Source of the DNA: Escherichia phage vB_EcoM-RPN187
Reading direction: 5' to 3' (one strand)
Sequence record: OL770074.2
Length of the DNA stretch: 64,000 nt
The position numbers were made by a program, and so were the translations under genes. This document shows positions 1-64,000 of the stretch, one piece after another (positions within the stretch are counted from its first letter, which is position 1; the number at the start of each line of letters is the position of its first letter). The notes under the pieces were generated by a model that was not told the DNA's origin, did no database searches, and was given only the letters and a program-made list of their open reading frames with translations.

Positions 1-72
1 AACTATATCGTTTAAAAATTAATTCTATGGGCATCTGGTTAATCCTAAGCCCATATTACTACAGAGGCTAAT

Positions 73-564
73 ATGTTTGTAGATGACGTAACTCGTGCCT
101 TCGAATCAGGTGATTTCGCTCGCCCTAACCTGTTCGAAGTAGAAATCTCTTATCTTGGGCAAAACTTTAGCTTCCAGTGTCGTGCTACGGCTCTTCCTGC
201 TGCGATCGTTGAAAAGGTTCCTGTTTCTTATATGAACCGTAAAATTAACGTGGCCGGTGATCGTACATTCGATGATTGGACTATTACAGTAATGAACGAT
301 GATGCTCATAGCATTCGTCAGAAATTTGTTGATTGGCAAGGTATTGCAGCAGGACAAGGTAATGAAATTACCGGTGGTAAACCTGCTGAATATAAAAAGA
401 CCGCTATCGTTCGTCAATTTGCTCGTGATGCTAAAACGGTCACTAAAGAAGTTGAAATTGTTGGCTTGTGGCCTACTAACGTTGGTGAAGTATCTCTTGA
501 CTGGGACAGCAATAACGAGATTGAAACGTTCGAAGTAACTCTTGCTCTTGATTGGTGGGAATAA
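73..564 (+). CDS. 19: tail tube protein gp19
   Basis: 163-aa ORF; N-terminus MFVDDVTRAFESGDFARPNLFEVEI matches recalled T4 gp19; directly upstream of portal gene as in T4. Confidence 0.9.
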   Translation: MFVDDVTRAFESGDFARPNLFEVEISYLGQNFSFQCRATALPAAIVEKVPVSYMNRKINVAGDRTFDDWTITVMNDDAHSIRQKFVDWQGIAAGQGNEITGGKPAEYKKTAIVRQFARDAKTVTKEVEIVGLWPTNVGEVSLDWDSNNEIETFEVTLALDWWE

Positions 565-612
565 TCTGGTTGGGGAGAAATCCCCAGCTTCCCGTGATGA
601 CGGAGAAGTCCA

Positions 613-620
613 TATAAATA
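613..620 (+). promoter_or_regulatory. T4-type late promoter (TATAAATA) upstream of gene 20
   Basis: exact TATAAATA about 29 nt upstream of gene 20 ATG; SD GGAGAA follows. Confidence 0.6.
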
Positions 621-648
621 TAACTATAATTCCCATTCGGAGAATACA

Positions 649-2220
649 ATGAAATTTAATATCTTAAGTTTGTTTGCTCCATGGGCAAAAATGGACGAAC
701 GTGATTACAAAGACCAAGAAAAAGAAAATTTAGAATCTATCACCGCACCAAAATTGGACGACGGCGCTAAAGAATATGAAGTATCTGAAAATGAAGCACA
801 GCAAACATATAATGCTATGTTTCAGAGAATGTTCGGTAGTCAAGAACCAGGGCTCAAATCAACCCGTGAATTAATCGATACGTATCGAAATTTGATGACG
901 AACTATGAAGTGGATAACGCGGTCTCTGAAATAGTTTCCGATGCTATCGTGTATGAAGATGATACAGAAGTCGTTTCTATAAATTTAGACAACACAAAAT
1001 TTAGTCCAAATATCAAATCAATGATGTTGGATGAATTTAATGAAGTGTTAAATCATTTATCTTTCCAACGTAAAGGTTCAGATCATTTTAGACGTTGGTA
1101 TGTGGATTCTCGAATTTTCTTCCATAAAATTATTGACCCTAAACGCCCTAAAGAAGGTATTAAAGAGCTTCGTCGTTTAGACCCACGTCAAGTTCAATAT
1201 GTCCGTGAAGTTATTACAACCACTGAAGCCGGTGTTAAAATAGTCAAGGGTTATAAAGAATATTTCATTTATGACACATCACACGAATCTTATGCTTGTG
1301 ATGGTCGCATATATGAAGCCGGCACAAAAATAAAAATCCCTAAAGCCGCGATTGTTTATGCCCATTCTGGTTTAGTTGATTGTTGTGGTAAAAATATCAT
1401 TGGTTATTTGCATCGGGCTATTAAGCCGGCGAACCAATTAAAACTTCTTGAAGATGCCGTCGTAATTTATCGTATTACTCGTGCTCCTGATCGTCGTGTA
1501 TGGTATGTTGATACAGGTAATATGCCTTCAAGAAAAGCAGCCGAACATATGCAACATGTTATGAATACGATGAAAAACCGTATTGCGTATGATGCTACTA
1601 CAGGCAAGATTAAAAACCAGCAGCATATTATGTCGATGACCGAAGATTATTGGTTACAACGACGTGATGGTAAAGCGGTAACAGAAGTTGACACATTACC
1701 AGGTGCAGATAATACTGGAAATATGGAAGATGTACGTTGGTTCCGTAATGCGCTTTATATGGCTTTACGTATTCCTATTACCCGTATTCCAAGTGACCAA
1801 GGTGGTATACAGTTTGATGCTGGTACTTCTATTACACGAGATGAATTGACATTTGGTAAATTTATTCGTGAGCTGCAACATAAATTTGAAGAGATATTCC
1901 TAGACCCGCTTAAAACTAATTTAATTCTTAAAGGAATTATTACAGAAGATGAGTGGAATGATGAAATAAATAATATTAAGATAAAATTTCATCGGGATAG
2001 TTATTTCTCGGAATTAAAGGATGCTGAGATTCTGGAGCGTCGCATTAATATGCTTCAGATGGCCGAACCATTTATTGGTAAATATATTTCTCACAGAACA
2101 GCTATGAAAGATATTCTTCAGATGTCTGACGAGGAAATTGAACAAGAGGCTAAGCAAATTGAAGAAGAGTCGAAAGAGGCTCGTTTCCAAGACCCCGACC
2201 AAGAACAAGAGGATTTTTAA
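649..2220 (+). CDS. 20: portal vertex protein gp20
   Basis: 523-aa ORF, near-identical over long stretches to recalled T4 gp20 ([17 protein letters not shown]...[12 protein letters not shown]). Confidence 0.95.
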
Positions 2221-2450
2221 TGGACGATTTAATTCAAGCTATTAAATCAAACGACCTCGTTGCTACTCGAAAGTTTTTTGAAAGTGCAATGGCAGAAAAA
2301 ACGGTTCGTTTGATTGAAGCACGCAAAGCAGAAATCGCTTCTCAATTTTTGATTGAAGGCGAAGAACCCGAAGAAGAAGAGAAAGCTTCGGAAGACGACG
2401 CTGATGAAGGCGATGACGACGAAGACGAAGATGATGAGGACGATGAATAA
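2220..2450 (+). CDS. 67: prohead core protein gp67 with acidic C-terminal tail
   Basis: 76-aa ORF start-overlapping gene 20 stop (ATGA-type coupling); poly-D/E C-terminus; T4 synteny 20-67-68-21. Confidence 0.8.
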
Positions 2451-2875
2451 TGTATCTTATCCCTGAATCTTATGAATTGGTACTCGAAAATGTCGAAGCA
2501 CTTATTCCTGAAGCACAGGGCCGAATCGATGCATTGTCTTCTGCTCTCGATATTGACGATATAAATACTATTATCGAGAACATGCTTGAAACTGAAACGG
2601 ATTTAGCTGTTGCAATGGCTTCCATTATTAATGAAGAACAGTTAAATGAGTTTATCGTTAAACATGTTTCTTCTCGTGGTGAAGTCACTCGCACTAAAGA
2701 CCGTAAAACTCGTGAACGTAACGCGTTCCAAACAACTGGTCTTTCTAAAGCAAAACGTAGACAAATCGCTCGTAAGGTCGTTAAAGCTAAAAAAGCTAAC
2801 CCTTCAGGCCAAGTTAAAGGCTTGCGTAAGCGTAAAAAAGCTCTTAAACGTCGTAAAGCATTAGGATTAAGCTAA
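2450..2875 (+). CDS. 68: prohead core protein gp68
   Basis: 141-aa ORF, basic K/R-rich C-terminus; position between 67 and 21 as in T4. Confidence 0.8.
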
Positions 2876-3522
2876 TGAATAAACCCGAGTTACTTATTGA
2901 AACTTGGGGTCAACCCGGTGAGATTATTGATGGCGTTCCAATGTTGGAATCTCATGATGGAAAAGATTCTGGCTTAAAACCAGGGCTTTATATAGAAGGT
3001 ATTTTTCTTCAGGCAGAGGTTGTTAACCGAAATAAACGTTTATATCCTAAACGCGTTTTGGAAAAAGCAGTAAGTGACTATATTAAAGAACAAGTCGAAA
3101 CCAAACAAGCCCTTGGAGAATTAAACCATCCACCTCGTGCAAATGTTGACCCCATGCAAGCCGCTATCATTATTGAAGATATGTGGTGGAAAGGAAACGA
3201 TGTATACGGACGTGCTAGAATTATTGAAGGCGACCATGGTCCCGGTGATAAATTAGCTGCTAATATACGAGCTGGTTGGATTCCAGGTGTTTCCTCTCGT
3301 GGTCTTGGTTCTTTAACCGACACCAATAAAGGGTACCGTATCGTGAACGAAGGATTTAAATTAACCGTCGGCGTAGATGCCGTATGGGGACCTTCTGCTC
3401 CAGATGCTTGGGTTACTCCTAAACAAATATCAGAATCAGAATCAGAAAATTCGGTGGAAACCACCAAAAACAGTGCTGATGAAGCATTTAAAGCTCTCGC
3501 AGAGAGTTTAAAAGCATTATAA
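2875..3522 (+). CDS. 21: prohead core scaffold protein and protease gp21
   Basis: 215-aa ORF (T4 gp21 about 212 aa); synteny. Confidence 0.9.
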   Translation: MNKPELLIETWGQPGEIIDGVPMLESHDGKDSGLKPGLYIEGIFLQAEVVNRNKRLYPKRVLEKAVSDYIKEQVETKQALGELNHPPRANVDPMQAAIIIEDMWWKGNDVYGRARIIEGDHGPGDKLAANIRAGWIPGVSSRGLGSLTDTNKGYRIVNEGFKLTVGVDAVWGPSAPDAWVTPKQISESESENSVETTKNSADEAFKALAESLKAL

Positions 3523-3555
3523 ATAATAATGTAATCTAAACCACAGGACACTAAA

Positions 3556-4368
3556 ATGATCAAAGAACAACTTTTGAAAGAAGCTCAAAACATCGAGACT
3601 TCAGTTGCTCTTAATAGTGTTTTCGAATCAGTAGAACTGTCTCCGGACGTTAAAGCTAATTTCAGCACTGTATTCGAAGCCACCGTTAAGCAGGAAGCAG
3701 TCAAACTGGCTGAATCTCATATCAAAGCCATCGCCGAAAAGGCCGAAGAAGAAGTTGAAAAGGCCAAAGAAGATGCTGAAGAGAAAGCTGATAAAAAATT
3801 GGCTGAACAAGCTTCTAAATTCCTAGACCATCTTGCAAAAGAATGGCTCGCAGAAAACCAAATCGCAGTTGATAAAGGCATTAAAGCTGATTTGTTCGAA
3901 TCCATGCTTGGTGGTCTGAAAGAACTGTTTGTTGAACATAACGTTGTTGTTCCAGAAGAATCTGTAGATGTTGTAGCAGAAATGGAAGAAGAGCTGGCCG
4001 AACATAAAGAAGAAACCGCTCGTTTGTTCGAAGAAGTTACCAAACGTGATGCATATATCAATTACGTTCAGCGTGAAACCGCTATTAATGAAAGCGTAAA
4101 AGACCTGACTGAATCTCAGAAAGAAAAAGTTATTGGCCTGGTTGAAGGTATGGATTATTCTGACGCATTTGGTACTAAGTTAACTGCTATTGTAGAAATG
4201 GTTAAAGGTTCTACTAAAGAAGAAGCCGCTATTACCGAAAGTATAAATACAGTTGACAATGACGCTGCCGGTCTTAATTTTGTTGCCGAAGCAGTTGACA
4301 CTACCACAACTCAGGTAGAACAGAATTCTAATGTAAGTTTATATGCGAAAGTCGCATCTCGTTTCTAA
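3556..4368 (+). CDS. 22: prohead core scaffolding protein gp22
   Basis: 270-aa highly acidic, alpha-helical/coiled-coil-like ORF (T4 gp22 269 aa); synteny. Confidence 0.9.
   Translation: MIKEQLLKEAQNIETSVALNSVFESVELSPDVKANFSTVFEATVKQEAVKLAESHIKAIAEKAEEEVEKAKEDAEEKADKKLAEQASKFLDHLAKEWLAENQIAVDKGIKADLFESMLGGLKELFVEHNVVVPEESVDVVAEMEEELAEHKEETARLFEEVTKRDAYINYVQRETAINESVKDLTESQKEKVIGLVEGMDYSDAFGTKLTAIVEMVKGSTKEEAAITESINTVDNDAAGLNFVAEAVDTTTTQVEQNSNVSLYAKVASRF
4242..4249 (+). promoter_or_regulatory. candidate late promoter TATAAATA inside 3' end of gene 22 (possible P23)
   Basis: exact TATAAATA about 137 nt upstream of gene 23 ATG; no consensus closer to the start. Confidence 0.35.
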
Positions 4369-4385
4369 TTTAAAGGTTAACACAA

Positions 4386-5954
4386 ATGACTACTATCAAA
4401 ACTAAAGCTCAGCTCGTAGACAAATGGAAAGAACTGCTGGAAGGTGAAGGCCTGCCGGAAATCGCTAATAGCAAGCAGGCTATTATCGCTAAAATCTTCG
4501 AAAACCAGGAAAAAGATTTCGAAGTATCCCCTGAATATAAAGACGAGAAAATCGCTCAGGCATTTGGTTCTTTCTTGACCGAAGCTGAAATTGGTGGTGA
4601 CCATGGTTATAATGCTCAGAACATCGCAGCAGGTCAAACCTCTGGTGCAGTAACCCAAATTGGGCCAGCAGTTATGGGTATGGTTCGTCGTGCTATTCCT
4701 AATCTGATCGCTTTTGATATTTGTGGTGTTCAGCCTATGAACAGCCCGACCGGTCAGGTATTTGCTCTCCGTGCAGTATATGGTAAAGACCCTATCGCTG
4801 CTGGCGCTAAAGAAGCTTTCCATCCGATGTATGCCCCGGACGCGATGTTCTCTGGTCAGGGTGCTGCTAAGAAATTCCCAGCTCTGGCTGCTGACACTAC
4901 TACTGTTGTAGGTGATATCTATACTCACTTCTTCCAAGAAACTGGTACCGTATATCTGCAAGCTTCTGCTATCGTAACACTTGATTCTAGTGCGACTGAT
5001 GCTGCTAAATTAGATGCAGAAGTTAAGAAACAAATGGAAGCTGGTGCACTGGTAGAAATCGCTGAAGGTATGGCTACTTCTATCGCTGAACTCCAGGAAG
5101 GTTTCAACGGTTCTACCGACAACCCATGGAACGAAATGGGCTTCCGTATCGATAAACAAGTTATCGAAGCTAAATCTCGTCAGCTGAAAGCAGCTTACTC
5201 CATCGAATTAGCACAAGACCTCCGTGCAGTACACGGTATGGATGCTGATGCTGAACTGAGCGGTATTCTTGCTACTGAAATTATGCTAGAAATCAACCGT
5301 GAAGTTGTTGATTGGATTAACTACTCAGCACAGGTTGGTAAATCTGGTATGACCCTGACTCCGGGTTCTAAAGCCGGTGTATTTGACTTCCAGGACCCGA
5401 TTGATATCCGTGGTGCTCGTTGGGCCGGTGAAAGCTTTAAATCTCTGTTGTTCCAGATTGATAAAGAAGCAGTTGAAATTGCTCGTCAAACCGGTCGTGG
5501 TGAAGGTAACTTCATTATCGCTTCCCGTAACGTAGTTAACGTACTGGCTTCAGTTGATACTGGTATTTCTTACGCTGCACAGGGTCTGGCTTCTGGTTTT
5601 AATACCGACACTACTAAGTCTGTATTTGCCGGTGTACTTGGTGGTAAATACCGCGTATACATCGACCAGTATGCTAAACAGGATTACTTCACCGTTGGTT
5701 ACAAAGGCGCTAACGAAATGGATGCAGGTATTTACTATGCTCCTTACGTTGCACTTACCCCACTGCGTGGTTCCGATCCTAAGAACTTCCAGCCGGTAAT
5801 GGGCTTTAAAACTCGTTACGGTATCGGTGTTAACCCGTTTGCTGAAAGTTCCCTGCAGGCTCCAGGTGCTCGCATCCAGTCCGGTATGCCGTCTATCCTG
5901 AACAGCCTTGGTAAGAACGCTTACTTCCGCCGTGTATATGTAAAAGGCATCTAA
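4386..5954 (+). CDS. 23: major capsid protein gp23
   Basis: 522-aa ORF (T4 gp23 521 aa), very high codon bias, strong SD; T4 synteny. Confidence 0.97.
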   Translation: MTTIKTKAQLVDKWKELLEGEGLPEIANSKQAIIAKIFENQEKDFEVSPEYKDEKIAQAFGSFLTEAEIGGDHGYNAQNIAAGQTSGAVTQIGPAVMGMVRRAIPNLIAFDICGVQPMNSPTGQVFALRAVYGKDPIAAGAKEAFHPMYAPDAMFSGQGAAKKFPALAADTTTVVGDIYTHFFQETGTVYLQASAIVTLDSSATDAAKLDAEVKKQMEAGALVEIAEGMATSIAELQEGFNGSTDNPWNEMGFRIDKQVIEAKSRQLKAAYSIELAQDLRAVHGMDADAELSGILATEIMLEINREVVDWINYSAQVGKSGMTLTPGSKAGVFDFQDPIDIRGARWAGESFKSLLFQIDKEAVEIARQTGRGEGNFIIASRNVVNVLASVDTGISYAAQGLASGFNTDTTKSVFAGVLGGKYRVYIDQYAKQDYFTVGYKGANEMDAGIYYAPYVALTPLRGSDPKNFQPVMGFKTRYGIGVNPFAESSLQAPGARIQSGMPSILNSLGKNAYFRRVYVKGI

Positions 5955-5978
5955 TCTTAATTGATTAAATCTTATTTT

Positions 5979-5996
5979 GGGAGACTTCGGTCTCCC
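5979..5996. terminator. CUUCGG tetraloop hairpin terminator after gene 23 (bidirectional context)
   Basis: GGGAGA-CTTCGG-TCTCCC followed by ATTTTT; preceded by T-run on the other strand, so also serves the convergent minus ORF. Confidence 0.8.
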
Positions 5997-6006
5997 ATTT
6001 TTGGTT

Positions 6007-6276
6007 TTATTTCTGTGCAATTTCGATGTAAGTTTTCAAAATATTTTGCCAATTAGGCATACCTTCTTGGACATATGCCGGAGAACCATCTTTGTTTTTG
6101 AATGACGCAAGTTTATCAGTGGCCCAATAACCTTTAGCTCGAGCTTCGGAATCAACTTTCATCCATACTTTGTTGAAGGCATTACCATTAACTTTTGCAC
6201 CATATTTTTCTACTAATCTAACTGCTTCAGCTTCCAGAACTTTTAAAGTATCTCGTAAGAAACGTGCTTTAGTCAT
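6007..6276 (-). CDS. hypothetical protein (occupies the T4 segD position between 23 and 24)
   Basis: 89-aa ORF with its own early-type promoter upstream; no nuclease motifs. Confidence 0.5.
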   Translation of the reverse strand: MTKARFLRDTLKVLEAEAVRLVEKYGAKVNGNAFNKVWMKVDSEARAKGYWATDKLASFKNKDGSPAYVQEGMPNWQNILKTYIEIAQK

Positions 6277-6305
6277 TTTGTTTACTCCTCTGTAGTTGAT
6301 AAGTC

Positions 6306-6336
6306 TATAGTATCACATACCAAATACGTTGTAAAC
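6306..6336 (-). promoter_or_regulatory. T4 early-type promoter (GTTTAC -35, TACTAT -10) for ORF 6007..6276
   Basis: plus-strand tatagta...(17 nt)...tgtaaac is the reverse complement of GTTTACA-N17-TACTATA. Confidence 0.55.
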
Positions 6337-6342
6337 AATCTT

Positions 6343-6350
6343 TATAAATA
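6343..6350 (+). promoter_or_regulatory. late promoter TATAAATA for gene 24
   Basis: exact TATAAATA 28 nt upstream of gene 24 ATG. Confidence 0.6.
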
Positions 6351-6377
6351 ATCTATATCACATAAGGAAAAAATGCA

Positions 6378-7661
6378 ATGAGTAAAATCCAAAAATTATT
6401 GCGTGAATCTACAACGTCTACTAGCAACTCAATTGGTCGCCCAAATCTCGTTGCTTTGACTCGCGCTACGACTAAATTAATATATTCTGACATTGTAGCA
6501 ACACAAAGAACTAATCAACCTGTTGCTGCTTTTTATGGTATCAAATATCTTAACCCAGATAACGAATTCACATTTAAAACTGGTGCTACTTATGCAGGCG
6601 AAGTTGGATATGTGGACCGAGAAAAAATTACTGAGCTCACAGAAGATTCAAAAGCCACACTAAATAAAGGCGATTTTTTCAAATATAATAATATCGTCTA
6701 TAAAGTGTTAGAAGATACACCGTTTGCAGATATTCAAGAAAGTGATCTAGAACTAGCTCTTCAGATTGCAATCGTTCATTTAAAGGTACGGTTATTTTCA
6801 GATGCAGCGGTAACAAGCAAATTTGAAAGCTCTGATAGCGAAATTTCTGATGCAAGATTCCAGATTAATAAATGGCAAACTTCGGTCAAATCTCGTAAAC
6901 TTAAAACTGGTCTCACGGTTGAATTAGCGCAAGATTTGGAAGCGAATGGATTTGATGCCCCTAACTTCTTAGAAGATTTGCTTGCTACTGAAATGGCTGA
7001 TGAAATTAATAAAGATATTCTTCAGTCTTTAATTACTGTATCTAAACGCTATAAAGTTACTGGAATTACTGACACCGGATTTATTGACTTGAGCTATGCA
7101 TCCGCTCCAGAAGCAGGTCGTTCATTATATCGAATGGTGTGTGAAATGGTATCACACATTCAAAAAGAGACAACTTATACTGCAACGTTTTGTGTAGCCT
7201 CAGCTCGTGCAGCTGCTATTCTTGCTGCTTCTGGTTGGTTAAAACATAAGCCAGAAGATGACAAGTATCTTTCACAAAATGCTTATGGATTCTTGGCAAA
7301 TGGATTACCTCTTTACTGCGATACCAACAGTCCGTTAGATTATGTTATTGTGGGTGTTGTAGAAAATATCGGCGAAAAAGAAATTGTAGGGTCCATCTTT
7401 TATGCTCCATACACTGAAGGAGTAGATTTAGATGACCCTGAACATGTTGGTGCATTTAAAGTTGTAGTTGATCCAGAAAGCTTGCAACCGTCTATCGGAT
7501 TATTGGTTAGATATGCTTTATCAGCAAATCCTTACACAGTAGCAAAAGATGAAAAAGAAGCGAGAATAATTGATGGCGGGGACATGGATAAAATGGCAGG
7601 ACGTTCAGACTTGTCTGTTTTACTCGGTGTTAAATTGCCAAAAATCATCGTTGATGAATAA
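6378..7661 (+). CDS. 24: capsid vertex protein gp24
   Basis: 427-aa ORF (T4 gp24 427 aa); gp23-like fold expected; synteny. Confidence 0.93.
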   Translation: MSKIQKLLRESTTSTSNSIGRPNLVALTRATTKLIYSDIVATQRTNQPVAAFYGIKYLNPDNEFTFKTGATYAGEVGYVDREKITELTEDSKATLNKGDFFKYNNIVYKVLEDTPFADIQESDLELALQIAIVHLKVRLFSDAAVTSKFESSDSEISDARFQINKWQTSVKSRKLKTGLTVELAQDLEANGFDAPNFLEDLLATEMADEINKDILQSLITVSKRYKVTGITDTGFIDLSYASAPEAGRSLYRMVCEMVSHIQKETTYTATFCVASARAAAILAASGWLKHKPEDDKYLSQNAYGFLANGLPLYCDTNSPLDYVIVGVVENIGEKEIVGSIFYAPYTEGVDLDDPEHVGAFKVVVDPESLQPSIGLLVRYALSANPYTVAKDEKEARIIDGGDMDKMAGRSDLSVLLGVKLPKIIVDE

Positions 7662-7669
7662 AAAAAAAA

Positions 7670-7685
7670 GGGACCTTACGGTCCC
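7670..7685. terminator. bidirectional hairpin terminator between gene 24 and rnlB
   Basis: GGGACC-TTAC-GGTCCC flanked by A10 upstream and T5 downstream. Confidence 0.75.
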
Positions 7686-7692
7686 TTTTTCG

Positions 7693-8691
7693 TTATGATA
7701 CTAATTCAATCCATGCAGGACGCAGAACATCTTGCACCATTCGGACTAATTCTTTCTTAACAAGATTCGGATTATCAGATGATGTTAATACAATACCTTC
7801 ACGAGAAGTTTCTTCCAGAATATCTTGAACAGTCAATCCCATCACTTTGCCAAAATCTTTTGGCGTTACAGTCCCAATCTTAGAAATCACATTATTAACA
7901 CGATTTAATGTAACATAACAAGCTAGAACATCAAGCAAGTTTTTGTCAATTTCGGTTAATGGAACCTGAGTTTTAATAGGCTTATCAGACTTTTTCTTTT
8001 CACTGAATTTAGAGTTCTTGCACTTAATAGCTACACGAGTACCGTTTGGCAGCCATTTAGGGAAACAAGGCTTCAGAACATAACCTTCTGCCGTATTATC
8101 GCCAATAACATTAGCATCAAATACACAATTATTTGCTTCTAAAAGGTCTTCTGACGCAGTAGCATTATAAGCGGCTAAGACGGAATCAAGGTCGTTCGGA
8201 ATCATGATAAGAGAATCAAATGTTCCACGACCAAGCATTGGTGCCATTTTAAAACCGAATTCATTACAGAAATCTTGCATTTCGTAATCGGTCAAATACG
8301 TATTATCACCACTTTCTGTATTGATAAGGATATCGAACACATAAAAATCTTTTTCACCGTAGTCAACACCTTTCTGGATTCCACCGCCAGCGAATTCACC
8401 GAATACTTGATATGATACGGCTCGAGCTGCGTGCATTAATTCCTGAACGGCTTTAATAGCTTTATCATACTTCTTGAGTACGATTTCATAGCCGTAAAAA
8501 TCTTCTGCTGGAAGAATAGGGCCTGTGCGCTTGGCGCATGTGACGTTGTCACGTTCAATTATTAACGAGAAGTTGGTCCCATGGATCTTCTCACGTGCTA
8601 CCCAAACACCAGTAGTCAAACCGTTAGTGTAGAGGTTTTCAATAAACTTAGAGTTGTAGTGGTTTTCAAGACTGCTGTATTTCTTAAACAT
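7693..8691 (-). CDS. rnlB: RNA ligase 2 (RnlB)
   Basis: 332-aa ORF; nucleotidyltransferase motif I KIHGTN; T4 Rnl2 is about 334 aa; synteny after gene 24. Confidence 0.85.
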
Positions 8692-8783
8692 AAATCACCA
8701 TTATAAATAATAATATCAAAATAATTAGCAGAGACTCTATCTCTGTCCCAATGTTTAATTTGAATGGATAGAACCTAGATTCA

Positions 8784-8810
8784 TTATACCATCAAAAAAT
8801 GTAAAGCATA
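8784..8810 (-). promoter_or_regulatory. MotA-dependent middle promoter for rnlB
   Basis: minus strand reads ATGCTTTA (MotA box) - 13 nt - TATAAT. Confidence 0.5.
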
Positions 8811-9062
8811 CTAGAACTTGATTTCTATCCAGTGCCCATCACGCTGGTCGTGATTAATTTTGTACTGAAAGCCGTTATCACGGAACCACTGCCCGATTTG
8901 CTCGGTGATAGTTAAATCATTCTTTGACGGATAGTATGTAAATTGTGTCTGGCCTTTGTCAGCGGCTTTCTCTGCCATCACAGAGAAGTTAGTAATAAAA
9001 TCTTTCAACAAATTGGCTTTAGTGGCCAGGGCCCTTTCTCTTAATTCCTGTGCAAAACTCAT
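8811..9062 (-). CDS. hypothetical protein
   Basis: 83-aa ORF, start-overlaps upstream ORF stop. Confidence 0.5.
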   Translation of the reverse strand: MSFAQELRERALATKANLLKDFITNFSVMAEKAADKGQTQFTYYPSKNDLTITEQIGQWFRDNGFQYKINHDQRDGHWIEIKF

Positions 9063-9259
9063 TTCTTCACCTTTTTGTTAATAAAACGTTTACGGTATAC
9101 AACTTTTTCTTTTGCTTTAAACTTTGACCGAGCTGTCTCGGCTTTAGTCCATAGTAATCCAACTTCTTTAGGTTGTAAACCGATTTTTTGAGCAATTTCT
9201 ACGAATGAAAATCCCGCCTCATGTAATGTATAAACTTCAACTTCAGCTCTCATAATCAA
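9059..9259 (-). CDS. small helix-turn-helix protein (hypothetical)
   Basis: 66-aa ORF; segment LHEAGFSFVEIAQKIGLQPKEVGLLW resembles an HTH (sigma region-4/LuxR-like); basic C-terminus. Confidence 0.45.
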   Translation of the reverse strand: MIMRAEVEVYTLHEAGFSFVEIAQKIGLQPKEVGLLWTKAETARSKFKAKEKVVYRKRFINKKVKK

Positions 9260-9334
9260 TCCCGTATTATTTGGTTTGTGCCATTATACACATCAATCTC
9301 AAGATGTGTTTTGTATGCTTTAAAAACGAAGAAA

Positions 9335-9348
9335 GGGGCCGAAGCCCC
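9335..9348 (-). terminator. UUCG-tetraloop hairpin after hoc
   Basis: GGGGC-CGAAG-CCCC on plus gives UUCG loop on the minus transcript, followed by T-rich tract. Confidence 0.6.
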
Positions 9349-9354
9349 TTACGA

Positions 9355-10206
9355 TTATTGATAGGTATAGATGATACCAGTTTCTAAAGCAGTTTTATGA
9401 ATGATGTATCCATTACGTGATTCTTGAACATCAACTTCTGGATAATCTTGCAACATCTTCTGAAGAGTGTAACGATGCAGGTAGTATTTACTATCTGGAT
9501 CTTCAGTTTTCCAATCTTTACCTTCTTCGGTCATTTTTTGGATTTCATCCATAACCCACCAACCGCACCAGATGTAAGCTGAAGTACGATGTGGAAGAGG
9601 ATGAACATAAGGTAATTCGCCTTCTGGTTCTTGAGCAACTTTATCATTCACAGTAAGTGATACTTCATTCGAAGTAACTTCCTTTGCATCATAATCTGTC
9701 GCGGTTACTTGAGCTACACACTTAATTGTTTTAACTCCGCTTGTGGAAGGAGTGTAATTAAATGTAGCAGAAGTTGCTTCGCCTACAGGAGAACCGTCAA
9801 CGTACCACTGATACGTAGCAGATGCGCCTGATGGTTGAGAAGCTAAAGCAGCAGTAAATTCAACAGGAGTTCCAATCGCTCCAGTAGCAGGACTATCAGG
9901 AGTTACAGCTAAGGTAGTTGACTGAGTTTTATTTTTAACTGTGATAGTTGTTGTCGCTTCAGCCGTTTCCGGGCCTCCTTCAGAAAGTGTATTTGTTGCA
10001 ACAACTTTAATTGTTTTTGTTCCAGCAGGTCCTTTTAACACATAATCAAAAGTTGCTTCAGATCCATCTTGTTGAACATTATCTACAGTCCAAGCATAGG
10101 TAATAGTTCCACCTCCAGTTTCACCACTGGGTGTAGCAGTAAACTGCTGAGTCTGATCTATAACTCCAGTAGGTGTTTTAGGAGTTATATCAACTGTAAA
10201 AGTCAT
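9355..10206 (-). CDS. hoc: Hoc, outer capsid decoration protein with Ig-like domains
   Basis: 283-aa ORF; two T/S/V-rich Ig-like repeats (TITYAWTVDN...KTIKVVATN and ATYQWYVDG...KTIKCVAQV) plus Trp-rich C-terminal domain; T4 synteny. Confidence 0.8.
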   Translation of the reverse strand: MTFTVDITPKTPTGVIDQTQQFTATPSGETGGGTITYAWTVDNVQQDGSEATFDYVLKGPAGTKTIKVVATNTLSEGGPETAEATTTITVKNKTQSTTLAVTPDSPATGAIGTPVEFTAALASQPSGASATYQWYVDGSPVGEATSATFNYTPSTSGVKTIKCVAQVTATDYDAKEVTSNEVSLTVNDKVAQEPEGELPYVHPLPHRTSAYIWCGWWVMDEIQKMTEEGKDWKTEDPDSKYYLHRYTLQKMLQDYPEVDVQESRNGYIIHKTALETGIIYTYQ

Positions 10207-10215
10207 AAGTTATCC

Positions 10216-10884
10216 TTATTTTAATGTTACGAAAGAAGAATTGCGTGTTTCACGAATTAGAACTGATCCGTCGCGATTAATGTAATAAATTAAGCTAAAT
10301 AAAGTTTGGTGAGCAGAAGCATGCACAAAACTAGTTGGGCGAGATTTCCAATCTGGGGTTTCGGCTATCCATTGATAAATCCACCAAGGAACAGTAACAT
10401 ATCCTGGGCCTTTGCCTAATTTAATGAGTGTAGGACTAAAATTTTCAGGCAGAACAAATTTTACTTCTTTATTTACATCTGCCTCAGGCTCTTTTTCAGA
10501 TTCAACAACCTGAGTAATTGCTTCTTCGAATTTATCATGGTCGAATTCTTTTTCTTGTTCGACAACTTCTAATACTTCAACTTGTTCTGTTGGAGAATCA
10601 AACAACAGAATAGCTTCTTCTTTAACTTCTTCGTTGGTGAAATTAACACCGTCCACATCATCTGCGGCAGTAATTAAATCGGTGATAGATAATCCATCAG
10701 TTTCAGGTAATGGTTCATCAGCCAGTGCTTTAAGAGCTTCTTCGATATCAATAACAATATTATCGAATGATTTTGTTTTCTTAACACTAATCCCAAATTG
10801 TTCTGCGTATTCAAACAGTTTAGCTTTGGCTTCCTTTTTATCAGAAAGAGCACGTAACTCTTCAATATAGTCTTTATCGATCAT
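10216..10884 (-). CDS. inh: Inh, inhibitor of prohead protease
   Basis: 222-aa ORF (T4 Inh about 226 aa); position between hoc and uvsW. Confidence 0.7.
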   Translation of the reverse strand: MIDKDYIEELRALSDKKEAKAKLFEYAEQFGISVKKTKSFDNIVIDIEEALKALADEPLPETDGLSITDLITAADDVDGVNFTNEEVKEEAILLFDSPTEQVEVLEVVEQEKEFDHDKFEEAITQVVESEKEPEADVNKEVKFVLPENFSPTLIKLGKGPGYVTVPWWIYQWIAETPDWKSRPTSFVHASAHQTLFSLIYYINRDGSVLIRETRNSSFVTLK

Positions 10885-10897
10885 GGTATTTCCTCAT

Positions 10898-10905
10898 TAT
10901 AAATA
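10898..10905 (+). promoter_or_regulatory. late promoter TATAAATA for uvsW
   Basis: exact TATAAATA 30 nt upstream of uvsW ATG. Confidence 0.55.
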
Positions 10906-10934
10906 TAACTATATTTATTACATGGTAATTTGAC

Positions 10935-12449
10935 ATGACTGACATTAAAGTACATTTTTATGATTTTAGTCACGTGCGCATTGAATGCGACGAAAGTACG
11001 TTTTACGAACTTCGTGACTTTTTTAGTTTTGAAGCTGACGGGTATAAATTTAACCCAAAATATCGCTATGGGAACTGGGATGGTAGAATTCGACTTTTAG
11101 ATTATAACCGTTTGTTACCATATGGACTTGTAGGACAAATAAAAAAGTTCTGTAATAATATGAGTTATTCTGTATGGATTGACCCTAAAATATTTGAGAC
11201 CGAAGACCTTACCAGGGAAGATTTTGACGCATGGCTTTCTAAACAAGAAATTTATTCGGGCAACTCCAAAATCGAACCACATTGGTATCAAAAAGATGCA
11301 GTATACGAAGGATTAGTTAATCGTCGTCGAATTTTAAACCTTCCGACATCAGCAGGTAAATCACTAATCCAAGCACTTTTAGCTCGATATTATCTAGAGA
11401 ACTATGAAGGTAAAATTCTCATTATCGTCCCTACAACAGCATTGACAACCCAGATGGCTAATGATTTTGTTGATTATCGCTTGTTTAGTCATTCGATGAT
11501 TAAGAAAATTGGCGGTGGTGCTGATAAAGCAGACAGAGCTAAAAACGACGCTCCAATTATTGTTGGCACATGGCAAACAGTAGTTAAGCAGCCTAAAGAA
11601 TGGTTCTCTCAGTTCGGTATGATGATGAATGATGAATGCCACTTAGCAACAGGCAAAAGTATTTCTTCAATCATCTCAGGATTAAATAATTGCATGTTTA
11701 AATTCGGTTTATCTGGCTCATTAAGAGATGGAAAAGCCAATGTAATGCAGTACGTAGGTATGTTCGGCGAAATCTTCCGTCCTGTTAGCACGTCTAAATT
11801 AATGGAAGACGGACAGGTAACTGAGCTTAAGATTAATAGTATTTTCCTTCGTTATCCGGACGAATTCACCGTTAAATTAAAAGGTAAAACATACCAAGAA
11901 GAAGTTAAAATTATTACCGGACTAAAACGACGTACAAAGTGGATTGCTCAACTTTCAGTCAAATTGGCTAAGAAAGACGAGAACGCCTTTGTAATGTTTA
12001 AACACGTTACACACGGTAAAGAAATATTTGAAGCTATTAAAGAGCTTGGATACGAAAAAGTTTATTACGTATCAGGTGAAGTTGATACTGAAACACGTAA
12101 CGCGCTTAAAGTCATGGCAGAAAATGGTAAAGGCATTATTATTGTCGCATCATATGGAGTATTCTCTACTGGTATTTCAGTCAAGAATCTTCATCATGTT
12201 ATTTTTGCCCATGGTGTTAAATCAAAAATTATCGTACTTCAAACCGTAGGTCGCGTGCTTCGTAAGCATGGTTCTAAAGCTGTTGCTACAGTTTGGGATC
12301 TCATCGATGACGCAGGTGTAAAACCTAAATCATTAAATACTAAAAAGAAGTATACTCATCTTAATTACTTGTTAAAACACGGTATTGATCGTATCCAACG
12401 TTACGCTGATGAGAAATTTAACTATGTAATGAAAACAATTAATTTATAA
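10935..12449 (+). CDS. uvsW: UvsW DNA/RNA helicase (SF2)
   Basis: 504-aa ORF; Walker A PTSAGKS, DECH box (MMMNDECHL), SF2 motifs; T4 UvsW 502 aa. Confidence 0.95.
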   Translation: MTDIKVHFYDFSHVRIECDESTFYELRDFFSFEADGYKFNPKYRYGNWDGRIRLLDYNRLLPYGLVGQIKKFCNNMSYSVWIDPKIFETEDLTREDFDAWLSKQEIYSGNSKIEPHWYQKDAVYEGLVNRRRILNLPTSAGKSLIQALLARYYLENYEGKILIIVPTTALTTQMANDFVDYRLFSHSMIKKIGGGADKADRAKNDAPIIVGTWQTVVKQPKEWFSQFGMMMNDECHLATGKSISSIISGLNNCMFKFGLSGSLRDGKANVMQYVGMFGEIFRPVSTSKLMEDGQVTELKINSIFLRYPDEFTVKLKGKTYQEEVKIITGLKRRTKWIAQLSVKLAKKDENAFVMFKHVTHGKEIFEAIKELGYEKVYYVSGEVDTETRNALKVMAENGKGIIIVASYGVFSTGISVKNLHHVIFAHGVKSKIIVLQTVGRVLRKHGSKAVATVWDLIDDAGVKPKSLNTKKKYTHLNYLLKHGIDRIQRYADEKFNYVMKTINL

Positions 12450-12464
12450 GGGCTTCGGCCCTTA
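12449..12464 (+). other. CUUCGG hairpin between uvsW and uvsW.1 (no T-run; RNA structure)
   Basis: AAGGGC-TTCG-GCCCTT overlapping uvsW stop, immediately followed by SD AGGAG of uvsW.1. Confidence 0.5.
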
Positions 12465-12474
12465 GGAGATAAAA

Positions 12475-12705
12475 ATGGTACTTGAATTTAAACAATTTTT
12501 ATACGAAGCATCTATTGACGAATTCATGGGTAAAATTGCTAGTTGTCATACCTTAGAAGGGCTTGAAGAATTGGAAGCTTATTATAAGAAACGTATAAAA
12601 GAAACGAAATTAAAAGATACAGATGATATTTCTGTCAGGGATGCCTTAGCAGGTAAGCGTGCCGAACTTGAAGGCGACGATGATGATGAGGAAGAAGACT
12701 TCTAA
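12475..12705 (+). CDS. uvsW.1: UvsW.1 small acidic protein
   Basis: 76-aa ORF with SD AGGAG; acidic DDDDEEEDF tail; T4 UvsW.1 is 76 aa. Confidence 0.8.
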   Translation: MVLEFKQFLYEASIDEFMGKIASCHTLEGLEELEAYYKKRIKETKLKDTDDISVRDALAGKRAELEGDDDDEEEDF

Positions 12706-12761
12706 TTAAAAAAGGCCCGACCTTTTTGGAAGGGCCAAAACCATAGGCAAAAAAGGTAACA

Positions 12762-12929
12762 CTATAGTAAAAGTTGGGTTTCGTTCAATTGCTCTTCTGA
12801 ACTTTCTGAAACCGGCATTTGTTGGACATAATTATAACAAGGCCCAGGATGTGCTGGTCCTTTGTCTGTTTCAACAACCAATGCAGAATCGATTGGAGTT
12901 TTACAGACAACACAAATCTTATCTGACAT
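12762..12929 (-). CDS. small Cys-containing hypothetical protein (uvsY upstream-region ORF)
   Basis: 55-aa ORF below the ORF-track threshold; strong SD GGAGG 6 nt upstream; CxxC...C spacing; minus-strand TATAAATA 30 nt upstream. Confidence 0.4.
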   Translation of the reverse strand: MSDKICVVCKTPIDSALVVETDKGPAHPGPCYNYVQQMPVSESSEEQLNETQLLL

Positions 12930-12958
12930 GATTGCCTCCTAAGTTGAAATTACATATC

Positions 12959-12966
12959 TATTTATA
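12959..12966 (-). promoter_or_regulatory. late promoter (TATAAATA on minus strand)
   Basis: plus tatttata = minus TATAAATA, 30 nt upstream of ORF 12762..12929. Confidence 0.4.
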
Positions 12967-13186
12967 CAACTCGCATGCACATATCGATACCCATATCTTT
13001 TGTATAAAAATACTCGTCGATGTACCCAGCAAACTTCCCTTTAATATAAAGGACGTCTTCGCCACAAGGGTGGTCTGCCAGGATACGAATATCCTGGCGT
13101 CGTAGACGATACTTTTCCATTAAGAATTTAATTTCAGTTTCAAATTCTTCATCATTATTAAAGGCATCTTCAATTGAATAGCGCAT
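12962..13186 (-). CDS. hypothetical protein (T4 uvsY.-1/-2 position)
   Basis: 74-aa ORF start-overlapping uvsY stop. Confidence 0.5.
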   Translation of the reverse strand: MRYSIEDAFNNDEEFETEIKFLMEKYRLRRQDIRILADHPCGEDVLYIKGKFAGYIDEYFYTKDMGIDMCMRVV

Positions 13187-13599
13187 TATTGCCCCGCTTC
13201 AAATTCTCGCATATCCTGGATATGTTTAAGTGCAAAACTACGAGACTTAACTGCGTCAAGTGCACCACTACAGAACTCAAGTAAAATTCCCCAGTATTGT
13301 AAAGTAGTCTCTATTTTAAGCACATCTTTATCTGCAGCCAGGACAGTTTTCATTTCAGACTTCTCGTATCGGTCCATACTGAATTCATCACCGTCACCTC
13401 GTCCCGAGTAGTAGTCTAATCTTGCTTTTAGAGCAGTTTTCTTCTGAGTCTCTATACGCAACATTTCTTTACGAATAAATGAGTGCTTACGTAGCCATTT
13501 GCTGTATAACTTAACATTATTCGCCGTCTCATATTGCAACTTTGTCATATCAATAGCTAAGTCTGCGTCTAACTCTTCCTGTAAATCTTCCAGCTTCAT
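13186..13599 (-). CDS. uvsY: UvsY recombination mediator protein
   Basis: 137 aa from MKLEDLQEEL; near-identical to recalled T4 UvsY; the 164-aa track ORF is an upstream in-frame extension. Confidence 0.9.
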   Translation of the reverse strand: MKLEDLQEELDADLAIDMTKLQYETANNVKLYSKWLRKHSFIRKEMLRIETQKKTALKARLDYYSGRGDGDEFSMDRYEKSEMKTVLAADKDVLKIETTLQYWGILLEFCSGALDAVKSRSFALKHIQDMREFEAGQ

Positions 13600-13654
13600 A
13601 ATGTTCTCTCTTTTAACTAATAATCTCCCGGCTGTATCGGAAGGACCTAAAACC

Positions 13655-13680
13655 ATTATACACAGGTTGCCTTGAAGCAT
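13655..13680 (-). promoter_or_regulatory. MotA-dependent middle promoter for uvsY
   Basis: minus strand ATGCTTCA (MotA box) - 12 nt - TATAAT; overlaps gene 25 stop. Confidence 0.55.
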
Positions 13681-14078
13681 TACACTCTATTGCTTGACGC
13701 TAACTGAAGTTTAATTTGTTCAATATCGTCAGGGTTGTCTACGACCGAAAATCTAATCTCTACTATAACCGTATAGTCATCATATACTGGCGTTACACTC
13801 ACAGAAAGTTTGTCGATGCGTGGCTCATAGTTACGAACAGCTGCCTGGATATTACGCTCAATCGTATCGGCTGTAAGTGGTGTCATGTTCTCGAAAAGTT
13901 CGTCGACCAAATCGCATCCAAATTCAGGGTCGAAGGGGCGTGAGCCTTTTCTAGTTGTCACTATGCCAAGAAGACTATTTTTAATAGAACGAAGTCCTAC
14001 AGAACGAGCAACGTCCTTGTTCCAATCCATACGCATTTCTGGGTCGATATCTGAATAAAGTTTATTGATATTAGACAT
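13680..14078 (-). CDS. 25: baseplate wedge protein gp25
   Basis: 132-aa ORF (T4 gp25 132 aa); synteny. Confidence 0.9.
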   Translation of the reverse strand: MSNINKLYSDIDPEMRMDWNKDVARSVGLRSIKNSLLGIVTTRKGSRPFDPEFGCDLVDELFENMTPLTADTIERNIQAAVRNYEPRIDKLSVSVTPVYDDYTVIVEIRFSVVDNPDDIEQIKLQLASSNRV

Positions 14079-14704
14079 TATAGTAACTCAAAGAATTCTT
14101 TGAGGCCTCGTATTGTGTGAACGTGTGACGCCCCACATTTGGGACATTTAATAGGGGTTGCCAGATAAATTGATGGCGATACTAAAAGATTTTTAATATT
14201 GATCATGTCATCTTCTGTTATAAGGCCGTAAAGGTCGTTTATTTCTGCTTCAGTTAAATCTTCAACAGGGATGGACTCTCCATTGACAAAAACAGCCTCA
14301 ATACATGAAGCAATCATTAATGCGATATTTTTATCGTCAAATAATTTAGGTTGACGGAACTTAATTTTAATACCACTGAACGAATACCAGGGATCGGCCT
14401 GTTCATCTAATCGAGTGTGCAATAAATTCATATAGACTTGAAATGAATGCCCACAGGAACAATTCCAGGTGTGTTCTTGATTCACTTCACCTAATGAATG
14501 TGCCCACAGATTTACCAACAATAACTCGGCTTCTTGTTTAGTCAAGTTTTTAGCGTTAGAGCAATTAGTGATAATATTGTTCACTGCTGATTCAATAGTA
14601 CCTGTAGCCCGCGCACCTATGAGTCCTAGATATTCTTTTAAAGTAAAGGCTCTACAATTCACTTCTTTATCGCCTAAACGTACGGTAAACGTATATTTGT
14701 ACAT
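14078..14704 (-). CDS. 26: baseplate hub protein gp26
   Basis: 208-aa ORF (T4 gp26 208 aa); start-overlaps gene 25. Confidence 0.85.
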   Translation of the reverse strand: MYKYTFTVRLGDKEVNCRAFTLKEYLGLIGARATGTIESAVNNIITNCSNAKNLTKQEAELLLVNLWAHSLGEVNQEHTWNCSCGHSFQVYMNLLHTRLDEQADPWYSFSGIKIKFRQPKLFDDKNIALMIASCIEAVFVNGESIPVEDLTEAEINDLYGLITEDDMINIKNLLVSPSIYLATPIKCPKCGASHVHTIRGLKEFFELL

Positions 14705-14721
14705 GTTAACTCCTTTATTGT

Positions 14722-14733
14722 GTATTTATAAAT
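14722..14733. promoter_or_regulatory. overlapping divergent late promoters (TATAAATA on both strands) for 26-25 and 51-27-28-29-48-54
   Basis: plus tatttataaata contains TATAAATA (14726-14733, +) and its reverse complement (14722-14729, -). Confidence 0.6.
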
Positions 14734-14751
14734 AATAGAAAAGGAGTAATT

Positions 14752-15504
14752 ATGGCTAATATAATTCGTTGTAAATTACCGGATGGTGTTCATCGTTTTA
14801 AGCCGTTCACTGTGGCGGATTATAGAGACTTTTTACTAGTTAGAAATGATATCGAACATCGTTCGCCACAAGAACAAAAAGAAATAATTGCCGATCTGAT
14901 TGATGATTATTTTGGCGAGTACCCTAAAACATGGCAACCATTTATATTCCTGCAAGTTTTTGCAGGCTCTATAGGCAAAACAAAAGTTCCCGTTATTTTC
15001 ACTTGCCCTAAATGCTCTAAAGAAAAAACTGCACCATTTGAAATATATCAAAAAGAACTAGTCGAACCTGAACTTGATGTTGCTGGTATAAAAATACGTT
15101 TTTCTTTCCCTGAAAAGTTTTATGACAATAAAGCATTAATGATAAGTGAAAACATAAAAGAAATATATTATAATGATGAATGGTACCCATGGAATGATTT
15201 GACTGAAGAGAACCAAATCCAAGTAATAGAAGCAATAGACATTGACTCGCTCGAGAAGGTTATTGCTTCTATGAACCCTATTAATTTGACCCTTAGATTA
15301 GGTTGTTGTGAACGTCATGTTAAAACATATACTGATATCTTAGAGGTTTTTAAATTGTTAGTTAACCCTGATGAGATTTTTACATTCTATCAGATAAACC
15401 ATTCACTAGTAAAGAGTCAATACACATTGGATTCTATTATGCAAATGATTCCTGTTGAACGTGGTATTGCTTTAACATTAGTAGAAAAGGACCATAAAAA
15501 ATGA
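14752..15504 (+). CDS. 51: baseplate hub assembly catalyst gp51
   Basis: 250-aa ORF (T4 gp51 249 aa); divergent from gene 26 as in T4. Confidence 0.85.
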
Positions 15505-16673
15505 CAGTATTCCAACGTCCAGGATATCCTAACTTAAGCGTTAAATTATATCAAGATTATTCGGCTTGGCAAGAAAATAGATACGTTGAACTCGCGGCAA
15601 CAATAACAACTTTAACCATGCGAGATTCGCTATATGGAAGAAATGAAGGGATTCTTCAATTTTATGACACTAAAAACATCCACACTAAAATGGATGGTAG
15701 ACAGATAGTCCAAATCTCTGTTTCAAATTCAAACACACCTCTCCAAGTTAGAACTCGAATTTATGGATGTAGACATTATTCTGTGTCTGTGGACTCAAAA
15801 GGTGACAATATTATTGCAATTGAGCTTGGAACAATACATTCTATAGAGAACCTTAAATTTGGGCGTCCATTCTTCTCAGACGCAGGAGAATCTATACGTG
15901 AAATGTTAGGTGTCATATATAAAGACCGTACGTTAATTACTCCGCCAATAAACACTATTAATGCTTATGTTCCTGATATTCCTTGGACAAGCACATTTGA
16001 TGATTATTTGGCATATGTCAGAGAATTAGGACTTGCTACAGCGAGTGATAAGTTCGTATTCGTATGGCAAGATATTTTAGGCGTAAACATGATTGACTAC
16101 GATACTCTTATTGGTCAGGAAGGCATTAAGATGGTTGTAGGTGAGCCAAATACTGTAGGTCAGTATATTCAAGAGCTTGAGTATCCATTAGTATGGGATT
16201 TCACCTGGATGACTAAAGCTAACCAATTTACAAGAGACCCTATTAAAAACGCCACGATATTCGCTCATTCATTTTTAGATACATCTATTCCGGTTATTGT
16301 TACAGGTGATGGTGATAATGCTATTCTTGTGTCAAGATCAGGTGGATATTCCGAAATGACCTATCGTAATGGATTTGAAGAAGCAAGTCGTCTTCAGACA
16401 ATGGCCCAATATGACGGATATGCTAAATGCACTACTACAGGTAATTTTAACATAACGCCTGCTACTAAAATTATATTTGTTGACCAAAAGAACCAATTCA
16501 AATCCGAATTTTACGTGGATGAAGTTATTCATGAGTTATCAAATAACAACTCGCAAACTCATCTGTACATGTTTACCAACTCAATGGTGTTAGAACCTGT
16601 TAACCCAGTTAAGGTTAAAAATGAACTTAAATCTGATTCTACCTCTAAAGAAAATAATTCTACCACAGTCTAA
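15501..16673 (+). CDS. 27: baseplate hub protein gp27
   Basis: 390-aa ORF (T4 gp27 391 aa); ATGA overlap with gene 51. Confidence 0.9.
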
Positions 16674-17154
16674 TAAAAAGGTAATGATTCCCAAACTAGG
16701 GCTCAAACATTATAATCTTTTAAAGGACGTTAAAGGTCCTGACGAAAACATGAAAATCTTAGCTGATTCTATTTGTAAAAATATGAGTCCCGCAGATTTT
16801 GATTTTGCATGTCTACACATATTGGAATTTAATAACAAACTTAAGTCTGAAGTTGAAAAAGATGGATTCACTTATAAACTAGATGACGTCTATGTATGCC
16901 AACGAACAGAATTCCAATTTCAAGGTAATACTTTTTATTTTAGACCCCCAGGCAAATTTGAACAATTCGCTACAATCAGTGAAATGCTATCAAATTGCTT
17001 AATAAAAGTTAACGACGAAGAGAAAGAAATTTCTTTCCTTGAGATGCCTGCTTTTGTAATCAAATGGGCAGAAGACCTTTCGACAACTATTGCTATTCCA
17101 GGCCCTAATGGTCCTATTAAGGGTATAGCAGAAATTATTGGATTGCTTGAATGA
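16621..17154 (+). CDS. 28: baseplate hub distal subunit gp28
   Basis: 177-aa ORF (T4 gp28 177 aa) overlapping gene 27 by 53 nt; alternative start at 16684 possible. Confidence 0.75.
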
Positions 17155-18923
17155 AACCTGAAGAAATGAAATCCATGCGTAGAAATAAGGTCATTGCCGA
17201 TAATAAACCACAAAAAGTAGCTGCAACAGCAGCTACTGATTCATTAGAAGCATTGAATAACATTTCATCAAAACTGGACGATGTCCAAGCCGCGTCTGAA
17301 CTCACATCACAAAGTGTAGAAGATAAAGGCAATGGAATTATTGAATCAATTGGAGACTTAAAGAATTCGACAGATAATACTGCTGAAGGCGCAGAGCTTA
17401 TCGCAGAAGTTATTGAAAAACAAACTGAAGTCACTAAAAGTATAAACGAAGTTTCTAGTGCAATAAGCTCCAAGTTAGACCGATTAGCTACATTATTAGA
17501 GCAAAAATTACAAACATCTACCGCTATTCAAAATACAGGAGGCACCTCTCTTGAAGTAATTGAGAACGCAATACCTGTTAAAGTGGTTGATAACGAAACT
17601 TATGATGAGTTGTTTAAAGCATTACCTACACCTGAAAAGATTGATAATAAGCCAGACGAAGATTTCTTCCCAGCCCCGGTTCAAGAAAGTGCTAATTCTA
17701 CTTCCGATTCTAAAGGTGGAATTAGCTTTAAATTGAGCGATAAAATTGCAATGCTCACCAAAACAGTTCAAGCCGGGTTTAATAAATCAATATCAATTTC
17801 AGACAGAATTGCTGGAATGCTTTTCAAATACACTATAACGGCTGCTATTGAAGCAGCAAAAATGGCCGCACTTATTCTTGGTATTGTTATCGGTATTGAT
17901 TTATTGATAGTCCATTTCAAATATTGGACAGACAAGTTCACTTCTGCCTGGGATTTATTTGATGAAAACTTTACTAAATTCTCCGATGAAGCTAAAGAGT
18001 GGGGTAAATTCTTAAGTGATATATTCACTTCTATTGACTCGATAAAACAATTGTGGGAAGCCGGAGACTGGGGTGGTTTAACCGTTGCTATTGTCAAAGG
18101 TGTAGGAACAGCGTTAATGAACTTAGGTGAACTAATTCAATTAGGAATGGCTAAACTCTCCGCGTCTATATTGCGTGCTATAGGTTTTGGTGATACCGCG
18201 GACGAAATAGAAGGACGTGCTTTGGAAGGATTCCAAGAAACTACTGGGAACAAATTAAAGAAAGAAGACCAAGAGAAAGTCGCTAAATATCAAATGAAGC
18301 GTGACGATGGTGAATTAGGAACCGTTTCTAAAGGTCTTGATATGTTACAACGCGGCAAAACATTTGTTACTAACTGGGTTCGTGGTAATGACAATAAAGA
18401 AGAGTTTAGTACAAGCGATGAACGTGCTGCAGAATCAGCAAAATTAAAAGAGTTACCTGAAGAGGAGCGTAAAGAGGCATATATAAAAGCTAATGAAACT
18501 CGTGCAGCACTGGTTAGATTTGAGGATTATATCGATAAAATCGATATGACTAATCCGGAAAATGCTAAAAACGTCGAGAAGTCTTATGCTGATTTAAGTA
18601 AACTTATTAAAGACCCTGAACTTAATAAAACTCCTGTTGTTAAAAAGGAATTAGATGCTAGATTTGAAAAGCTAAATAATAAAATGGCTGAAGCCAAAAA
18701 GGCCCAGACGACAGTTAAGCCTGAATCTTCGACTAAATCTCCAGAAGCAAAACAAGTTCAGTCAATAGAGAAAGGACGTGCTTCTGAATCTAAACAACAG
18801 CAACCGGTAGCGGCGATTAGTAACACAAATAATGTCGTCAAAAAGAATACCGTAGTCCAGAATATGACCCCTGTAACAAGTACAACGGCTCCTGGAATTT
18901 TCCATGCCACCGGTGTTAATTAA
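17151..18923 (+). CDS. 29: baseplate hub / tail length determinator gp29
   Basis: 590-aa ORF (T4 gp29 590 aa). Confidence 0.85.
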   Translation: MKPEEMKSMRRNKVIADNKPQKVAATAATDSLEALNNISSKLDDVQAASELTSQSVEDKGNGIIESIGDLKNSTDNTAEGAELIAEVIEKQTEVTKSINEVSSAISSKLDRLATLLEQKLQTSTAIQNTGGTSLEVIENAIPVKVVDNETYDELFKALPTPEKIDNKPDEDFFPAPVQESANSTSDSKGGISFKLSDKIAMLTKTVQAGFNKSISISDRIAGMLFKYTITAAIEAAKMAALILGIVIGIDLLIVHFKYWTDKFTSAWDLFDENFTKFSDEAKEWGKFLSDIFTSIDSIKQLWEAGDWGGLTVAIVKGVGTALMNLGELIQLGMAKLSASILRAIGFGDTADEIEGRALEGFQETTGNKLKKEDQEKVAKYQMKRDDGELGTVSKGLDMLQRGKTFVTNWVRGNDNKEEFSTSDERAAESAKLKELPEEERKEAYIKANETRAALVRFEDYIDKIDMTNPENAKNVEKSYADLSKLIKDPELNKTPVVKKELDARFEKLNNKMAEAKKAQTTVKPESSTKSPEAKQVQSIEKGRASESKQQQPVAAISNTNNVVKKNTVVQNMTPVTSTTAPGIFHATGVN

Positions 18924-18931
18924 GGATTATT

Positions 18932-20041
18932 ATGATTAGTGTAAAAGAAATAGTAGTAGATGCAAAGGATTTAAATAAAGCAATCCCAGTCTCAGAAAGT
19001 GCTGGGCAAAGCACTAAAACCGAAACAACTACTAAAACTTATGTTGCTCAATTTCCTACAGGAAGAGCAGCCGGAAATGACTCCACAGGAGACTTCCAGG
19101 TAACAGATCTTTATAAGAATGGATTATTATTTACCGCGTACAATATGTCTGCACGCGATTCAGGATCCCTCAGGAATTTACGTCCGGCATACGCCGGCAC
19201 TTCATCTAACGGTATCATATCAGATTTAACTGATAATGTGAAAGATGCAGTGACTAAATTCTCTAATGGGTTGCTTCCTGCCGGAGCTAATAAACCTACT
19301 ATAAATAAAACTCCTGTTGCTAATATACTTTTGCCACGTTCCAAATCTGACGTTGATACAACTTCACATCGTTTTAATGATATTGGTGATAGCCTTATTA
19401 CTAAAGGTGGAGGTACTGCTACGGGTGTTTTAAGTAACATTGCTTCTACTGCAGTTTTTGGTGCATTAGATTCTATTACTCAAGGGCTTATGGCTGATAA
19501 TAACGAACAGATTTATACGACTTCTCGTAGTATGTACGGCGGTGCTGAGAACCGTACTAAAGTCTTTACATGGGATTTAACTCCACGTTCAACTGAAGAC
19601 CTTATGGCTATTATAAACATTTACCAGTATTTTAACTATTTCTCATATGGTGAGACCGGTAAATCACAGTACGCCCAAGAGATTAAAAGTTATTTAGACG
19701 AATGGTACCGTTCAACGTTTATTGAGCCTATGACGCCTGATGATGCAGTAAAAAATAAGACATTGTTTGAAAAGATTACTGCGTCATTAACAAATGTATT
19801 AGTTGTAAGCAACCCTACAATTTGGATGGTTAAAAACTTTGGTTATACGTCTAAATTTGATGGATTAACTGACGTATTTGGCCCATGTCAAATTCAAAGC
19901 GTACGTTTTGATAAAACTCCAAATGGACAATTTAATGGTCTTGCTGTTGCTCCTAACTTACCGTCAACATTTACGTTAGAGATAACAATGCGAGAAATTA
20001 TTACATTAAACCGTTCTTCACTTTATGCGGGGACTTTCTAA
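18932..20041 (+). CDS. 48: baseplate tail-tube cap gp48
   Basis: 369-aa ORF; synteny 29-48-54. Confidence 0.85.
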   Translation: MISVKEIVVDAKDLNKAIPVSESAGQSTKTETTTKTYVAQFPTGRAAGNDSTGDFQVTDLYKNGLLFTAYNMSARDSGSLRNLRPAYAGTSSNGIISDLTDNVKDAVTKFSNGLLPAGANKPTINKTPVANILLPRSKSDVDTTSHRFNDIGDSLITKGGGTATGVLSNIASTAVFGALDSITQGLMADNNEQIYTTSRSMYGGAENRTKVFTWDLTPRSTEDLMAIINIYQYFNYFSYGETGKSQYAQEIKSYLDEWYRSTFIEPMTPDDAVKNKTLFEKITASLTNVLVVSNPTIWMVKNFGYTSKFDGLTDVFGPCQIQSVRFDKTPNGQFNGLAVAPNLPSTFTLEITMREIITLNRSSLYAGTF

Positions 20042-21003
20042 TGTACTCTTTAGAAGAATTTAATAACCAAGCTATAAATGCAGATTTCCAACGAAACAAT
20101 ATGTTTAGTTGTGTATTTGCTACTACACCGTCGACCAAATCGTCTTCACTAATTTCGTCAATTGGTAGTTTTGCTTATAATAACTTAGGGTTGGATTCAG
20201 ATTGGCTAGGATTATCTCAAGGTGATATCAATCAGGGCGTAACAACCCTGATTACAGCAGGAACACAGAAATTAATTCGAAAATCAGGTGTAAGTAAATA
20301 TCTGATTGGAGCAATGAGTCAACGTACGGTACAAAGCTTGTTAGGCGAGTTCACAGTAGGAGCTTATCTGATAGACTTCTTCAATATGGCATATAATAAT
20401 ACAGGTTTAATGATTTATTCTGTAAAAATGCCTGAGAACCGATTATCTTATGAAACGGATTTCAACTATAACTCTCCGAACATCCGAATTACCGGCCGTG
20501 AAATGGACCCGTTAGTAATAAGCTTTAGAATGGATTCCGAAGCATCTAACTTTAGAGCAATGCAAGACTGGGTAAACTCAGTCCAAGACCCTGTAACAGG
20601 TCTTCGTGCTTTACCACAAGACGTCGAAGCAGATATTCAGGTTAATTTACATGCACGAAATGGTTTACCACATACCGCTGTCATGTTCACCGGATGTATT
20701 CCTGTTAGTGTCTCTTCTCCTGAGTTAACGTATGATGGTGATAATCAGATAACAGTTTTTGATGTAACATTTGCTTATCGCGTTATGCAATCAGGTGCCG
20801 TAAATAGACAGGCTGCTTTAGAATGGCTGGAATCAGGACTTATTAGTAGTGTTTCAGGAATGTTTGGAAATAATCAGAATGATTCTGGCCTAGGAAGTGC
20901 AGTATCAAGACTTTCTAGATTAGGTGGGACTGCTGGAGGTGTGTCTAATATAAACACATTGACAGGTGTGGTGAATTCTGCGTCAAGAGTTTTAGGACTA
21001 TAA
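20041..21003 (+). CDS. 54: baseplate tail-tube initiator gp54
   Basis: 320-aa ORF (T4 gp54 320 aa); ATGT overlap with gene 48. Confidence 0.85.
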   Translation: MYSLEEFNNQAINADFQRNNMFSCVFATTPSTKSSSLISSIGSFAYNNLGLDSDWLGLSQGDINQGVTTLITAGTQKLIRKSGVSKYLIGAMSQRTVQSLLGEFTVGAYLIDFFNMAYNNTGLMIYSVKMPENRLSYETDFNYNSPNIRITGREMDPLVISFRMDSEASNFRAMQDWVNSVQDPVTGLRALPQDVEADIQVNLHARNGLPHTAVMFTGCIPVSVSSPELTYDGDNQITVFDVTFAYRVMQSGAVNRQAALEWLESGLISSVSGMFGNNQNDSGLGSAVSRLSRLGGTAGGVSNINTLTGVVNSASRVLGL

Positions 21004-21011
21004 GGAAAAAA

Positions 21012-21028
21012 GGGAGACGTCGTCTCCC
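21012..21028. terminator. bidirectional hairpin terminator after gene 54
   Basis: GGGAGACG-TCGTCTCCC palindrome flanked by A-run upstream and TTT downstream. Confidence 0.7.
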
Positions 21029-21037
21029 TTTAGGGGT

Positions 21038-21331
21038 TTATTTACGGAATGAAAGGAATGCTGGTGCTCGGAATGGAGTATCATCTTTAGAGTATTTAAC
21101 TAATACGACCATTGGTACCTCTGTTTCTAAATGACCTGTCACTACACCGACAAAAATTTGATCAGTGTGCTCAGGGTCGCGAAAGTTTTTAAGAGGTTCC
21201 ATAGCAATATGGAATGCACCTGGGAATACTCGATTCAATTCGTCAATCACAGCTTCGTTAAAAGCATCATCCGCTGGGATAACATCTTCAACTACTAGTT
21301 CTTGACCATTAAAGCGAAGCATAGATTTCAT
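21038..21331 (-). CDS. hypothetical protein (T4 alt.-x region)
   Basis: 97 aa from MKSMLRF, chosen so the early promoter at 21361-21390 lies upstream; the 121-aa track ORF extends into alt. Confidence 0.45.
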   Translation of the reverse strand: MKSMLRFNGQELVVEDVIPADDAFNEAVIDELNRVFPGAFHIAMEPLKNFRDPEHTDQIFVGVVTGHLETEVPMVVLVKYSKDDTPFRAPAFLSFRK

Positions 21332-21360
21332 AACGTTTTCCTCATGTTGTTGATGGGATG

Positions 21361-21390
21361 ATAGTATCACACATCCATGTGTTTGTAAAC
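21361..21390 (-). promoter_or_regulatory. T4 early-type promoter
   Basis: plus atagtat...(16 nt)...tgtaaac, i.e. minus GTTTACA...ATACTAT, overlapping alt 3' end. Confidence 0.5.
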
Positions 21391-23477
21391 TATCCTTGGA
21401 CAAATTTAAATGGAACTGATTCTAAATCCATTAAAGATGCTAACAATTTCAATCCTTTAGGAGCACTAGTTTTTTCTACAAATGAAGAGAACGATACCGG
21501 CTCATCCGATTCGATTTCACCAGTCATAGCAACCACCTCGCCTGTTTCCATGAGAACATCACCATCGTAAATGACAGCTTCGTCCAACTGGTCTGAGGAC
21601 ATGACTTCAGCTTGAATAAATTTAAGGTTGGATTCTAAACCTGCACCAGTGTCAGATGACGCATCTGTAATTTTATTTATCTGCAAGAGAATGCCTCTAG
21701 GCAAAATAATTTCTTGCTCGTTAGGGTGATTACTCAACTGTCCAGGATAAATCACGTTAACTTTATGGGCGCCATCAATAGCCCATCCAACGTTAACACG
21801 GATTTGGTCTGGTGCATGCATAGCTGTTCTTACTTGACTAGGAGAAATAGTAACACCTTCGTCATTATTATCAATGTTAAGCTCTTTGCGAACTTCTTCA
21901 GGAGCAAGTCCAAGGGCAACGTTCTCTTTAAACCCGCCGAAAATAATAGGAGCTAGTGAAGTGGAAACATAGTTTCTGAAGTAGAATACCTTATTTTTAA
22001 CCATTGCTTCGTAAATAGGCATTCTGATAGACTGAGCTCTATATAACGTTAGTCCTTCAGGTAAACGGTCTCCATTTAAAAACGCCGAATCAAGACCATC
22101 AATAGCGCGTTTAACTTCATCTTCATCTGCAACATCGTAAAAATCTGGTTTATAACGACCTAACAACATATTATTGATATCGGTATACGCAGAAGAGGCA
22201 TATTCACGAATAGCTCGTTTTTCAGCAACAGAGTATTGATTAGGGACCCGATTCATTGTTATATTAAAGGTGCCTCTAGCCGATTCTCGTGCATAAGTAT
22301 ACATCACATTAGACAAGAACGCTGATTTACGCTGTTTCCAAGTTTTTTCAGATACTTCAGCTAAAACGTCGTCAGCCAGTTGGAAATTATCACGTCTAAA
22401 ATCTTCAAACCATTCGTCTTTAATAGAGTCTGCAATTTCATTTGCAGCTTCAACAAAAGCAGCTAATGCTTTAACAGATGTTGTTTTTTCAGTTTTAATT
22501 TTCTTAGCAAACTTTTCTAAAGTTGGCTTAATAACACTACCGTAAGAAACTTCATCAGCAAATCTAAAGGATTCATCAATACGATTATAAATCTTATTTT
22601 CGATATCAGCAACTAAAGTGCCTTTTGCTGTGGACGATGCTTGGGCTAGTACGATTTCATATGCTTCAGGAAGTAATTCGGCTGTAGCTGGGCCACTAAC
22701 TTCTTTAGCAGAATTTTCGTATTTCTGGAATAACTCACCTTCTTGACGGTCAGCTTCTAAAGATTGACTTGCTGCAATAGCACGACGAGAAATTTTAGTA
22801 CGAGCAATAACAGGCTTATCTTTACGTTTTTCTTCTACAGCAGCAATAGAACCAGCGATAGCAGTTTCTTTGGTGACCATTTCACCAGTCTTTTTACTCA
22901 CATAAACTTCGCCAACATCAGAATCTACTTTCGTGTACAACTCTGTGTTAATGTTAGGGATGCCTTTAATATCTTCAATGTTGGCATTTTTACGAACCAT
23001 CATCACATAGGTGTGTTTACCTGTGAATTGATACATTGCCGACAATACTTTAAAACGACCACCGGTTTTAGTAGAAACTAAACGAGCAAGAAGAGTTTGA
23101 AGTTGTTGTCCACGTCCTTTCAATTTCTTTGTAGGGAATCGGAACAGAACTGCATCCATACGAAGAGCTTTAACCTGTTCATATACTGTATTGAAAATGG
23201 TGTTGATTGCATCAATAGGAGCAGGACCAAGGCCGTTTTTCAATTCAGCGAGATTACCCTTTTCAGACAGACTCATAATAACAACATGAGCGTATTTGTC
23301 GCCAAGTTTAACTTGTTTTACAGCATCGCCTTCAGAAAGGTAAGAGAATAAGCGAACTACGATGTTTGTATCAACATCACCAATTTTCCAGACTTGTGGA
23401 ACTTTAGCTTTAGGGTTCAAATTGACGACAGGAAGACTGCCTTCAGATTCAAACACTTCATTTAATTGTTCAGACAT
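21390..23477 (-). CDS. alt: Alt ADP-ribosyltransferase (packaged, modifies host RNA polymerase)
   Basis: 695-aa ORF (T4 Alt 682 aa); position upstream of gene 54 block and downstream of gene 30 as in T4. Confidence 0.85.
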   Translation of the reverse strand: MSEQLNEVFESEGSLPVVNLNPKAKVPQVWKIGDVDTNIVVRLFSYLSEGDAVKQVKLGDKYAHVVIMSLSEKGNLAELKNGLGPAPIDAINTIFNTVYEQVKALRMDAVLFRFPTKKLKGRGQQLQTLLARLVSTKTGGRFKVLSAMYQFTGKHTYVMMVRKNANIEDIKGIPNINTELYTKVDSDVGEVYVSKKTGEMVTKETAIAGSIAAVEEKRKDKPVIARTKISRRAIAASQSLEADRQEGELFQKYENSAKEVSGPATAELLPEAYEIVLAQASSTAKGTLVADIENKIYNRIDESFRFADEVSYGSVIKPTLEKFAKKIKTEKTTSVKALAAFVEAANEIADSIKDEWFEDFRRDNFQLADDVLAEVSEKTWKQRKSAFLSNVMYTYARESARGTFNITMNRVPNQYSVAEKRAIREYASSAYTDINNMLLGRYKPDFYDVADEDEVKRAIDGLDSAFLNGDRLPEGLTLYRAQSIRMPIYEAMVKNKVFYFRNYVSTSLAPIIFGGFKENVALGLAPEEVRKELNIDNNDEGVTISPSQVRTAMHAPDQIRVNVGWAIDGAHKVNVIYPGQLSNHPNEQEIILPRGILLQINKITDASSDTGAGLESNLKFIQAEVMSSDQLDEAVIYDGDVLMETGEVVAMTGEIESDEPVSFSSFVEKTSAPKGLKLLASLMDLESVPFKFVQG

Positions 23478-23517
23478 AGTGTTTTCCTTTTAGTAATAAT
23501 TTATATTTATGCCAAAA

Positions 23518-23533
23518 AGAGCCCGAAGGCTCT
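23518..23533 (-). other. UUCG-tetraloop hairpin upstream of alt
   Basis: AGAGCC-CGAA-GGCTCT on plus (UUCG on minus transcript) followed by T-run. Confidence 0.55.
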
Positions 23534-23721
23534 TAATCCACAATCGGGAGCAAAGTACGATAAACTTCAAAATTAGGGCCTTTTTCGTACCCATTAACGT
23601 TATCTACGAAAACCCGATACGAATTTTCATTAGGAAAATCTAATATAATCTGAGAGCAAGAGGTGGAAACATCTCCACCATCCTTCTTAGCTACAATAAC
23701 TGTTTCTAAATAAGCTTTCAT
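23533..23721 (-). CDS. hypothetical protein
   Basis: 62 aa from MKAYLETV; start overlaps gene 30 stop (TAATG). Confidence 0.4.
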   Translation of the reverse strand: MKAYLETVIVAKKDGGDVSTSCSQIILDFPNENSYRVFVDNVNGYEKGPNFEVYRTLLPIVD

Positions 23722-25214
23722 TATAAACCTGTCTGGGACCACGGTCCAAATACGTCTTCAAATGAATCCGCTTCTGTTTTATCAAAACGGAACCCTTTAA
23801 TAATTGGAAGGAAAATACCTACAGTACCTTCACGGCCTTTAGAATGAACCCAACCATTACATTCACAATCAGCGATACGCCCAATTAATTTACCTTCACG
23901 AGCTTCGGTCATTAATCGTTCACGGTCCAAATCATGACGCTCGTCTAAAGGAATAAGAACCTTTACACCGTCAACTGTTTTATGAGTTGTATCTTTAAAA
24001 CCTGAACCACAATCAGTTGTAATACGACGACAACGTGATACGAGTTCGACACCACCTAATTTGTTAGGGTCTTTAGAGTGTTCATAGTATCCTACAACTT
24101 CTAAAGCGATATCAATAACTTCTTTAAATTTAATTAGGTTCTTAGATCGTTTGTTTTCCCAATATGAATCACGGTTTTTAAGGATAATACCTTCAAGACC
24201 TTGGTCAACATATTTTTTATAAACCGCTTTAGCTTCGTCAAGATTACGAACTAACTGATTTTCAATTGGCTCAATTCGCTTAAAGCCTTCAGCCATATTT
24301 TCAAGAGCAGCAAAACGAACATCGTATTTCTGACCTTTAATTTTGCCATCAGAATAGACTTCATCTAAAGGAACATAGTCCCAGGCTTGAAGAACCATAC
24401 CTTCCGCTTCTTTAGGAGAAATAGTCCCTTGAAGAGATTTATTTGCTAAACCATTTGAAGTGCTACGGTCTGCAACTTGTACTTCTTCTGATTCTTCATT
24501 ATCACCAAATAAGAACGACAGGTCATTTCCTGAGCTCACAGCCTTTTTAATATCAAATGAATGATAAACTAATTCACCGTCGATTAAAACCCCATTAGGG
24601 TGTCTTTCACGAGCTTCTTTAGTCATTTCCATTAGTTCATCCGCTAATAGAGTAAGACCATGGTATTCGTTACCAGCACGAGAAAAGAATTGAACACCAT
24701 CATCGCGAACTTCAGCGAAACAACGAGCACCATCTGCTTTTAATTGGGCAAATGCTGGCCATTTAATATTTTTAGTAATCAATTTCTCATCATATGCAGA
24801 TGCTAACATCTGTGGTTGCAATTGAATAAGTCCAGGCCACACCTTATTCGCGATAGACACTGAAGCACCTACTTCAAGATCGCGCATCATTACACGACGA
24901 AGGACTTCTACATCATCAGGTTTACCATCAGCGATATAACCCATGAGCTCTTTAATTGCAGCGTTACCAGTGAGTTTACGAGTGGCTAATGTGAACTCAA
25001 TAAAATCCAACATGTCATCTAATTCAAGAAGACCATATGCTTGAGACCTTTCACCCGGTCCTGGCCATTTCTTAATATAATACTGGATACCACGTGCATA
25101 TGTTAAACGATACACACGTTCAAGTAATTTGTTGTCCTTATTTTTCTTAAGGATTTCTTGTTTTGTTTTAGTAGAACCGATCGCAGCTATTTTGTTTAAA
25201 ATATCTAAAATCAT
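23721..25214 (-). CDS. 30: ATP-dependent DNA ligase gp30
   Basis: 497-aa ORF; adenylation motif KADGAR; T4 ligase 487 aa. Confidence 0.95.
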   Translation of the reverse strand: MILDILNKIAAIGSTKTKQEILKKNKDNKLLERVYRLTYARGIQYYIKKWPGPGERSQAYGLLELDDMLDFIEFTLATRKLTGNAAIKELMGYIADGKPDDVEVLRRVMMRDLEVGASVSIANKVWPGLIQLQPQMLASAYDEKLITKNIKWPAFAQLKADGARCFAEVRDDGVQFFSRAGNEYHGLTLLADELMEMTKEARERHPNGVLIDGELVYHSFDIKKAVSSGNDLSFLFGDNEESEEVQVADRSTSNGLANKSLQGTISPKEAEGMVLQAWDYVPLDEVYSDGKIKGQKYDVRFAALENMAEGFKRIEPIENQLVRNLDEAKAVYKKYVDQGLEGIILKNRDSYWENKRSKNLIKFKEVIDIALEVVGYYEHSKDPNKLGGVELVSRCRRITTDCGSGFKDTTHKTVDGVKVLIPLDERHDLDRERLMTEAREGKLIGRIADCECNGWVHSKGREGTVGIFLPIIKGFRFDKTEADSFEDVFGPWSQTGL

Positions 25215-25480
25215 TTGATGTCCTCGATTTTGGTTACGGTTCTATTATAAGCCACTTCATCTAGAAGCGATTTCAGCGTTTTCTGATAAGTGGTAATCCA
25301 TTTACCGAGTCCTTCAACATAGTATTCTGAAATGTAGATGAACCCTTGTTCAACACACTCTTTAAATATTTCTGCATCTTTTACTGAACGAAACAACGGC
25401 CAGTCTCGAAAGAACATGTTAACGTGACCGTAGTCACGCGTTGTGTTTTTGCCATCTGTAATATCATGAACTACAAACAT
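25211..25480 (-). CDS. hypothetical protein (T4 30.1 position)
   Basis: 89-aa ORF; ATGA overlap with gene 30 start. Confidence 0.5.
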   Translation of the reverse strand: MFVVHDITDGKNTTRDYGHVNMFFRDWPLFRSVKDAEIFKECVEQGFIYISEYYVEGLGKWITTYQKTLKSLLDEVAYNRTVTKIEDIK

Positions 25481-25489
25481 AATTAACCC

Positions 25490-26305
25490 TTAACAATTTG
25501 TAGACCAAGTCCATTTGGACGAATCTAAAGGAAAGTTTTGAATCGTCCACCATGGCTGCATATCGGTTGGTCCTGGGGTTCGCCAGGTATACGGATTCGA
25601 CGGAGCGCCAATTTGATTAGGCCATGCGCCTGGACTTGTTGTACCAGATTCTTTAAGCAAATCCGCCAATCGTTTTAAAAGGTCTTCATGATCTGAATCT
25701 GAATTATGCTCGGGAGGAACCAAACGAGATTCAATATCATCCCACGTGTGTACACGTTGTGCAGTACGAGGAATGGCATCACGTTCACCACGAGCCAACC
25801 AATAAATCGGTACATTAAGAATTTCTGCTGCATGGTCACAATGATGAGCTAAATCGTCAACGTAACAAATCACGTTATATTTTGTTTTAGCTAGTTCGAA
25901 TAATTGTTCCTTTGAAGAATCATGACCACACATCATTACTTCAGAGAAAGCGCCTGGGAACAAAGCATTCAAATTAAATTGTCTATTCAATCGAGCATCA
26001 ATTGAATCACCTAGCGCCGTCACGGCTACAAAATTATAGTCTTCCTTTAGTTTATTGATAACTCGAAGAGCATCAGAATAAGGCGCTAAGTAACGAATAA
26101 AATCAGAGCGATTATATTTTTCTATTAATTGTTTACCGAGGTTATCGTCGGTATTGAATAGTTTACCAGGAGAAATAAATTTTTCGTCCTGAATCATTTT
26201 TAAAATATGTTCTAATGGAAGATTATATTTTTGGGCAAAATAAGGAAGTCCAGATTGCCAGCTTAAACATACACCATCAATATCAGTTAAAATAGTAGGT
26301 TTCAT
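25490..26305 (-). CDS. HAD-superfamily hydrolase (T4 30.2 position)
   Basis: 271-aa ORF; HAD motif I LTDIDGV near N-terminus; unusual Trp/Pro-rich C-terminal tail. Confidence 0.6.
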   Translation of the reverse strand: MKPTILTDIDGVCLSWQSGLPYFAQKYNLPLEHILKMIQDEKFISPGKLFNTDDNLGKQLIEKYNRSDFIRYLAPYSDALRVINKLKEDYNFVAVTALGDSIDARLNRQFNLNALFPGAFSEVMMCGHDSSKEQLFELAKTKYNVICYVDDLAHHCDHAAEILNVPIYWLARGERDAIPRTAQRVHTWDDIESRLVPPEHNSDSDHEDLLKRLADLLKESGTTSPGAWPNQIGAPSNPYTWRTPGPTDMQPWWTIQNFPLDSSKWTWSTNC

Positions 26306-26754
26306 AAAGAGTCTCTTAATAGGTTTAACACATCAATAAATTCAGCTTCGGTTAGTATTGTATCATCTTTTGTTAGACCGCTAGCCATGCTGTGCTTCAA
26401 AATTTTTCCTTTAGAGGCTTGTAAGGCATCACGAAACCCCTTGTTTTGGATCGCGGCTTCAAAATATGCATTTGTGTATAATTCTTTCCACGCTTCGGAG
26501 TATCTTGAAAATGGAACTCCTAACCAGAAGAGAGTCCCACGGTCCTGAGCTCTTGCATAAGACCTTCCGGCTTGCTGTGCAGCCAATCCAGACAACCTAA
26601 ATATACGTTTTTGTTGTTCAACATTTTTCACCTTACATCCTTGGAGAAATCCTTCAAGTCCTCCGAATTGAATACCATCCATAACAAAAGGCCATTGAGC
26701 AAAGTTACTTAATGCACATGACGGCCATGGAAAATTGCTTCTGATTTCAATCAT
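26302..26754 (-). CDS. hypothetical protein, possible NADAR/YbiA-like domain (T4 30.3 position)
   Basis: 150-aa ORF; N-terminal LSNFAQWPF..DG...F resembles the YbiA/NADAR signature; assignment tentative. Confidence 0.4.
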   Translation of the reverse strand: MIEIRSNFPWPSCALSNFAQWPFVMDGIQFGGLEGFLQGCKVKNVEQQKRIFRLSGLAAQQAGRSYARAQDRGTLFWLGVPFSRYSEAWKELYTNAYFEAAIQNKGFRDALQASKGKILKHSMASGLTKDDTILTEAEFIDVLNLLRDSL

Positions 26755-26945
26755 AGTCTTTTAAGGCTTTTGATAATTTCTAATTCAGAACTCATGCGAA
26801 CGTCTTCAGTTCCATCGACCCATAGGACGGTGTAGGCTTCTTTAATTTGTGTATTACCCAATTTAAAAGCAGGTAGAACCTTGGAAATCATGCCAGGAAT
26901 ACCTACACCTTTTAATTGAACTGTTTGTGATAAGAATAGTTGCAT
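26751..26945 (-). CDS. hypothetical protein
   Basis: 64-aa ORF, ATGA-coupled to neighbours. Confidence 0.45.
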   Translation of the reverse strand: MQLFLSQTVQLKGVGIPGMISKVLPAFKLGNTQIKEAYTVLWVDGTEDVRMSSELEIIKSLKRL

Positions 26946-27232
26946 TAGAACCTCATCTGAAAGCCATGAGATTTAACATTACCACCATAGATGTCAGAGG
27001 TATTGACTTCACGGGCGACACTTGGGTCGATATTGATAACATGGTTGAGCTTAGTGATTGCTAGGGTATCCCGACCATTAACAGTACGGAATTCTACTGG
27101 GCATACAACATCGGCATAAGCCTTAATAGATTCACGAGTAGGTTGTTTGTCGGCAGGAACATCTTTACCCGCTTTAGAGAAAACAACTTCACAGAAATTT
27201 TTACGAGTATCGAAATAAGTGGTCATAAACAT
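26945..27232 (-). CDS. hypothetical protein
   Basis: 95 aa from MFMTTYF (SD GAGGAAAA upstream); the longer track ORF starts inside a hairpin. Confidence 0.45.
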   Translation of the reverse strand: MFMTTYFDTRKNFCEVVFSKAGKDVPADKQPTRESIKAYADVVCPVEFRTVNGRDTLAITKLNHVINIDPSVAREVNTSDIYGGNVKSHGFQMRF

Positions 27233-27247
27233 AATATTTTCCTCAAT

Positions 27248-27263
27248 GGAGGCTTCGGCCTCC
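27248..27263 (-). other. CUUCGG hairpin (intercistronic)
   Basis: GGAGGC-TTCG-GCCTCC followed by ATTTTTA. Confidence 0.5.
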
Positions 27264-27273
27264 ATTTTTAAGA

Positions 27274-27639
27274 TTAGATATCGAATTCGTTAAGAACTAC
27301 ATCAAAGATTGCTTCGAGATGTTCAGGTTTAGCTCGATTGCTCAGGATGTGACGAATCCAAGTTTTAACCAGAAGTTTACGATTAACACCGTTCCAGCAA
27401 GGATGAGTACCTAAATCACGTTGACGGAAATCGTCATCTAATGCAATTTTGAAGTTGGAACCTTCCATCGTGATTGAAACCGTGATGCCATTTTCAAATC
27501 GCATATAAACGTAATTAGGAGTCATATACTGCTCAATTTCGCATACTGAGCCGTTATTATGCTTCCATAAGCAAATTGTATCGATAGAACCAGCGATACA
27601 GTTAGAAACATATTTACGTTCGAAGTTGATGTAGTTCAT
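27274..27639 (-). CDS. hypothetical protein
   Basis: 121-aa ORF. Confidence 0.5.
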   Translation of the reverse strand: MNYINFERKYVSNCIAGSIDTICLWKHNNGSVCEIEQYMTPNYVYMRFENGITVSITMEGSNFKIALDDDFRQRDLGTHPCWNGVNRKLLVKTWIRHILSNRAKPEHLEAIFDVVLNEFDI

Positions 27640-27679
27640 TTTATTCTCCAGATGTTTAAGTTGTTTGTTGGTACAGGTC

Positions 27680-27709
27680 TATAATAACAAAACCTGTACC
27701 AAAGTAAAC
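27680..27709 (-). promoter_or_regulatory. T4 early-type promoter with -10 embedded in an inverted repeat
   Basis: minus GTTTAC-N17-TATTAT; flanking inverted repeat ggtacagg/cctgtacc. Confidence 0.5.
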
Positions 27710-27713
27710 TGTT

Positions 27714-28082
27714 TTATGCAACTTTAATCCAATTGCCTAAATTTAAAACACCTTTGGCTTTCATTTTTTCGATCAGGTTATCTGCTGTAATGCGTCCATT
27801 TTGATACCATGTAACATCTTCAGAGTAACCAGTTTCTTCGTCAACATATGTTTCTGAGCGAATTTTACCGGTAATAATAGTTTTTAATTCGTATGTGTCA
27901 CCAGTGAAAAAGTTTGCTAACACAATTTTCCAAGAGAAATCATTTGAAGGACCTTCAGGGGTCATACAACTTATGAACTCAAATTGCTCTTTGTATAACA
28001 TCCACTGGAATTCTTTAATTTCGATAGCTTTATAACCGTCGTGGTCTTTACATTTGATGTATGAGTTCAGATTGATTTTCAT
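27714..28082 (-). CDS. hypothetical protein
   Basis: 122-aa ORF. Confidence 0.5.
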   Translation of the reverse strand: MKINLNSYIKCKDHDGYKAIEIKEFQWMLYKEQFEFISCMTPEGPSNDFSWKIVLANFFTGDTYELKTIITGKIRSETYVDEETGYSEDVTWYQNGRITADNLIEKMKAKGVLNLGNWIKVA

Positions 28083-28123
28083 TTTATTCTCCGGTTGTTT
28101 TATTGATTAGGTGGTACAAGTCT

Positions 28124-28153
28124 ATAGTAACACATCCTACAGGAGAGTAAACA
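28124..28153 (-). promoter_or_regulatory. T4 early-type promoter
   Basis: minus GTTTAC-N17-TACTAT. Confidence 0.5.
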
Positions 28154-28189
28154 TCTTTTTTAAACTTTTTCTGCCCTAAACGCACAAAA

Positions 28190-28207
28190 GGGAGACCGAA
28201 GTCTCCC
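28190..28207 (-). terminator. CUUCGG tetraloop hairpin terminator
   Basis: GGGAGA-CCGAAG-TCTCCC (identical 18-mer family) downstream of small ORF stop, followed by T-rich tract on minus. Confidence 0.7.
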
Positions 28208-28212
28208 TAAAA

Positions 28213-28392
28213 TTATGCAACAACCTTTCCAAAACGAGAAGCATCATCTCGAAGAACTGCACGTGCTCTGCGCATGATCTTCTCAACTGTTTGATTAATA
28301 CGAGAGTTCGACCCACGCTTGTATCCAGCGCGTTTAGAGGTACCATCAACTTTCTTTTCTACTGCTTTCTTTGCTTTAGCTTGTTTTGCCAT
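28213..28392 (-). CDS. small basic Lys/Arg-rich protein (hypothetical, not in ORF track)
   Basis: 59-aa ORF MAKQAKAKKAVEKKVDGTSKRAGYKRGSNSRINQTVEKIMRRARAVLRDDASRFGKVVA; terminator hairpin immediately downstream. Confidence 0.45.
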   Translation of the reverse strand: MAKQAKAKKAVEKKVDGTSKRAGYKRGSNSRINQTVEKIMRRARAVLRDDASRFGKVVA

Positions 28393-28662
28393 TATAAATT
28401 CTCTTTAAATGAAAATGCAGGACTTATTGACATTGCCTGCTCAAGCCCTCAAGGGGAACATAGGTTTTTGAATATTTAACGACCAGGATAACCATAAACC
28501 CGTCATCATACCTACCACGACTTAGACAGATAACCTTTTTCTGACGCGTGATAGTACAAAATACATTCAAGAGGTACACCGTAAAATTGTCGGGGCGGTA
28601 CTTCTAAAACATACCGATTCGCAAATCGATAATCAGACAATTCGACGGCTCCTCGATTTAAC

Positions 28663-28911
28663 TTACTTCAGGGTAATAACAAAATGACGAACTGCTTTAC
28701 GTGCTGCAGAAGCCAGAGGCTTAGCATATTTCAATTCATCTTTCTGGACCAGGATATCACGAAGATCAGCTTGTGCTGGATTCAGATGTTTGAAATACTG
28801 TAAGATTTCAAGAGCTTCGGCTTCAACATCAATAGATGCACCGTAATTTTCATGGCCATTATTCCATGCATGGCGTTGCAGTTCAAGAGCGTGTTGTAAT
28901 TGTTTAATCAT
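28663..28911 (-). CDS. rIII: rIII lysis-inhibition accessory protein
   Basis: 82-aa ORF (T4 rIII 82 aa); position just upstream of gene 31. Confidence 0.8.
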   Translation of the reverse strand: MIKQLQHALELQRHAWNNGHENYGASIDVEAEALEILQYFKHLNPAQADLRDILVQKDELKYAKPLASAARKAVRHFVITLK

Positions 28912-29035
28912 TTTAAATTCTCAATTCGAGATAATATTTAGTAGCCACGTTCTTCTGAATTTCACTTTCTTTCGACAAGTCTCTCAGGTGTAGGCTACCG
29001 CTTAGAAGAGTGTTCTCTTCATATAGTTATTTATA

Positions 29036-29368
29036 TCACTTATAAAGACACGGAATAGCTTTATAGTGGCATGTTACGAATTTCTGTTTAATTTCTTTAG
29101 GTTGTTTAAGACCCAAAGCCACAAATGGATGTGGAACATTTCGAATTTGTCCAACTGGTAGTGGAGTCAAATCACCGACTTCAACAAAACCTTCAGGAAC
29201 ATCAGGACCTACAGAATGAACTACACATAGTTCAGGAACTTCACCTTGAACACGTTTACCAATCACAAGTCCTGATTCTGTAACTTCTTCATCACCTGCT
29301 TGAGCTGGTTCAGAAACCAGAATGACATATTCACCAACAGCACGAATTGGGAGTTGTACTTCAGACAT
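29036..29368 (-). CDS. 31: gp31 co-chaperonin (GroES analogue for gp23 folding)
   Basis: 110-aa ORF (T4 gp31 111 aa); synteny rIII-31-cd. Confidence 0.85.
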
Positions 29369-29425
29369 CTTATTTCCTTATTGTTTGACGATAGATTAAT
29401 AATACCATACTATTCGTAAAGCATA

Positions 29426-29734
29426 TTACATAAGAAGCAAACGTTCTACCGGAGTGCCATCAACCGAAATTACTTTATCAAGGCGGAAAGAACGCCACTG
29501 ACCTAACTTGGTGTCGAATGCTCGAACTGATTCACGAGGTTCATAACGAACTTCTGTTGCTGGATTGTTATTTTCGTATTTGACTTCAAGTTCATCGCGC
29601 GAAGCAAACATAGTGCGTACCTCGCCGTTAGCCTTTTCAAATACAACACAATGAACGCCTACAGACAGAATAGTTTTAATACGTTCACGAAGAACCATAG
29701 TTTCTTGTTCAGTTAAAATCATATTATTCACCAC
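29426..29734 (-). CDS. hypothetical protein (T4 31.1 position)
   Basis: 102-aa ORF, start-overlaps cd stop. Confidence 0.5.
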   Translation of the reverse strand: MVNNMILTEQETMVLRERIKTILSVGVHCVVFEKANGEVRTMFASRDELEVKYENNNPATEVRYEPRESVRAFDTKLGQWRSFRLDKVISVDGTPVERLLLM

Positions 29735-30305
29735 AAAAGTTTCGGATTTGTTCCCAATTCAGAGAACGAAGATTATTACGAGAGTACTGAATTACTTCAA
29801 TACCGGCTTGTTTTAGAATGTCTGCCCAATTTTCAGGAGATCGATCGTATAATTCTGCGTATACAACCTTTTTAATACCTGACTGCGTAATAGCTTTAGT
29901 GCAATCAGGACACGGAGAAAGCGTCGTATATAACGTAGCACCTTCAATAGAATTACCTTTACGAGCTGCAAACAAAATTGCGTTCAGTTCCGCATGGATT
30001 TCGTTATTAGCAGACCATGCACTATGAGCCGCTCGATGTTCTTTAGCCAAAACAAAATTATCTGCCCGTCCAAATGCCGTAGTGCCTTCTTTATGTCCAG
30101 CAACGATGACCGGACTTGGTTTATTCTTCAACCAACCATTTTCGGATGCATGTTCGCAACAGTTAACGCCACCGGCCGGTGAACCATTATATCCAGTAGA
30201 GATAATGCGCCCATCTTTTTCAATGACGGCACCAACTTTCCATGAACAACATTTTGATTCTTGAGAAATCAAATAAGCAATTTGAAGATATGTGCTAGCT
30301 TTCAT
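29724..30305 (-). CDS. cd: dCMP deaminase
   Basis: 193-aa ORF; zinc-binding HAE (HAELNAI) and PCPDC motifs; T4 Cd 193 aa. Confidence 0.95.
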   Translation of the reverse strand: MKASTYLQIAYLISQESKCCSWKVGAVIEKDGRIISTGYNGSPAGGVNCCEHASENGWLKNKPSPVIVAGHKEGTTAFGRADNFVLAKEHRAAHSAWSANNEIHAELNAILFAARKGNSIEGATLYTTLSPCPDCTKAITQSGIKKVVYAELYDRSPENWADILKQAGIEVIQYSRNNLRSLNWEQIRNFCGE

Positions 30306-31297
30306 TATTGAACCTTATTAATATAAGTTAACAGCTCTTTAGTTTGTTCCCAACTGATGCACGCATCGGTAACGGAAACGCCATAGGACATATTATCAGA
30401 AATTTTTTGATTTCCTTCATGTAGGAATGATTCTATCATAATTCCTTTGACCAAATCATTAGCTGCTAAATTTTTACCAATACCAATTTGATTGCTATAA
30501 CACCCATCAGCGTTTGCATGGCTACAGTCAACCATTACATAATGATTCAGACCTAATGCACTTGCTTTGTTAGAAGCTTCTTGAATATCAGAAGAATGAT
30601 AGTTCGGGCCGTTGGTCCCACCACGCAATACGATATGCGTATTCTGATTACCTTCAGCTTCAACAATGCCTACAGTACCATCGACGTCCATACCCATATA
30701 CCGATGAGGCCAGGCGGCACTATACATCGCGTCTGTAGCTACTTTAATAGAACCATTGGTTGCGTTCTTGAAGCCTACGCACATCGGTAGACCTGAAGCA
30801 ATTTCACGATGTGTCTGACTTTCAGTCGTACGGGCGCCAATAGCAACCCATGAGAAAATACCAGAAAGATACTTAATTGTGAATGGGTCTAATACTTCAG
30901 TTGCTAATGGAAGTCCCATACGTAGAAGTTTACGACACAATGTTCGTGCAACTATAAGACCGTGGTTCATATCAAAACTTCCGTCAAGATATGGATCATT
31001 TACAAGACCTTTCCAACCTACGGTAGTTCGAGGCTTTTCAAAATAAACGCGCATCACTAACAGAACATTAGGAAGACGAGTTTGAAGTTCAGCCAGACGT
31101 TTGCCGTATTCAACAGCAGCAATAGGGTCATGAATTGAACAAGGACCTACAACAATAAGTTTGCGTGGGTCTTCACCGTTCATAATCGAATTAACTTGTT
31201 CGCGATGAGAAGCCACTTGTGATGCGTAAGCTTCCGACAAAGGAATAATCTCAGCCAGTTCTTTTGGAGAAATAAGTTTTCTGATGACAGGTAACAT
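30305..31297 (-). CDS. 3-deoxy-D-arabino-heptulosonate-7-phosphate (DAHP) synthase, class I AroG/AroF-like
   Basis: 330-aa ORF; AroG-like motifs LIVVGPCSIHD, KPRTTVGWKGL, GARTTESQ, DCSHAN, ESFLHEGNQ, TDACI; SD TAAGGA; start overlaps cd stop. Confidence 0.85.
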   Translation of the reverse strand: MLPVIRKLISPKELAEIIPLSEAYASQVASHREQVNSIMNGEDPRKLIVVGPCSIHDPIAAVEYGKRLAELQTRLPNVLLVMRVYFEKPRTTVGWKGLVNDPYLDGSFDMNHGLIVARTLCRKLLRMGLPLATEVLDPFTIKYLSGIFSWVAIGARTTESQTHREIASGLPMCVGFKNATNGSIKVATDAMYSAAWPHRYMGMDVDGTVGIVEAEGNQNTHIVLRGGTNGPNYHSSDIQEASNKASALGLNHYVMVDCSHANADGCYSNQIGIGKNLAANDLVKGIMIESFLHEGNQKISDNMSYGVSVTDACISWEQTKELLTYINKVQ

Positions 31298-31417
31298 AAC
31301 AATCCTTAGGAGATATAAACAGATTCTGATTCAACAATACCTTTAACCGGATTAGACAGGCTAAGTTAGTAGTGCTCAGATTTATGACCATTCTCGATAG
31401 TAATTAGATAACTCTCA

Positions 31418-31654
31418 TTATAGTGTTCCATATACTCGAGTTGCTTCAACGAGACCATCACTGCCTAATTTAAGATTAGTAATTTGGTCACCATCTTTAG
31501 GATTAACGATTATGAGAAAAGAACGAGGAGATTCTTGAATAACTCGTAATGTTGCATCCTGGAAACGTTCAGACACTTTATTGATGAGTGTTTGAGCGAA
31601 TTCTTTTACTTTAATCTGAAATTCGTGTACTGTAATTGGATTTTCACTTAGCAT
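31418..31654 (-). CDS. hypothetical protein
   Basis: 78-aa ORF with early promoter upstream. Confidence 0.5.
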   Translation of the reverse strand: MLSENPITVHEFQIKVKEFAQTLINKVSERFQDATLRVIQESPRSFLIIVNPKDGDQITNLKLGSDGLVEATRVYGTL

Positions 31655-31673
31655 TTCTATTTCCTCATTTGTT

Positions 31674-31702
31674 GGTAGAGTTATAGTATCACAACTCCAC
31701 CA
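31674..31702 (-). promoter_or_regulatory. T4 early-type promoter
   Basis: minus GTTTAC-N17-TACTAT. Confidence 0.5.
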
Positions 31703-31714
31703 TGTTGTAAACCA

Positions 31715-31990
31715 TTAAATTGCTTTGCATTCAATTTTTTGTGAATCGAAATCAACTTCACATTGAATTACTAGATCAGCGTCAAGTCCAAACACAACAA
31801 TCACATGAGCCGAGCTTGGCAACAGTGTAACAGACACAGAATCCACTTGGTCTGGCACCAGCGTATTCAAAACGTAGAGTAGTTCAGAGTGGATCTTAAG
31901 CTCGGTGGCCGTATCCGGCTTATCAAAGAAATGATTTGCGATAATCTGACTAAAAACTACCTTTACAATTTCAGAATATTTAGGGAACAT
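31715..31990 (-). CDS. hypothetical protein
   Basis: 91-aa ORF. Confidence 0.5.
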   Translation of the reverse strand: MFPKYSEIVKVVFSQIIANHFFDKPDTATELKIHSELLYVLNTLVPDQVDSVSVTLLPSSAHVIVVFGLDADLVIQCEVDFDSQKIECKAI

Positions 31991-31997
31991 AATTACC

Positions 31998-32222
31998 TCA
32001 GTGCACAGTATTTACTTTAACTCGAACAACAAATCGCTCGGTTGGTTCACCTACAGGAACAAACTCTACATGATATTCACCTTTGTAACGAGTATTCAGA
32101 TCATTACGAATTCCTGCGAGTTTGTTGATTAATGTAGGACTCATATTAAGTCCCACTAGTTTACGAAGCATTTTGTATGCTTCATCTTCGATTTCATGAT
32201 GTTTATCGTACATAGTTTTCAT
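31998..32222 (-). CDS. hypothetical protein
   Basis: 74-aa ORF. Confidence 0.5.
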   Translation of the reverse strand: MKTMYDKHHEIEDEAYKMLRKLVGLNMSPTLINKLAGIRNDLNTRYKGEYHVEFVPVGEPTERFVVRVKVNTVH

Positions 32223-32393
32223 TTAACCATTCAATTGCCTGGTCGACGTTATCAAATATACTGCCGTCCAACCATTCTTCATGTTCATAGTCCAGCACAT
32301 CAATACCGAACCGTCCATTTACTAAAGGCCATACTACAAACAAATATTCTTTATGCTGTTCGATGGCCTCAATCACTTCATATAATCGTTTCA

Positions 32394-32394
<1 letters not shown>
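32203..32394 (-). CDS. hypothetical protein
   Basis: 63-aa ORF, acidic; ATGA overlap with pseT start. Confidence 0.45.
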
Positions 32395-33480
<1,086 letters not shown>

Positions 33481-33481
<1 letters not shown>

Positions 33482-33780
33482 TATTTTATTCCTAAGAAAA
33501 TTTCAAGAATACGAATGTTATGCTCGCGCCGGTCTTTATTAATTTCAGCAACGTTTTTATTAATTGACGTACTTCTAACGTTTGAAGAAATAAATTTAAT
33601 CATATGACTTTTGAGTTGTTGCAAATCCAACCCTTTTTCTTTAGCAGCTTTACGAAGAGCTTTACCTGCTTCATCTAGTGCCTTTGCTGCATCTTTGTCA
33701 TAATTGCCAAGTGACATTCCACGGCAGATATCAATATACTCATCAGACCGTTTGATGTAATTCTCTAGTAATGTTTTCAT
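33481..33780 (-). CDS. hypothetical protein
   Basis: 99-aa ORF, basic. Confidence 0.5.
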
Positions 33781-33808
33781 TTAGATTTCCTCAATTATCC
33801 ATAGGAGC

Positions 33809-33838
33809 ATTATACTCTGCTCCTGAGAGTTTGTAAAC
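33809..33838 (-). promoter_or_regulatory. T4 early-type promoter, -10 TATAAT inside inverted repeat
   Basis: minus GTTTAC-N18-TATAAT; IR ggagca/tgctcc flanks -10; near-identical to promoter at 61410-61439. Confidence 0.55.
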
Positions 33839-34062
33839 TATTTTACTAAAGATTCAATATACTCGTGAAGAGCTTTAGTCGCTACTGCCCACTTATTCTG
33901 ATATTCATTTTTCAGATTAGCACGAGACTGAACTAACAATCGGTCATTAGTCGGAGGCAAAGATTCTAATCGTTGAATCTGGCGCCCATAAATCATAGCC
34001 GCCATTTCAGATTCATAGATAAGCCCTTTAATGTATTCATGCTGTTCTTTAGTCATTGGCAT
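33838..34062 (-). CDS. hypothetical protein
   Basis: 74-aa ORF. Confidence 0.45.
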   Translation of the reverse strand: MPMTKEQHEYIKGLIYESEMAAMIYGRQIQRLESLPPTNDRLLVQSRANLKNEYQNKWAVATKALHEYIESLVK

Positions 34063-34343
34063 TTTTCCTCTTTTAAACCACTACGATAATAACATATCAT
34101 AGTCTTCTGGTCATGTACGTATCTTTTTACGTCGTTTAACCAGATACGAAATTCTTGAGAGTCTTCAAATGGCATTCCAACCCACGGATTACCATCAATA
34201 ACCTTTACTTGCCATTTCTGGTTATATTCAACAATAGATTCAGGCCATGGCGGATGTAAAGTTTCTTTAGGGCTTAAGGGCACATCCTGGGCACATCCGG
34301 CTAAAATGCCAATAGATAATACAACTGCAGTTAATTTAATCAT
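34053..34343 (-). CDS. predicted small lipoprotein
   Basis: 96-aa ORF; signal peptide with lipobox MIKLTAVVLSIGILAG-C. Confidence 0.5.
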   Translation of the reverse strand: MIKLTAVVLSIGILAGCAQDVPLSPKETLHPPWPESIVEYNQKWQVKVIDGNPWVGMPFEDSQEFRIWLNDVKRYVHDQKTMICYYRSGLKEEKCQ

Positions 34344-34696
34344 TCTGAGAGCTTCCTGAGGTCTTCTGCAAAGGAATCGAAGGACCTGTTGATTTGTTTT
34401 TCGACCAATCCTGGTTTACTTGCCACCACGTTCTTCTTCTTCGAATCCTTACGGAGCTTTTCATTTTCGGCCTTAAGTTGGTCAACTAAAACACGGTTCT
34501 TATAAGTCATTTCTTCGATTGACTGATATTGAACCTTGAAGTCGTCTAATACTTTAGCATTGTTTTTAGCAGTCTCTTTAACAGAAGCTAATTCATTATT
34601 CAACGAATCAACTTTGTTGTTTAAGACAACTATTGTTAGCGTAGAAACTAGAGCAAAAGCTGCTACCATAGCATAAATCGGATTTACTTTAAGCAT
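34340..34696 (-). CDS. predicted single-pass membrane protein with coiled-coil
   Basis: 118-aa ORF; N-terminal hydrophobic helix (AMVAAFALVSTLTIVVL) then charged helical region. Confidence 0.5.
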   Translation of the reverse strand: MLKVNPIYAMVAAFALVSTLTIVVLNNKVDSLNNELASVKETAKNNAKVLDDFKVQYQSIEEMTYKNRVLVDQLKAENEKLRKDSKKKNVVASKPGLVEKQINRSFDSFAEDLRKLSE

Positions 34697-35183
34697 GTTT
34701 TAATAATCTCAATGATTTCATCTCGGGATAATCCATTGATAAGAACGGTTTTCGGACCATCACACTGGATTTTGTACGATTCAAACAATACACACAACTC
34801 TTCTGCTGTATGATACGGACTTGAAATTCCGAGGCGATTGAATTTGTCGGTAAGAGGGTCGCAAATAATGTAGAATTTTATACCTGAGATATGTACGTTT
34901 GGTTGACTAATATTAATGAACACATTAGCGTCATATTTAGTCAAATTGTTTTGAAGAAATTCTACCATGGCATTAACTGCTTCCGGCATCGCTTCACGTT
35001 TCTCTTCGGTGTAACGTGTTGAATATTCCTTTTGCTTTAACTTCTTTTTAGCATTTTTCGCTAGAGTAGTACGAAGGTCCGTAAGATAACCAACTGCACG
35101 GCCTTTCTTAAAGACTCGGATTCCATCTGTAGAATCACCAAATGCTGCCACAACCATATCGTTAGTAATCAATTGCATATTCA
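34684..35183 (-). CDS. alc: Alc-like protein (host transcription termination on dC-DNA), tentative
   Basis: 166 aa from MNMQLITN (SD GAGGAG); T4 Alc is 167 aa and sits immediately downstream of rnlA. Confidence 0.5.
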
Positions 35184-35214
35184 TAATTTTCTCCTCGTGT
35201 TGTTGATAAAAGCC

Positions 35215-35244
35215 ATAGTAACACCTTCCTTGGTGTTTGTAAAC
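35215..35244 (-). promoter_or_regulatory. T4 early-type promoter
   Basis: minus GTTTAC-N18-TACTAT. Confidence 0.5.
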
Positions 35245-35246
35245 CA

Positions 35247-36380
<1,134 letters not shown>

Positions 36381-36426
36381 TCAGTTAGTTTTTTTAAATT
36401 GTACCACAATCCTTGTGGCATGTAAA

Positions 36427-36837
36427 CTACTTTTTCTTATGTTGGATATTCCAAGGCGGGTTGAACTTTTTGATAAAAAGCGGTTCTTCAAGGTCCATTG
36501 TTGCGATGGTCATTGAACCAAGTTCGTTGGTGACTGAAAGGTCAAAACATTGGCGGGCCCAGAATTCAACCTTTTTGCCTTGCATTAAGGCATCCAAAAT
36601 CATAAGTGATTTTCTTGAATCTGAAGTCTGGTCTTTTCGATTTATGGCTGTTCGATAATAGTTAATGCGTTTCTTTAAATTCTTGGTTTTACCAATATAC
36701 ACAAGCTCGTCATCTATAGCAATAGCGTATATGACATTTTTCTTATTAGGGACATCAACTGTTTTAATTGTTGCATCTTCTAATAGCTCCAATTCTGTAT
36801 ATTTAATAAAGGAATATTCGGCGGCAATATCTTTCAT
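36427..36837 (-). CDS. denA: endonuclease II (DenA)
   Basis: 136-aa ORF (T4 DenA 136 aa); GIY-YIG-like segment VIYAIAIDDELVYIGKT; position next to nrdB. Confidence 0.8.
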   Translation of the reverse strand: MKDIAAEYSFIKYTELELLEDATIKTVDVPNKKNVIYAIAIDDELVYIGKTKNLKKRINYYRTAINRKDQTSDSRKSLMILDALMQGKKVEFWARQCFDLSVTNELGSMTIATMDLEEPLFIKKFNPPWNIQHKKK

Positions 36838-36845
36838 AATAAAGT

Positions 36846-36859
36846 GGGACCGAAGTCCC
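36846..36859 (-). other. UUCG-tetraloop hairpin between nrdB and denA
   Basis: GGGAC-CGAAG-TCCC. Confidence 0.5.
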
Positions 36860-36863
36860 GTCC

Positions 36864-38054
36864 TTAGAAATATTTTTTGTATGAATTGATTACATTTTGG
36901 TCTACATCATTATCAATTTGTGCGACAAGATAAGAACTGATTTCAACTTCCTGAGGAGCTGCTTGAACTAAATCAGAGTTCAGATATTCACGAATCCAAG
37001 GATACGGATGCTTGGTCGGAGCATCAGTGATTGGGCAGGGTAAACCACACTGTTTCATACGAGACACAGTCAAGTAATCAACAAAAGCACACATACTCTG
37101 CGTATTGATACCTGGACATGTACCGTCTTTAAAGAGGTGTGCAGCCCATTCCTTCTCTTGACTATTTACTTCCATAAAAATGCCAACTGCTTCTTGTTCA
37201 CATTCTTTAGCAATTTGAACCCACTCATCACCGTCAGTACCAGATTGAAGTTGACGGATAATGTACTGAGTACCCTTTAGGTGGAGTTGTTCGTCACGAG
37301 CAATGAACTTCATAATCTTTGCATTACCTTCCATAATTTCCATATTTTTATGGAAGTTGAAAGTACATGCGAAAGATACATAAAAACGAATAGCTTCCAA
37401 GGCGTTAATTACATGAAGGCAAAGATAAAGAGATTTCATTAGCTCACGCTTCCAATATGTCTCATGCTCAATAGCATCTTCAATAACGTCTTCGTCTGCA
37501 TTAATTTCTTTTTGGTATTTGATATCAGCTTTAGCGTTTTCCCAATAACGAGTTTTAACCAGAACATCATCGTAATATTTACCTATTGATTCAGCTCGTT
37601 TCATGATTGCTTCGTCTAATACAATCTCATCAAATACCTTAGACGGATCGGTATAAAGATTTCGCATAATATGAGTATACGAACGAGAGTGAATAGTTTC
37701 GCTGAATGTCCATGTTGCAACCCACGTATCTAATGAAGGGTCAGAAATCAGTGCCATAAGTACCGCAGATGGGGCTCTGCCTTGGATAGAATCTAATAAT
37801 GATTGATACTTAAGATTGTTTGTAAAGATGTCCTGTTGGAACTGAGGAAGCTTATTGAACTGCGCAGAGTCCAACATCAAGTTTACCTCTTCGGGGCGCC
37901 AGAAAAACGAGAGCTGACGTTCAATAAGTTCTTCAAATACTCGATGTCGTTGAATATCATAACGAGCTAAACCTAATCCAGAACCAAAGAACATCGGTTC
38001 ATTCAAAACATCAACTTGTTGTGTGTTAAAAACTGTACTCATTATATTTCTCAC
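36864..38054 (-). CDS. nrdB: ribonucleotide reductase small subunit NrdB (intron-less)
   Basis: 396-aa uninterrupted ORF with class Ia R2 ferritin-like features; T4 nrdB carries a group I intron, none here. Confidence 0.93.
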   Translation of the reverse strand: MRNIMSTVFNTQQVDVLNEPMFFGSGLGLARYDIQRHRVFEELIERQLSFFWRPEEVNLMLDSAQFNKLPQFQQDIFTNNLKYQSLLDSIQGRAPSAVLMALISDPSLDTWVATWTFSETIHSRSYTHIMRNLYTDPSKVFDEIVLDEAIMKRAESIGKYYDDVLVKTRYWENAKADIKYQKEINADEDVIEDAIEHETYWKRELMKSLYLCLHVINALEAIRFYVSFACTFNFHKNMEIMEGNAKIMKFIARDEQLHLKGTQYIIRQLQSGTDGDEWVQIAKECEQEAVGIFMEVNSQEKEWAAHLFKDGTCPGINTQSMCAFVDYLTVSRMKQCGLPCPITDAPTKHPYPWIREYLNSDLVQAAPQEVEISSYLVAQIDNDVDQNVINSYKKYF

Positions 38055-38094
38055 TTAGTTTAACTCATCCATGAGTAAATTATAATCAAAAGTC

Positions 38095-40350
38095 TTAAAG
38101 CTTACAAGCAGAACAATCTTCAGCTTTAGGTGTTTCTAATTCATAGTCATCTGTACCTGACCCATCACGAGTGTTATGATAGTAGAGATTTTTTCCGCCA
38201 AAGTACCAGAAGTAAAGCAGATCGTCAAGCATTACTGACATTGGCACTTTACCTTTCTCAAATACCGCAGGGTCATAGTAAGTATTAGCAGAAGCAGATT
38301 GGCACACCCATTTCAACATGATAGCAACTTGGGTCAAATAAGGTTTATTACCTTTCTTAGCAAGTTTCCACGCGTAGTCGTAAAGACTCATGTTATGTTC
38401 TATATTAGGAACAACCTGACGGAAGTTGCCTTCTTTAGATTCTTTAATACTTACTGGACCGCGTGGGGGCTCAATCCCGTTTGTAGAGTTTGATACTTGA
38501 CTGCTTGACTCACAAGGCATGAGTGCAGACAACGTTGAGTTACGAATTCCATGTTCTTTGAGTTCAGCTCGAAGTTCTTCCCAGTCACAGACGTAGTTCG
38601 GGGCTGCGATTTGGTCAATCTTTTTATTGTACCAGTCGATAGGTAATTCGCCTCTAGACCATTTAGTGTCTGAATAATACTCGCAACATCCTTTTTCTTT
38701 GGCGAGTTTGATTGAAGCTTTGATAAGGCCATATTGCAATCTCTCAAACAATTCATGAGTCAAATCGTTAGCGTCTTCATATGAAGCAAAGTTAGAAGTT
38801 AACCATGCAGCATAGTTCGTCACACCAACACCGAGGTTTCGACGCTTTTTAGCTTTTAAAGCTTCTGGAACCGGATAATCTTGATAGTCTAACAGGTTAT
38901 CAAGTGCACGAACTTGGACTTCTGCCAATTCATTAATTTTATCTTGGTCTTGCCAATCAAATTTATCTAATACAAAAGCAGATAATGTGCATAAACCAAT
39001 TTCAGCATCAGGACCATTCACATCATTAGTTGGAATAGCGATTTCACAACATAAGTTACTCTGACGAATTGGAGCTTTTTCACGAATAAATGGAGTATAG
39101 TTATTAGTGTTATCAACAAACTGTGGATAAATTCGAGCGGTGCCAGAACGTTCAGTCATGAACAATTCAAAGAGTTCTAGTGCTTTGATTCTTTTCTTTC
39201 TGATTGTCGGGTCTTTTTCAGCTTTCTCATAAAGCTCACGGAATTTATCTTGATCTTCAAAGAACGAGTAGTATAGTTCGCCTGACATTTCGTGAGGGCT
39301 AAATAAAGTAATATAATCATTTTTACCAAGGCGTTCCATCATGAGGTCATTAATCTGAATTCCGTAGTCCATATGTCGAATACGGTTTTCATCCACGCCT
39401 TTGTTATTTTTCAGAACTAATAGGTTCTCTACTTCTAAGTGCCACATTGGATAATAAGCTGTAGCAGCACCACCACGAATACCACCTTGAGAACAAGATT
39501 TTACTGCAGTTTGGAAATGTTTCCAGAATGGAATAACACCCGTATGTCGAACTTCACCCATACCGATCTTAGAACCTTCTGCACGAAGCATACCAACGTT
39601 GATACCGATACCAGCTCGTTTAGAAATATATTCAATAATTGATGCTGAAGTTTTGTTAATAGATTTTAACGAATCACCAGCTTCAATAACTACACAACTA
39701 GAGAACTGACGAGTTGGAGTACGAGCACCTGCCATAATTGGGGTAGGCAATGAAACTTGATGAGTAGAAACGGCATCATAAAAACGAATAATATGTTTCA
39801 AACGGTCATGAGTTTCGTCTTGGTGTAAGGCCATACCAATAGCCATGATAGCAAACTGTGGAGTTTCATAAATCTTCCCAGTTGTTTTATCTTTAACTAG
39901 ATATTTTTCTTTAAGCTGCATAGCACCAGCATAAGTCAGGTCAAAGTCTCGTTCATGTTTAATCTGTGAATCGAGATAAATGATTTCTTCTGCTGAATAT
40001 TGAGACAACAACTCAGGGTCGTATTTACCTTCATTAACACAGTAAGAAATATGGTCGATAAAAGCAGGCGGTTCAAACTGCCCGTATACATCTTTACGAA
40101 GTGCAAACATTAATCCTTTAGCGGCGACATACTGATAATCAGGTTCTTCGACAGAAATCAAGTTAGCTGCAACTTTAATACAAATCTTCTGAATATCTTT
40201 GGTGCTCATCCCATCGACAAGATGGGTCTTAATTTCTTCGTATAATTCATATGGGTCGATTTGTGTTCCTTCACATTGCCAAGTTAAAACTTGAATAATT
40301 TTCTGTGCATCAAAATTTTGAGATACACCACTGCTCTTAGTTACTTGCAT
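38095..40350 (-). CDS. nrdA: ribonucleotide reductase large subunit NrdA
   Basis: 751-aa ORF (T4 NrdA 754 aa); C-terminal redox cysteine pair. Confidence 0.95.
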   Translation of the reverse strand: MQVTKSSGVSQNFDAQKIIQVLTWQCEGTQIDPYELYEEIKTHLVDGMSTKDIQKICIKVAANLISVEEPDYQYVAAKGLMFALRKDVYGQFEPPAFIDHISYCVNEGKYDPELLSQYSAEEIIYLDSQIKHERDFDLTYAGAMQLKEKYLVKDKTTGKIYETPQFAIMAIGMALHQDETHDRLKHIIRFYDAVSTHQVSLPTPIMAGARTPTRQFSSCVVIEAGDSLKSINKTSASIIEYISKRAGIGINVGMLRAEGSKIGMGEVRHTGVIPFWKHFQTAVKSCSQGGIRGGAATAYYPMWHLEVENLLVLKNNKGVDENRIRHMDYGIQINDLMMERLGKNDYITLFSPHEMSGELYYSFFEDQDKFRELYEKAEKDPTIRKKRIKALELFELFMTERSGTARIYPQFVDNTNNYTPFIREKAPIRQSNLCCEIAIPTNDVNGPDAEIGLCTLSAFVLDKFDWQDQDKINELAEVQVRALDNLLDYQDYPVPEALKAKKRRNLGVGVTNYAAWLTSNFASYEDANDLTHELFERLQYGLIKASIKLAKEKGCCEYYSDTKWSRGELPIDWYNKKIDQIAAPNYVCDWEELRAELKEHGIRNSTLSALMPCESSSQVSNSTNGIEPPRGPVSIKESKEGNFRQVVPNIEHNMSLYDYAWKLAKKGNKPYLTQVAIMLKWVCQSASANTYYDPAVFEKGKVPMSVMLDDLLYFWYFGGKNLYYHNTRDGSGTDDYELETPKAEDCSACKL

Positions 40351-40437
40351 ACATTCCTCAGTACAGGTTGGTAGACATTACTCCAAACGGGATAGTATTT
40401 ATCCCGTTAATTTATTATACACTTTTAAACTGAAGCG

Positions 40438-40692
40438 TTAATTATCCTCAGCAATAATTTCTTCGTATTCTTTAGGTGTCAAGACTGTGATATCGAAATA
40501 AACCAACGGTTCTTTTTCTATACCGTAACCACCACAAAATTCACGATATTCATAAATTCGTTCGTGTGAATAGCAAATAAATCGTTCACCTTTAACTGTG
40601 ATTTCACTATTAGGTGAAGGGATATCCAGTTCACTTGGATTTTTCATTTCAAAAATTGTGGTGCCATATGAATTAATAAAACGTAAAATCAT
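40438..40692 (-). CDS. hypothetical protein (nrdA.1 position)
   Basis: 84-aa ORF between td and nrdA. Confidence 0.5.
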   Translation of the reverse strand: MILRFINSYGTTIFEMKNPSELDIPSPNSEITVKGERFICYSHERIYEYREFCGGYGIEKEPLVYFDITVLTPKEYEEIIAEDN

Positions 40693-40693
40693 T

Positions 40694-42404
<1,711 letters not shown>

Positions 42405-42421
42405 TTTTATTTGATAGGGCT

Positions 42422-42451
42422 ACTATAACATAGCCCTATCTTGTTATAAAC
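42422..42451 (-). promoter_or_regulatory. T4 early-type promoter with -10 in loop of a 9-bp inverted repeat
   Basis: minus GTTTAT-N18-TATAGT; IR gatagggct/agccctatc. Confidence 0.45.
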
Positions 42452-42843
42452 TACTTTTTAAAAGTTTTTTGCAAAAGTTTGATGATTTCGTCGACGTTGG
42501 TTTCATCTACGATACAATGGATTTTTGTTACACCTAAAGTTATACCTTCATTAGTAGGTTGAGGCTTTACTAAATCTACCTCAGTAAAGTATTTGAACTC
42601 GTCAGGATAAATCTCAAAATAAGTTTCAATTTCACCACCAGCAGAACATACCGTACCATCTTCCATAGTTACACTTACTACGTTTGACGTATCGCTATCA
42701 TAATCAGGTTCCATTCCGTTTACAACAAAACTAGGCCCGTGAAGTTCAATCAATTTTAACATCTTAGCGTTATTGTGTGGTGCTTCTTGAACAAAGTCGT
42801 CTTTAAACAAAGGGTTAATGATATAAGATTTTCCGATTTCCAT
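42451..42843 (-). CDS. hypothetical protein (frd.2 position)
   Basis: 130-aa ORF. Confidence 0.5.
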   Translation of the reverse strand: MEIGKSYIINPLFKDDFVQEAPHNNAKMLKLIELHGPSFVVNGMEPDYDSDTSNVVSVTMEDGTVCSAGGEIETYFEIYPDEFKYFTEVDLVKPQPTNEGITLGVTKIHCIVDETNVDEIIKLLQKTFKK

Positions 42844-42872
42844 TTTGATTTCCTCATGTTGTTGATAGAACT

Positions 42873-42901
42873 ATAATATCACATCTAGGGAAGAAGTAAA
42901 C
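42873..42901 (-). promoter_or_regulatory. T4 early-type promoter
   Basis: minus GTTTAC-N17-TATTAT. Confidence 0.5.
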
Positions 42902-42933
42902 AACTTTTTTTGGCAATTTACAGATACTCAAAA

Positions 42934-42951
42934 GGGAGACCGAAGTCTCCC
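42934..42951 (-). terminator. CUUCGG tetraloop terminator after gene 32
   Basis: GGGAGA-CCGAAG-TCTCCC 7 nt after gene 32 stop, followed by T-run on minus. Confidence 0.8.
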
Positions 42952-42957
42952 GATTTA

Positions 42958-43860
42958 TTATAGACCAGCTAACAGGTCATCGAGGTCGCCATCATCAGAG
43001 GATGAGGTAGAGCTCATGAAGTCATCTTCAGTTTTTGCAGAACTAAAGGCTTCCATGTCTTTATCAAAATCGTCAAGGTCAGAAGCAACTTTATCTGCAA
43101 CAGAAGCTGCTGCGGCTGCTGCACCACCAAGAGCGGCAGTACCAAGAACTTGATTAAATTTAGTATTCAATTCTTCAAACGATTTGAACTTATCTTTAGA
43201 AGTCATTTCAGAAAGGTCAACCATTTGTTCGAACAATTCTTTCTGGAAAGATTCATCATCAATGTTTGGAATCGCAGATTGATTCAGGAATTTAGATTCG
43301 TCGTAGTTACTGAAACCAGAAACCTGTTTAACTTTCAGTACAAAGTTAGCACCTTCCCATGGGCAAGTTACATCAACAGGAGTTTCACCCATTTCAGTAT
43401 CGACTGCAATCATTGCATTGATTTTGTCCCAAATCTTTTTACCAAAACGGTATTTGAATACTTTACCTTCATTGTCTGGAGCTTGTGGGTCTTTAACAAC
43501 CAGGATATTAGCCCAATAAGAAGTTTTACGTTTCAGTTGAGAATATTCTGTTTTGTTTGTATTGTACAGATCATTTTTACTAATGTACTGACATACTGGA
43601 CAAGAGTCATAATCGCCGTGTGTAGATGAACAGGTTTCAATATACCATTTGCCGTTTTTCTTGAACCCGTGGTTAACAAGAATTGCAAACGGAAGTGCGT
43701 CATCTGTTTTTGCCGGCAGGAAACGAATTACCGCTTGACCATTACCGGATGCATCGAGTTTCAGCTTCCATTCACCTTTATCTTCTGAAGAGAAACCTTT
43801 GTTACCATTCAGTTTAGCCATCTGAGCTGCGAGGTCTGCGGTACTTTTACGTTTAAACAT
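42958..43860 (-). CDS. 32: single-stranded DNA-binding protein gp32
   Basis: 300-aa ORF near-identical to recalled T4 gp32; acidic C-terminal tail. Confidence 0.97.
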
Positions 43861-43948
43861 TTTATTTGCCTTTATTTAGATTATTAATTAAATTTTACAG
43901 TTGGTTGCTACGACACTTATACCTCGTAGCTGGTATGTTTTATTTATA
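43861..43948 (-). promoter_or_regulatory. gene 32 5' leader: late promoter, hairpin and A/U-rich autoregulatory operator
   Basis: minus TATAAATA (43941-43948); palindrome gctacga...tcgtagc (43907-43930); 46-nt A/T-rich unstructured tract up to the ATG. Confidence 0.6.
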
Positions 43949-43977
43949 CGGTAATTCTAACACACAAGAAATAAAGC

Positions 43978-44631
43978 TTAATACTTACATGATTTGATTG
44001 TTTCTATGAACAATTTCTTAGCAGCATTTCCATCGATTTGAAGTATTTTTCGATATGCCTTTAATTTGGTAGAATAATTTTGCCAGACTAAGTTATCGGT
44101 GAGTTCGTCGTGCTTATCTATAATATTCAAAAATGAGTCCAACAATAAGAAAGTCTCAAATGAAATTATATTGCTTTGTAGCAATTTGAATATGTAGCTC
44201 GACTGAACGTTGTTATTATAATCAAATATCTCTTGAAGCGCACTAACTTCAACTTTCTTACTGAAATAGTAGATGTTACGCACGTCTTCAGCAAACGTCT
44301 CCTTGGCTTGTTTGAGACGTCCAATATATTCCCTATAGAAAACTAATGCATCAGCGTCTGATATCTCACCAATCCATGCGTCTTGGTTAGCAACTAAGTT
44401 GCTTATGAATATCAAGGTGAGTTCCTTCAATTTATATTTCTCTGATAGTTTTTCAAAGAAATATTTATCTCGGCGTTTTTGATACGCATTATCCGAAACA
44501 CGCATGCACCAGTTATATTTGATTACGTCATACCGACCATTAAAATGTTGTTTGCACATCAAGTATAGTTTATATACCGATTTTCCATTAATATAACGTT
44601 CTCCATCAGGAGGCATGCGTATTTTAATCAT
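43978..44631 (-). CDS. 59: gp59 helicase-loading protein
   Basis: 217-aa ORF near-identical to recalled T4 gp59 (MIK.RMP..GERYI.GKSVYKLYLM). Confidence 0.95.
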   Translation of the reverse strand: MIKIRMPPDGERYINGKSVYKLYLMCKQHFNGRYDVIKYNWCMRVSDNAYQKRRDKYFFEKLSEKYKLKELTLIFISNLVANQDAWIGEISDADALVFYREYIGRLKQAKETFAEDVRNIYYFSKKVEVSALQEIFDYNNNVQSSYIFKLLQSNIISFETFLLLDSFLNIIDKHDELTDNLVWQNYSTKLKAYRKILQIDGNAAKKLFIETIKSCKY

Positions 44632-44966
44632 AATAAGAAATCTAACGTATTAGTTTTTTCACCACGAGCAACTGATGGGCGAAGCATGTTTTCGTCAATT
44701 GCTTCGCTTGTAATTTTTTCAACAATTCCTGTAGGAATAAATTTAGCAAATTGTGTTTCTGGAATAGAATTTTCTTCCAAGAAAGCAGTTGTTGCTTCTA
44801 AATAAGACATACCAAATTGTTCAACCATGGATTCGATAATGAATCCGTTTTCTTGACGGTCAAGCAATTTAGCGATATCATCTTTATCGTGTTTTACTGC
44901 TAATTCTTGTTCAGATAAACCGGCCTCATCAACCGGCTTAATATCACTTAGTGAAAACTGTGTCAT
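44628..44966 (-). CDS. 33: gp33 late transcription co-activator
   Basis: 112-aa ORF (T4 gp33 112 aa); ATGA overlap with gene 59. Confidence 0.85.
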   Translation of the reverse strand: MTQFSLSDIKPVDEAGLSEQELAVKHDKDDIAKLLDRQENGFIIESMVEQFGMSYLEATTAFLEENSIPETQFAKFIPTGIVEKITSEAIDENMLRPSVARGEKTNTLDFLL

Positions 44967-45231
44967 AAAGCTCGACTACCTCTTCGTTTTCAGCTTCAAA
45001 TTGGTCACGAGCGTCTTTATGATAAAGAGCTAACAAACGATTAAACATTTTTACATCGACGCCAAGCTCTTCTTTAGCACGAGTACGAATGTCTTTAATC
45101 AGTTCATTATAACCAGAAATTTTAAGTTTGTTATCGGAAGCTTCCTTGACTAGTTTAGCCAGTTCTTCACCATGCACATCTTGATTAAATTCAACTGCTT
45201 CTTTCTTAGCCATGTTTACCTCAGAATTCAT
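44944..45231 (-). CDS. dsbA: DsbA double-stranded DNA-binding protein (late transcription)
   Basis: 95-aa ORF; alternative start MAKKEAVEF at 45213 would give the T4 size of 89 aa. Confidence 0.75.
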   Translation of the reverse strand: MNSEVNMAKKEAVEFNQDVHGEELAKLVKEASDNKLKISGYNELIKDIRTRAKEELGVDVKMFNRLLALYHKDARDQFEAENEEVVELYDTVFTK

Positions 45232-46138
45232 TAATTACACTTGTTAATTTAGAAAGACCAGATTTTACAAAGTATGAATAAATCTTGCCTTTAGGTTGTG
45301 GTTTATATGAGTTATAATACTCTATAATGGTTGAAGCAATATTATCAGGGATATAATCAAAATCAATGAGAACCAAATTTTCTTGATACCGTTTATATTC
45401 TTCTGCACTTAATAATACTTCAGCTTGAGAACGGTCATTGGCAATTGCTTCAATAATCGTTGTTTTCATGCTCGGAGTTCGTTCACCATCAACTCTGGTA
45501 AACCAGAAGTCGCCGCGAACTCGAACAGATGCAACGCCGTCTTTACGGTCACCTTTAAGAATTTTAGTCATGCAATCAATTTCAGCAGAACCGTTCTTAA
45601 TTTTAACCCATTTTTTCTGTGGTGGCGACCACTGTTTAACGTTAGGATATTTGTGTAATTGTGTAAAGTCACCATCTGATGCAACAATACATACCTTATG
45701 TCCAGTTAATGACAAATATTTAGTTAATACACCGATATGGTCATCCGCTTCATACTTGTCAATATCCATTACAACGTATGGCATGTATTTCTTAATCTCA
45801 TCAACAACTTGACGGAGCGCAGTAAAATATCCTTCCCAATCCCACTTTGAAGCTTCACGATCGGTTTTACGATTTTTCTTGTAATAGTAAGCAAAGTCAC
45901 GACGCCAATAACCTGAAGTAGCATTATCCATACACAATACAAATTTTGTATAGCCTTGCTTACGGAACATCACTACGTTTTTACGAATTGAATTCAAGAT
46001 TACATGGCGAACCATCGGAACAGTAATTTTATCACCGTCTTCAAAGTTGTTTAATGCAGCTGCTAATGCAATGTTACTAAAGTCGGCAAGTGCAATACCT
46101 TCTTTGTAATCTTCATCCAACATCATTTCTAAATCCAT
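45221..46138 (-). CDS. rnh: RNase H (5'-3' exonuclease / flap endonuclease)
   Basis: 305-aa ORF (T4 Rnh 305 aa); FEN-like acidic clusters. Confidence 0.9.
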   Translation of the reverse strand: MDLEMMLDEDYKEGIALADFSNIALAAALNNFEDGDKITVPMVRHVILNSIRKNVVMFRKQGYTKFVLCMDNATSGYWRRDFAYYYKKNRKTDREASKWDWEGYFTALRQVVDEIKKYMPYVVMDIDKYEADDHIGVLTKYLSLTGHKVCIVASDGDFTQLHKYPNVKQWSPPQKKWVKIKNGSAEIDCMTKILKGDRKDGVASVRVRGDFWFTRVDGERTPSMKTTIIEAIANDRSQAEVLLSAEEYKRYQENLVLIDFDYIPDNIASTIIEYYNSYKPQPKGKIYSYFVKSGLSKLTSVINEF

Positions 46139-46170
46139 ATGAACCTCTTGTTCAGTTAGTCAACTTGACT

Positions 46171-46200
46171 ATAGTAACATACTCATTTGAAAGCGTAAAC
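46171..46200 (-). promoter_or_regulatory. T4 early-type promoter for rnh
   Basis: minus GTTTAC-N18-TACTAT. Confidence 0.5.
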
Positions 46201-46203
46201 TGG

Positions 46204-46211
46204 TATAAATA
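46204..46211 (+). promoter_or_regulatory. late promoter TATAAATA for gene 34
   Basis: exact TATAAATA 30 nt upstream of gene 34 ATG, divergent from rnh promoter. Confidence 0.6.
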
Positions 46212-46241
46212 AGTATTATTGAAACAATAAAGGAAAAACGA

Positions 46242-49200
46242 ATGGCCGACATCAAACGTAAGTTCAGAGCCGAAGACGGTCTGGACGCCGGTGGCGACAA
46301 GATTGTTAACGTAGCATTAGCCGACCGTACAGTAGGTACTGATGGCGTAAACGTTGACTTCCTGGTACAAGAAAACACCGTTCAAGTATATGATTCTACG
46401 CGTGGATATAACAAAGGATTTGTTGTTCTTTATGACAACCGTTTATATCAAGCAATAAATGATATCGTGTCTCCTTCCGGGGCATTTAACCTTTTACAAT
46501 GGCGTGCAGTTCGTACCGATGCACAATGGATAACTGTCTCTTCTGGGACTTATCAACTTTCTTCAGGTGAATCGATTTCGGTTAACACTGGTGCCGGCAA
46601 TGATATGGTTTTCACATTGCCAAATACGCCGGTTGATGGTGATACTGTTGTTTTGGCTGATATTGGTGGAAGAACCGGGACAGTTAAAGTACAGATTAAC
46701 GCGTCTGTGCAGAGTATTTTAAACTTTAGAGGTGAACAAGTTCGTACAGTTTTAATGACGCGCCCACGTTCACAACTATTGTTTGTGTTTAGTAATCGTT
46801 TGTGGCAGATGTATATTACCGATTATGGTAAAGAATCAATCACTGTTACACCTGCGGCACCATACCAAGCACAAGCAAATGATTTTATCGTTCGTCGTTT
46901 TACTAGTGCAGCACCAATCAACATTACACTTCCACGTAATGCTAACAATGGTGATATAATCAGCCTAGTCGATTTAGATAGATTAAACCCGCTGTATCAT
47001 ACATTTGTTAAAACATTTGATGATACAACGTCTATTGGTGAAGTCGGGACTCATATTGCCGAAGGCAGAAATGACTCTGACGCGTTTTTTGTTTTTGATG
47101 CTGCAAATAGTTTATGGCGTATATGGGAAGGCGACCAGAAATCGCGTCTTCGTATTATCCGTGCGGATTCAAATATTCGTCCAAATGAAGAAGTTCTTAT
47201 TTTTGGCACAAATAACGCTACAGCCGGAACTATTAATCTTACGCTGCCTTCTGGAATTTTGAGTGGTGACACTGTTAAAATTTCAATGAACTACATGCGT
47301 AAAGGCCAAACAGTAAAAATTAAAGCTGCCGAAGGTGATACAATTGCTTCTTCTGTTGCGTTGCTTCAGTTCCCTAAACGTTCGGAGTATCCACCTGATG
47401 CACAATGGGTCTCTGTTACTGAACTAGAATTCAATGGCACTACTTCATATGTTCCTGTATTAGAATTAGCGTATATCGAAGACACCGTTGCTGGTACACG
47501 TTATTGGGTTGTTAAACAAAACGTCCCAACTGTAGAACGTGTCGATGCTGGAACTGATGCTACACGAGCTCGTTTAGGTGTTATTGCTCTTGCTACTCAA
47601 GCGCAAGCAAATGTTGATTTAGAGAATACTCCAGCTAAAGAAGTGGCTATTACTCCTGAAACGTTGGCAAATCGTACAGCAACTGAAGCTCGACGTGGTA
47701 TCGCCAAAATTGCTACAACATCACAAGTTAACCAGAATTCCACAGCATCATTTGTGGACGATACTATTGTTACGCCTAAAAAACTAAATGAGCGTACAGC
47801 AACTGAAACTCGTCGCGGTCTTGCTGAAATTGCTACTCAGACTGAAACCGATGCTGGTCTTGATGACACAACGATTATTACGCCTAAGAAATTACAGGCA
47901 CGTCAGGGTTCCGAAACACTATCGGGTATAGTTAAATATGTATCAACTACTTCTGCTACTCCTGCCGAAACTCGTGGGGCTGCAGGCACTAATGTTTATA
48001 ATAAAACCGTAAATAATTTAACTATTTCTCCTAAAGCCCTTGACCAATATAAAGCAACTTACGCCCAACAAGGTGCAGTAATTTTAGCTATTGATAGTGA
48101 AGTAATTGCTGGACAATCTCAGTCTGGATACTCTCATGCTGTAGTAACTCCTGAAACACTACATAAGAAAACTTCTACTGATGGACGTATTGGTTTAATT
48201 GAAATTGCTACGCAAGCAGAAACTAATGCTGGGACTGATTATACACGTGCAGTAACGCCTAAGACGTTAAATGATAGGAGAGCGACGGAAGGATTATCCG
48301 GCATAGCCGAAATTGCTACGCAAGTTGAATTTGATACTGGAACTGATGATACTCGTATCTCGACTCCACTGAAAATTAAAACTCATTTTGATTCTTCTGA
48401 CCGTACCAGTGTTAATTCTGATTCCGGACTTATTGAAGAAGGAACCTTGTGGAACCATTATACTCTTGATATTTCTAAAGCAAATGAAACACAACGTGGT
48501 ACACTTCGCGTAGCGACCCAGGCAGAATCTAATGCAGGAACTTTAGATGATGTTCTTATTACTCCTAAAAAGCTTTTAGGGACTAAGTCCACTGAAACGT
48601 CTGAAGGTGTAATCAAGGTTGCAACCCAGTCTGAAACTGTGACTGGAACGTCAGCGAACACTGCTGTATCTCCTAAGAATTTAAAATGGATTGTGCAGAG
48701 TGAACCAACATGGGCTGCTACTACAGCAATTCGCGGATTCGTTAAAACTTCATCCGGTTCTATTACATTCGTTGGTAATGATACAGTCGGTTCTACACAA
48801 AACTTAGAGCTATACGAGAAAAATAGCTATGCAGTATCACCGTATGAATTAAACCGTGTATTGGCAAATTACTTGCCATTAAAAGCAAAAGCTGCTGACG
48901 CAAATTTATTAGATGGCCTAGATTCATCTCAGTTCATTCGTAGGGACATTGCACAGACGGTTAATGGTTCACTAACCTTAACCCAACAAACGAATCTGAG
49001 TGCCCCTCTTGTATCATCTAGTACGGCTACGTTTGGTGGTTCGGTATCTGCTAATAGTACATTAACTATTTCTAATACAGGTGCTTCAACTCGCTTAATA
49101 TTTGAAAAAGGTCCACAAACTGGAAACAACCCTGCTCAGGCGATGAATATCCGTGTATGGGGTAACCAATTCGCCGGCGGTTCTGATACATCTCGTGCTA

Positions 49201-50117
49201 CGATATTTGAAGTTGGTGATGAAACATCTAACCACTTTTATTCACAACGGGATAACCTTGGTAATATTACTTTCAGCATCAACGGTACAGTTCGGCCGAT
49301 TAATGTTAATGCATCCGGAACATTGAATGCTAATGGTGCGGCAACATTTGGACGTTCGGTGACAGCACAGGGTGAATTTATAACCTATAGTGCAAACGCA
49401 TTCAGAGCAATTAGTGGTAATTACGGATTCTTTATTCGTAATGATGCTGCTAATACCTATTTTATGCTTACTGCATCAAGTGATCAGACTGGCGGATTTA
49501 ATGGATTACGTCCTTTAGCTATTAATAATGCATCCGGCCAAGTAACGATTGGTGAAAGCTTAATCATTGCCAAAGGTGCTACTATAAATTCAGATGGTTT
49601 AACTGTTAACTCGAGAATTCGTTCTCAGGGCACTAAAACCGCTGATTTATACACCCGTGCACCGACATCTGATACTGTAGGATTCTGGTCAATTGACATT
49701 AATGATTCAGCTACTTATAACCAATTCCCGGGTTATTTTAAAATGGTTGAAAAAACTAATGAAGTGACTGGGCTTCCATACTTAGAACGTGGCGAAGAAG
49801 TTAAATCTCCTGGTACATTGACTCAGTTTGGTAATACACTTGATTCACTTTACCAAGATTGGATTACTTATCCAACAACTCCAGAAGCACGTACAACCCG
49901 TTGGACACGTACATGGCAGAAAACTAAAAATTCTTGGTCGAGTTTTGTTCAGGTATTTGATGGCGGAAACCCTCCTCAACCTTCTGATATTGGCGCTTTA
50001 CCTTCTGATAATGCAACAATCGGAAACTTGACAATAAGGGATTTCTTAAGGATTGGTAATGTTCGCATTATTCCAGACCCTGTGAATAAAACTGTTAAAT
50101 TTGAGTGGATTGAATAA
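46242..50117 (+). CDS. 34: long tail fiber proximal subunit gp34
   Basis: 1291-aa ORF (T4 gp34 1289 aa); internal repeats; synteny 34-35-36-37. Confidence 0.95.
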   Translation: MADIKRKFRAEDGLDAGGDKIVNVALADRTVGTDGVNVDFLVQENTVQVYDSTRGYNKGFVVLYDNRLYQAINDIVSPSGAFNLLQWRAVRTDAQWITVSSGTYQLSSGESISVNTGAGNDMVFTLPNTPVDGDTVVLADIGGRTGTVKVQINASVQSILNFRGEQVRTVLMTRPRSQLLFVFSNRLWQMYITDYGKESITVTPAAPYQAQANDFIVRRFTSAAPINITLPRNANNGDIISLVDLDRLNPLYHTFVKTFDDTTSIGEVGTHIAEGRNDSDAFFVFDAANSLWRIWEGDQKSRLRIIRADSNIRPNEEVLIFGTNNATAGTINLTLPSGILSGDTVKISMNYMRKGQTVKIKAAEGDTIASSVALLQFPKRSEYPPDAQWVSVTELEFNGTTSYVPVLELAYIEDTVAGTRYWVVKQNVPTVERVDAGTDATRARLGVIALATQAQANVDLENTPAKEVAITPETLANRTATEARRGIAKIATTSQVNQNSTASFVDDTIVTPKKLNERTATETRRGLAEIATQTETDAGLDDTTIITPKKLQARQGSETLSGIVKYVSTTSATPAETRGAAGTNVYNKTVNNLTISPKALDQYKATYAQQGAVILAIDSEVIAGQSQSGYSHAVVTPETLHKKTSTDGRIGLIEIATQAETNAGTDYTRAVTPKTLNDRRATEGLSGIAEIATQVEFDTGTDDTRISTPLKIKTHFDSSDRTSVNSDSGLIEEGTLWNHYTLDISKANETQRGTLRVATQAESNAGTLDDVLITPKKLLGTKSTETSEGVIKVATQSETVTGTSANTAVSPKNLKWIVQSEPTWAATTAIRGFVKTSSGSITFVGNDTVGSTQNLELYEKNSYAVSPYELNRVLANYLPLKAKAADANLLDGLDSSQFIRRDIAQTVNGSLTLTQQTNLSAPLVSSSTATFGGSVSANSTLTISNTGASTRLIFEKGPQTGNNPAQAMNIRVWGNQFAGGSDTSRATIFEVGDETSNHFYSQRDNLGNITFSINGTVRPINVNASGTLNANGAATFGRSVTAQGEFITYSANAFRAISGNYGFFIRNDAANTYFMLTASSDQTGGFNGLRPLAINNASGQVTIGESLIIAKGATINSDGLTVNSRIRSQGTKTADLYTRAPTSDTVGFWSIDINDSATYNQFPGYFKMVEKTNEVTGLPYLERGEEVKSPGTLTQFGNTLDSLYQDWITYPTTPEARTTRWTRTWQKTKNSWSSFVQVFDGGNPPQPSDIGALPSDNATIGNLTIRDFLRIGNVRIIPDPVNKTVKFEWIE
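47560..48690 (+). repeat. tandem coding repeats in gp34 (about 40-aa repeat units, at least 7 copies)
   Basis: recurring motif T-E/D-x-R/S-x-G-[IL]-[AI]-[EK]-[IV]-A-T-Q-x-E-x-x-A/TG-T-D-D/x-T-x-I-TPK-x-L. Confidence 0.6.
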
Positions 50118-50125
50118 GAGGTATT

Positions 50126-51253
50126 ATGGAAAAATTTATGGCTAAGTTCGGACAAGGATACGTCCAAACGCCATTTTTATCGGAAAGCAATTCAGTACGA
50201 TTTAAATTAAGCATAGCGGGCTCTTGCCCGCTATCAACATCTCCTGCTTATATTAAGTTCCAAGATAATCCACTTGGGTCCCAGGTTTTTTCCGTTGGAT
50301 TAAACGTTCGTGTAATAAATCCTACAACAGGTGCAGTAGTTGAATCTAAGTCATATAATTTCTCTACTGAAAACGACGCCACGTCAAGTGCATTTGTTAC
50401 TTACATGGACACATATGCTTCTAATTTTATATTTGCTCTTGTTACTAACGCTAAAACAAACTTTCCTCCTGAAGTTCTCGCATGGTTTACCAAAGTTGGG
50501 AGTTCTGTTATTCCATTAGCTCAACAAGTTTTAAATATAGTGGACATTTCTTATTCTGCATTTTATATTTCTGGTAAGAATGCTATAGCACTAGAACATA
50601 TTAAGTATAGTAATAAGAAAACTTCAACCGACTATAGTACACCACTTGATGTTGTGTACGACACGATTGATGATATTGGTGCTACCGGCTTTCCTAGTCG
50701 TACGTACGAATCGACAGACACATTTTTATCTGCTGTTGGAGGTACTAATAATGAAATTAAAAGGATGCCTACAACGTCCCTTATTACACCTCTCGCTGGG
50801 TATAAATTGAAGGCTGGAGATTTCCTTTATATGAAATTCCAACTAATGGCTGATGCTGATTTGTTAGCACAAGGGACGACACGACTTTCTATTCGTTTCT
50901 TTAAATCTCCTTCTACTTCACCTATTTCATTTAAGGATATAAACTTTGATGGGGGCGCAGGTGAATGGAAGATATATGAAGACTACATAGAAATTCCTGC
51001 CGGTGCCGACGGGTTCACGATTTATTGTTATCGTACAGCTCCAGTTGGGCAAGGTGGATTAAGAAATGTTATATTCACTGAAGTATCATGTAATGGAAGC
51101 GTTTCAAAACCTGCCGAGTTTGGTATAAATGGTATTCGTGTAAATTATGTTTCAGAATCTTTAAGTGCCCCAGACATATTGACATTACCTACTCAATCTT
51201 CAACTGATACTGGTAAGGTATTTGGACAAGAATTTAAAGAAGCATCAGAATAA
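50126..51253 (+). CDS. 35: long tail fiber hinge connector gp35
   Basis: 375-aa ORF (T4 gp35 372 aa). Confidence 0.9.
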   Translation: MEKFMAKFGQGYVQTPFLSESNSVRFKLSIAGSCPLSTSPAYIKFQDNPLGSQVFSVGLNVRVINPTTGAVVESKSYNFSTENDATSSAFVTYMDTYASNFIFALVTNAKTNFPPEVLAWFTKVGSSVIPLAQQVLNIVDISYSAFYISGKNAIALEHIKYSNKKTSTDYSTPLDVVYDTIDDIGATGFPSRTYESTDTFLSAVGGTNNEIKRMPTTSLITPLAGYKLKAGDFLYMKFQLMADADLLAQGTTRLSIRFFKSPSTSPISFKDINFDGGAGEWKIYEDYIEIPAGADGFTIYCYRTAPVGQGGLRNVIFTEVSCNGSVSKPAEFGINGIRVNYVSESLSAPDILTLPTQSSTDTGKVFGQEFKEASE

Positions 51254-51258
51254 ATTTA

Positions 51259-51276
51259 GGGAGACTTCGGTCTCCC
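51259..51276 (+). terminator. CUUCGG tetraloop terminator after gene 35
   Basis: GGGAGA-CTTCGG-TCTCCC (identical to the one after gene 23) followed by ATTTTT. Confidence 0.8.
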
Positions 51277-51283
51277 ATTTTTG

Positions 51284-51291
51284 TATAAATA
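51284..51291 (+). promoter_or_regulatory. late promoter TATAAATA for gene 36
   Basis: exact TATAAATA 25 nt upstream of gene 36 ATG. Confidence 0.6.
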
Positions 51292-51315
51292 TGGTATACA
51301 TATAAGGAGACAACT

Positions 51316-51978
51316 ATGGCCGATTTAAAAGCTGGTAGTACAACTGGCGGTGCTGTTATATGGCACCAAGGTAATTTCCCTTTAATGCCAGCAGGTGATG
51401 ACGTCCTGTATAAAACGTTTAAACTCTATTCAGAATATAATAAACCGCAAGCGGCTGATAACGACTTCGTTTCTAAAGCTAATGGTGGTACTTACGCTGC
51501 GACTGTTCGATTTAATGGAGGCGTACATGTTCCTACTGTAGGTAGTAGTCAACAGTGTGGTGTTTATCCAGGTAACGGTGATAATGCTACTTTTGCTGTA
51601 ACAAATATCGATATTGTTTCGTGGAATGGTATTGGTTTTAAGTCATCACAAGGTTCAGCAGACCGAACTGTTGTAATTAATGCACGTAACGGTGATATTA
51701 GTACAAAAGGCGTTGTGACAGCAGCTGGTCAAGTAAGAAGTGATGCGACTGCTCCTATAGCAGCGAATGACCTTACTAGAAAAGATTATGTTGATGGACG
51801 AATAAATATTGTTACAGATAACGCAAATTCCCGTGTATTGCGTTCTGGCGATACTATGGCTGGTACTTTAACAGCACCAAACTTTTTCTCACAGAATCCG
51901 GCATCTGAGGCTAATCATGTTCCTCGTTTCGACCAGATTGTAATTAAAGATTCTGTTCAAGATTTCGGCTATTATTAA
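51316..51978 (+). CDS. 36: long tail fiber distal connector gp36
   Basis: 220-aa ORF (T4 gp36 221 aa). Confidence 0.9.
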
Positions 51979-51986
51979 GAGGACTT

Positions 51987-54900
51987 ATGGCTACATTAAA
52001 ACAGATACAATTTAAAAGAAGCAAAACCGCAGGTGCACGTCCTGCTGCTTCAGTATTAGCCGAAGGTGAATTGGCTATAAACTTAAAAGATAGAACAATT
52101 TTTACTAAAGATGATTTAGGAAATATCATTGATCTGGGTTTTGCTAAAGGCGGACAAGTTGATGGAAATGTAACTATAAATGGTCTTTTGAGATTAAACG
52201 GCGATTATGTACAAACAGGCGGAATGACCGTAAATGGACCTATTGGTTCTACTGATGGCATAACTGCAAAAGTTTTCAGATCTACACAAGGTTCATTTTA
52301 CGCAAGAGCAACAAACGATACATCAAATGCCCACCTTTGGTTTGAAAATACGAATGGATCGGAGAGAGGGGTTTTATACTCAAAACCGCAGTCTGAAAAT
52401 GAAGGCGTAATTACAATGCGTGTTCGCCAAGGAACCGCAGCAGGGGCTCAAAGTTCAGAATTTCATTTCATTTCTACTGATGGCGGTATCTTCCAGGCAC
52501 GCAAATTAACTGCTTTAACTTCTATTAGTACACCAACTATTAGTGTTAATTTAATTAATCATGATTCTAAAGCCTTTGGACAATATGATTCACAATCTTT
52601 GGTTAACTATGTTTATCCTGGAGATGGCGAAACCAACGGAGTAAACTATCTTCGTAAAGTTCGCGCTAAAGCTGCCGGAACCATGTGGCATGAAATCTGT
52701 ACAGCTCAGACTGGCCAAGCAGATGAAATGTCTTGGTGGACGGGTAATACTCCATCATCTAAACAATATGGTATTCGTAACGACGGCCGAATGGCTGGGC
52801 GTAATAGCCTTGCATTAGGTACATTCACTGCAGATTTCCCATCTAGTGATTATGGTAACGTCGGTGTAATGGGCGATAAGTATCTTGTTCTCGGTGACAC
52901 TGTAACTGGCTTGTCATACAAAAAAACTGGTGTATTTGATCTAGTTGGCGGTGGATATTCTGTTGCTTCTATTACTCCTGACAGTTTCCGTAGTACTCGT
53001 AAAGGTATATTTGGTCGTTCCGAGGACCAAGGCGCTACATGGATTATGCCTGGAACCAACGCAGCCTTTTTATCGGTTCAAACACAGGCCGATAATAACA
53101 ATGCTGGAGACGGACAAACCCATATCGGGTACAATGCTGGTGGTAAAATGAGTCATTATTTCCGCGGTAAAGGCAAAACTAATATTAATACTCAGGAAGG
53201 TGTAGACGTTAACCCGGGTATTTTAAAATTAACAACCGGTGCTAACAGTATTAGCTTTAACGCTGCAACAGGTAATATTGATTCTACATTAGCTTTTCGT
53301 CTTAATAAAGGTATAATTATTGATGGGCCTGATAATCAGGGGTTCCAATTCAATGCTCCGACGGCTGTAGATGGTACTAGAAGCATATACTGGAATAGTG
53401 GCACACGCTCAGGTCAAAACAAAAGCCCTGTTACGGTTAAGGCATGGGGAAGTGCGTACAGCACAGGCGATAAATCTCGTGAAACTGTATTTGAAGTTGG
53501 CGACGGACAAGGTTATTATTTTTATGCGCAGCGTGTAGCTCCAGCTTCAGGATCTACTGTTGGGCCAATTCAATTTAGAATTGCTGGAGCATTATTAACC
53601 GGTGGTGGTATTACATCATCCGGCTCGATTGTTACAGAATCCAGTTTAGTTGCTAATAACGGAATGACTGTAAACGGTCAAGCCAAATTTGGCGGAACAG
53701 CAGATGCATTAAGAATTTGGAACTCTCGTTATGGTGCCATTTTCCGCCGCTCAGAAACATCATTATATATTATCCCAACTAACGAAAATGAAGGGGAAAA
53801 CGGTGAAATAAACGACCTTCGTCCGTTTAGTATTGAGTTAGGCACCGGCGCAGTTTATATGAATCACGTTGTTGATATTGGCCGGGGCAAGTTTAAAGTA
53901 GAAGCATCCGGTACTACAGCAGGGCAACGTATTACAGTTAATACTGCCTCCGATGCTATTAGAATAAATGCTCCAACACAAGAATCTTCTAACTTCATCC
54001 AAGGACGTAAAGCAGATGTTCCGAAATGGTATTTAGGTATTGGCGATGGCGGCAACATCGTTCGTATGCACAGTTACACCTACTCCCATGGTATTGCATT
54101 AAACTCTGATACTGTTGATATAGCTAAACCTCTTAGAATAGGTTCAGCTCAATTAGGTACTGATGGTAATATTACTGGCGGTTCTGGTAATTTTGCTAAC
54201 TTGAATACCACAATAAATAACCTTAAGACGGATATTGTCTCGAGTTACCCAATTGGCGCTCCGATTCCTTGGCCTACTGATACACCTCCTGAAGGCTATG
54301 CCATAATGGAAGGTCAAACATTTGATGCTGGCTTGTATCCTAAGTTAGCTGCGGTGTATCCTTCCGGCACTCTGCCTGATATGCGTGGTCAAACTATCAA
54401 GGGTAAACCATCTGGGCGTGCTGTATTAAGTACAGAAGCAGACGGTGTTAAGTCACATAGCCATAGTGCAAGTGCATCAAGCACAGATTTAGGTACTAAG
54501 ACCACTTCTAGTTTTGATTACGGTAGCAAAACGACTTCAAGCTTTGATTATGGTACTAAGACAAGTAGTACCACTGGCAACCATAACCATACAGTGAGTG
54601 GTAATACTAGTTCCGCTGGTGCTCACCAACACGCGCGTTCAGGCCCTCAGATACAAGGCGTCGTACCCGCTAGCATATTCTATGATGGATACAATAGTGC
54701 CGGTCCAAACGGCAACGCTAAAATCACTGGAAGCGTGAGCGGTGCTACTGCATCGTCGAATATGGCCAAAACTTCTTCAGACGGTGCCCACGCCCATAGT
54801 TGGTCTGGTACTACTAGCGCCACAGGTAACCATGCGCATACGGTGGGTATTGGCGCTCATACCCATTCGGTAGGTATTGGTGCTCATACGCATACTGTTG

Positions 54901-55001
54901 CAATTGGTTCCCATGGACATACAATAACTGTAAATGCCACAGGAAATACAGAAAACACAGTTAAAAACGTTGCTTTTAACTATATCGTTCGTTTAGCATA
55001 A
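51987..55001 (+). CDS. 37: long tail fiber distal subunit gp37 (receptor-binding tip, T4 type)
   Basis: 1004-aa ORF; C-terminal His-x-His boxes; followed by T4-type gp38 chaperone. Confidence 0.95.
54453..54932 (+). repeat. His-box (G-x-H-x-H) repeat region of gp37 needle domain with short tandem DNA repeats
   Basis: HSHS, HNHT, HQHA, HAHS, HAHT, HTHS, HTHT, HGHT motifs; duplicated KTTSSFDYG and VGIGAHTH units. Confidence 0.7.
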
Positions 55002-55031
55002 GGAGAAGGGACTTCTGTCCCTTTTTATAAT
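55001..55031 (+). promoter_or_regulatory. split ribosome-binding site of gene 38: SD, stable hairpin, then AUG
   Basis: SD AGGAG (55001-55005), hairpin GGGAC-TTCT-GTCCC (55008-55021) plus T5, ATG at 55032; hairpin doubles as terminator after gene 37. Confidence 0.6.
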
Positions 55032-55583
55032 ATGAAACTCTATCACTATTATTTTGACACTAAAGAATTTTACAAAGAAGAAAATTACAAACCATTAAAA
55101 GGCGTAGGATTTCCGGCTCATTCGACACCAAAAAAACCTTTAGACCCTAAAGAAGGCTATGCTATTATATTTGACGAACGCGAGCAAGAATGGGTATATG
55201 TTGAAGACCATCGTGGAAAAACGGTATGGACTTATGATAAGCAAAAAATTGTTATTGACACTCCAGGTGCTCTTCAAAATGTTACTACAGAAGAACCCGG
55301 CGAATTTGACATTTGGACCGACGACGGGTGGAAGGAAGATGAAGCATATAAACGCGTAGTTCAACGTGATAAGAAAATTCATGAACTCTATAAATTATTC
55401 AGTGTTTTAAGTTCTCTTATTGACGCAGAGGTTGCTAATAGAGAAGAAAAACGAAAATTTAAAGAGCTCAAAAAATTCTTTGCCCTTTTAGAAAAGCATG
55501 AACATCTTGGCGGTGAATTCCCTAAATTCCCTGACCTTGAAAACAAATCTATTGTCAAAGCGATTATAAATATCTTTAAGTAA
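55032..55583 (+). CDS. 38: gp38 long tail fiber assembly chaperone (T4 type)
   Basis: 183-aa ORF; N-terminus MKLYHYYFDTKEFYKEENYKP and C-terminal LLEKHEHLGGEFP match recalled T4 gp38. Confidence 0.9.
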   Translation: MKLYHYYFDTKEFYKEENYKPLKGVGFPAHSTPKKPLDPKEGYAIIFDEREQEWVYVEDHRGKTVWTYDKQKIVIDTPGALQNVTTEEPGEFDIWTDDGWKEDEAYKRVVQRDKKIHELYKLFSVLSSLIDAEVANREEKRKFKELKKFFALLEKHEHLGGEFPKFPDLENKSIVKAIINIFK

Positions 55584-55592
55584 GGAGGTATT

Positions 55593-56252
55593 ATGGCAAC
55601 ACCAAAAGTATCATCTTCGCCTAGTGATATTCTATTTGGGTTGCTAGATCGTATTTTCAAAGATAACGCTACTGGAAAGGTTTTAATGTCTCGAGTAGCG
55701 GTAATTATTCTTTTGTTCCTAATGGCACTAATATGGTACAAAGGAAGTATTTTGCTGGATTATTATGTAAGAGCTAAGTATGATACTTATACTGAAATAA
55801 TCCAAAAAGAACGAGCTTTACGTTTTGAATCTGCGGCTCTAGAACAACTGCAAATAGTTCATATCTCATCTGGTGCAGATTTTAGTGCTGTGTATTCTTT
55901 CAGACCTAAAAACTTAAATTATTTCGTCGACCTTATAGCTTATGAAGGCAAACTACCTAGCACAATTTCTGAAAAGTCCCTTGGCGGATTCCCGGTGGAT
56001 AAAACGGCTAATGAATATATAATTCATTTAAGTGGCCGTCATTTCTCATCTAAATCAGAATTTGCATTTTTGCCTACAAAATCTAAGACTGCCGAACTTT
56101 CTTATATGTATAGTTGTCCATACTTTAATTTGGATAACATCTATGCTGGAACTGTGACGATGTATTGGTATAAGGGGAGTAATATACTTGAGGAAGATCG
56201 CTTAGCGGCTATATGCAACCAAGCGATCCGAATACTAGGAAGGGCTAAATAA
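55593..56252 (+). CDS. t: holin T
   Basis: 219-aa ORF near-identical to recalled T4 holin; SD AAGGAGG; one N-terminal TM helix and large periplasmic domain. Confidence 0.95.
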   Translation: MATPKVSSSPSDILFGLLDRIFKDNATGKVLMSRVAVIILLFLMALIWYKGSILLDYYVRAKYDTYTEIIQKERALRFESAALEQLQIVHISSGADFSAVYSFRPKNLNYFVDLIAYEGKLPSTISEKSLGGFPVDKTANEYIIHLSGRHFSSKSEFAFLPTKSKTAELSYMYSCPYFNLDNIYAGTVTMYWYKGSNILEEDRLAAICNQAIRILGRAK

Positions 56253-56525
56253 TTAGTTGTTAGAATACATCGCTAAATGACGATAAATATTTTCAAAACC
56301 TTCATTGAATTCACTAATCAGTGTTTTCTTTTCTTCGGCAGTTAAATTTGTAATTAGTTTTCTGAACGAATTCTGATTTAGCTGCCGACCATCTTTTTTA
56401 ATTCCAATCTCATTCAAGAATCCGATGAAACTTGCTCGGTCTTCAACAATATCTTCCCTAGAGAATTTAATCAAAATAGAAGCAATAGTAATAATTTCAC
56501 GTACGATTTCAATATCTTTATTCAT
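56253..56525 (-). CDS. asiA: AsiA anti-sigma70 factor
   Basis: 90-aa ORF near-identical to recalled T4 AsiA (MNK.I..VREIIT.ASILIKFSREDIVE.RA). Confidence 0.95.
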   Translation of the reverse strand: MNKDIEIVREIITIASILIKFSREDIVEDRASFIGFLNEIGIKKDGRQLNQNSFRKLITNLTAEEKKTLISEFNEGFENIYRHLAMYSNN

Positions 56526-56559
56526 AACGTTTTATTCATTCCACTTAGTTGATATGGAT

Positions 56560-56589
56560 ATAGTACCATTATCAGTGTTGATTGTAAAC
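56560..56589 (-). promoter_or_regulatory. T4 early-type promoter for asiA
   Basis: minus GTTTAC-N18-TACTAT. Confidence 0.5.
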
Positions 56590-56733
56590 GGCTTTTTCTA
56601 CGCTTTTAACGTAATTGGTATAGTCTTCCTGTTCATACGAGTGTAAGGCCAAGAACTGAACTAATAGTTCATTATAGACTAAAGCCTCACGCTCACGTTC
56701 GGCCTCTACTACGTTCTGAAGATTATGACTCAT
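56572..56733 (-). CDS. hypothetical protein
   Basis: about 53 aa from MSHNLQN; the 71-aa track ORF overlaps the upstream gene. Confidence 0.35.
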   Translation of the reverse strand: MSHNLQNVVEAEREREALVYNELLVQFLALHSYEQEDYTNYVKSVEKAVYNQH

Positions 56734-57022
56734 ATCGTTCCTTATAACTATCAATATAGTCCTGTATGTCGAAGAATGATATTTCATATTCTAGGGCATT
56801 AAGAGCCCGTTCTTCAGTATAGTCAGAACCAAAGACGATAGTGATTTCGCCAGGCTTCATGTGATTGAAATCAACACTAAAAGGAATACGAGAACATACT
56901 TCGTCTGCCATATCTGCAACAACACTACGGTATACTTCTCGGTTAACCTGATAAAGCTCTGCAAGTTCTTCACATTGAATAACAAGTTCAGTGGCAGGAT
57001 TTTCTTTGATTTTAGTAAGCAT
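56723..57022 (-). CDS. acidic small protein, candidate Arn (anti-restriction nuclease) homologue
   Basis: 99-aa ORF, strongly acidic; T4 Arn (92 aa) lies immediately upstream of asiA; assignment by position and composition only. Confidence 0.4.
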   Translation of the reverse strand: MLTKIKENPATELVIQCEELAELYQVNREVYRSVVADMADEVCSRIPFSVDFNHMKPGEITIVFGSDYTEERALNALEYEISFFDIQDYIDSYKERYES

Positions 57023-57096
57023 AGTCTTTACCCTTATGTTTTTGTTTGCGTTTAGATTGAAGTTCTGATTTCTTTTTGTCCTTATGAACAGAAGCC

Positions 57097-57324
57097 TTAT
57101 TGAAATCGTGTTTTGCTACAAGATTGTTCATAATGATTTATAACCTCATTTAAACATTTATCGGTAAAAGAAAACTTTTTAGCCACAGAACATTCGATAA
57201 TGTGCTCTTTCAAATCTTTAGAGTTGGTATATCCCATCTCAGTAATAAAGTGGCGAATTAAAGCTTTATTCTTATCATTAACAGAATTAAAATAATCTGC
57301 TTTAGAATCAATTATTCTCATCAT
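57097..57324 (-). CDS. hypothetical protein
   Basis: 75-aa ORF in arn-motA hyperplastic region. Confidence 0.45.
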   Translation of the reverse strand: MMRIIDSKADYFNSVNDKNKALIRHFITEMGYTNSKDLKEHIIECSVAKKFSFTDKCLNEVINHYEQSCSKTRFQ

Positions 57325-57589
57325 CTAATTTCCTTAATTGATATTGCAACGAGCTAATAATTTCTTCGTTCATTTTAATATACATATCACGCAAGAAAGG
57401 TTTTAACCCATCACGAATAATTGCTAACGTATCACCTTTACATAAATTAACCAAATAAGGATGGTCTAAAGCGTCCCAACCAGGCTGATTAGCATACATA
57501 CCATAGTTTTCTTCCATCATATGATTAAGACGTTTGATATCTTGGATACGTGATTCAATAGCATCTTTCTGGAGTTGTTTAATATTCAT
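57308..57589 (-). CDS. hypothetical protein
   Basis: 93-aa ORF. Confidence 0.5.
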   Translation of the reverse strand: MNIKQLQKDAIESRIQDIKRLNHMMEENYGMYANQPGWDALDHPYLVNLCKGDTLAIIRDGLKPFLRDMYIKMNEEIISSLQYQLRKLDDENN

Positions 57590-58050
57590 TAATAAAGGTC
57601 CTCTGAATAAAGTTCTTTCTCACTTCCGCCACGTTCAATACGTACCTGTCCAGCATACGTTGCAATAATCATTGCTTCTTCACGAGTCCAGTAATTAGAG
57701 TATTGGTCAATAAAGCCTTGGTCGTCACCACAAACTTGTTGCGAGACTAATTGAGGACCAACTATATCAAGTACTTCAGCCATATCTTTAGAGTAATGAC
57801 GAACTCCAGGAATAACCAGAGTTCCACCACTCTTCAATTTAAACCTATTAGCTGCACATACTATAACACGTTGAACTTTTTGGTCATTATTCCAATAGCA
57901 CGTTTGCCAACAGATTTCAGGAACTTCATTCATTATATCATCAGCAGAATAATTATAACCGTATGACTGGAATTTTTCTGCTAGACTTTCAGGAGTCTCA
58001 CGAGACAAGGCCAAATCTAATAGCTCTAAACGTTCTTTAAATGATTTCAT
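57589..58050 (-). CDS. hypothetical protein
   Basis: 153-aa ORF, ATGA-coupled to neighbours. Confidence 0.5.
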
Positions 58051-58376
58051 TTAAACCATTCCTTAATACGTTGCCAAATAGATTTTTGTTCTTGTTTATT
58101 TACACCGATCGAACGAATAACCGGTTGTGACTGCTGGTATTCTTTATAATCTTCTTTATAGATTTCGTAAGCTGCATCAACAAATGAACTGATCGCTGCC
58201 ATGTAGTTTTTACTAAGGCCAAATGGTGCGTCATTATTTTCACGAATAACCATATATTGGCCCGCTTTAATCTTTACAATTGTCCCTAAATAAGCCCCGT
58301 GGTACCAAATATCCCATCCTTCCTGAGTAGGTTCTGCACATTTACGAAGTTCGTTAATAATATTCAGCTTATTCAT
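58047..58376 (-). CDS. hypothetical protein
   Basis: 109-aa ORF. Confidence 0.5.
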
Positions 58377-58386
58377 TATGTATTCC

Positions 58387-59019
58387 TCACAGTACGTTAG
58401 TTACAAGGGTAATGATTTCTTTGGATACATTAGGGAAGTCAATGTAAGTATATTTACCACCGATCTTAATCTTAACATCGTTTTCAAGAGAAGTAAACAG
58501 TTTTGATTCAGTTTCTGACATGTTGTATGCAAATATTCTAAGACAACCATCTCGACGAATTTCAATCTGACGAATACCTAGAACTCGTTTTGCAAATCGA
58601 ACTTCCAAGTTACTACGGTTTTCACCAATTTCTTTAACTTCAACTTTATCTTTAATATTTTCAAAAACAAAGTTTGCTAATTCATGCATTTCGGGAGTAA
58701 CTCCACGTGCTTTTCTAGTGTTACGTTTCTGAAGAAGTTCTGGAGCATTTTCTTGGGCAAAGAGGTCTGCAGCTTTTTGGATAATATCCATTGCTTCGCC
58801 TGTTGCTATAAGTCCATCACCGGATTTTTCGACTAAACCTTTCTTAATCAATACACCAATGTTAGAGTTAACAACCGATGCATTGTATTCCGCTTCCAGA
58901 GCTTCACGGACATTGGCAGCAGTGGTGAAGTTGTTCTTAATGATATAAACCATTATTGCAGCAGTTTTTTCATTCAGAGCGTTTTCAGAAGCTTTGATGA
59001 TGTAAGCAACTTTAGACAT
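58387..59019 (-). CDS. motA: MotA middle-transcription activator
   Basis: 210-aa ORF; N-terminus MSKV.YIIKAS...LNEKTA and VLIKKGLVEKSGDGLI match recalled T4 MotA. Confidence 0.9.
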   Translation of the reverse strand: MSKVAYIIKASENALNEKTAAIMVYIIKNNFTTAANVREALEAEYNASVVNSNIGVLIKKGLVEKSGDGLIATGEAMDIIQKAADLFAQENAPELLQKRNTRKARGVTPEMHELANFVFENIKDKVEVKEIGENRSNLEVRFAKRVLGIRQIEIRRDGCLRIFAYNMSETESKLFTSLENDVKIKIGGKYTYIDFPNVSKEIITLVTNVL

Positions 59020-59058
59020 TTTATTTCTCCAATTTGGTTGTTTTGTTTTGATAGGTCT

Positions 59059-59087
59059 ATAATATCATGTTTGAAGCACATGTAAAC
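59059..59087 (-). promoter_or_regulatory. T4 early-type promoter for motA
   Basis: minus GTTTAC-N17-TATTAT. Confidence 0.5.
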
Positions 59088-59114
59088 TGTTTTGTGAGAA
59101 AAAATGCACAAAAA

Positions 59115-59128
59115 GGAGCCGAAGCTCC
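59115..59128 (-). terminator. UUCG-tetraloop hairpin downstream of gene 52
   Basis: GGAGC-CGAAG-CTCC, followed on minus by T5. Confidence 0.6.
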
Positions 59129-59205
59129 CTAATCATGTTTGTCCAACCAATACAGCCAAATCACTAGTGCAGCTATTGCACCGAGAAATCCCAAGGCTAG
59201 GGCAC

Positions 59206-60531
59206 TCAAAGTGCCTCCAAGTCTTTAGTGTACTCTGTCACAACATCAGTAGACTTCCAATACTCATTTTCTTCTTTCTTAGCTTTAGCTTCTTCTGCTA
59301 GTTTACGTGCTTCGTCAGAAGTGATATGGAAGATGTTAAGACCTACCAGTTTATCGACATGTTCTTTGTACATTTCGATTTGTGTTAGCTCTTCAGTCAA
59401 AGCTTTACGAGTCTTGCCTTGAATCACAATTTCACCGTTGATAACTTTTTTGATGAAGTGTGCCTTAGCAAAAGCAAGTTTAAATGCTTTTTCAGATTCA
59501 AGGATTTTGTTATCAATACGTTTCTGAACGTAAGTCTTACGGACTTCAACAAAATCTTTGATTAAGTCCACTACGTTATCGTAGACCGCTAATTTACCCT
59601 TTTCATTAATCACTGTGATGTTTTGTGAACGACGTTCGATGAGACTAAAATCTTTCATGATTTTTTCATGACGTAGCTCTTCATCATCAGGAAGCGAGTA
59701 CTCTTTACGGAACTTCACCTTAAACCCAAAGCCGTGTTCACCACAATCGTCTTCCCATGAGATTAGACCTTTGTCTTCCAATGGGTCAAGAACCTTACTC
59801 ACATACGTTTCACGGTCGAATTTATATGGGATTTCAGTTATCTGCATTTGAGTGCGAGATGTGAACTTATACGTTCCGTGAATCTCATAACGCCCATCAA
59901 CTTCATGTACTTCACCACGGAATTCCGGGAATTCAACTTTTGGCTTAGTGACATTTTTACCTTGAAGAGCTTGTAATACAGCCTTTTTGACTGATTTAAA
60001 ACTATGAGGCAGAATATTTGTTGCGTAACCGGTTGCAATACCAGATACGCCGTTCAAAAGAACTGTCGGAATAATAGGAAGATAGAATTTTGGTGGAATG
60101 TGTTCTTTATCTTCATGAGCTGGAGCATATTCAGTATCTTTATATACGTTATAGAAATTTTTACTTACACGTGCAAAAATATAACGAGATGCTGCAGCTT
60201 TTTGGACTGTTCGAGAACCAAAGTTGCCTTGGCCATCTAACAGTGGATAGTTGTTGTTCCATGTGTTAGCCATCAATGCACCTGCATCTTGTGCAGAAGA
60301 TTCACCATGGTGATAACCTAAATCTGCAACACCGCCTGCAATTGACGCAAGTTTATGAAATTTTTCTTTATTACCACGAGCCAAATCTAACGCACGATGA
60401 ACCACAAAACGTTGAACCGGCTTAAATCCATCAATCATGTTTGGGATTGCACGGTTTTCAACGGTGTACATCGCATATGCTAAGGCTTCGTTATCAATAA
60501 TACTTTTTAGATTACGAGAATTCAATTCCAT
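59206..60531 (-). CDS. 52: DNA topoisomerase II medium subunit gp52
   Basis: 441-aa ORF (T4 gp52 442 aa); GyrA-like N-terminal region. Confidence 0.93.
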   Translation of the reverse strand: MELNSRNLKSIIDNEALAYAMYTVENRAIPNMIDGFKPVQRFVVHRALDLARGNKEKFHKLASIAGGVADLGYHHGESSAQDAGALMANTWNNNYPLLDGQGNFGSRTVQKAAASRYIFARVSKNFYNVYKDTEYAPAHEDKEHIPPKFYLPIIPTVLLNGVSGIATGYATNILPHSFKSVKKAVLQALQGKNVTKPKVEFPEFRGEVHEVDGRYEIHGTYKFTSRTQMQITEIPYKFDRETYVSKVLDPLEDKGLISWEDDCGEHGFGFKVKFRKEYSLPDDEELRHEKIMKDFSLIERRSQNITVINEKGKLAVYDNVVDLIKDFVEVRKTYVQKRIDNKILESEKAFKLAFAKAHFIKKVINGEIVIQGKTRKALTEELTQIEMYKEHVDKLVGLNIFHITSDEARKLAEEAKAKKEENEYWKSTDVVTEYTKDLEAL

Positions 60532-60677
60532 AATTTTACCATACTAGTGAATGGAATAGCCATAATAACATCGGAAATAAAAAGCACAACTTGAATTATC
60601 CCGAACATTACTCCATAATACAGCGCTACCAATAAAGCAGCAAGGGCTAACGAGTAGCCCAAGATTTTATTAATCAT
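60522..60677 (-). CDS. small membrane protein (52.1/ac region)
   Basis: 51 aa from MINKILGYSLALAALLVALYYG; two hydrophobic helices. Confidence 0.45.
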   Translation of the reverse strand: MINKILGYSLALAALLVALYYGVMFGIIQVVLFISDVIMAIPFTSMVKLWN

Positions 60678-60831
60678 TTTTAATCGTCTTAAGTAAACCG
60701 ACAAAAGTAGAAAGAACCCAACCAATAAGCAGAAAACTTAAGAATATCGGACCAGGGGCCCACACACCTAAAAAGAAGCAAACCGAACAGACTATAGCCG
60801 TAATAAGTTCAATAAAAACTACGATAATCAT
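60670..60831 (-). CDS. small membrane protein (52.1/ac region)
   Basis: 53-aa ORF MIIVVFIELITAIVCSVCFFLGVW... with SD GAGGAAAAT; stop overlaps next start; below ORF-track threshold. Confidence 0.4.
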   Translation of the reverse strand: MIIVVFIELITAIVCSVCFFLGVWAPGPIFLSFLLIGWVLSTFVGLLKTIKND

Positions 60832-60844
60832 ATTTTCCTCATTA

Positions 60845-60858
60845 GCGTCCGAAGACGC
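60845..60858 (-). other. UUCG-tetraloop hairpin
   Basis: GCGTC-CGAA-GACGC. Confidence 0.4.
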
Positions 60859-60918
60859 CTTTAGTTTTAAGATTGTTACGATAGAACTGCATCACATGTT
60901 CGTTATGGAAATTACTCA

Positions 60919-61365
60919 TTAGTAAGCCTGCAGGATGAATTTAAAGTTATCAGCCAACATACGGTTCATTTCTTCCAGAGTCTGGAAGTCGGAACTATGA
61001 TTGCGAGTGAATGCCAGAGCCAATTGTCCTTTACCATAACCAGTGGTCAGTGGTTTCATGTTCTTAGCTGCAACAAAGATTACATCATATTCGATATTGT
61101 TAGTGCCCATGGTACGGGCTAGTTGCGAACGGCCTTGACGAATGTGAGAAAGAATTGCATCCAACCCTTGTTTAGAACGTTGACGTCCTACAAAGAATCG
61201 TGCTGCTACTTGGCGCCAATCAGATGAACCTTTAACAAAGAAGTAAAAACCTTCACGAGAACGAAACTCTTTAGAAACTTCAGAACCGTATTCGCCATTA
61301 CGAACTACTGCAACAACTTCACCACCAACTGCCAGAAGGTCTTTACGAGTTAAATATTTGGACAT
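60919..61365 (-). CDS. ndd: Ndd nucleoid disruption protein
   Basis: 148-aa ORF; C-terminal half near-identical to recalled T4 Ndd (RFYVGNQRSKQG...LADNFKF.LQAY). Confidence 0.9.
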
Positions 61366-61409
61366 GCTAATTTCCTCAATTGATTAATGTTTTTGTAATC
61401 CATGAGAGC

Positions 61410-61439
61410 ATTATACTCTGCTCTCAAGAGTTTGTACAA
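61410..61439 (-). promoter_or_regulatory. early-type promoter for ndd, -10 TATAAT inside inverted repeat
   Basis: minus TTGTAC-N18-TATAAT; IR gagagca/tgctctc; paralogous to promoter at 33809-33838. Confidence 0.5.
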
Positions 61440-61441
61440 TT

Positions 61442-61642
61442 TTATTCGGTTATATCAGAACGTTCAAAAAGCTCTTCGACAGTTAAACATTCGGTGTCAT
61501 CCTCAATAAAGAATCGGGTCCAACACGTCGGGGCGATGCAGTTATGAGTTTGTCCGGCTATAGAAGCTACACGAATAAGCTGTTGACCATTATTCAGGAC
61601 AAATTTTTCACCAATTTCAACATCTTTAAAAAGCTTAGCCAT
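61442..61642 (-). CDS. hypothetical protein
   Basis: 66-aa ORF with Cys/His pattern (HNCIAPTCW...C). Confidence 0.5.
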   Translation of the reverse strand: MAKLFKDVEIGEKFVLNNGQQLIRVASIAGQTHNCIAPTCWTRFFIEDDTECLTVEELFERSDITE

Positions 61643-61670
61643 TTTGTATTCCTCATGTTTTGATAGGACT

Positions 61671-61700
61671 ACTATACCATAATCCTACCTTGATGTAAAC
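61671..61700 (-). promoter_or_regulatory. T4 early-type promoter
   Basis: minus GTTTAC-N18-TATAGT. Confidence 0.5.
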
Positions 61701-61702
61701 AA

Positions 61703-61727
61703 TTAAATTACATTAAATTACATTAAA
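61703..61727. repeat. short tandem direct repeat (AAATTACATT x2.5)
   Basis: aattaaattacattaaattacattaaaat. Confidence 0.6.
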
Positions 61728-61823
61728 ATATGTTAAAGCCAACCATGTTCCGGTGAACGAACATGCGATGTAAAAACCTGTATCGCAAATTGTTCTTAGT
61801 ACAATAATAAGTGCATTTTTCAT
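61713..61823 (-). CDS. candidate small hydrophobic peptide
   Basis: 36-aa ORF MKNALIIVLRTICDTGFYIACSFTGTWLALTYFNVI; ATGA-coupled to upstream peptide ORF. Confidence 0.3.
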   Translation of the reverse strand: MKNALIIVLRTICDTGFYIACSFTGTWLALTYFNVI

Positions 61824-61906
61824 AAGTACCTCAATGCAATTGAAAATATTATACAAATCATAGGGATACTAAGCAACCATATTCCGATCCACGTTTTAGA
61901 GCTCAT
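61820..61906 (-). CDS. candidate small hydrophobic peptide
   Basis: 28-aa ORF MSSKTWIGIWLLSIPMICIIFSIALRYL; ATGA-coupled to ORF 61903..62166. Confidence 0.3.
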   Translation of the reverse strand: MSSKTWIGIWLLSIPMICIIFSIALRYL

Positions 61907-62166
61907 ATCTCAACTTCCGCGAGTTCCATATATCCTTTGTTGATAACCTCTTTAAGGTCTTTAGAAAGAATAACACTAAAATGGTCGTTCATATGTCCAT
62001 TAACCAGACGAGTTATTTCGGCTTCAGATGACATATAAGGCACGTCTGAGTCCCAATGAGATAGACCCAAATGGGTATAAATCATCCCTTCGTCATCTGC
62101 GGTGTTGTACATTGAAACAAATTCACCTGTTACTTTATGTTTTGCGTAGAAAAATTTAAATTTCAT
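61903..62166 (-). CDS. hypothetical protein
   Basis: 87-aa ORF with early promoter upstream. Confidence 0.5.
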   Translation of the reverse strand: MKFKFFYAKHKVTGEFVSMYNTADDEGMIYTHLGLSHWDSDVPYMSSEAEITRLVNGHMNDHFSVILSKDLKEVINKGYMELAEVEI

Positions 62167-62191
62167 GATGTTATCCTCTTTTAGATAGGAC

Positions 62192-62221
62192 TACTATATC
62201 ATAGTCCTACTTAGTTGTAAA
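62192..62221 (-). promoter_or_regulatory. T4 early-type promoter with -10 inside inverted repeat
   Basis: minus GTTTAC-N18-TATAGT; IR ataggact/agtccta. Confidence 0.5.
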
Positions 62222-62234
62222 CACTTTTATGAAA

Positions 62235-62792
62235 TTAAAGTTGAAGATACCACCCGTTGTAGTTGCTCTTGCGGACGATTTTCTTTAGGTCTTCATGGTC
62301 TCCCACGAACTTTATAGAATAAGAGAAGACGTCAGGTGAGGTTTCTTTGACATCTAATATAATAATGCAATCTGCGACTCGATGGTTCAAGAAGGGCCCT
62401 ATATTGATTCCATTACCACCCGGATAATCACCACTGTATCCTGTGGTGACCGAAATCCATTTAGAATCTATCTGGTGTGTCTTGACTTCTACACGAATTC
62501 CACAGTACTTGGGATGGGCTAACACGTCCCATGCATACGTGTACGGGTCTTCTACGTCTTCAATACCTTTATTAACATATCCGTCTAGCCAATTTGCTAC
62601 TACATACTCTGCAAAGACCGCAACCTTACAACGTCGAACTACGTCTTCTTTTATTTGACCTGGATCTTGTTTCAACGAGTACCGAGCAGTGTCAGCAATC
62701 TTCACCTTCATTTCACTAGTCAAAAACTCATTCGACAGGATAAATGTCGGAAGATTCTTCAGTCTCAACAGTCCCAAGTTCGTCTTTACCAT
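62235..62792 (-). CDS. denB: endonuclease IV (DenB), tentative
   Basis: 185 aa from MVKTNLGL (SD GAGG); T4 DenB is 185 aa and adjacent to rIIB; no motif confirmation. Confidence 0.6.
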   Translation of the reverse strand: MVKTNLGLLRLKNLPTFILSNEFLTSEMKVKIADTARYSLKQDPGQIKEDVVRRCKVAVFAEYVVANWLDGYVNKGIEDVEDPYTYAWDVLAHPKYCGIRVEVKTHQIDSKWISVTTGYSGDYPGGNGINIGPFLNHRVADCIIILDVKETSPDVFSYSIKFVGDHEDLKKIVRKSNYNGWYLQL

Positions 62793-63018
62793 AGATACCT
62801 CTGATGTGTAGTTCGCCAAAATAAATGCGGTCACCTTCTTCAAGATATTCTGCATCTACAGGCGGAATTTCAATAACAACTTCGTCACATTCTAACCAAC
62901 CGTAGTGTGCATCGCCAGGATGTTTTACCAATTTAGCACAATAAACTGATTTGCACTTATGATGACCACGAAGATTAGCAATTTTGGATTCTGATACGTC
63001 AAATGGATGAATCATAAT
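62728..63018 (-). CDS. hypothetical protein (rIIB-denB intergenic ORF)
   Basis: 96 aa from MIHPFDV (SD AGGGGT); overlaps denB start by 65 nt in another frame. Confidence 0.45.
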   Translation of the reverse strand: MMIHPFDVSESKIANLRGHHKCKSVYCAKLVKHPGDAHYGWLECDEVVIEIPPVDAEYLEEGDRIYFGELHIRGIYGKDELGTVETEESSDIYPVE

Positions 63019-63034
63019 TACCCCTAAAGAAAAA

Positions 63035-63050
63035 GGGGACCGAAGTCCCC
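63035..63050 (-). terminator. UUCG-tetraloop terminator after rIIB
   Basis: GGGGAC-CGAAG-TCCCC with T5 on minus strand. Confidence 0.7.
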
Positions 63051-63055
63051 AATTA

Positions 63056-63991
63056 TTATTCTGCAAATAATTCAGTAACGTCTGAAATTACTTCATAACG
63101 ACAAGTACGCATCTTAGCATCACCATAGTCAACTGGGATAGATACAACATCACGCGGATGAACTTTAACCTTAACAACTTTATCTGAGCTAGAACCAAAG
63201 TAACGAATATATGATTTAGCACAAACATGTAGACCACGGGAACAAGTTTGTGTATCATCGTCGTTAACACGAGTACGAGGCATTGAAACAACTTTACCAG
63301 GCGAGTTATCGAATGTGCCGCTATAGCAATCTAAATAGTCTTTACGAACTACTTTCCACGCGTAGAAATGCCCATCTTCAGTGATTTCAATATCGTTTGC
63401 AACCAAGAAGTCAAATAAACGTTGTACAGCTTTTTCGCTTGGGTTTTCTAACAGGTTTTCAAGGAACGGCAGATAGAATTTAAAGTCTTCGCCTTTTTCC
63501 ATGGAATCAATAATACGGTTAACCAGTCCTGAACGAATTTCTATACCTTGATAAAATAAACTACCACCTTCAATAGTAACATTACCGTCAACAAACTTAG
63601 TAATAGCTTTCTTGATGTTAATAAGTTCGACAGCTTTACTAAGGTTTCCTGCGACCAAATTGGCTTTAATTTCTTCAAAATTTGCATGACTTGATGGGGT
63701 CGCATTGTATGCTACGCGTCCTTCAATGATTGAAATAAATTTAGATGACGCGTTCCATACGATTTCTGGACGATGACCTGTAATAATAGGTTCATTATTT
63801 TCTGGGATCTGTTCTTCGTCTTCAAATTCAGCTGCTTTCTCTTCAGCTTTAAAATTCTTGACAATCTTACGAAGAGTATCTGTTGAAATGTCGAAGTAAT
63901 CGGCAATTTCTTTACGGGTCCATTTGCCTGATTTGACCAGGTCGTAAGCTTCTAACTGTTCTTCTTGGGACAAGCATTTGATATTGTACAT
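63056..63991 (-). CDS. rIIB: rIIB membrane-associated rapid-lysis protein
   Basis: 311-aa ORF; C-terminal two-thirds near-identical to recalled T4 rIIB (GGSLFYQ.IE.RSGLV.RI.DSMEKGE.F...). Confidence 0.95.
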   Translation of the reverse strand: MYNIKCLSQEEQLEAYDLVKSGKWTRKEIADYFDISTDTLRKIVKNFKAEEKAAEFEDEEQIPENNEPIITGHRPEIVWNASSKFISIIEGRVAYNATPSSHANFEEIKANLVAGNLSKAVELINIKKAITKFVDGNVTIEGGSLFYQGIEIRSGLVNRIIDSMEKGEDFKFYLPFLENLLENPSEKAVQRLFDFLVANDIEITEDGHFYAWKVVRKDYLDCYSGTFDNSPGKVVSMPRTRVNDDDTQTCSRGLHVCAKSYIRYFGSSSDKVVKVKVHPRDVVSIPVDYGDAKMRTCRYEVISDVTELFAE

Positions 63992-64000
63992 AATGTTTCC

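Follow-up and report, generated by a model that had tools for sequence, protein, structure and literature searches.

The Arn protein of phage T4 is described as a homodimer, with carboxylates on its surface arranged like the phosphates of double-stranded DNA. It inhibits McrBC restriction of non-glucosylated hydroxymethylcytosine (hmC) DNA and has been modelled as a DNA mimic (PMC12707154), and it has also been reported to bind H-NS and to block the DNA binding of this protein (Ho et al. 2014, summarised in PMC12707154). A single N70S substitution abolishes the inhibition of PUA-Cal-HAD by T4 Arn, and T2 Arn does not bind PUA-Cal-HAD (PMC12871103). T7 Ocr and ArdA are like Arn in their proposed function, as small, strongly acidic, early-expressed phage or plasmid blockers of DNA-binding defence enzymes, but they have different folds and are unrelated in sequence; a review describes Ocr, ArdA, Arn and Gam as non-homologous (PMC12707154). 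In T2 and T4, the arn operon (arn.4-arn.3-arn.2-arn.1-arn) yields a middle transcript that is stabilised against RNase E by the host sRNA ArcZ, with an ArcZ-complementary site at the 3′ end of arn.2 followed by a 70-nt intergenic region that carries an RNase E site (bioRxiv 10.64898/2026.06.19.733364).

We analysed a 64,000-nt stretch of Escherichia phage vB_EcoM-RPN187 (hereafter, the window), which derives from a Mosigvirus-type T-even phage with 98% identity to Escherichia phage HY126. On the minus strand, the asiA-motA interval of the window contains seven small genes, each overlapping the next (Table 1). The initial annotation had counted six small open reading frames (ORFs) in this interval, and these are real and correctly placed, but the 39-aa gene (o39) that lies among them was missed. 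The tight coupling that it described is borne out by successive overlaps, from o53 to o109, of 11, 11, 35, 17, 1 and 4 nt, and the only gaps in the block are 10 nt between the motA stop and the arn.4 start and 46 nt before asiA. Seven coding sequences are likewise annotated across this interval in related Mosigvirus records. All seven genes are conserved at the protein level in several T-even genera, and therefore none is a chance ORF.

Table 1. Genes and candidate promoters of the asiA-motA interval in the window.
Feature	Coordinates	Strand	Description	Evidence
asiA	56253-56525	-	anti-sigma-70 factor, 90 aa; downstream boundary	Pfam AsiA E 2e-32; 73% to T4 AsiA
promoter match before asiA	56560-56588	-	candidate sigma-70-like match, TTTACA-17-TACTAT with TG, in the 46-nt gap	consensus scan only
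o53	56572-56733	-	acidic, 53 aa; counterpart of T4 asiA.1 by position	PHROG 5245 E 2e-30
o99	56723-57022	-	acidic, 99 aa; predicted diverged Arn homologue (RB69ORF259c family)	PHROG 8202 E 7e-54
o39	57012-57131	-	basic microprotein, 39 aa; DUF7230	Pfam DUF7230 E 5e-13; PHROG 1359 E 4e-22
o75	57097-57324	-	arn.1 orthologue, 75 aa	76% to T4 Arn.1 (38 C-terminal residues); PHROG 4452 E 7e-40
o93	57308-57589	-	arn.2 orthologue, 93 aa	41% to T4 Arn.2 over 90 aa, E 3e-21; PHROG 1844
o153	57589-58050	-	arn.3 orthologue, 153 aa	76% to T4 Arn.3
o109	58047-58376	-	arn.4 orthologue, 109 aa	74% to T4 Arn.4 over 68 aa; PHROG 1594 E 2e-52
motA	58387-59019	-	middle-transcription activator, 210 aa; upstream boundary	Pfam MotA_activ E 5e-39, MotCF E 3e-8; 51% to T4 MotA
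promoter match upstream of motA	59059-59086	-	best sigma-70-like match of the region, TTTACA-16-TATTAT, 10/12, with TG	consensus scan

The gene order in T4 is asiA, asiA.1, arn, arn.1 to arn.4 and motA, and the window shares this arrangement, o99 being the gene at the arn position. As in the arn operon of T2 and T4, the same genes are tightly packed downstream of motA. By gene content and order, this interval is the Mosigvirus (RB69-like) version of the T-even ‘arn operon’. The initial annotation had found no recognisable motifs in the ORFs other than the acidic one, yet o75, o93, o153 and o109 are orthologues of T4 arn.1 to arn.4, and among the genes of the cluster o153 and o75 are the best conserved relative to T4. 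Its description of the region as ‘hyperplastic’ was overstated: gene order is fully syntenic with T4, and arn and asiA.1 alone show strong sequence divergence. In more distant genera, arn is lost or relocated.

Similar reasoning applies to the two smallest genes, for which the statement about motifs also fails. The mechanical ORF of o53 encodes 71 aa, but a start that yields 53 aa has a Shine-Dalgarno sequence (AAGGA) located 5 nt ahead of its ATG and agrees with the annotation of relatives, and the match to PHROG 5245 begins at residue 19 of the 71-aa ORF. T4 AsiA.1 matches the same PHROG family through its N-terminal 28 aa (E 2.6e-4), and BLASTP of o53 against AsiA.1 gives E 0.002; the two proteins have a common N-terminus. 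The missed gene, o39, overlaps genes on both sides and is 79% identical to an intact but unannotated ORF of T4, with 70, 64 and 288 substitutions at the first, second and third codon positions, respectively. A similar basic, K/R-rich pattern raised the idea that o39 encodes an ArfA-like ribosome-rescue peptide, but this was rejected after a profile search of the PDB returned nothing at E <= 10 and hhalign gave 0.4% against ArfA.

Transcription signals were sought by consensus scans. Matches to sigma-70-like promoters are fewer in the region than in shuffled sequence; the best of them, upstream of motA, is a candidate start for a transcript that would run from motA to o53. No MotA box (TGCTTNA-N10-14-TANNNT) is present in 56200-59300, the closest such pattern being at 60615-60639, upstream of gene 52. 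In T4, the 10-nt sequence CCAGGGAAAT at arn.2 +285 to +294 is complementary to ArcZ and agrees with the ArcZ site stated previously (bioRxiv 10.64898/2026.06.19.733364). This sequence is absent from the operon mRNA of the window, a comparison that rests solely on whether this 10-nt motif occurs, as RNAduplex runs against arn.2 3′ ends let the whole sRNA, including its terminator, pair. Moreover, the coding regions of arn.2 and arn.1 share 17 nt in the window, and so a 70-nt ‘intergenic region’ with an RNase E site is, as such, missing. ArcZ control of the form described for T2 therefore probably does not apply to this operon.

The gene in the arn slot was examined for relatedness to T4 Arn. 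The initial annotation placed the 99-aa ORF directly upstream of asiA, but o53 intervenes and o99 is the second gene upstream. This nonetheless is the position of Arn, as it had proposed, because T4 arn is likewise second upstream of asiA; both genes also lie downstream of arn.1 and the 39-aa gene. The protein is strongly acidic, as claimed, with a pI of 4.29, 21 D+E versus 9 K+R, and a net charge of -12. Of 90 non-overlapping ORFs in the window, only two carry more negative charge per residue, and these have matches to PHROG families with the labels ‘prohead’ and ‘DNA helicase’. In size and acidity o99 resembles the Arn superfamily (~90 aa, strongly acidic), in which net charge ranges from -9 to -16 across the five types compared, and it lacks similarity to Ocr and ArdA.

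Direct sequence comparison served as an obstacle to linking o99 with Arn. BLASTP against T4 Arn gave a non-significant 21% identity over 38 residues, phmmer of o99 against the PDB did not find Arn, and hhalign with two shallow family alignments gave 4%. Unlike T4 Arn, which scores 186.7 bits in the same search against a gathering score of 26 bits, o99 falls below every threshold of Pfam DM_Arn (PF22134), with no match even at E <= 10, and it thus lies outside the strict Arn family. Homology emerged only once intermediate sequences were added. A word-indexed homologue search with o99 recovered six near-identical proteins only, and an exhaustive search of representatives recovered the proteins P0018 and P0019. 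A third match from this search, the repetitive 1468-aa protein P0020, was dismissed as spurious because no stretch of it was matched.

P0019 is a 91-aa protein from a metagenomic contig, where it occupies the same slot and adjoins asiA and a holin gene. Its identity to o99 is 31% across 89 aa (pairwise E 2e-16; E 4e-6 in the whole-library search), and to T4 Arn 33% across 90 aa (pairwise E 7e-11). P0019 reaches 16 bits (E 0.015) against DM_Arn, and tblastn with it matches both RB69-type genes and annotated Arn genes. A profile built from the o99 family, P0018 and P0019 has T4 Arn (3wx4_A) as its best match among PDB sequences, at nearly full length (E 2.2e-4), and hhalign of this profile with the Arn family gave 86.5% (E 4.6e-6, 84 columns). 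PHROG matches are reciprocal, since o99 finds the Arn family PHROG 3151 (E 0.005, collinear) and T4 Arn finds the o99 family PHROG 8202 (E 0.0054); P0018 also matches PHROG 3151 (E 4.6e-6). In addition, a profile made only from slot proteins of other genera detects both T4 Arn (28.3 bits) and o99 (27.4 bits), along with P0018 and P0019 and no further match among the 300 six-frame ORFs searched, and in hhalign it gave 78% with the Arn family and 94% with that of o99. These lines of evidence are not all independent, because similarity to o99 or T4 Arn was the means by which both P0019 and the slot proteins of the profile had been retrieved.

Predicted structure points in the same direction. An AF2 model of o99, built from an alignment of seven near-identical sequences, has a pLDDT of 85.7. 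A Foldseek search of the PDB with this model places 3wx4 first (probability 1.00, TM 0.69 by both normalisations, 90 columns), and the next-best match has a TM of 0.33. Arn is the unique top structural match by two methods. As far as a predicted structure can show, o99 thus retains the alpha/beta fold of Arn, that of 3WX4. This structure was released in 2014 and is probably within the AF2 training set, and the fold match is therefore not fully independent.

The alignment of T4 Arn (92 aa, pI 4.55; PDB 3WX4; PF22134; PHROG 3151) with o99 is collinear with two small indels and a conserved pattern of hydrophobic core residues. An acidic-aromatic C-terminal motif, [DE]-[YF]-x-[IL]-x-D-Y, is shared by the two proteins, reading D-Y-E-I-E-D-Y-F in T4 Arn and F-F-D-I-Q-D-Y-I in o99. 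In contrast to T4 Arn, o99 has a 7-residue C-terminal extension and does not conserve N70. Acidic columns in helix 2 and in the C-terminal helix are conserved in the family alignment, which is compatible with a DNA-mimic surface but is no proof of one. Overall, full-length homology through profiles and intermediates, together with the predicted fold, supports the assignment of o99 as a strongly diverged, remote homologue of T4 Arn with ~18% identity. The comparison with T4 Arn had been set beforehand as the test of the Arn-like proposal, which holds as far as sequence and predicted structure show, in fold, slot, length and acidity, even though direct alignment is not significant. That an unrelated small acidic protein merely happens to sit in the arn slot is already very improbable, given the full-length collinear homology bridged by P0019, the matching of both proteins by the profile from other genera, the reciprocal PHROG matches, the unique top structural match, and the occurrence of such genes in the same slot in at least four lineages.

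Our preferred reading is that o99 is a diverged arn orthologue within a Mosigvirus arn operon and that its product is most likely a DNA mimic that acts against McrBC-like restriction. We assign this reading a probability of about 55%. Under this model, the seven small genes downstream of motA and upstream of asiA would be translationally coupled, and o99 protein would be made early or in the middle period of infection. Its DNA-like acidic surface would then fill the DNA-binding site of a host protein, most probably a modification-dependent type IV, McrBC-like restriction enzyme, and new hmC DNA would thereby be protected until it is arabinosylated. The analysis shows the gene structure, the synteny, the remote homology, the predicted fold and the conserved acidity, whereas the proposals that o99 dimerises, mimics DNA and acts on such a target are made by analogy with T4 Arn. 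The phage that carries o99 makes arabinosyl-hmC, in contrast to the glucosyl-hmC of T4. Mosigvirus DNA is hydroxymethyl-arabinosylated (PMC8594841), and therefore these phages should have the same need for Arn-like protection as T4.

Because the specificity of Arn can change with a single residue and o99 is so distant from it, the target of o99 may differ. The protein could keep the Arn fold but inhibit another host system, such as a GmrSD/BrxU-like type IV enzyme that acts on arabinosyl-hmC or hmC DNA, PUA-Cal-HAD, or another DNA-binding defence protein, with McrBC not being the target. One residue already separates the target ranges of T4 and T2 Arn, and at least seven mutually divergent family types occupy the slot, among them those of T4, RB69, Dhakavirus, CC31/PG7, Merlin/CF1, EcS1 and Pectobacterium phages, with the gene absent from some phages and relocated in others, a pattern in keeping with an arms-race gene. 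When the DNA of T4 is compared with that of the window, similarity breaks down precisely at the start codon of arn, with flanks that are ~80% identical. Furthermore, the window-type allele is present in some Tequatrovirus phages (phiD1, slur03, G2540), and so it does not follow the sugar modification. However, no particular alternative target is indicated, a common core mechanism is suggested by the conserved acidic columns and the C-terminal motif, and McrBC is the sole target for which there is genetic evidence with any family member. We regard a change of target as possible but rather unlikely.

That o99 acts mainly in host takeover and not against restriction, by binding H-NS (or a different protein of the nucleoid or of transcription) so as to relieve silencing of AT-rich phage DNA, seems improbable. 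T4 Arn is reported to bind H-NS in vitro (PMC12707154), and the placement of o99 inside a tightly coupled block between the middle-transcription takeover genes motA and asiA fits co-expression with them. However, arn was defined in vivo by its anti-McrBC phenotype, some relatives that retain motA and asiA do without the gene, and an H-NS role is compatible with the anti-restriction reading and hence is no true alternative to it.

A tblastn search with o99 matched 178 phage records, ~165 of them at 80-99% identity, and among the 30 matches listed all 28 in this identity range carry the gene as ‘hypothetical protein’, ‘protein of unknown function’ or with no annotation. By sequence, o99 is a member of the RB69ORF259c / PHROG 8202 family of Mosigvirus and some Tequatrovirus phages, hitherto without functional or superfamily assignment. 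Like other members of the Arn superfamily, it lies within the motA-asiA block, with asiA.1 and asiA alongside, and the same slot is used in Dhakavirus, in the P0019 contig, and in 22 of the 33 IMG/VR loci with an Arn-like ORF. In Supplementary Table 3 of a 2021 survey (PMC8056088), the Arn column is empty for the Group II (Mosigvirus) genomes compared, including RB69, JS09 and mar005P1, and also for the Tequatrovirus phages slur03, slur14 and phiD1, although tblastn finds an o99-type gene in the latter three. Conversely, the label ‘anti-restriction nuclease’ sits on arn.1 to arn.4 homologues in Mosigvirus and Tequatrovirus genomes, because it was carried over through gene names, and the actual Arn relative is unlabelled. 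Only the T4 type of arn-slot protein appears to be recognised by Pfam and by genome annotation.

These observations provide a testable function for a gene called ‘hypothetical protein’ wherever checked among ~180 Mosigvirus and Tequatrovirus genomes, and they suggest that RB69-like phages, listed without Arn in that table of the survey (PMC8056088), do have an Arn relative, though a diverged one. It appears that Arn represents a single branch within a much broader family that evolves fast and occupies a fixed genomic slot, which is of use for the discovery of anti-defence genes and for selecting T-even phages for therapy where the target strains have type IV restriction. We tentatively speculate that the slot holds one hypervariable superfamily of ~90-aa acidic, DNA-mimic-like proteins, whose alleles are swapped between genera, lost or relocated and whose allele types, the RB69-type of the window included, each neutralise different sets of DNA-binding host defences beyond McrBC. 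If so, the arn locus would be a natural library of anti-defence specificities.

The interval between asiA and motA holds seven minus-strand genes, designated here by their length in amino acids, rather than the six counted in the initial annotation, which overlooked a 39-aa gene. Neighbouring genes from o53 to o109 overlap by 11, 11, 35, 17, 1 and 4 nt, and therefore their description as tightly coupled is correct. The mechanically called o53 ORF is 71 aa long, with a PHROG match that starts at its residue 19; the start adopted here is an internal ATG with an AAGGA Shine-Dalgarno sequence, and the resulting 162 nt are annotated in related records.

Genes of the asiA-motA interval, with T4 counterparts and identities from BLASTP against T4 proteins
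Gene	Coordinates	Strand	Length (aa)	T4 counterpart	Identity	Pfam match
asiA		-		asiA	73%	AsiA, E 2e-32
o53	56572-56733	-	53			
o99	56723-57022	-	99			
o39	57012-57131	-	39			
T4 homologue of o39	T4 locus (L002) 2084-2200, about NC_000866 161583-161699	-				
o75	57097-57324	-	75	arn.1	76%	
o93	57308-57589	-	93	arn.2	41%	
o153	57589-58050	-	153	arn.3	76%	
o109	58047-58376	-	109	arn.4	74%	
motA		-		motA	51%	MotA_activ, E 5e-39
Topoisomerase medium subunit gp52 gene		-				

The layout matches T4 positions 159.5-165.5 kb, with upstream plus-strand ORFs of 183 and 219 aa corresponding, by position and relatives' annotation, to T4 genes 38 and t (holin). Positions 56200-59100 are 98.4% identical to Escherichia phage HY126 and match 222 phage records, the majority from E. 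coli and Shigella T-even phages; close relatives whose taxonomy was checked are classified as Mosigvirus. The region had been called 'hyperplastic', but the clear T4 counterparts found by BLASTP argue that it is a conserved, syntenic operon and no gene-content hotspot between the two genera. Only the N-terminus of o53 is shared with T4 AsiA.1 (BLASTP E 0.002), which itself matches the PHROG of o53 (E 2.6e-4). DNA identity between T4 and the window is ~80% at the 3′ end of arn.1 and across the 39-aa gene, and similarity then breaks down precisely at the start codon of arn.

The substitution pattern of the basic o39 indicates that it is a real microprotein, because changes fall mainly at third codon positions (70/64/288 by codon position). 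Its match to Pfam DUF7230 scores over the curated cut-off, and the peptide is kept across genera with ...RKQKHKG invariant. An intact, unannotated homologue with 79% identity (MNNLVAKHNFNKASVHKDKKKAFKESNRKQKHKGKVYDY) is present in the T4 reference genome, where it accounts for what looks like a gap between arn.1 and arn.

Two further T4 genes may differ from their annotation. The annotated product of T4 arn.4 has 68 aa, and the 41 codons upstream are open (window 58254-58376; L002 3335-3460) and near-identical to the N-terminus of o109. The o109-type start codon, ATG in the window and in wild T4-type contigs (L007-L013, 109 aa), is ATA in T4; either this start has mutated in the reference T4 or the gene uses a non-canonical start codon. 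A preprint on the T2 arn operon (bioRxiv 10.64898/2026.06.19.733364) describes a 70-nt arn.2-arn.1 spacer with a proposed RNase E site controlled by ArcZ. This T4/T2 spacer (L002 2307-2376) is a homologue of codons 1-29 of the window Arn.1, in the same reading frame (T4: ..INSKSDYFNSLNDKDKNLIRHFIVE-MGYT); in T4 it lacks an ATG but has a TTG preceded by AAGGTG, which suggests that the annotated T4 Arn.1 may be too short and that the 'spacer' may be coding. A 10-nt stretch at +285 to +294 of T4 arn.2 (CCAGGGAAAT) shows complementarity to ArcZ and agrees with the site that the T2 preprint describes. Both the stretch and the spacer are absent from the window, where the two genes overlap at 57308-57324. 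No MotA-box pattern occurs inside the asiA-motA block; the best predicted sigma-70-like match lies upstream of motA (59086-59059), and a second precedes asiA.

The initial annotation put forward the 99-aa ORF, described as strongly acidic, as a candidate anti-restriction protein like T4 Arn. The acidity is evident (pI 4.29, net charge -12), placing o99 third of 90 non-overlapping window ORFs by negative charge per residue, behind two whose matching PHROG families are labelled 'prohead' and 'DNA helicase'. The most acidic, at 2220-2450 (+) (76 aa, 41% D+E, net charge -23), matches prohead PHROG 1064 and is probably a T4 gp67-type prohead core protein; it is regarded as ordinary rather than as a candidate DNA mimic. 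Although o99 is second rather than directly upstream of asiA as had been stated, T4 arn is likewise second, and thus the two do occupy the same position.

Direct comparisons of o99 with Arn yield little. BLASTP aligns it to T4 Arn at 21% identity across 38 residues, a phmmer search of PDB sequences misses the Arn crystal structure (3WX4), the Pfam Arn family (DM_Arn) gives no match even at E <= 10, and hhalign of the two shallow family alignments returns 4%. The match of o99 to the Arn PHROG (E 0.005), collinear and full-length (residues 13-89 to profile positions 11-86 of 87), was the first hint, if a weak one.

An exhaustive search of o99 against 1.84 billion representative proteins gave two informative relatives, P0018 (61% identity) and P0019 (31% identity, whole-library E 4e-6). 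P0019 serves as a bridge, since it aligns pairwise both to o99 (89 residues, 31% identity, E 2e-16) and to T4 Arn (90 residues, 33% identity, E 7e-11). Its gene sits in the same slot on a metagenomic contig, adjoining asiA and a holin gene, and in tblastn it matches both RB69ORF259c-type genes, the family of o99, and genes carrying the annotation 'inhibitor of MrcBC restriction'. A profile of the o99 family with P0018 and P0019 puts the T4 Arn chain 3wx4_A at the top of the PDB sequence hits (E 2.2e-4, residues 8-91 / 6-92), adding these two proteins raises the hhalign result to 86.5% (E 4.6e-6, 84 columns), and PHROG matches are reciprocal between o99 and T4 Arn. An AlphaFold2 model of o99 (mean pLDDT 85.7; beta-beta-alpha-alpha-beta-beta-alpha-alpha) retrieves 3wx4 first from the PDB by Foldseek (probability 1.00, TM 0.69 under both normalisations, 90 columns, 17% identity), with the runner-up at TM 0.33. 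This model rests on a shallow alignment, and the AlphaFold training data probably included 3WX4 (released in 2014); therefore, the fold match corroborates the sequence evidence and is not independent proof. With the bridge, profile and fold matches, the proposal of an Arn-like acidic ORF holds, and we put the probability that o99 is homologous to T4 Arn at about 0.9.

To survey the slot, 33 IMG/VR loci were fetched with an AsiA alignment and their genes mapped. The recurring block is motA, arn.4, arn.3, arn.2, (arn.1), (39-aa gene), [Arn-like], (asiA.1-like), asiA, on contigs whose AsiA is 51-100% identical to that of the window. An HMM from five seed sequences detects an acidic Arn-like ORF in 22 loci, 19 of which are 88-99 aa long and carry a net charge of -9 to -16. 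The other three, of Pectobacterium-phage type, have net charge -4 to -6 and were called as 116-117 aa, a length that probably reflects the choice of an ATG further upstream by the script. The types are judged to be T4, window, Dhakavirus (IME341), CC31/PG7, Merlin/CF1, EcS1 and Pectobacterium-phage.

None of five divergent types tested matches DM_Arn. A profile of nine slot proteins from other genera, excluding T4 and window types, gives 28.3 bits for T4 Arn and 27.4 bits for o99; P0018 and P0019 apart, it has no further match in the 300 six-frame ORFs taken from the window and T4 locus. With a similar third-party alignment, made of seven of the nine proteins, hhalign returns 78% for the Arn family and 94% for that of o99. 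Five-way alignment reveals a common hydrophobic pattern, with acidic columns kept in helix 2 and in a C-terminal motif, [DE]-[YF]-x-[IL]-x-D-Y. The distribution of the Arn-like gene is that of a mobile, dispensable allele (L003; L014-L016, L025-L031): some Tequatrovirus phages, such as the Yersinia phage phiD1 (L003), carry the entire window-type module, Merlin/CF1-type contigs place the gene between arn.3 and arn.2 rather than beside asiA.1, and several Dhakavirus-like loci lack it, the 39-aa gene, where present, abutting the asiA.1-like gene.

Relatives of o99 occur in 178 phage records by tblastn, ~165 of them at 80-99% identity, and among the matches listed all 28 in that range are 'hypothetical protein', 'protein of unknown function' or unannotated. 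In phage vB_Eco_F27 (OP870146.1; L039 898-2177), the four arn.1-arn.4 homologues are labelled 'anti-restriction nuclease' and the Arn-like gene 'hypothetical'; further public records matching the interval use the same label for these homologues. These homologues have no known function of that kind, and the label was apparently carried over from what the genes are called; the T2 preprint likewise assigns arn.1-arn.4 no known function. In a 2021 Tevenvirinae survey (PMC8056088), the Arn column is blank in each Group II (RB69-like) row examined, and also for Group I phages slur03, slur14, slur08, phiD1, Aplg8 and G2540. Four of the latter are among the tblastn matches: slur03, phiD1 and G2540 match o99 at 93-96% identity, and slur14 is matched by P0019. 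We found no literature linking RB69 or Mosigvirus to Arn and McrBC, and thus the assignment appears to be new, if incremental.

T4 Arn prevents McrBC from restricting non-glucosylated hmC DNA; it has been modelled as mimicking DNA in its binding to McrB, and in vitro it binds H-NS (PMC12707154). It also inhibits PUA-Cal-HAD, an activity lost with a single N70S change and absent in T2 Arn (2026 preprint, PMC12871103). The main rival to an anti-McrBC role for o99 is that it has the same Arn fold and another target. We conclude that the feature is real, and that o99 is an unannotated Arn family member within a known conserved operon. Mosigvirus DNA is arabinosyl-hmC DNA (PMC8594841), and its nascent hmC DNA is therefore exposed to the same threat; with roughly even odds, o99 would inhibit a McrBC-like enzyme of type IV as an acidic mimic of DNA.

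Follow-up and report, generated by a model that had tools for sequence, protein, structure and literature searches.

Overlapping small hydrophobic genes and a Dhakavirus-type cassette around ndd in an RB69-like T-even phage

The four mini-ORFs that lie on both sides of ndd are genuine and conserved genes for small membrane proteins of an RB69-like (Mosigvirus) T-even phage, most of them catalogued before. Every gene in the interval is located on the minus strand, and the locus is syntenic with those annotated in T4, RB69 and JS10. In the order of transcription, the first string runs from an early promoter through ORFs of 87, 28 and 36 aa, with an ATGA overlap at each of the two junctions, and the second comprises ndd, stp, the 53-aa ORF, gp52.1 and gene 52. 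The products of all four mini-ORFs are strongly hydrophobic (GRAVY 1.09-1.77). The existence of such stop/start-chained mini-ORFs in a known variable region is ordinary and already known. Taken as a whole, the interval very probably contains two strings of real accessory genes with early expression, coupled translation and membrane-inserting products, in a locus that evolves by cassette swaps.

The earlier note on this DNA had listed the four ORFs, and all were found on the minus strand where it had placed them (Table 1). It was right in kind in taking them for short hydrophobic peptides with accessory roles in a T-even phage, the 51/53-aa pair being situated at the T4 ac and 52.1 locus. This pair had been put downstream of gene 52 and is actually 5′ of that gene in the direction of transcription. 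ATGA overlaps between ORFs numbered 12 on the minus strand versus 3 on the plus strand, and are thus typical of the coding strand.

Table 1. Features of the locus, by position in the window (the whole stretch of DNA analysed, 64 kb)
Feature	Position	Strand	Remarks
UUCG-tetraloop terminator (predicted), end of the ndd-to-gene 52 unit	59114..59128	-	-10.2 kcal/mol, then U run
26-aa hydrophobic ORF, outside the noted interval	59129..59209	-	TTG start; TTGA overlap with gene 52 stop
gene 52, topoisomerase II medium subunit	59206..60531	-	downstream of the string; 98% identical to RB69
gp52.1 (DUF7396), frameshifted C-terminus	60522..60677	-	51 aa vs canonical 46; PF24129, phrog_3595
Recombinant cassette, ~480 bp (52.1, 53-aa ORF, stp)	60525..61000		sliding identity comparison; 90-100% identical to Dhakavirus JS10
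53-aa two-helix hairpin membrane protein (predicted), in T4 ac slot	60670..60831	-	phrog_9347, E=3.7e-26
stp, 25 aa, activator of host PrrC anticodon nuclease (family)	60842..60919	-	PF08133, 72.1 bits vs cut-off 25
C(UUCG)G tetraloop hairpin inside stp 3′ end, just before the 53-aa ORF Shine-Dalgarno	60845..60858	-	-9.3 kcal/mol, z=-2.4
ndd, nucleoid disruption protein, 148 aa	60919..61365	-	
Early promoter for ndd and following genes	61410..61438	-	TGTACA-17-TATAAT
ndd.1 homologue, 66 aa, soluble	61442..61642	-	98.5% identical to RB69 Ndd.1; phrog_2183
Early promoter for ndd.1	61671..61699	-	TTTACA-17-TATAGT with TG
10-bp tandem repeat, unit ATTAAATTAC	61702..61727		2.6 copies, 100% matches; Tandem Repeats Finder
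36-aa hydrophobic peptide, Mosigvirus-specific family	61713..61823	-	phrog_18561, E=2.8e-29
28-aa single-helix membrane peptide (predicted), T4 Ndd.6 homologue	61820..61906	-	phrog_8851, E=1.2e-10
87-aa soluble ORF, RB69ORF270c family	61903..62166	-	phrog_2390; head of the ATGA chain
Early sigma-70-type promoter before the 87-aa ORF	62193..62221	-	TTTACA-17-TATAGT with TG

A Dhakavirus-type cassette between ndd and gene 52

The backbone around the cassette is 97-99% identical to RB69 (gene-level averages), and the Dhakavirus-type cassette evidently replaces the RB69-type ac/52.1 genes. Its breakpoints were found inside ndd, of which the 3′ 90 nt (60919-61008) are Dhakavirus-like and not RB69-like, and at the start of gene 52, not at promoter elements. 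Cassette swapping in the same locus, at ndd.4/ndd.5, is a published example (PMC4122927, Fig. 6A), and T4-like phages have been described to carry cassettes bounded by promoter/stem-loop (PeSL) elements in their hyperplastic genome regions (Arbiol 2010, PMC2839356; Comeau 2014, PMC4122927), with the early-promoter consensus TTTACW-N17-TAYWAT in T4/PST (PMC4122927), which the promoter of the 87-aa ORF resembles.

A promoter scan gave four 10/12 matches; every one is on the minus strand and precedes a gene. The promoters at 62221 and 61699 have in common a block of ~45 nt, in which an inverted repeat surrounds the -10 box, and both are accompanied by an AT-rich upstream tract, a Shine-Dalgarno and an ATG. 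Small ORFs between near-identical early-promoter blocks with an AT-rich tract and a 3′ Shine-Dalgarno plus start codon are what PeSL cassettes also display. The arrangement differs from them in the -10 box, here TATAGT with one mismatch to TAYWAT, and in the inverted repeat, which here flanks the -10 box whereas the published one is upstream of the promoter (PMC4122927, figure legend).

The stp gene, overlooked in the earlier note, lies directly after ndd and before the 53-aa ORF, its start overlapping the ndd stop codon (TAATG), and has no usable Shine-Dalgarno. The product matches JS10 Stp at all 25 residues and T4 Stp, which has 26, at residues 1-25 (100% identity in both cases); T4 also has the TAATG junction. 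Unlike in T4, stp is here found in an RB69-like backbone: it was absent from the 7 Mosigvirus loci that span the region, where an Ac-type ORF occurs instead and the ndd-ac gap is ~52 nt. The gene came in on the Dhakavirus cassette.

The assignment of gp52.1 is given by PF24129 (63.8 bits, cut-off 27, residues 1-41 on profile positions 1-41 of 46) and phrog_3595 (E=9e-21), and its frame is under purifying selection (pN/pS 0.12; off-frames at least 1). Relative to seven relatives, the gene contains one extra C on the minus strand (plus-strand G at 60553/60554), and this one-base insertion shifts the last codons, hence the length of 51 aa instead of 46. The tail reads IPFTSMVKLWN and the new stop is 10 nt inside gene 52. 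The canonical end (H/R-S-L-V/I-W, 4 nt before gene 52, for a protein of 46 aa) is missing here, whereas all seven relatives compared keep it, as do almost all homologues in the database (of 46 aa, with one of 47); the C-terminus as found here is also that of ULA52231.1 of RPN187. The protein may be impaired by the frameshift, or the extra base may be a sequencing error. Residues 1-41 are 93% identical to T4 gp52.1, and both genes are located directly 5′ of gene 52, lack a Shine-Dalgarno and begin within the stop region of the ORF before them (here ATGATTAA, with the 53-aa ORF); the two differ in the C-terminal 10 residues, in length and in the 10-nt overlap with gene 52 seen here.

The 26-aa ORF that follows gene 52 has GGAGG 4 nt upstream of its start, and a PHROG scan gave no match for it. 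The same slot holds motA.1 in T4 and a 34-aa ORF in Dhakavirus, with ATGA overlaps. UUCG hairpins were found at three sites, and the sequence of the one inside stp is identical in six relatives.

The 53-aa protein in the ac slot

The 53-aa protein is identical to ULA52227.1 of phage vB_EcoM-RPN187, and its family was found in 79 phage records from several T4-like genera. Its ORF has a strong GAGGA Shine-Dalgarno; pN/pS was 0.31 in frame versus 0.46 and 1.12 off-frame, values that from six sequences are not discriminating. The AlphaFold2 model (pLDDT 75.6) places helices at residues 2-24 and 28-52, so that the two-helix architecture proposed earlier for the 51/53-aa pair is supported for this protein and not for gp52.1, which a single-sequence model shows as a continuous helix. 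Their overlap, previously taken for ATGA, is really 8 nt long (ATGATTAA with stop TAA, 60670-60677).

The ORF occupies the position of ac, between stp/ndd and 52.1 and overlapping the latter, and might be the phage's Ac, the acridine sensitivity determinant, either as an orthologue or as a non-homologous functional replacement; we consider this unlikely. With T4 Ac it shares the slot, the 8-nt junction with 52.1, the C-terminal ND, a length of ~50 aa and a hydrophobic two-helix hairpin, Ac having been described as two short helices (10.1101/2025.06.30.662393), and the AugustSocin copy is annotated as 'acridine resistance protein'. Both genes, however, have to end in ND* where they overlap the 52.1 start codon; the 53-aa ORF matched phrog_9347 only, T4 and RB69 Ac being members of phrog_2501/PF26944. 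Neither a blastp comparison with Ac (E=0.32) nor a profile-profile comparison by hhalign (probability 0.25%) detected similarity, and among the precomputed Pfam matches there is PF26944 for relatives of Ac and none at all for relatives of the 53-aa ORF. Phage REP4 carries a 53-aa-type gene and ac side by side in tandem; position alone therefore does not define the Ac family, and the two are not alleles of one gene. No Ac homologue was detected within the 64-kb window. The mention of ac in the earlier note is thus right for the locus, but the 53-aa ORF is no Ac homologue.

The ATGA chain from the 87-aa ORF

At the head of the other string, the 87-aa ORF has its own Shine-Dalgarno (AGAGGA), a product 100% identical to RB69ORF270c (PHROG E=9.7e-43) and a pN/pS of 0.06 in frame and at least 1 off-frame. 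The ATGA junctions of the 28-aa and 36-aa ORFs behind it were borne out, as true 4-nt overlaps at 61903-61906 and 61820-61823.

The phrog_8851 match of the 28-aa ORF spans positions 1-28 of 28, and T4 Ndd.6 is of equal length with 50% identity. The family occurs in about 718-735 phage records (718 with at least 80% coverage), although the ORF was left unannotated in RB69 and several other records. Its frame was intact in all 18 Mosigvirus loci compared, with a pN/pS of 0.08 in frame, 0.23 in one off-frame and otherwise at least 1. The start lies inside the ATGA overlap with the 87-aa ORF behind a weak and badly spaced Shine-Dalgarno, and the junctions to the upstream ORF and to the downstream small ORF are kept in Mosigvirus and Tequatrovirus loci. 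The label 'outer membrane protein' of the Ndd.6 family is an old prediction, and an inner-membrane peptide would fit a single hydrophobic helix better.

The 36-aa ORF was found in 152 records, every one RB69-like. GAGG is located 5 nt upstream of its start, which lies in the ATGA overlap with the 28-aa ORF, and both Shine-Dalgarno and junction are conserved in 18/18 loci. The pN/pS was 0.22 in frame and about 1.07 in the other two frames; by our own count from the variable codons there were ~11 synonymous and 7 non-synonymous events (binomial p=0.0012). One allele has an in-frame codon deletion. In a panel of 18 related loci deliberately enriched for the most divergent matches, the frame was intact in 15 and broken in KAW3E185, PECP20 and F2, each time by a one-base indel in a homopolymer run; the ORF could be dispensable or partly decaying, or these could be homopolymer sequencing errors. 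Frame-disrupting indels in close relatives, which the earlier note had held to speak against the peptides, are thus marginal and confined to the 36-aa ORF.

The 36-aa ORF was also considered as Ndd.5 (phrog_5011), and this was rejected: there was no blastp match, the hhalign probability was 0.6%, and the ORF belongs to phrog_18561. The string resembles the T4 Ndd.6/Ndd.5 pair in its Ndd.6 homologue, and the ATGA-ATGA chain of the 87-aa ORF, the 28-aa ORF and a third ORF is conserved in T6, pSe_SNUABM_01 and IsaacDaniel. It differs in the third ORF, which is here unrelated to Ndd.5; in T4 most of the 87-aa gene is lost.

The 10-bp tandem repeat reported at 61703-61727 is real, starting one position earlier, and proved to be a duplication found in the window only (1/18 related loci). 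The duplicated unit is TTTAATGTAA (minus strand), and the repeat takes in the 36-aa ORF's stop codon together with the AT-rich tract that immediately precedes the -35 box of the early promoter of ndd.1. Each of the 17 relatives lacks one of the copies, and a 5-bp insertion is found at this spot in KAW3E185.

It is very unlikely that conservation of the 36-aa stretch is mainly due to a regulatory role, as AT-rich tract and stem-loop of the ndd.1 promoter, with a frame that is incidental or decaying. The last ~8 codons overlap this tract, the C-terminal residues 29-36 are invariant, a hairpin of -10.1 kcal/mol lies within the ORF at 61744-61765, the site is an indel hotspot with its 10-bp and 5-bp insertions, and three of the 18 frames are broken; against this, the codon-position bias extends over the whole ORF beyond its promoter-proximal end, the good Shine-Dalgarno and the ATGA junction are kept in all 18 loci, the z-score of the hairpin is just -1.85, and coding and regulatory roles are not mutually exclusive. 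That the 28-aa and 36-aa frames arose by chance in an AT-rich spacer and are not made into protein, as the earlier note had allowed, is hardly credible: among 5000 dinucleotide shuffles of the 221-nt stretch, 28% had one ORF of at least 28 codons, 2.2% had two and none had two with a 4-nt overlap, and the decisive point beyond the shuffles is conservation, since the missing RB69 annotation and the three broken 36-aa frames are outweighed by substitutions concentrated at third codon positions in both ORFs, by the length and identity that the 28-aa ORF keeps across genera and by the codon-deletion allele of the 36-aa ORF. By all these measures the two shortest ORFs are not chance reading frames but genes.

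Proposed expression, role and evolution

The expression of the locus may be depicted as follows: From the sigma-70-type early promoter (62221-62193), the 87-aa ORF, the Ndd.6 homologue and the 36-aa peptide would be transcribed together, each start codon lying within the stop of the ORF before it. A second early promoter (61438-61410) would serve ndd, stp, the 53-aa ORF, gp52.1, gene 52 and the 26-aa ORF as far as the predicted terminator, with the junctions TAATG (ndd/stp), ATGATTAA (53-aa/gp52.1) and TTGA (gene 52/26-aa). With embedded starts and no usable Shine-Dalgarno, Ndd.6, gp52.1 and Stp would most likely be translated by termination-reinitiation from the preceding ORF. The 36-aa and 53-aa ORFs have GAGG, and coupling is thus not obligatory for them.

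The peptides are predicted to be one- or two-helix proteins that would enter the inner membrane of the host during the first minutes after infection. Probably they would tune functions of the host envelope, whether drug efflux or permeability (T4 Ac has been proposed to block AcrAB-TolC; preprint 10.1101/2025.06.30.662393), lipid synthesis, or exclusion and defence. In T4, the saDelta9 deletion from 52.1 to denB abolishes the stimulation of phospholipid synthesis (PMC6071114). T4 52.1, ac, stp and ndd.1-ndd.6 were all 'Not Fit' in CRISPRi-ART (PMC11879866, supplementary file 15) and are thus without fitness effect in the laboratory; the peptides described here would likewise be dispensable on laboratory hosts. 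Non-homologous cassettes fill their slots interchangeably and are exchanged by recombination in this hyperplastic region.

Bacterial small inner-membrane regulators such as AcrZ, of ~50 aa or fewer and with one or two helices, bind larger membrane machines. They have no homology to the phage peptides and may serve as a working analogy only. A tentative and rather unlikely extension of the reading preferred here is that the slots 5′ of 52.1, after ndd.6 and after gene 52 are docking sites where interchangeable, non-homologous tiny membrane proteins are accommodated via one and the same overlapping stop/start junction, each inhibiting a different host envelope machine, and that the 53-aa hairpin replaces Ac functionally. 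Were this so, the hairpin would act on, for example, an efflux pump or another inner-membrane complex, and a phage with Ac swapped for the 53-aa protein would show altered acridine or drug sensitivity in infection.

Gene order and junctions in the motA-to-rIIB segment

The final 5 kb of the window is the motA-to-rIIB segment of a T-even phage, with all genes on the minus strand. Gene names were taken from the annotated records of RB69, T4 and JS10. The backbone is closest to the RB69-like phages (Mosigvirus) at approximately 95% identity by megablast, where coverage of the query was only 85% and split in two pieces. The earlier note, which described chains of ATGA-coupled ORFs for hydrophobic peptides around ndd, was largely correct in its observation, but had the orientation wrong and one junction imprecise. 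The pair of 51- and 53-aa ORFs which it placed downstream of gene 52 is located upstream in the direction of transcription, as all the genes are on the minus strand, and stp had been overlooked. In the chain of 87-, 28- and 36-aa ORFs both ATGA junctions were exact. The 53-aa ORF and gp52.1, also reported as an ATGA overlap, are instead joined by the 8-nt sequence ATGATTAA with TAA as the stop, and this junction is also used by Ac (the acridine-sensitivity determinant) and 52.1 in T4 and by all the Dhakavirus-type relatives.

Features of the motA-to-rIIB segment, genes in order of transcription followed by tetraloop hairpins
Feature	Position	Strand	Remarks
rIIB	63056-63991	-	First in transcription order
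ORF272c-like gene, then denB	Between rIIB and the 87-aa ORF	-	
87-aa ORF	61903-62166	-	After denB
28-aa ORF	61820-61906	-	phrog_8851, family of T4 Ndd.6
36-aa ORF	61713-61823	-	phrog_18561
ndd.1	61442-61642	-	
ndd	60919-61365	-	
stp	60842-60919	-	PF08133
53-aa ORF	60670-60831	-	phrog_9347
gp52.1	60522-60677	-	DUF7396 / phrog_3595
gene 52	59206-60531	-	Last gene listed
C(UUCG)G tetraloop hairpin	63035-63050	-	After rIIB, then U run; likely terminator
C(UUCG)G tetraloop hairpin	60845-60858	-	Inside stp 3' end, just before the next Shine-Dalgarno sequence
C(UUCG)G tetraloop hairpin	59114-59128	-	After the 26-aa ORF, then U run; likely terminator

Coding evidence for the small frames

At least one mini-ORF of such size was found in 28% of shuffles and is unremarkable alone; two such ORFs with a 4-nt overlap occurred in 0 of 5000. 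ATGA overlaps are a usual feature of the coding strand in this DNA, with 12 on the minus and 3 on the plus strand. Family matches were obtained for each of gp52.1, the 53-aa ORF, stp, the 28-aa ORF and the 36-aa ORF. By tblastn the 28-aa ORF was present at full length in 718 phage records, with approximately 50% identity and a constant length of 84 nt in Tequatrovirus. The 36-aa ORF was found in 152 records, RB69-like without exception, 146 of which had protein identities of 90% or more; no homology to T4 Ndd.5 or Ndd.4 was found. The 79 records with the 53-aa ORF, at identities down to 31%, belonged to Dhakavirus, some Tequatrovirus and T4-like phages of Enterobacter, Edwardsiella, Kosakonia, Klebsiella and Erwinia. 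The 87-aa ORF had no Pfam or NCBIfam hit, and its sole PDB hit was non-significant (E=0.052). A search of IMG/VR with Ndd returned 3 loci only.

In 13 Mosigvirus loci the in-frame pN/pS was 0.06 for the 87-aa ORF, 0.08 for the 28-aa ORF, 0.22 for the 36-aa ORF and 0.08 for ndd.1, and off-frame values in the same loci were at least 1, with the exception of 0.23 in one off-frame of the 28-aa ORF. By our own count, the variable codons of the 36-aa ORF held approximately 11 synonymous and 7 conservative non-synonymous events (binomial p=0.0012 versus a 25% synonymous expectation). Six sequences each gave a pN/pS of 0.12 for gp52.1 and a less clear-cut 0.31 for the 53-aa ORF. An Rfam scan of 59000-63200 was negative up to E=1, and the conservation is therefore not explained by a known RNA gene.

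The reading frames were followed in 18 of the 152 Mosigvirus records, assembled one by one and biased towards divergent hits. Conservation in relatives held throughout for the 28-aa ORF, which was intact together with both ATGA junctions in 18/18 loci, and in part for the 36-aa ORF, intact in 15, among these moha and SF with an in-frame codon deletion. In KAW3E185, PECP20 and F2 the 36-aa frame was broken by one-base homopolymer indels, but these 3 of 18 overstate its rate of frame loss because the panel was drawn partly from the lowest-identity matches. The suggestion that the 28- and 36-aa ORFs could be due to chance is rejected on the basis of the shuffles, the family matches, the pN/pS values and the conserved frames.

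Good GAGG Shine-Dalgarno sequences precede the 36- and 53-aa ORFs; the 28-aa ORF, gp52.1 and stp have no good one and are therefore probably translated by termination-reinitiation. The 87-aa gene is carried by T6, pSe_SNUABM_01, IsaacDaniel, RB69 and JS10. Most of it has been lost between denB and ndd.6 in T4 (locus L003, 4498-4603), where its last codons (MKIAEIEL) and the ATGA are retained before ndd.6, an arrangement that, judged from the sequence, fits a need for coupling.

Another hydrophobic ORF, of 26 aa and unannotated in RB69, is located at 59129-59209 on the minus strand. Its TTG start overlaps the gene 52 stop (TTGA), a GGAGG lies 4 nt upstream, and it ends just before the likely UUCG terminator. 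The ORF had no PHROG match, tblastn with the peptide gave no hit, probably owing to the low-complexity filter, and the ORF was conserved in 9 Mosigvirus loci, with approximately 4 synonymous versus 2 non-synonymous changes. The slot after gene 52 is otherwise occupied by motA.1 (49 aa) in T4 and by a 34-aa ORF in JS10 and 348Ecol098PP, with ATGA overlaps.

A Dhakavirus-type cassette and the identity of the 53-aa ORF

A cassette of approximately 480 bp (~60525-61000), containing 52.1, the 53-aa ORF, stp and the 3' end of ndd, is 90-100% identical to Dhakavirus JS10; on either side, gene-level averages show 97-99% identity to RB69. One breakpoint coincides with the start codon of gene 52, and the other is located approximately 90 nt before the ndd stop. 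The RB69-type ac/52.1 pair has been replaced by a cassette with stp and the 53-aa gene; in the 7 Mosigvirus loci examined that span the region, ac was present and stp absent. In the Mosigvirus phage 348Ecol098PP (locus L027, 206-310) a Dhakavirus-type 34-aa ORF, not the 26-aa TTG ORF, follows gene 52. It adds a second case in which a small-peptide cassette was exchanged between Mosigvirus and Dhakavirus.

The 53-aa ORF occupies the slot of ac in T4. The earlier note compared the peptides with small membrane peptides of T-even phages such as Ac, a comparison that holds for the kind of peptide but not for Ac. Identity of the 53-aa ORF with Ac was rejected by blastp (E=0.32), by PHROG (a family other than that of Ac), by Pfam (no PF26944 hit) and by hhalign (probability 0.25%), and in REP4 (locus L010, 570-913) an Ac-type gene and the 53-aa gene are found in tandem. 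In REP4 the 53-aa ORF is followed by what is left of the 52.1 start (ATGATTAAGAAATCC). The C-terminal 'ND' common to the 53-aa protein and Ac is imposed by the overlapping start codon of 52.1. The best tblastn match to Ac elsewhere in the window (E-value 0.015, opposite strand) was taken as noise. In AugustSocin (locus L011, 570-731) the label 'acridine resistance protein' is given to the 53-aa type, apparently a mis-annotation by position.

Of the two peptides described as two-helix membrane proteins, the 53-aa protein was modelled by AlphaFold2 as such a hairpin (helices 2-24 and 28-52, break at an APG turn, pLDDT 75.6). The description was not established for gp52.1, for which a single-sequence model, not decisive, gave one uninterrupted long helix. 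Relative to 7 relatives, gp52.1 of the window has one extra C (minus strand) at 60553/60554, by which the conserved end ...IHSLVW* is exchanged for ...IPFTSMVKLWN* and the stop is moved 10 nt into gene 52. The extra C is probably a frameshift or a sequencing error, and could be such an error or a real variant. The aberrant tail is also found in ULA52231.1 of vB_EcoM-RPN187, and the 53-aa protein is identical to ULA52227.1 of the same phage (OL770074.2), the likely source of the window.

Promoter blocks, the 10-bp repeat and biological meaning

Four 10/12 sigma-70 matches were located on the minus strand, each ahead of a gene (62221, 61699, 61438 and 59086). The predicted early promoters for the 87-aa ORF (62180-62221) and ndd.1 (61660-61699) share a near-identical block of approximately 45 nt on the minus strand, with an inverted repeat (TAGGACTA...TAGTCCTA) on either side of the -10 box. 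They are reminiscent of the early-promoter/stem-loop elements (PeSLs) of T4-like hyperplastic regions, at which cassettes are described as being exchanged by recombination and for which an ndd.4/ndd.5 exchange between T4 and PST in the same locus has been published (PMC4122927). The 10-bp tandem repeat pointed out in the earlier note is real, and is a duplication in the window only. Its start falls among the final codons of the 36-aa ORF, whose product is unaltered, and it adds one helical turn of AT-rich DNA directly before the -35 box of the predicted ndd.1 promoter. KAW3E185 bears a 5-bp insertion here, which points to a slippage hotspot. A hairpin inside the 36-aa ORF was rejected as a terminator, having weak structure (z=-1.85) and no adjoining U run.

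T4 Ac sensitises cells to acriflavine, and a block of AcrAB-TolC has been proposed (preprint 10.1101/2025.06.30.662393; cited in PMC13250531). With the T4 saDelta9 deletion, from 52.1 through denB, phospholipid synthesis is no longer stimulated by the phage, and the products of ndd.1-ndd.6 are called unknown in the same review (PMC6071114). CRISPRi-ART knock-down of T4 52.1, ac, stp, ndd and ndd.1-ndd.6 had no fitness effect in a laboratory host (PMC11879866, supplementary file 15). Based on these T4 counterparts, the best-supported reading is that the four peptides would be early, dispensable inner-membrane peptides modulating host envelope functions, whose slots exchange non-homologous cassettes.

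The genes and the families to which they belong, the short and hydrophobic nature of the products and the plasticity of the locus had all been documented before, and the discovery value is accordingly small. The practical value lies in the corrected strand, direction and overlap type. Where members of the 53-aa family are labelled 'acridine resistance protein', this is shown to be a mis-annotation by position, and many RB69-like genomes lack annotation of the Ndd.6 homologue and of the 26-aa ORF that follows gene 52. The natural swap of Ac/52.1 for stp/53-aa ORF/52.1 is a ready-made comparison for the function of these peptides.
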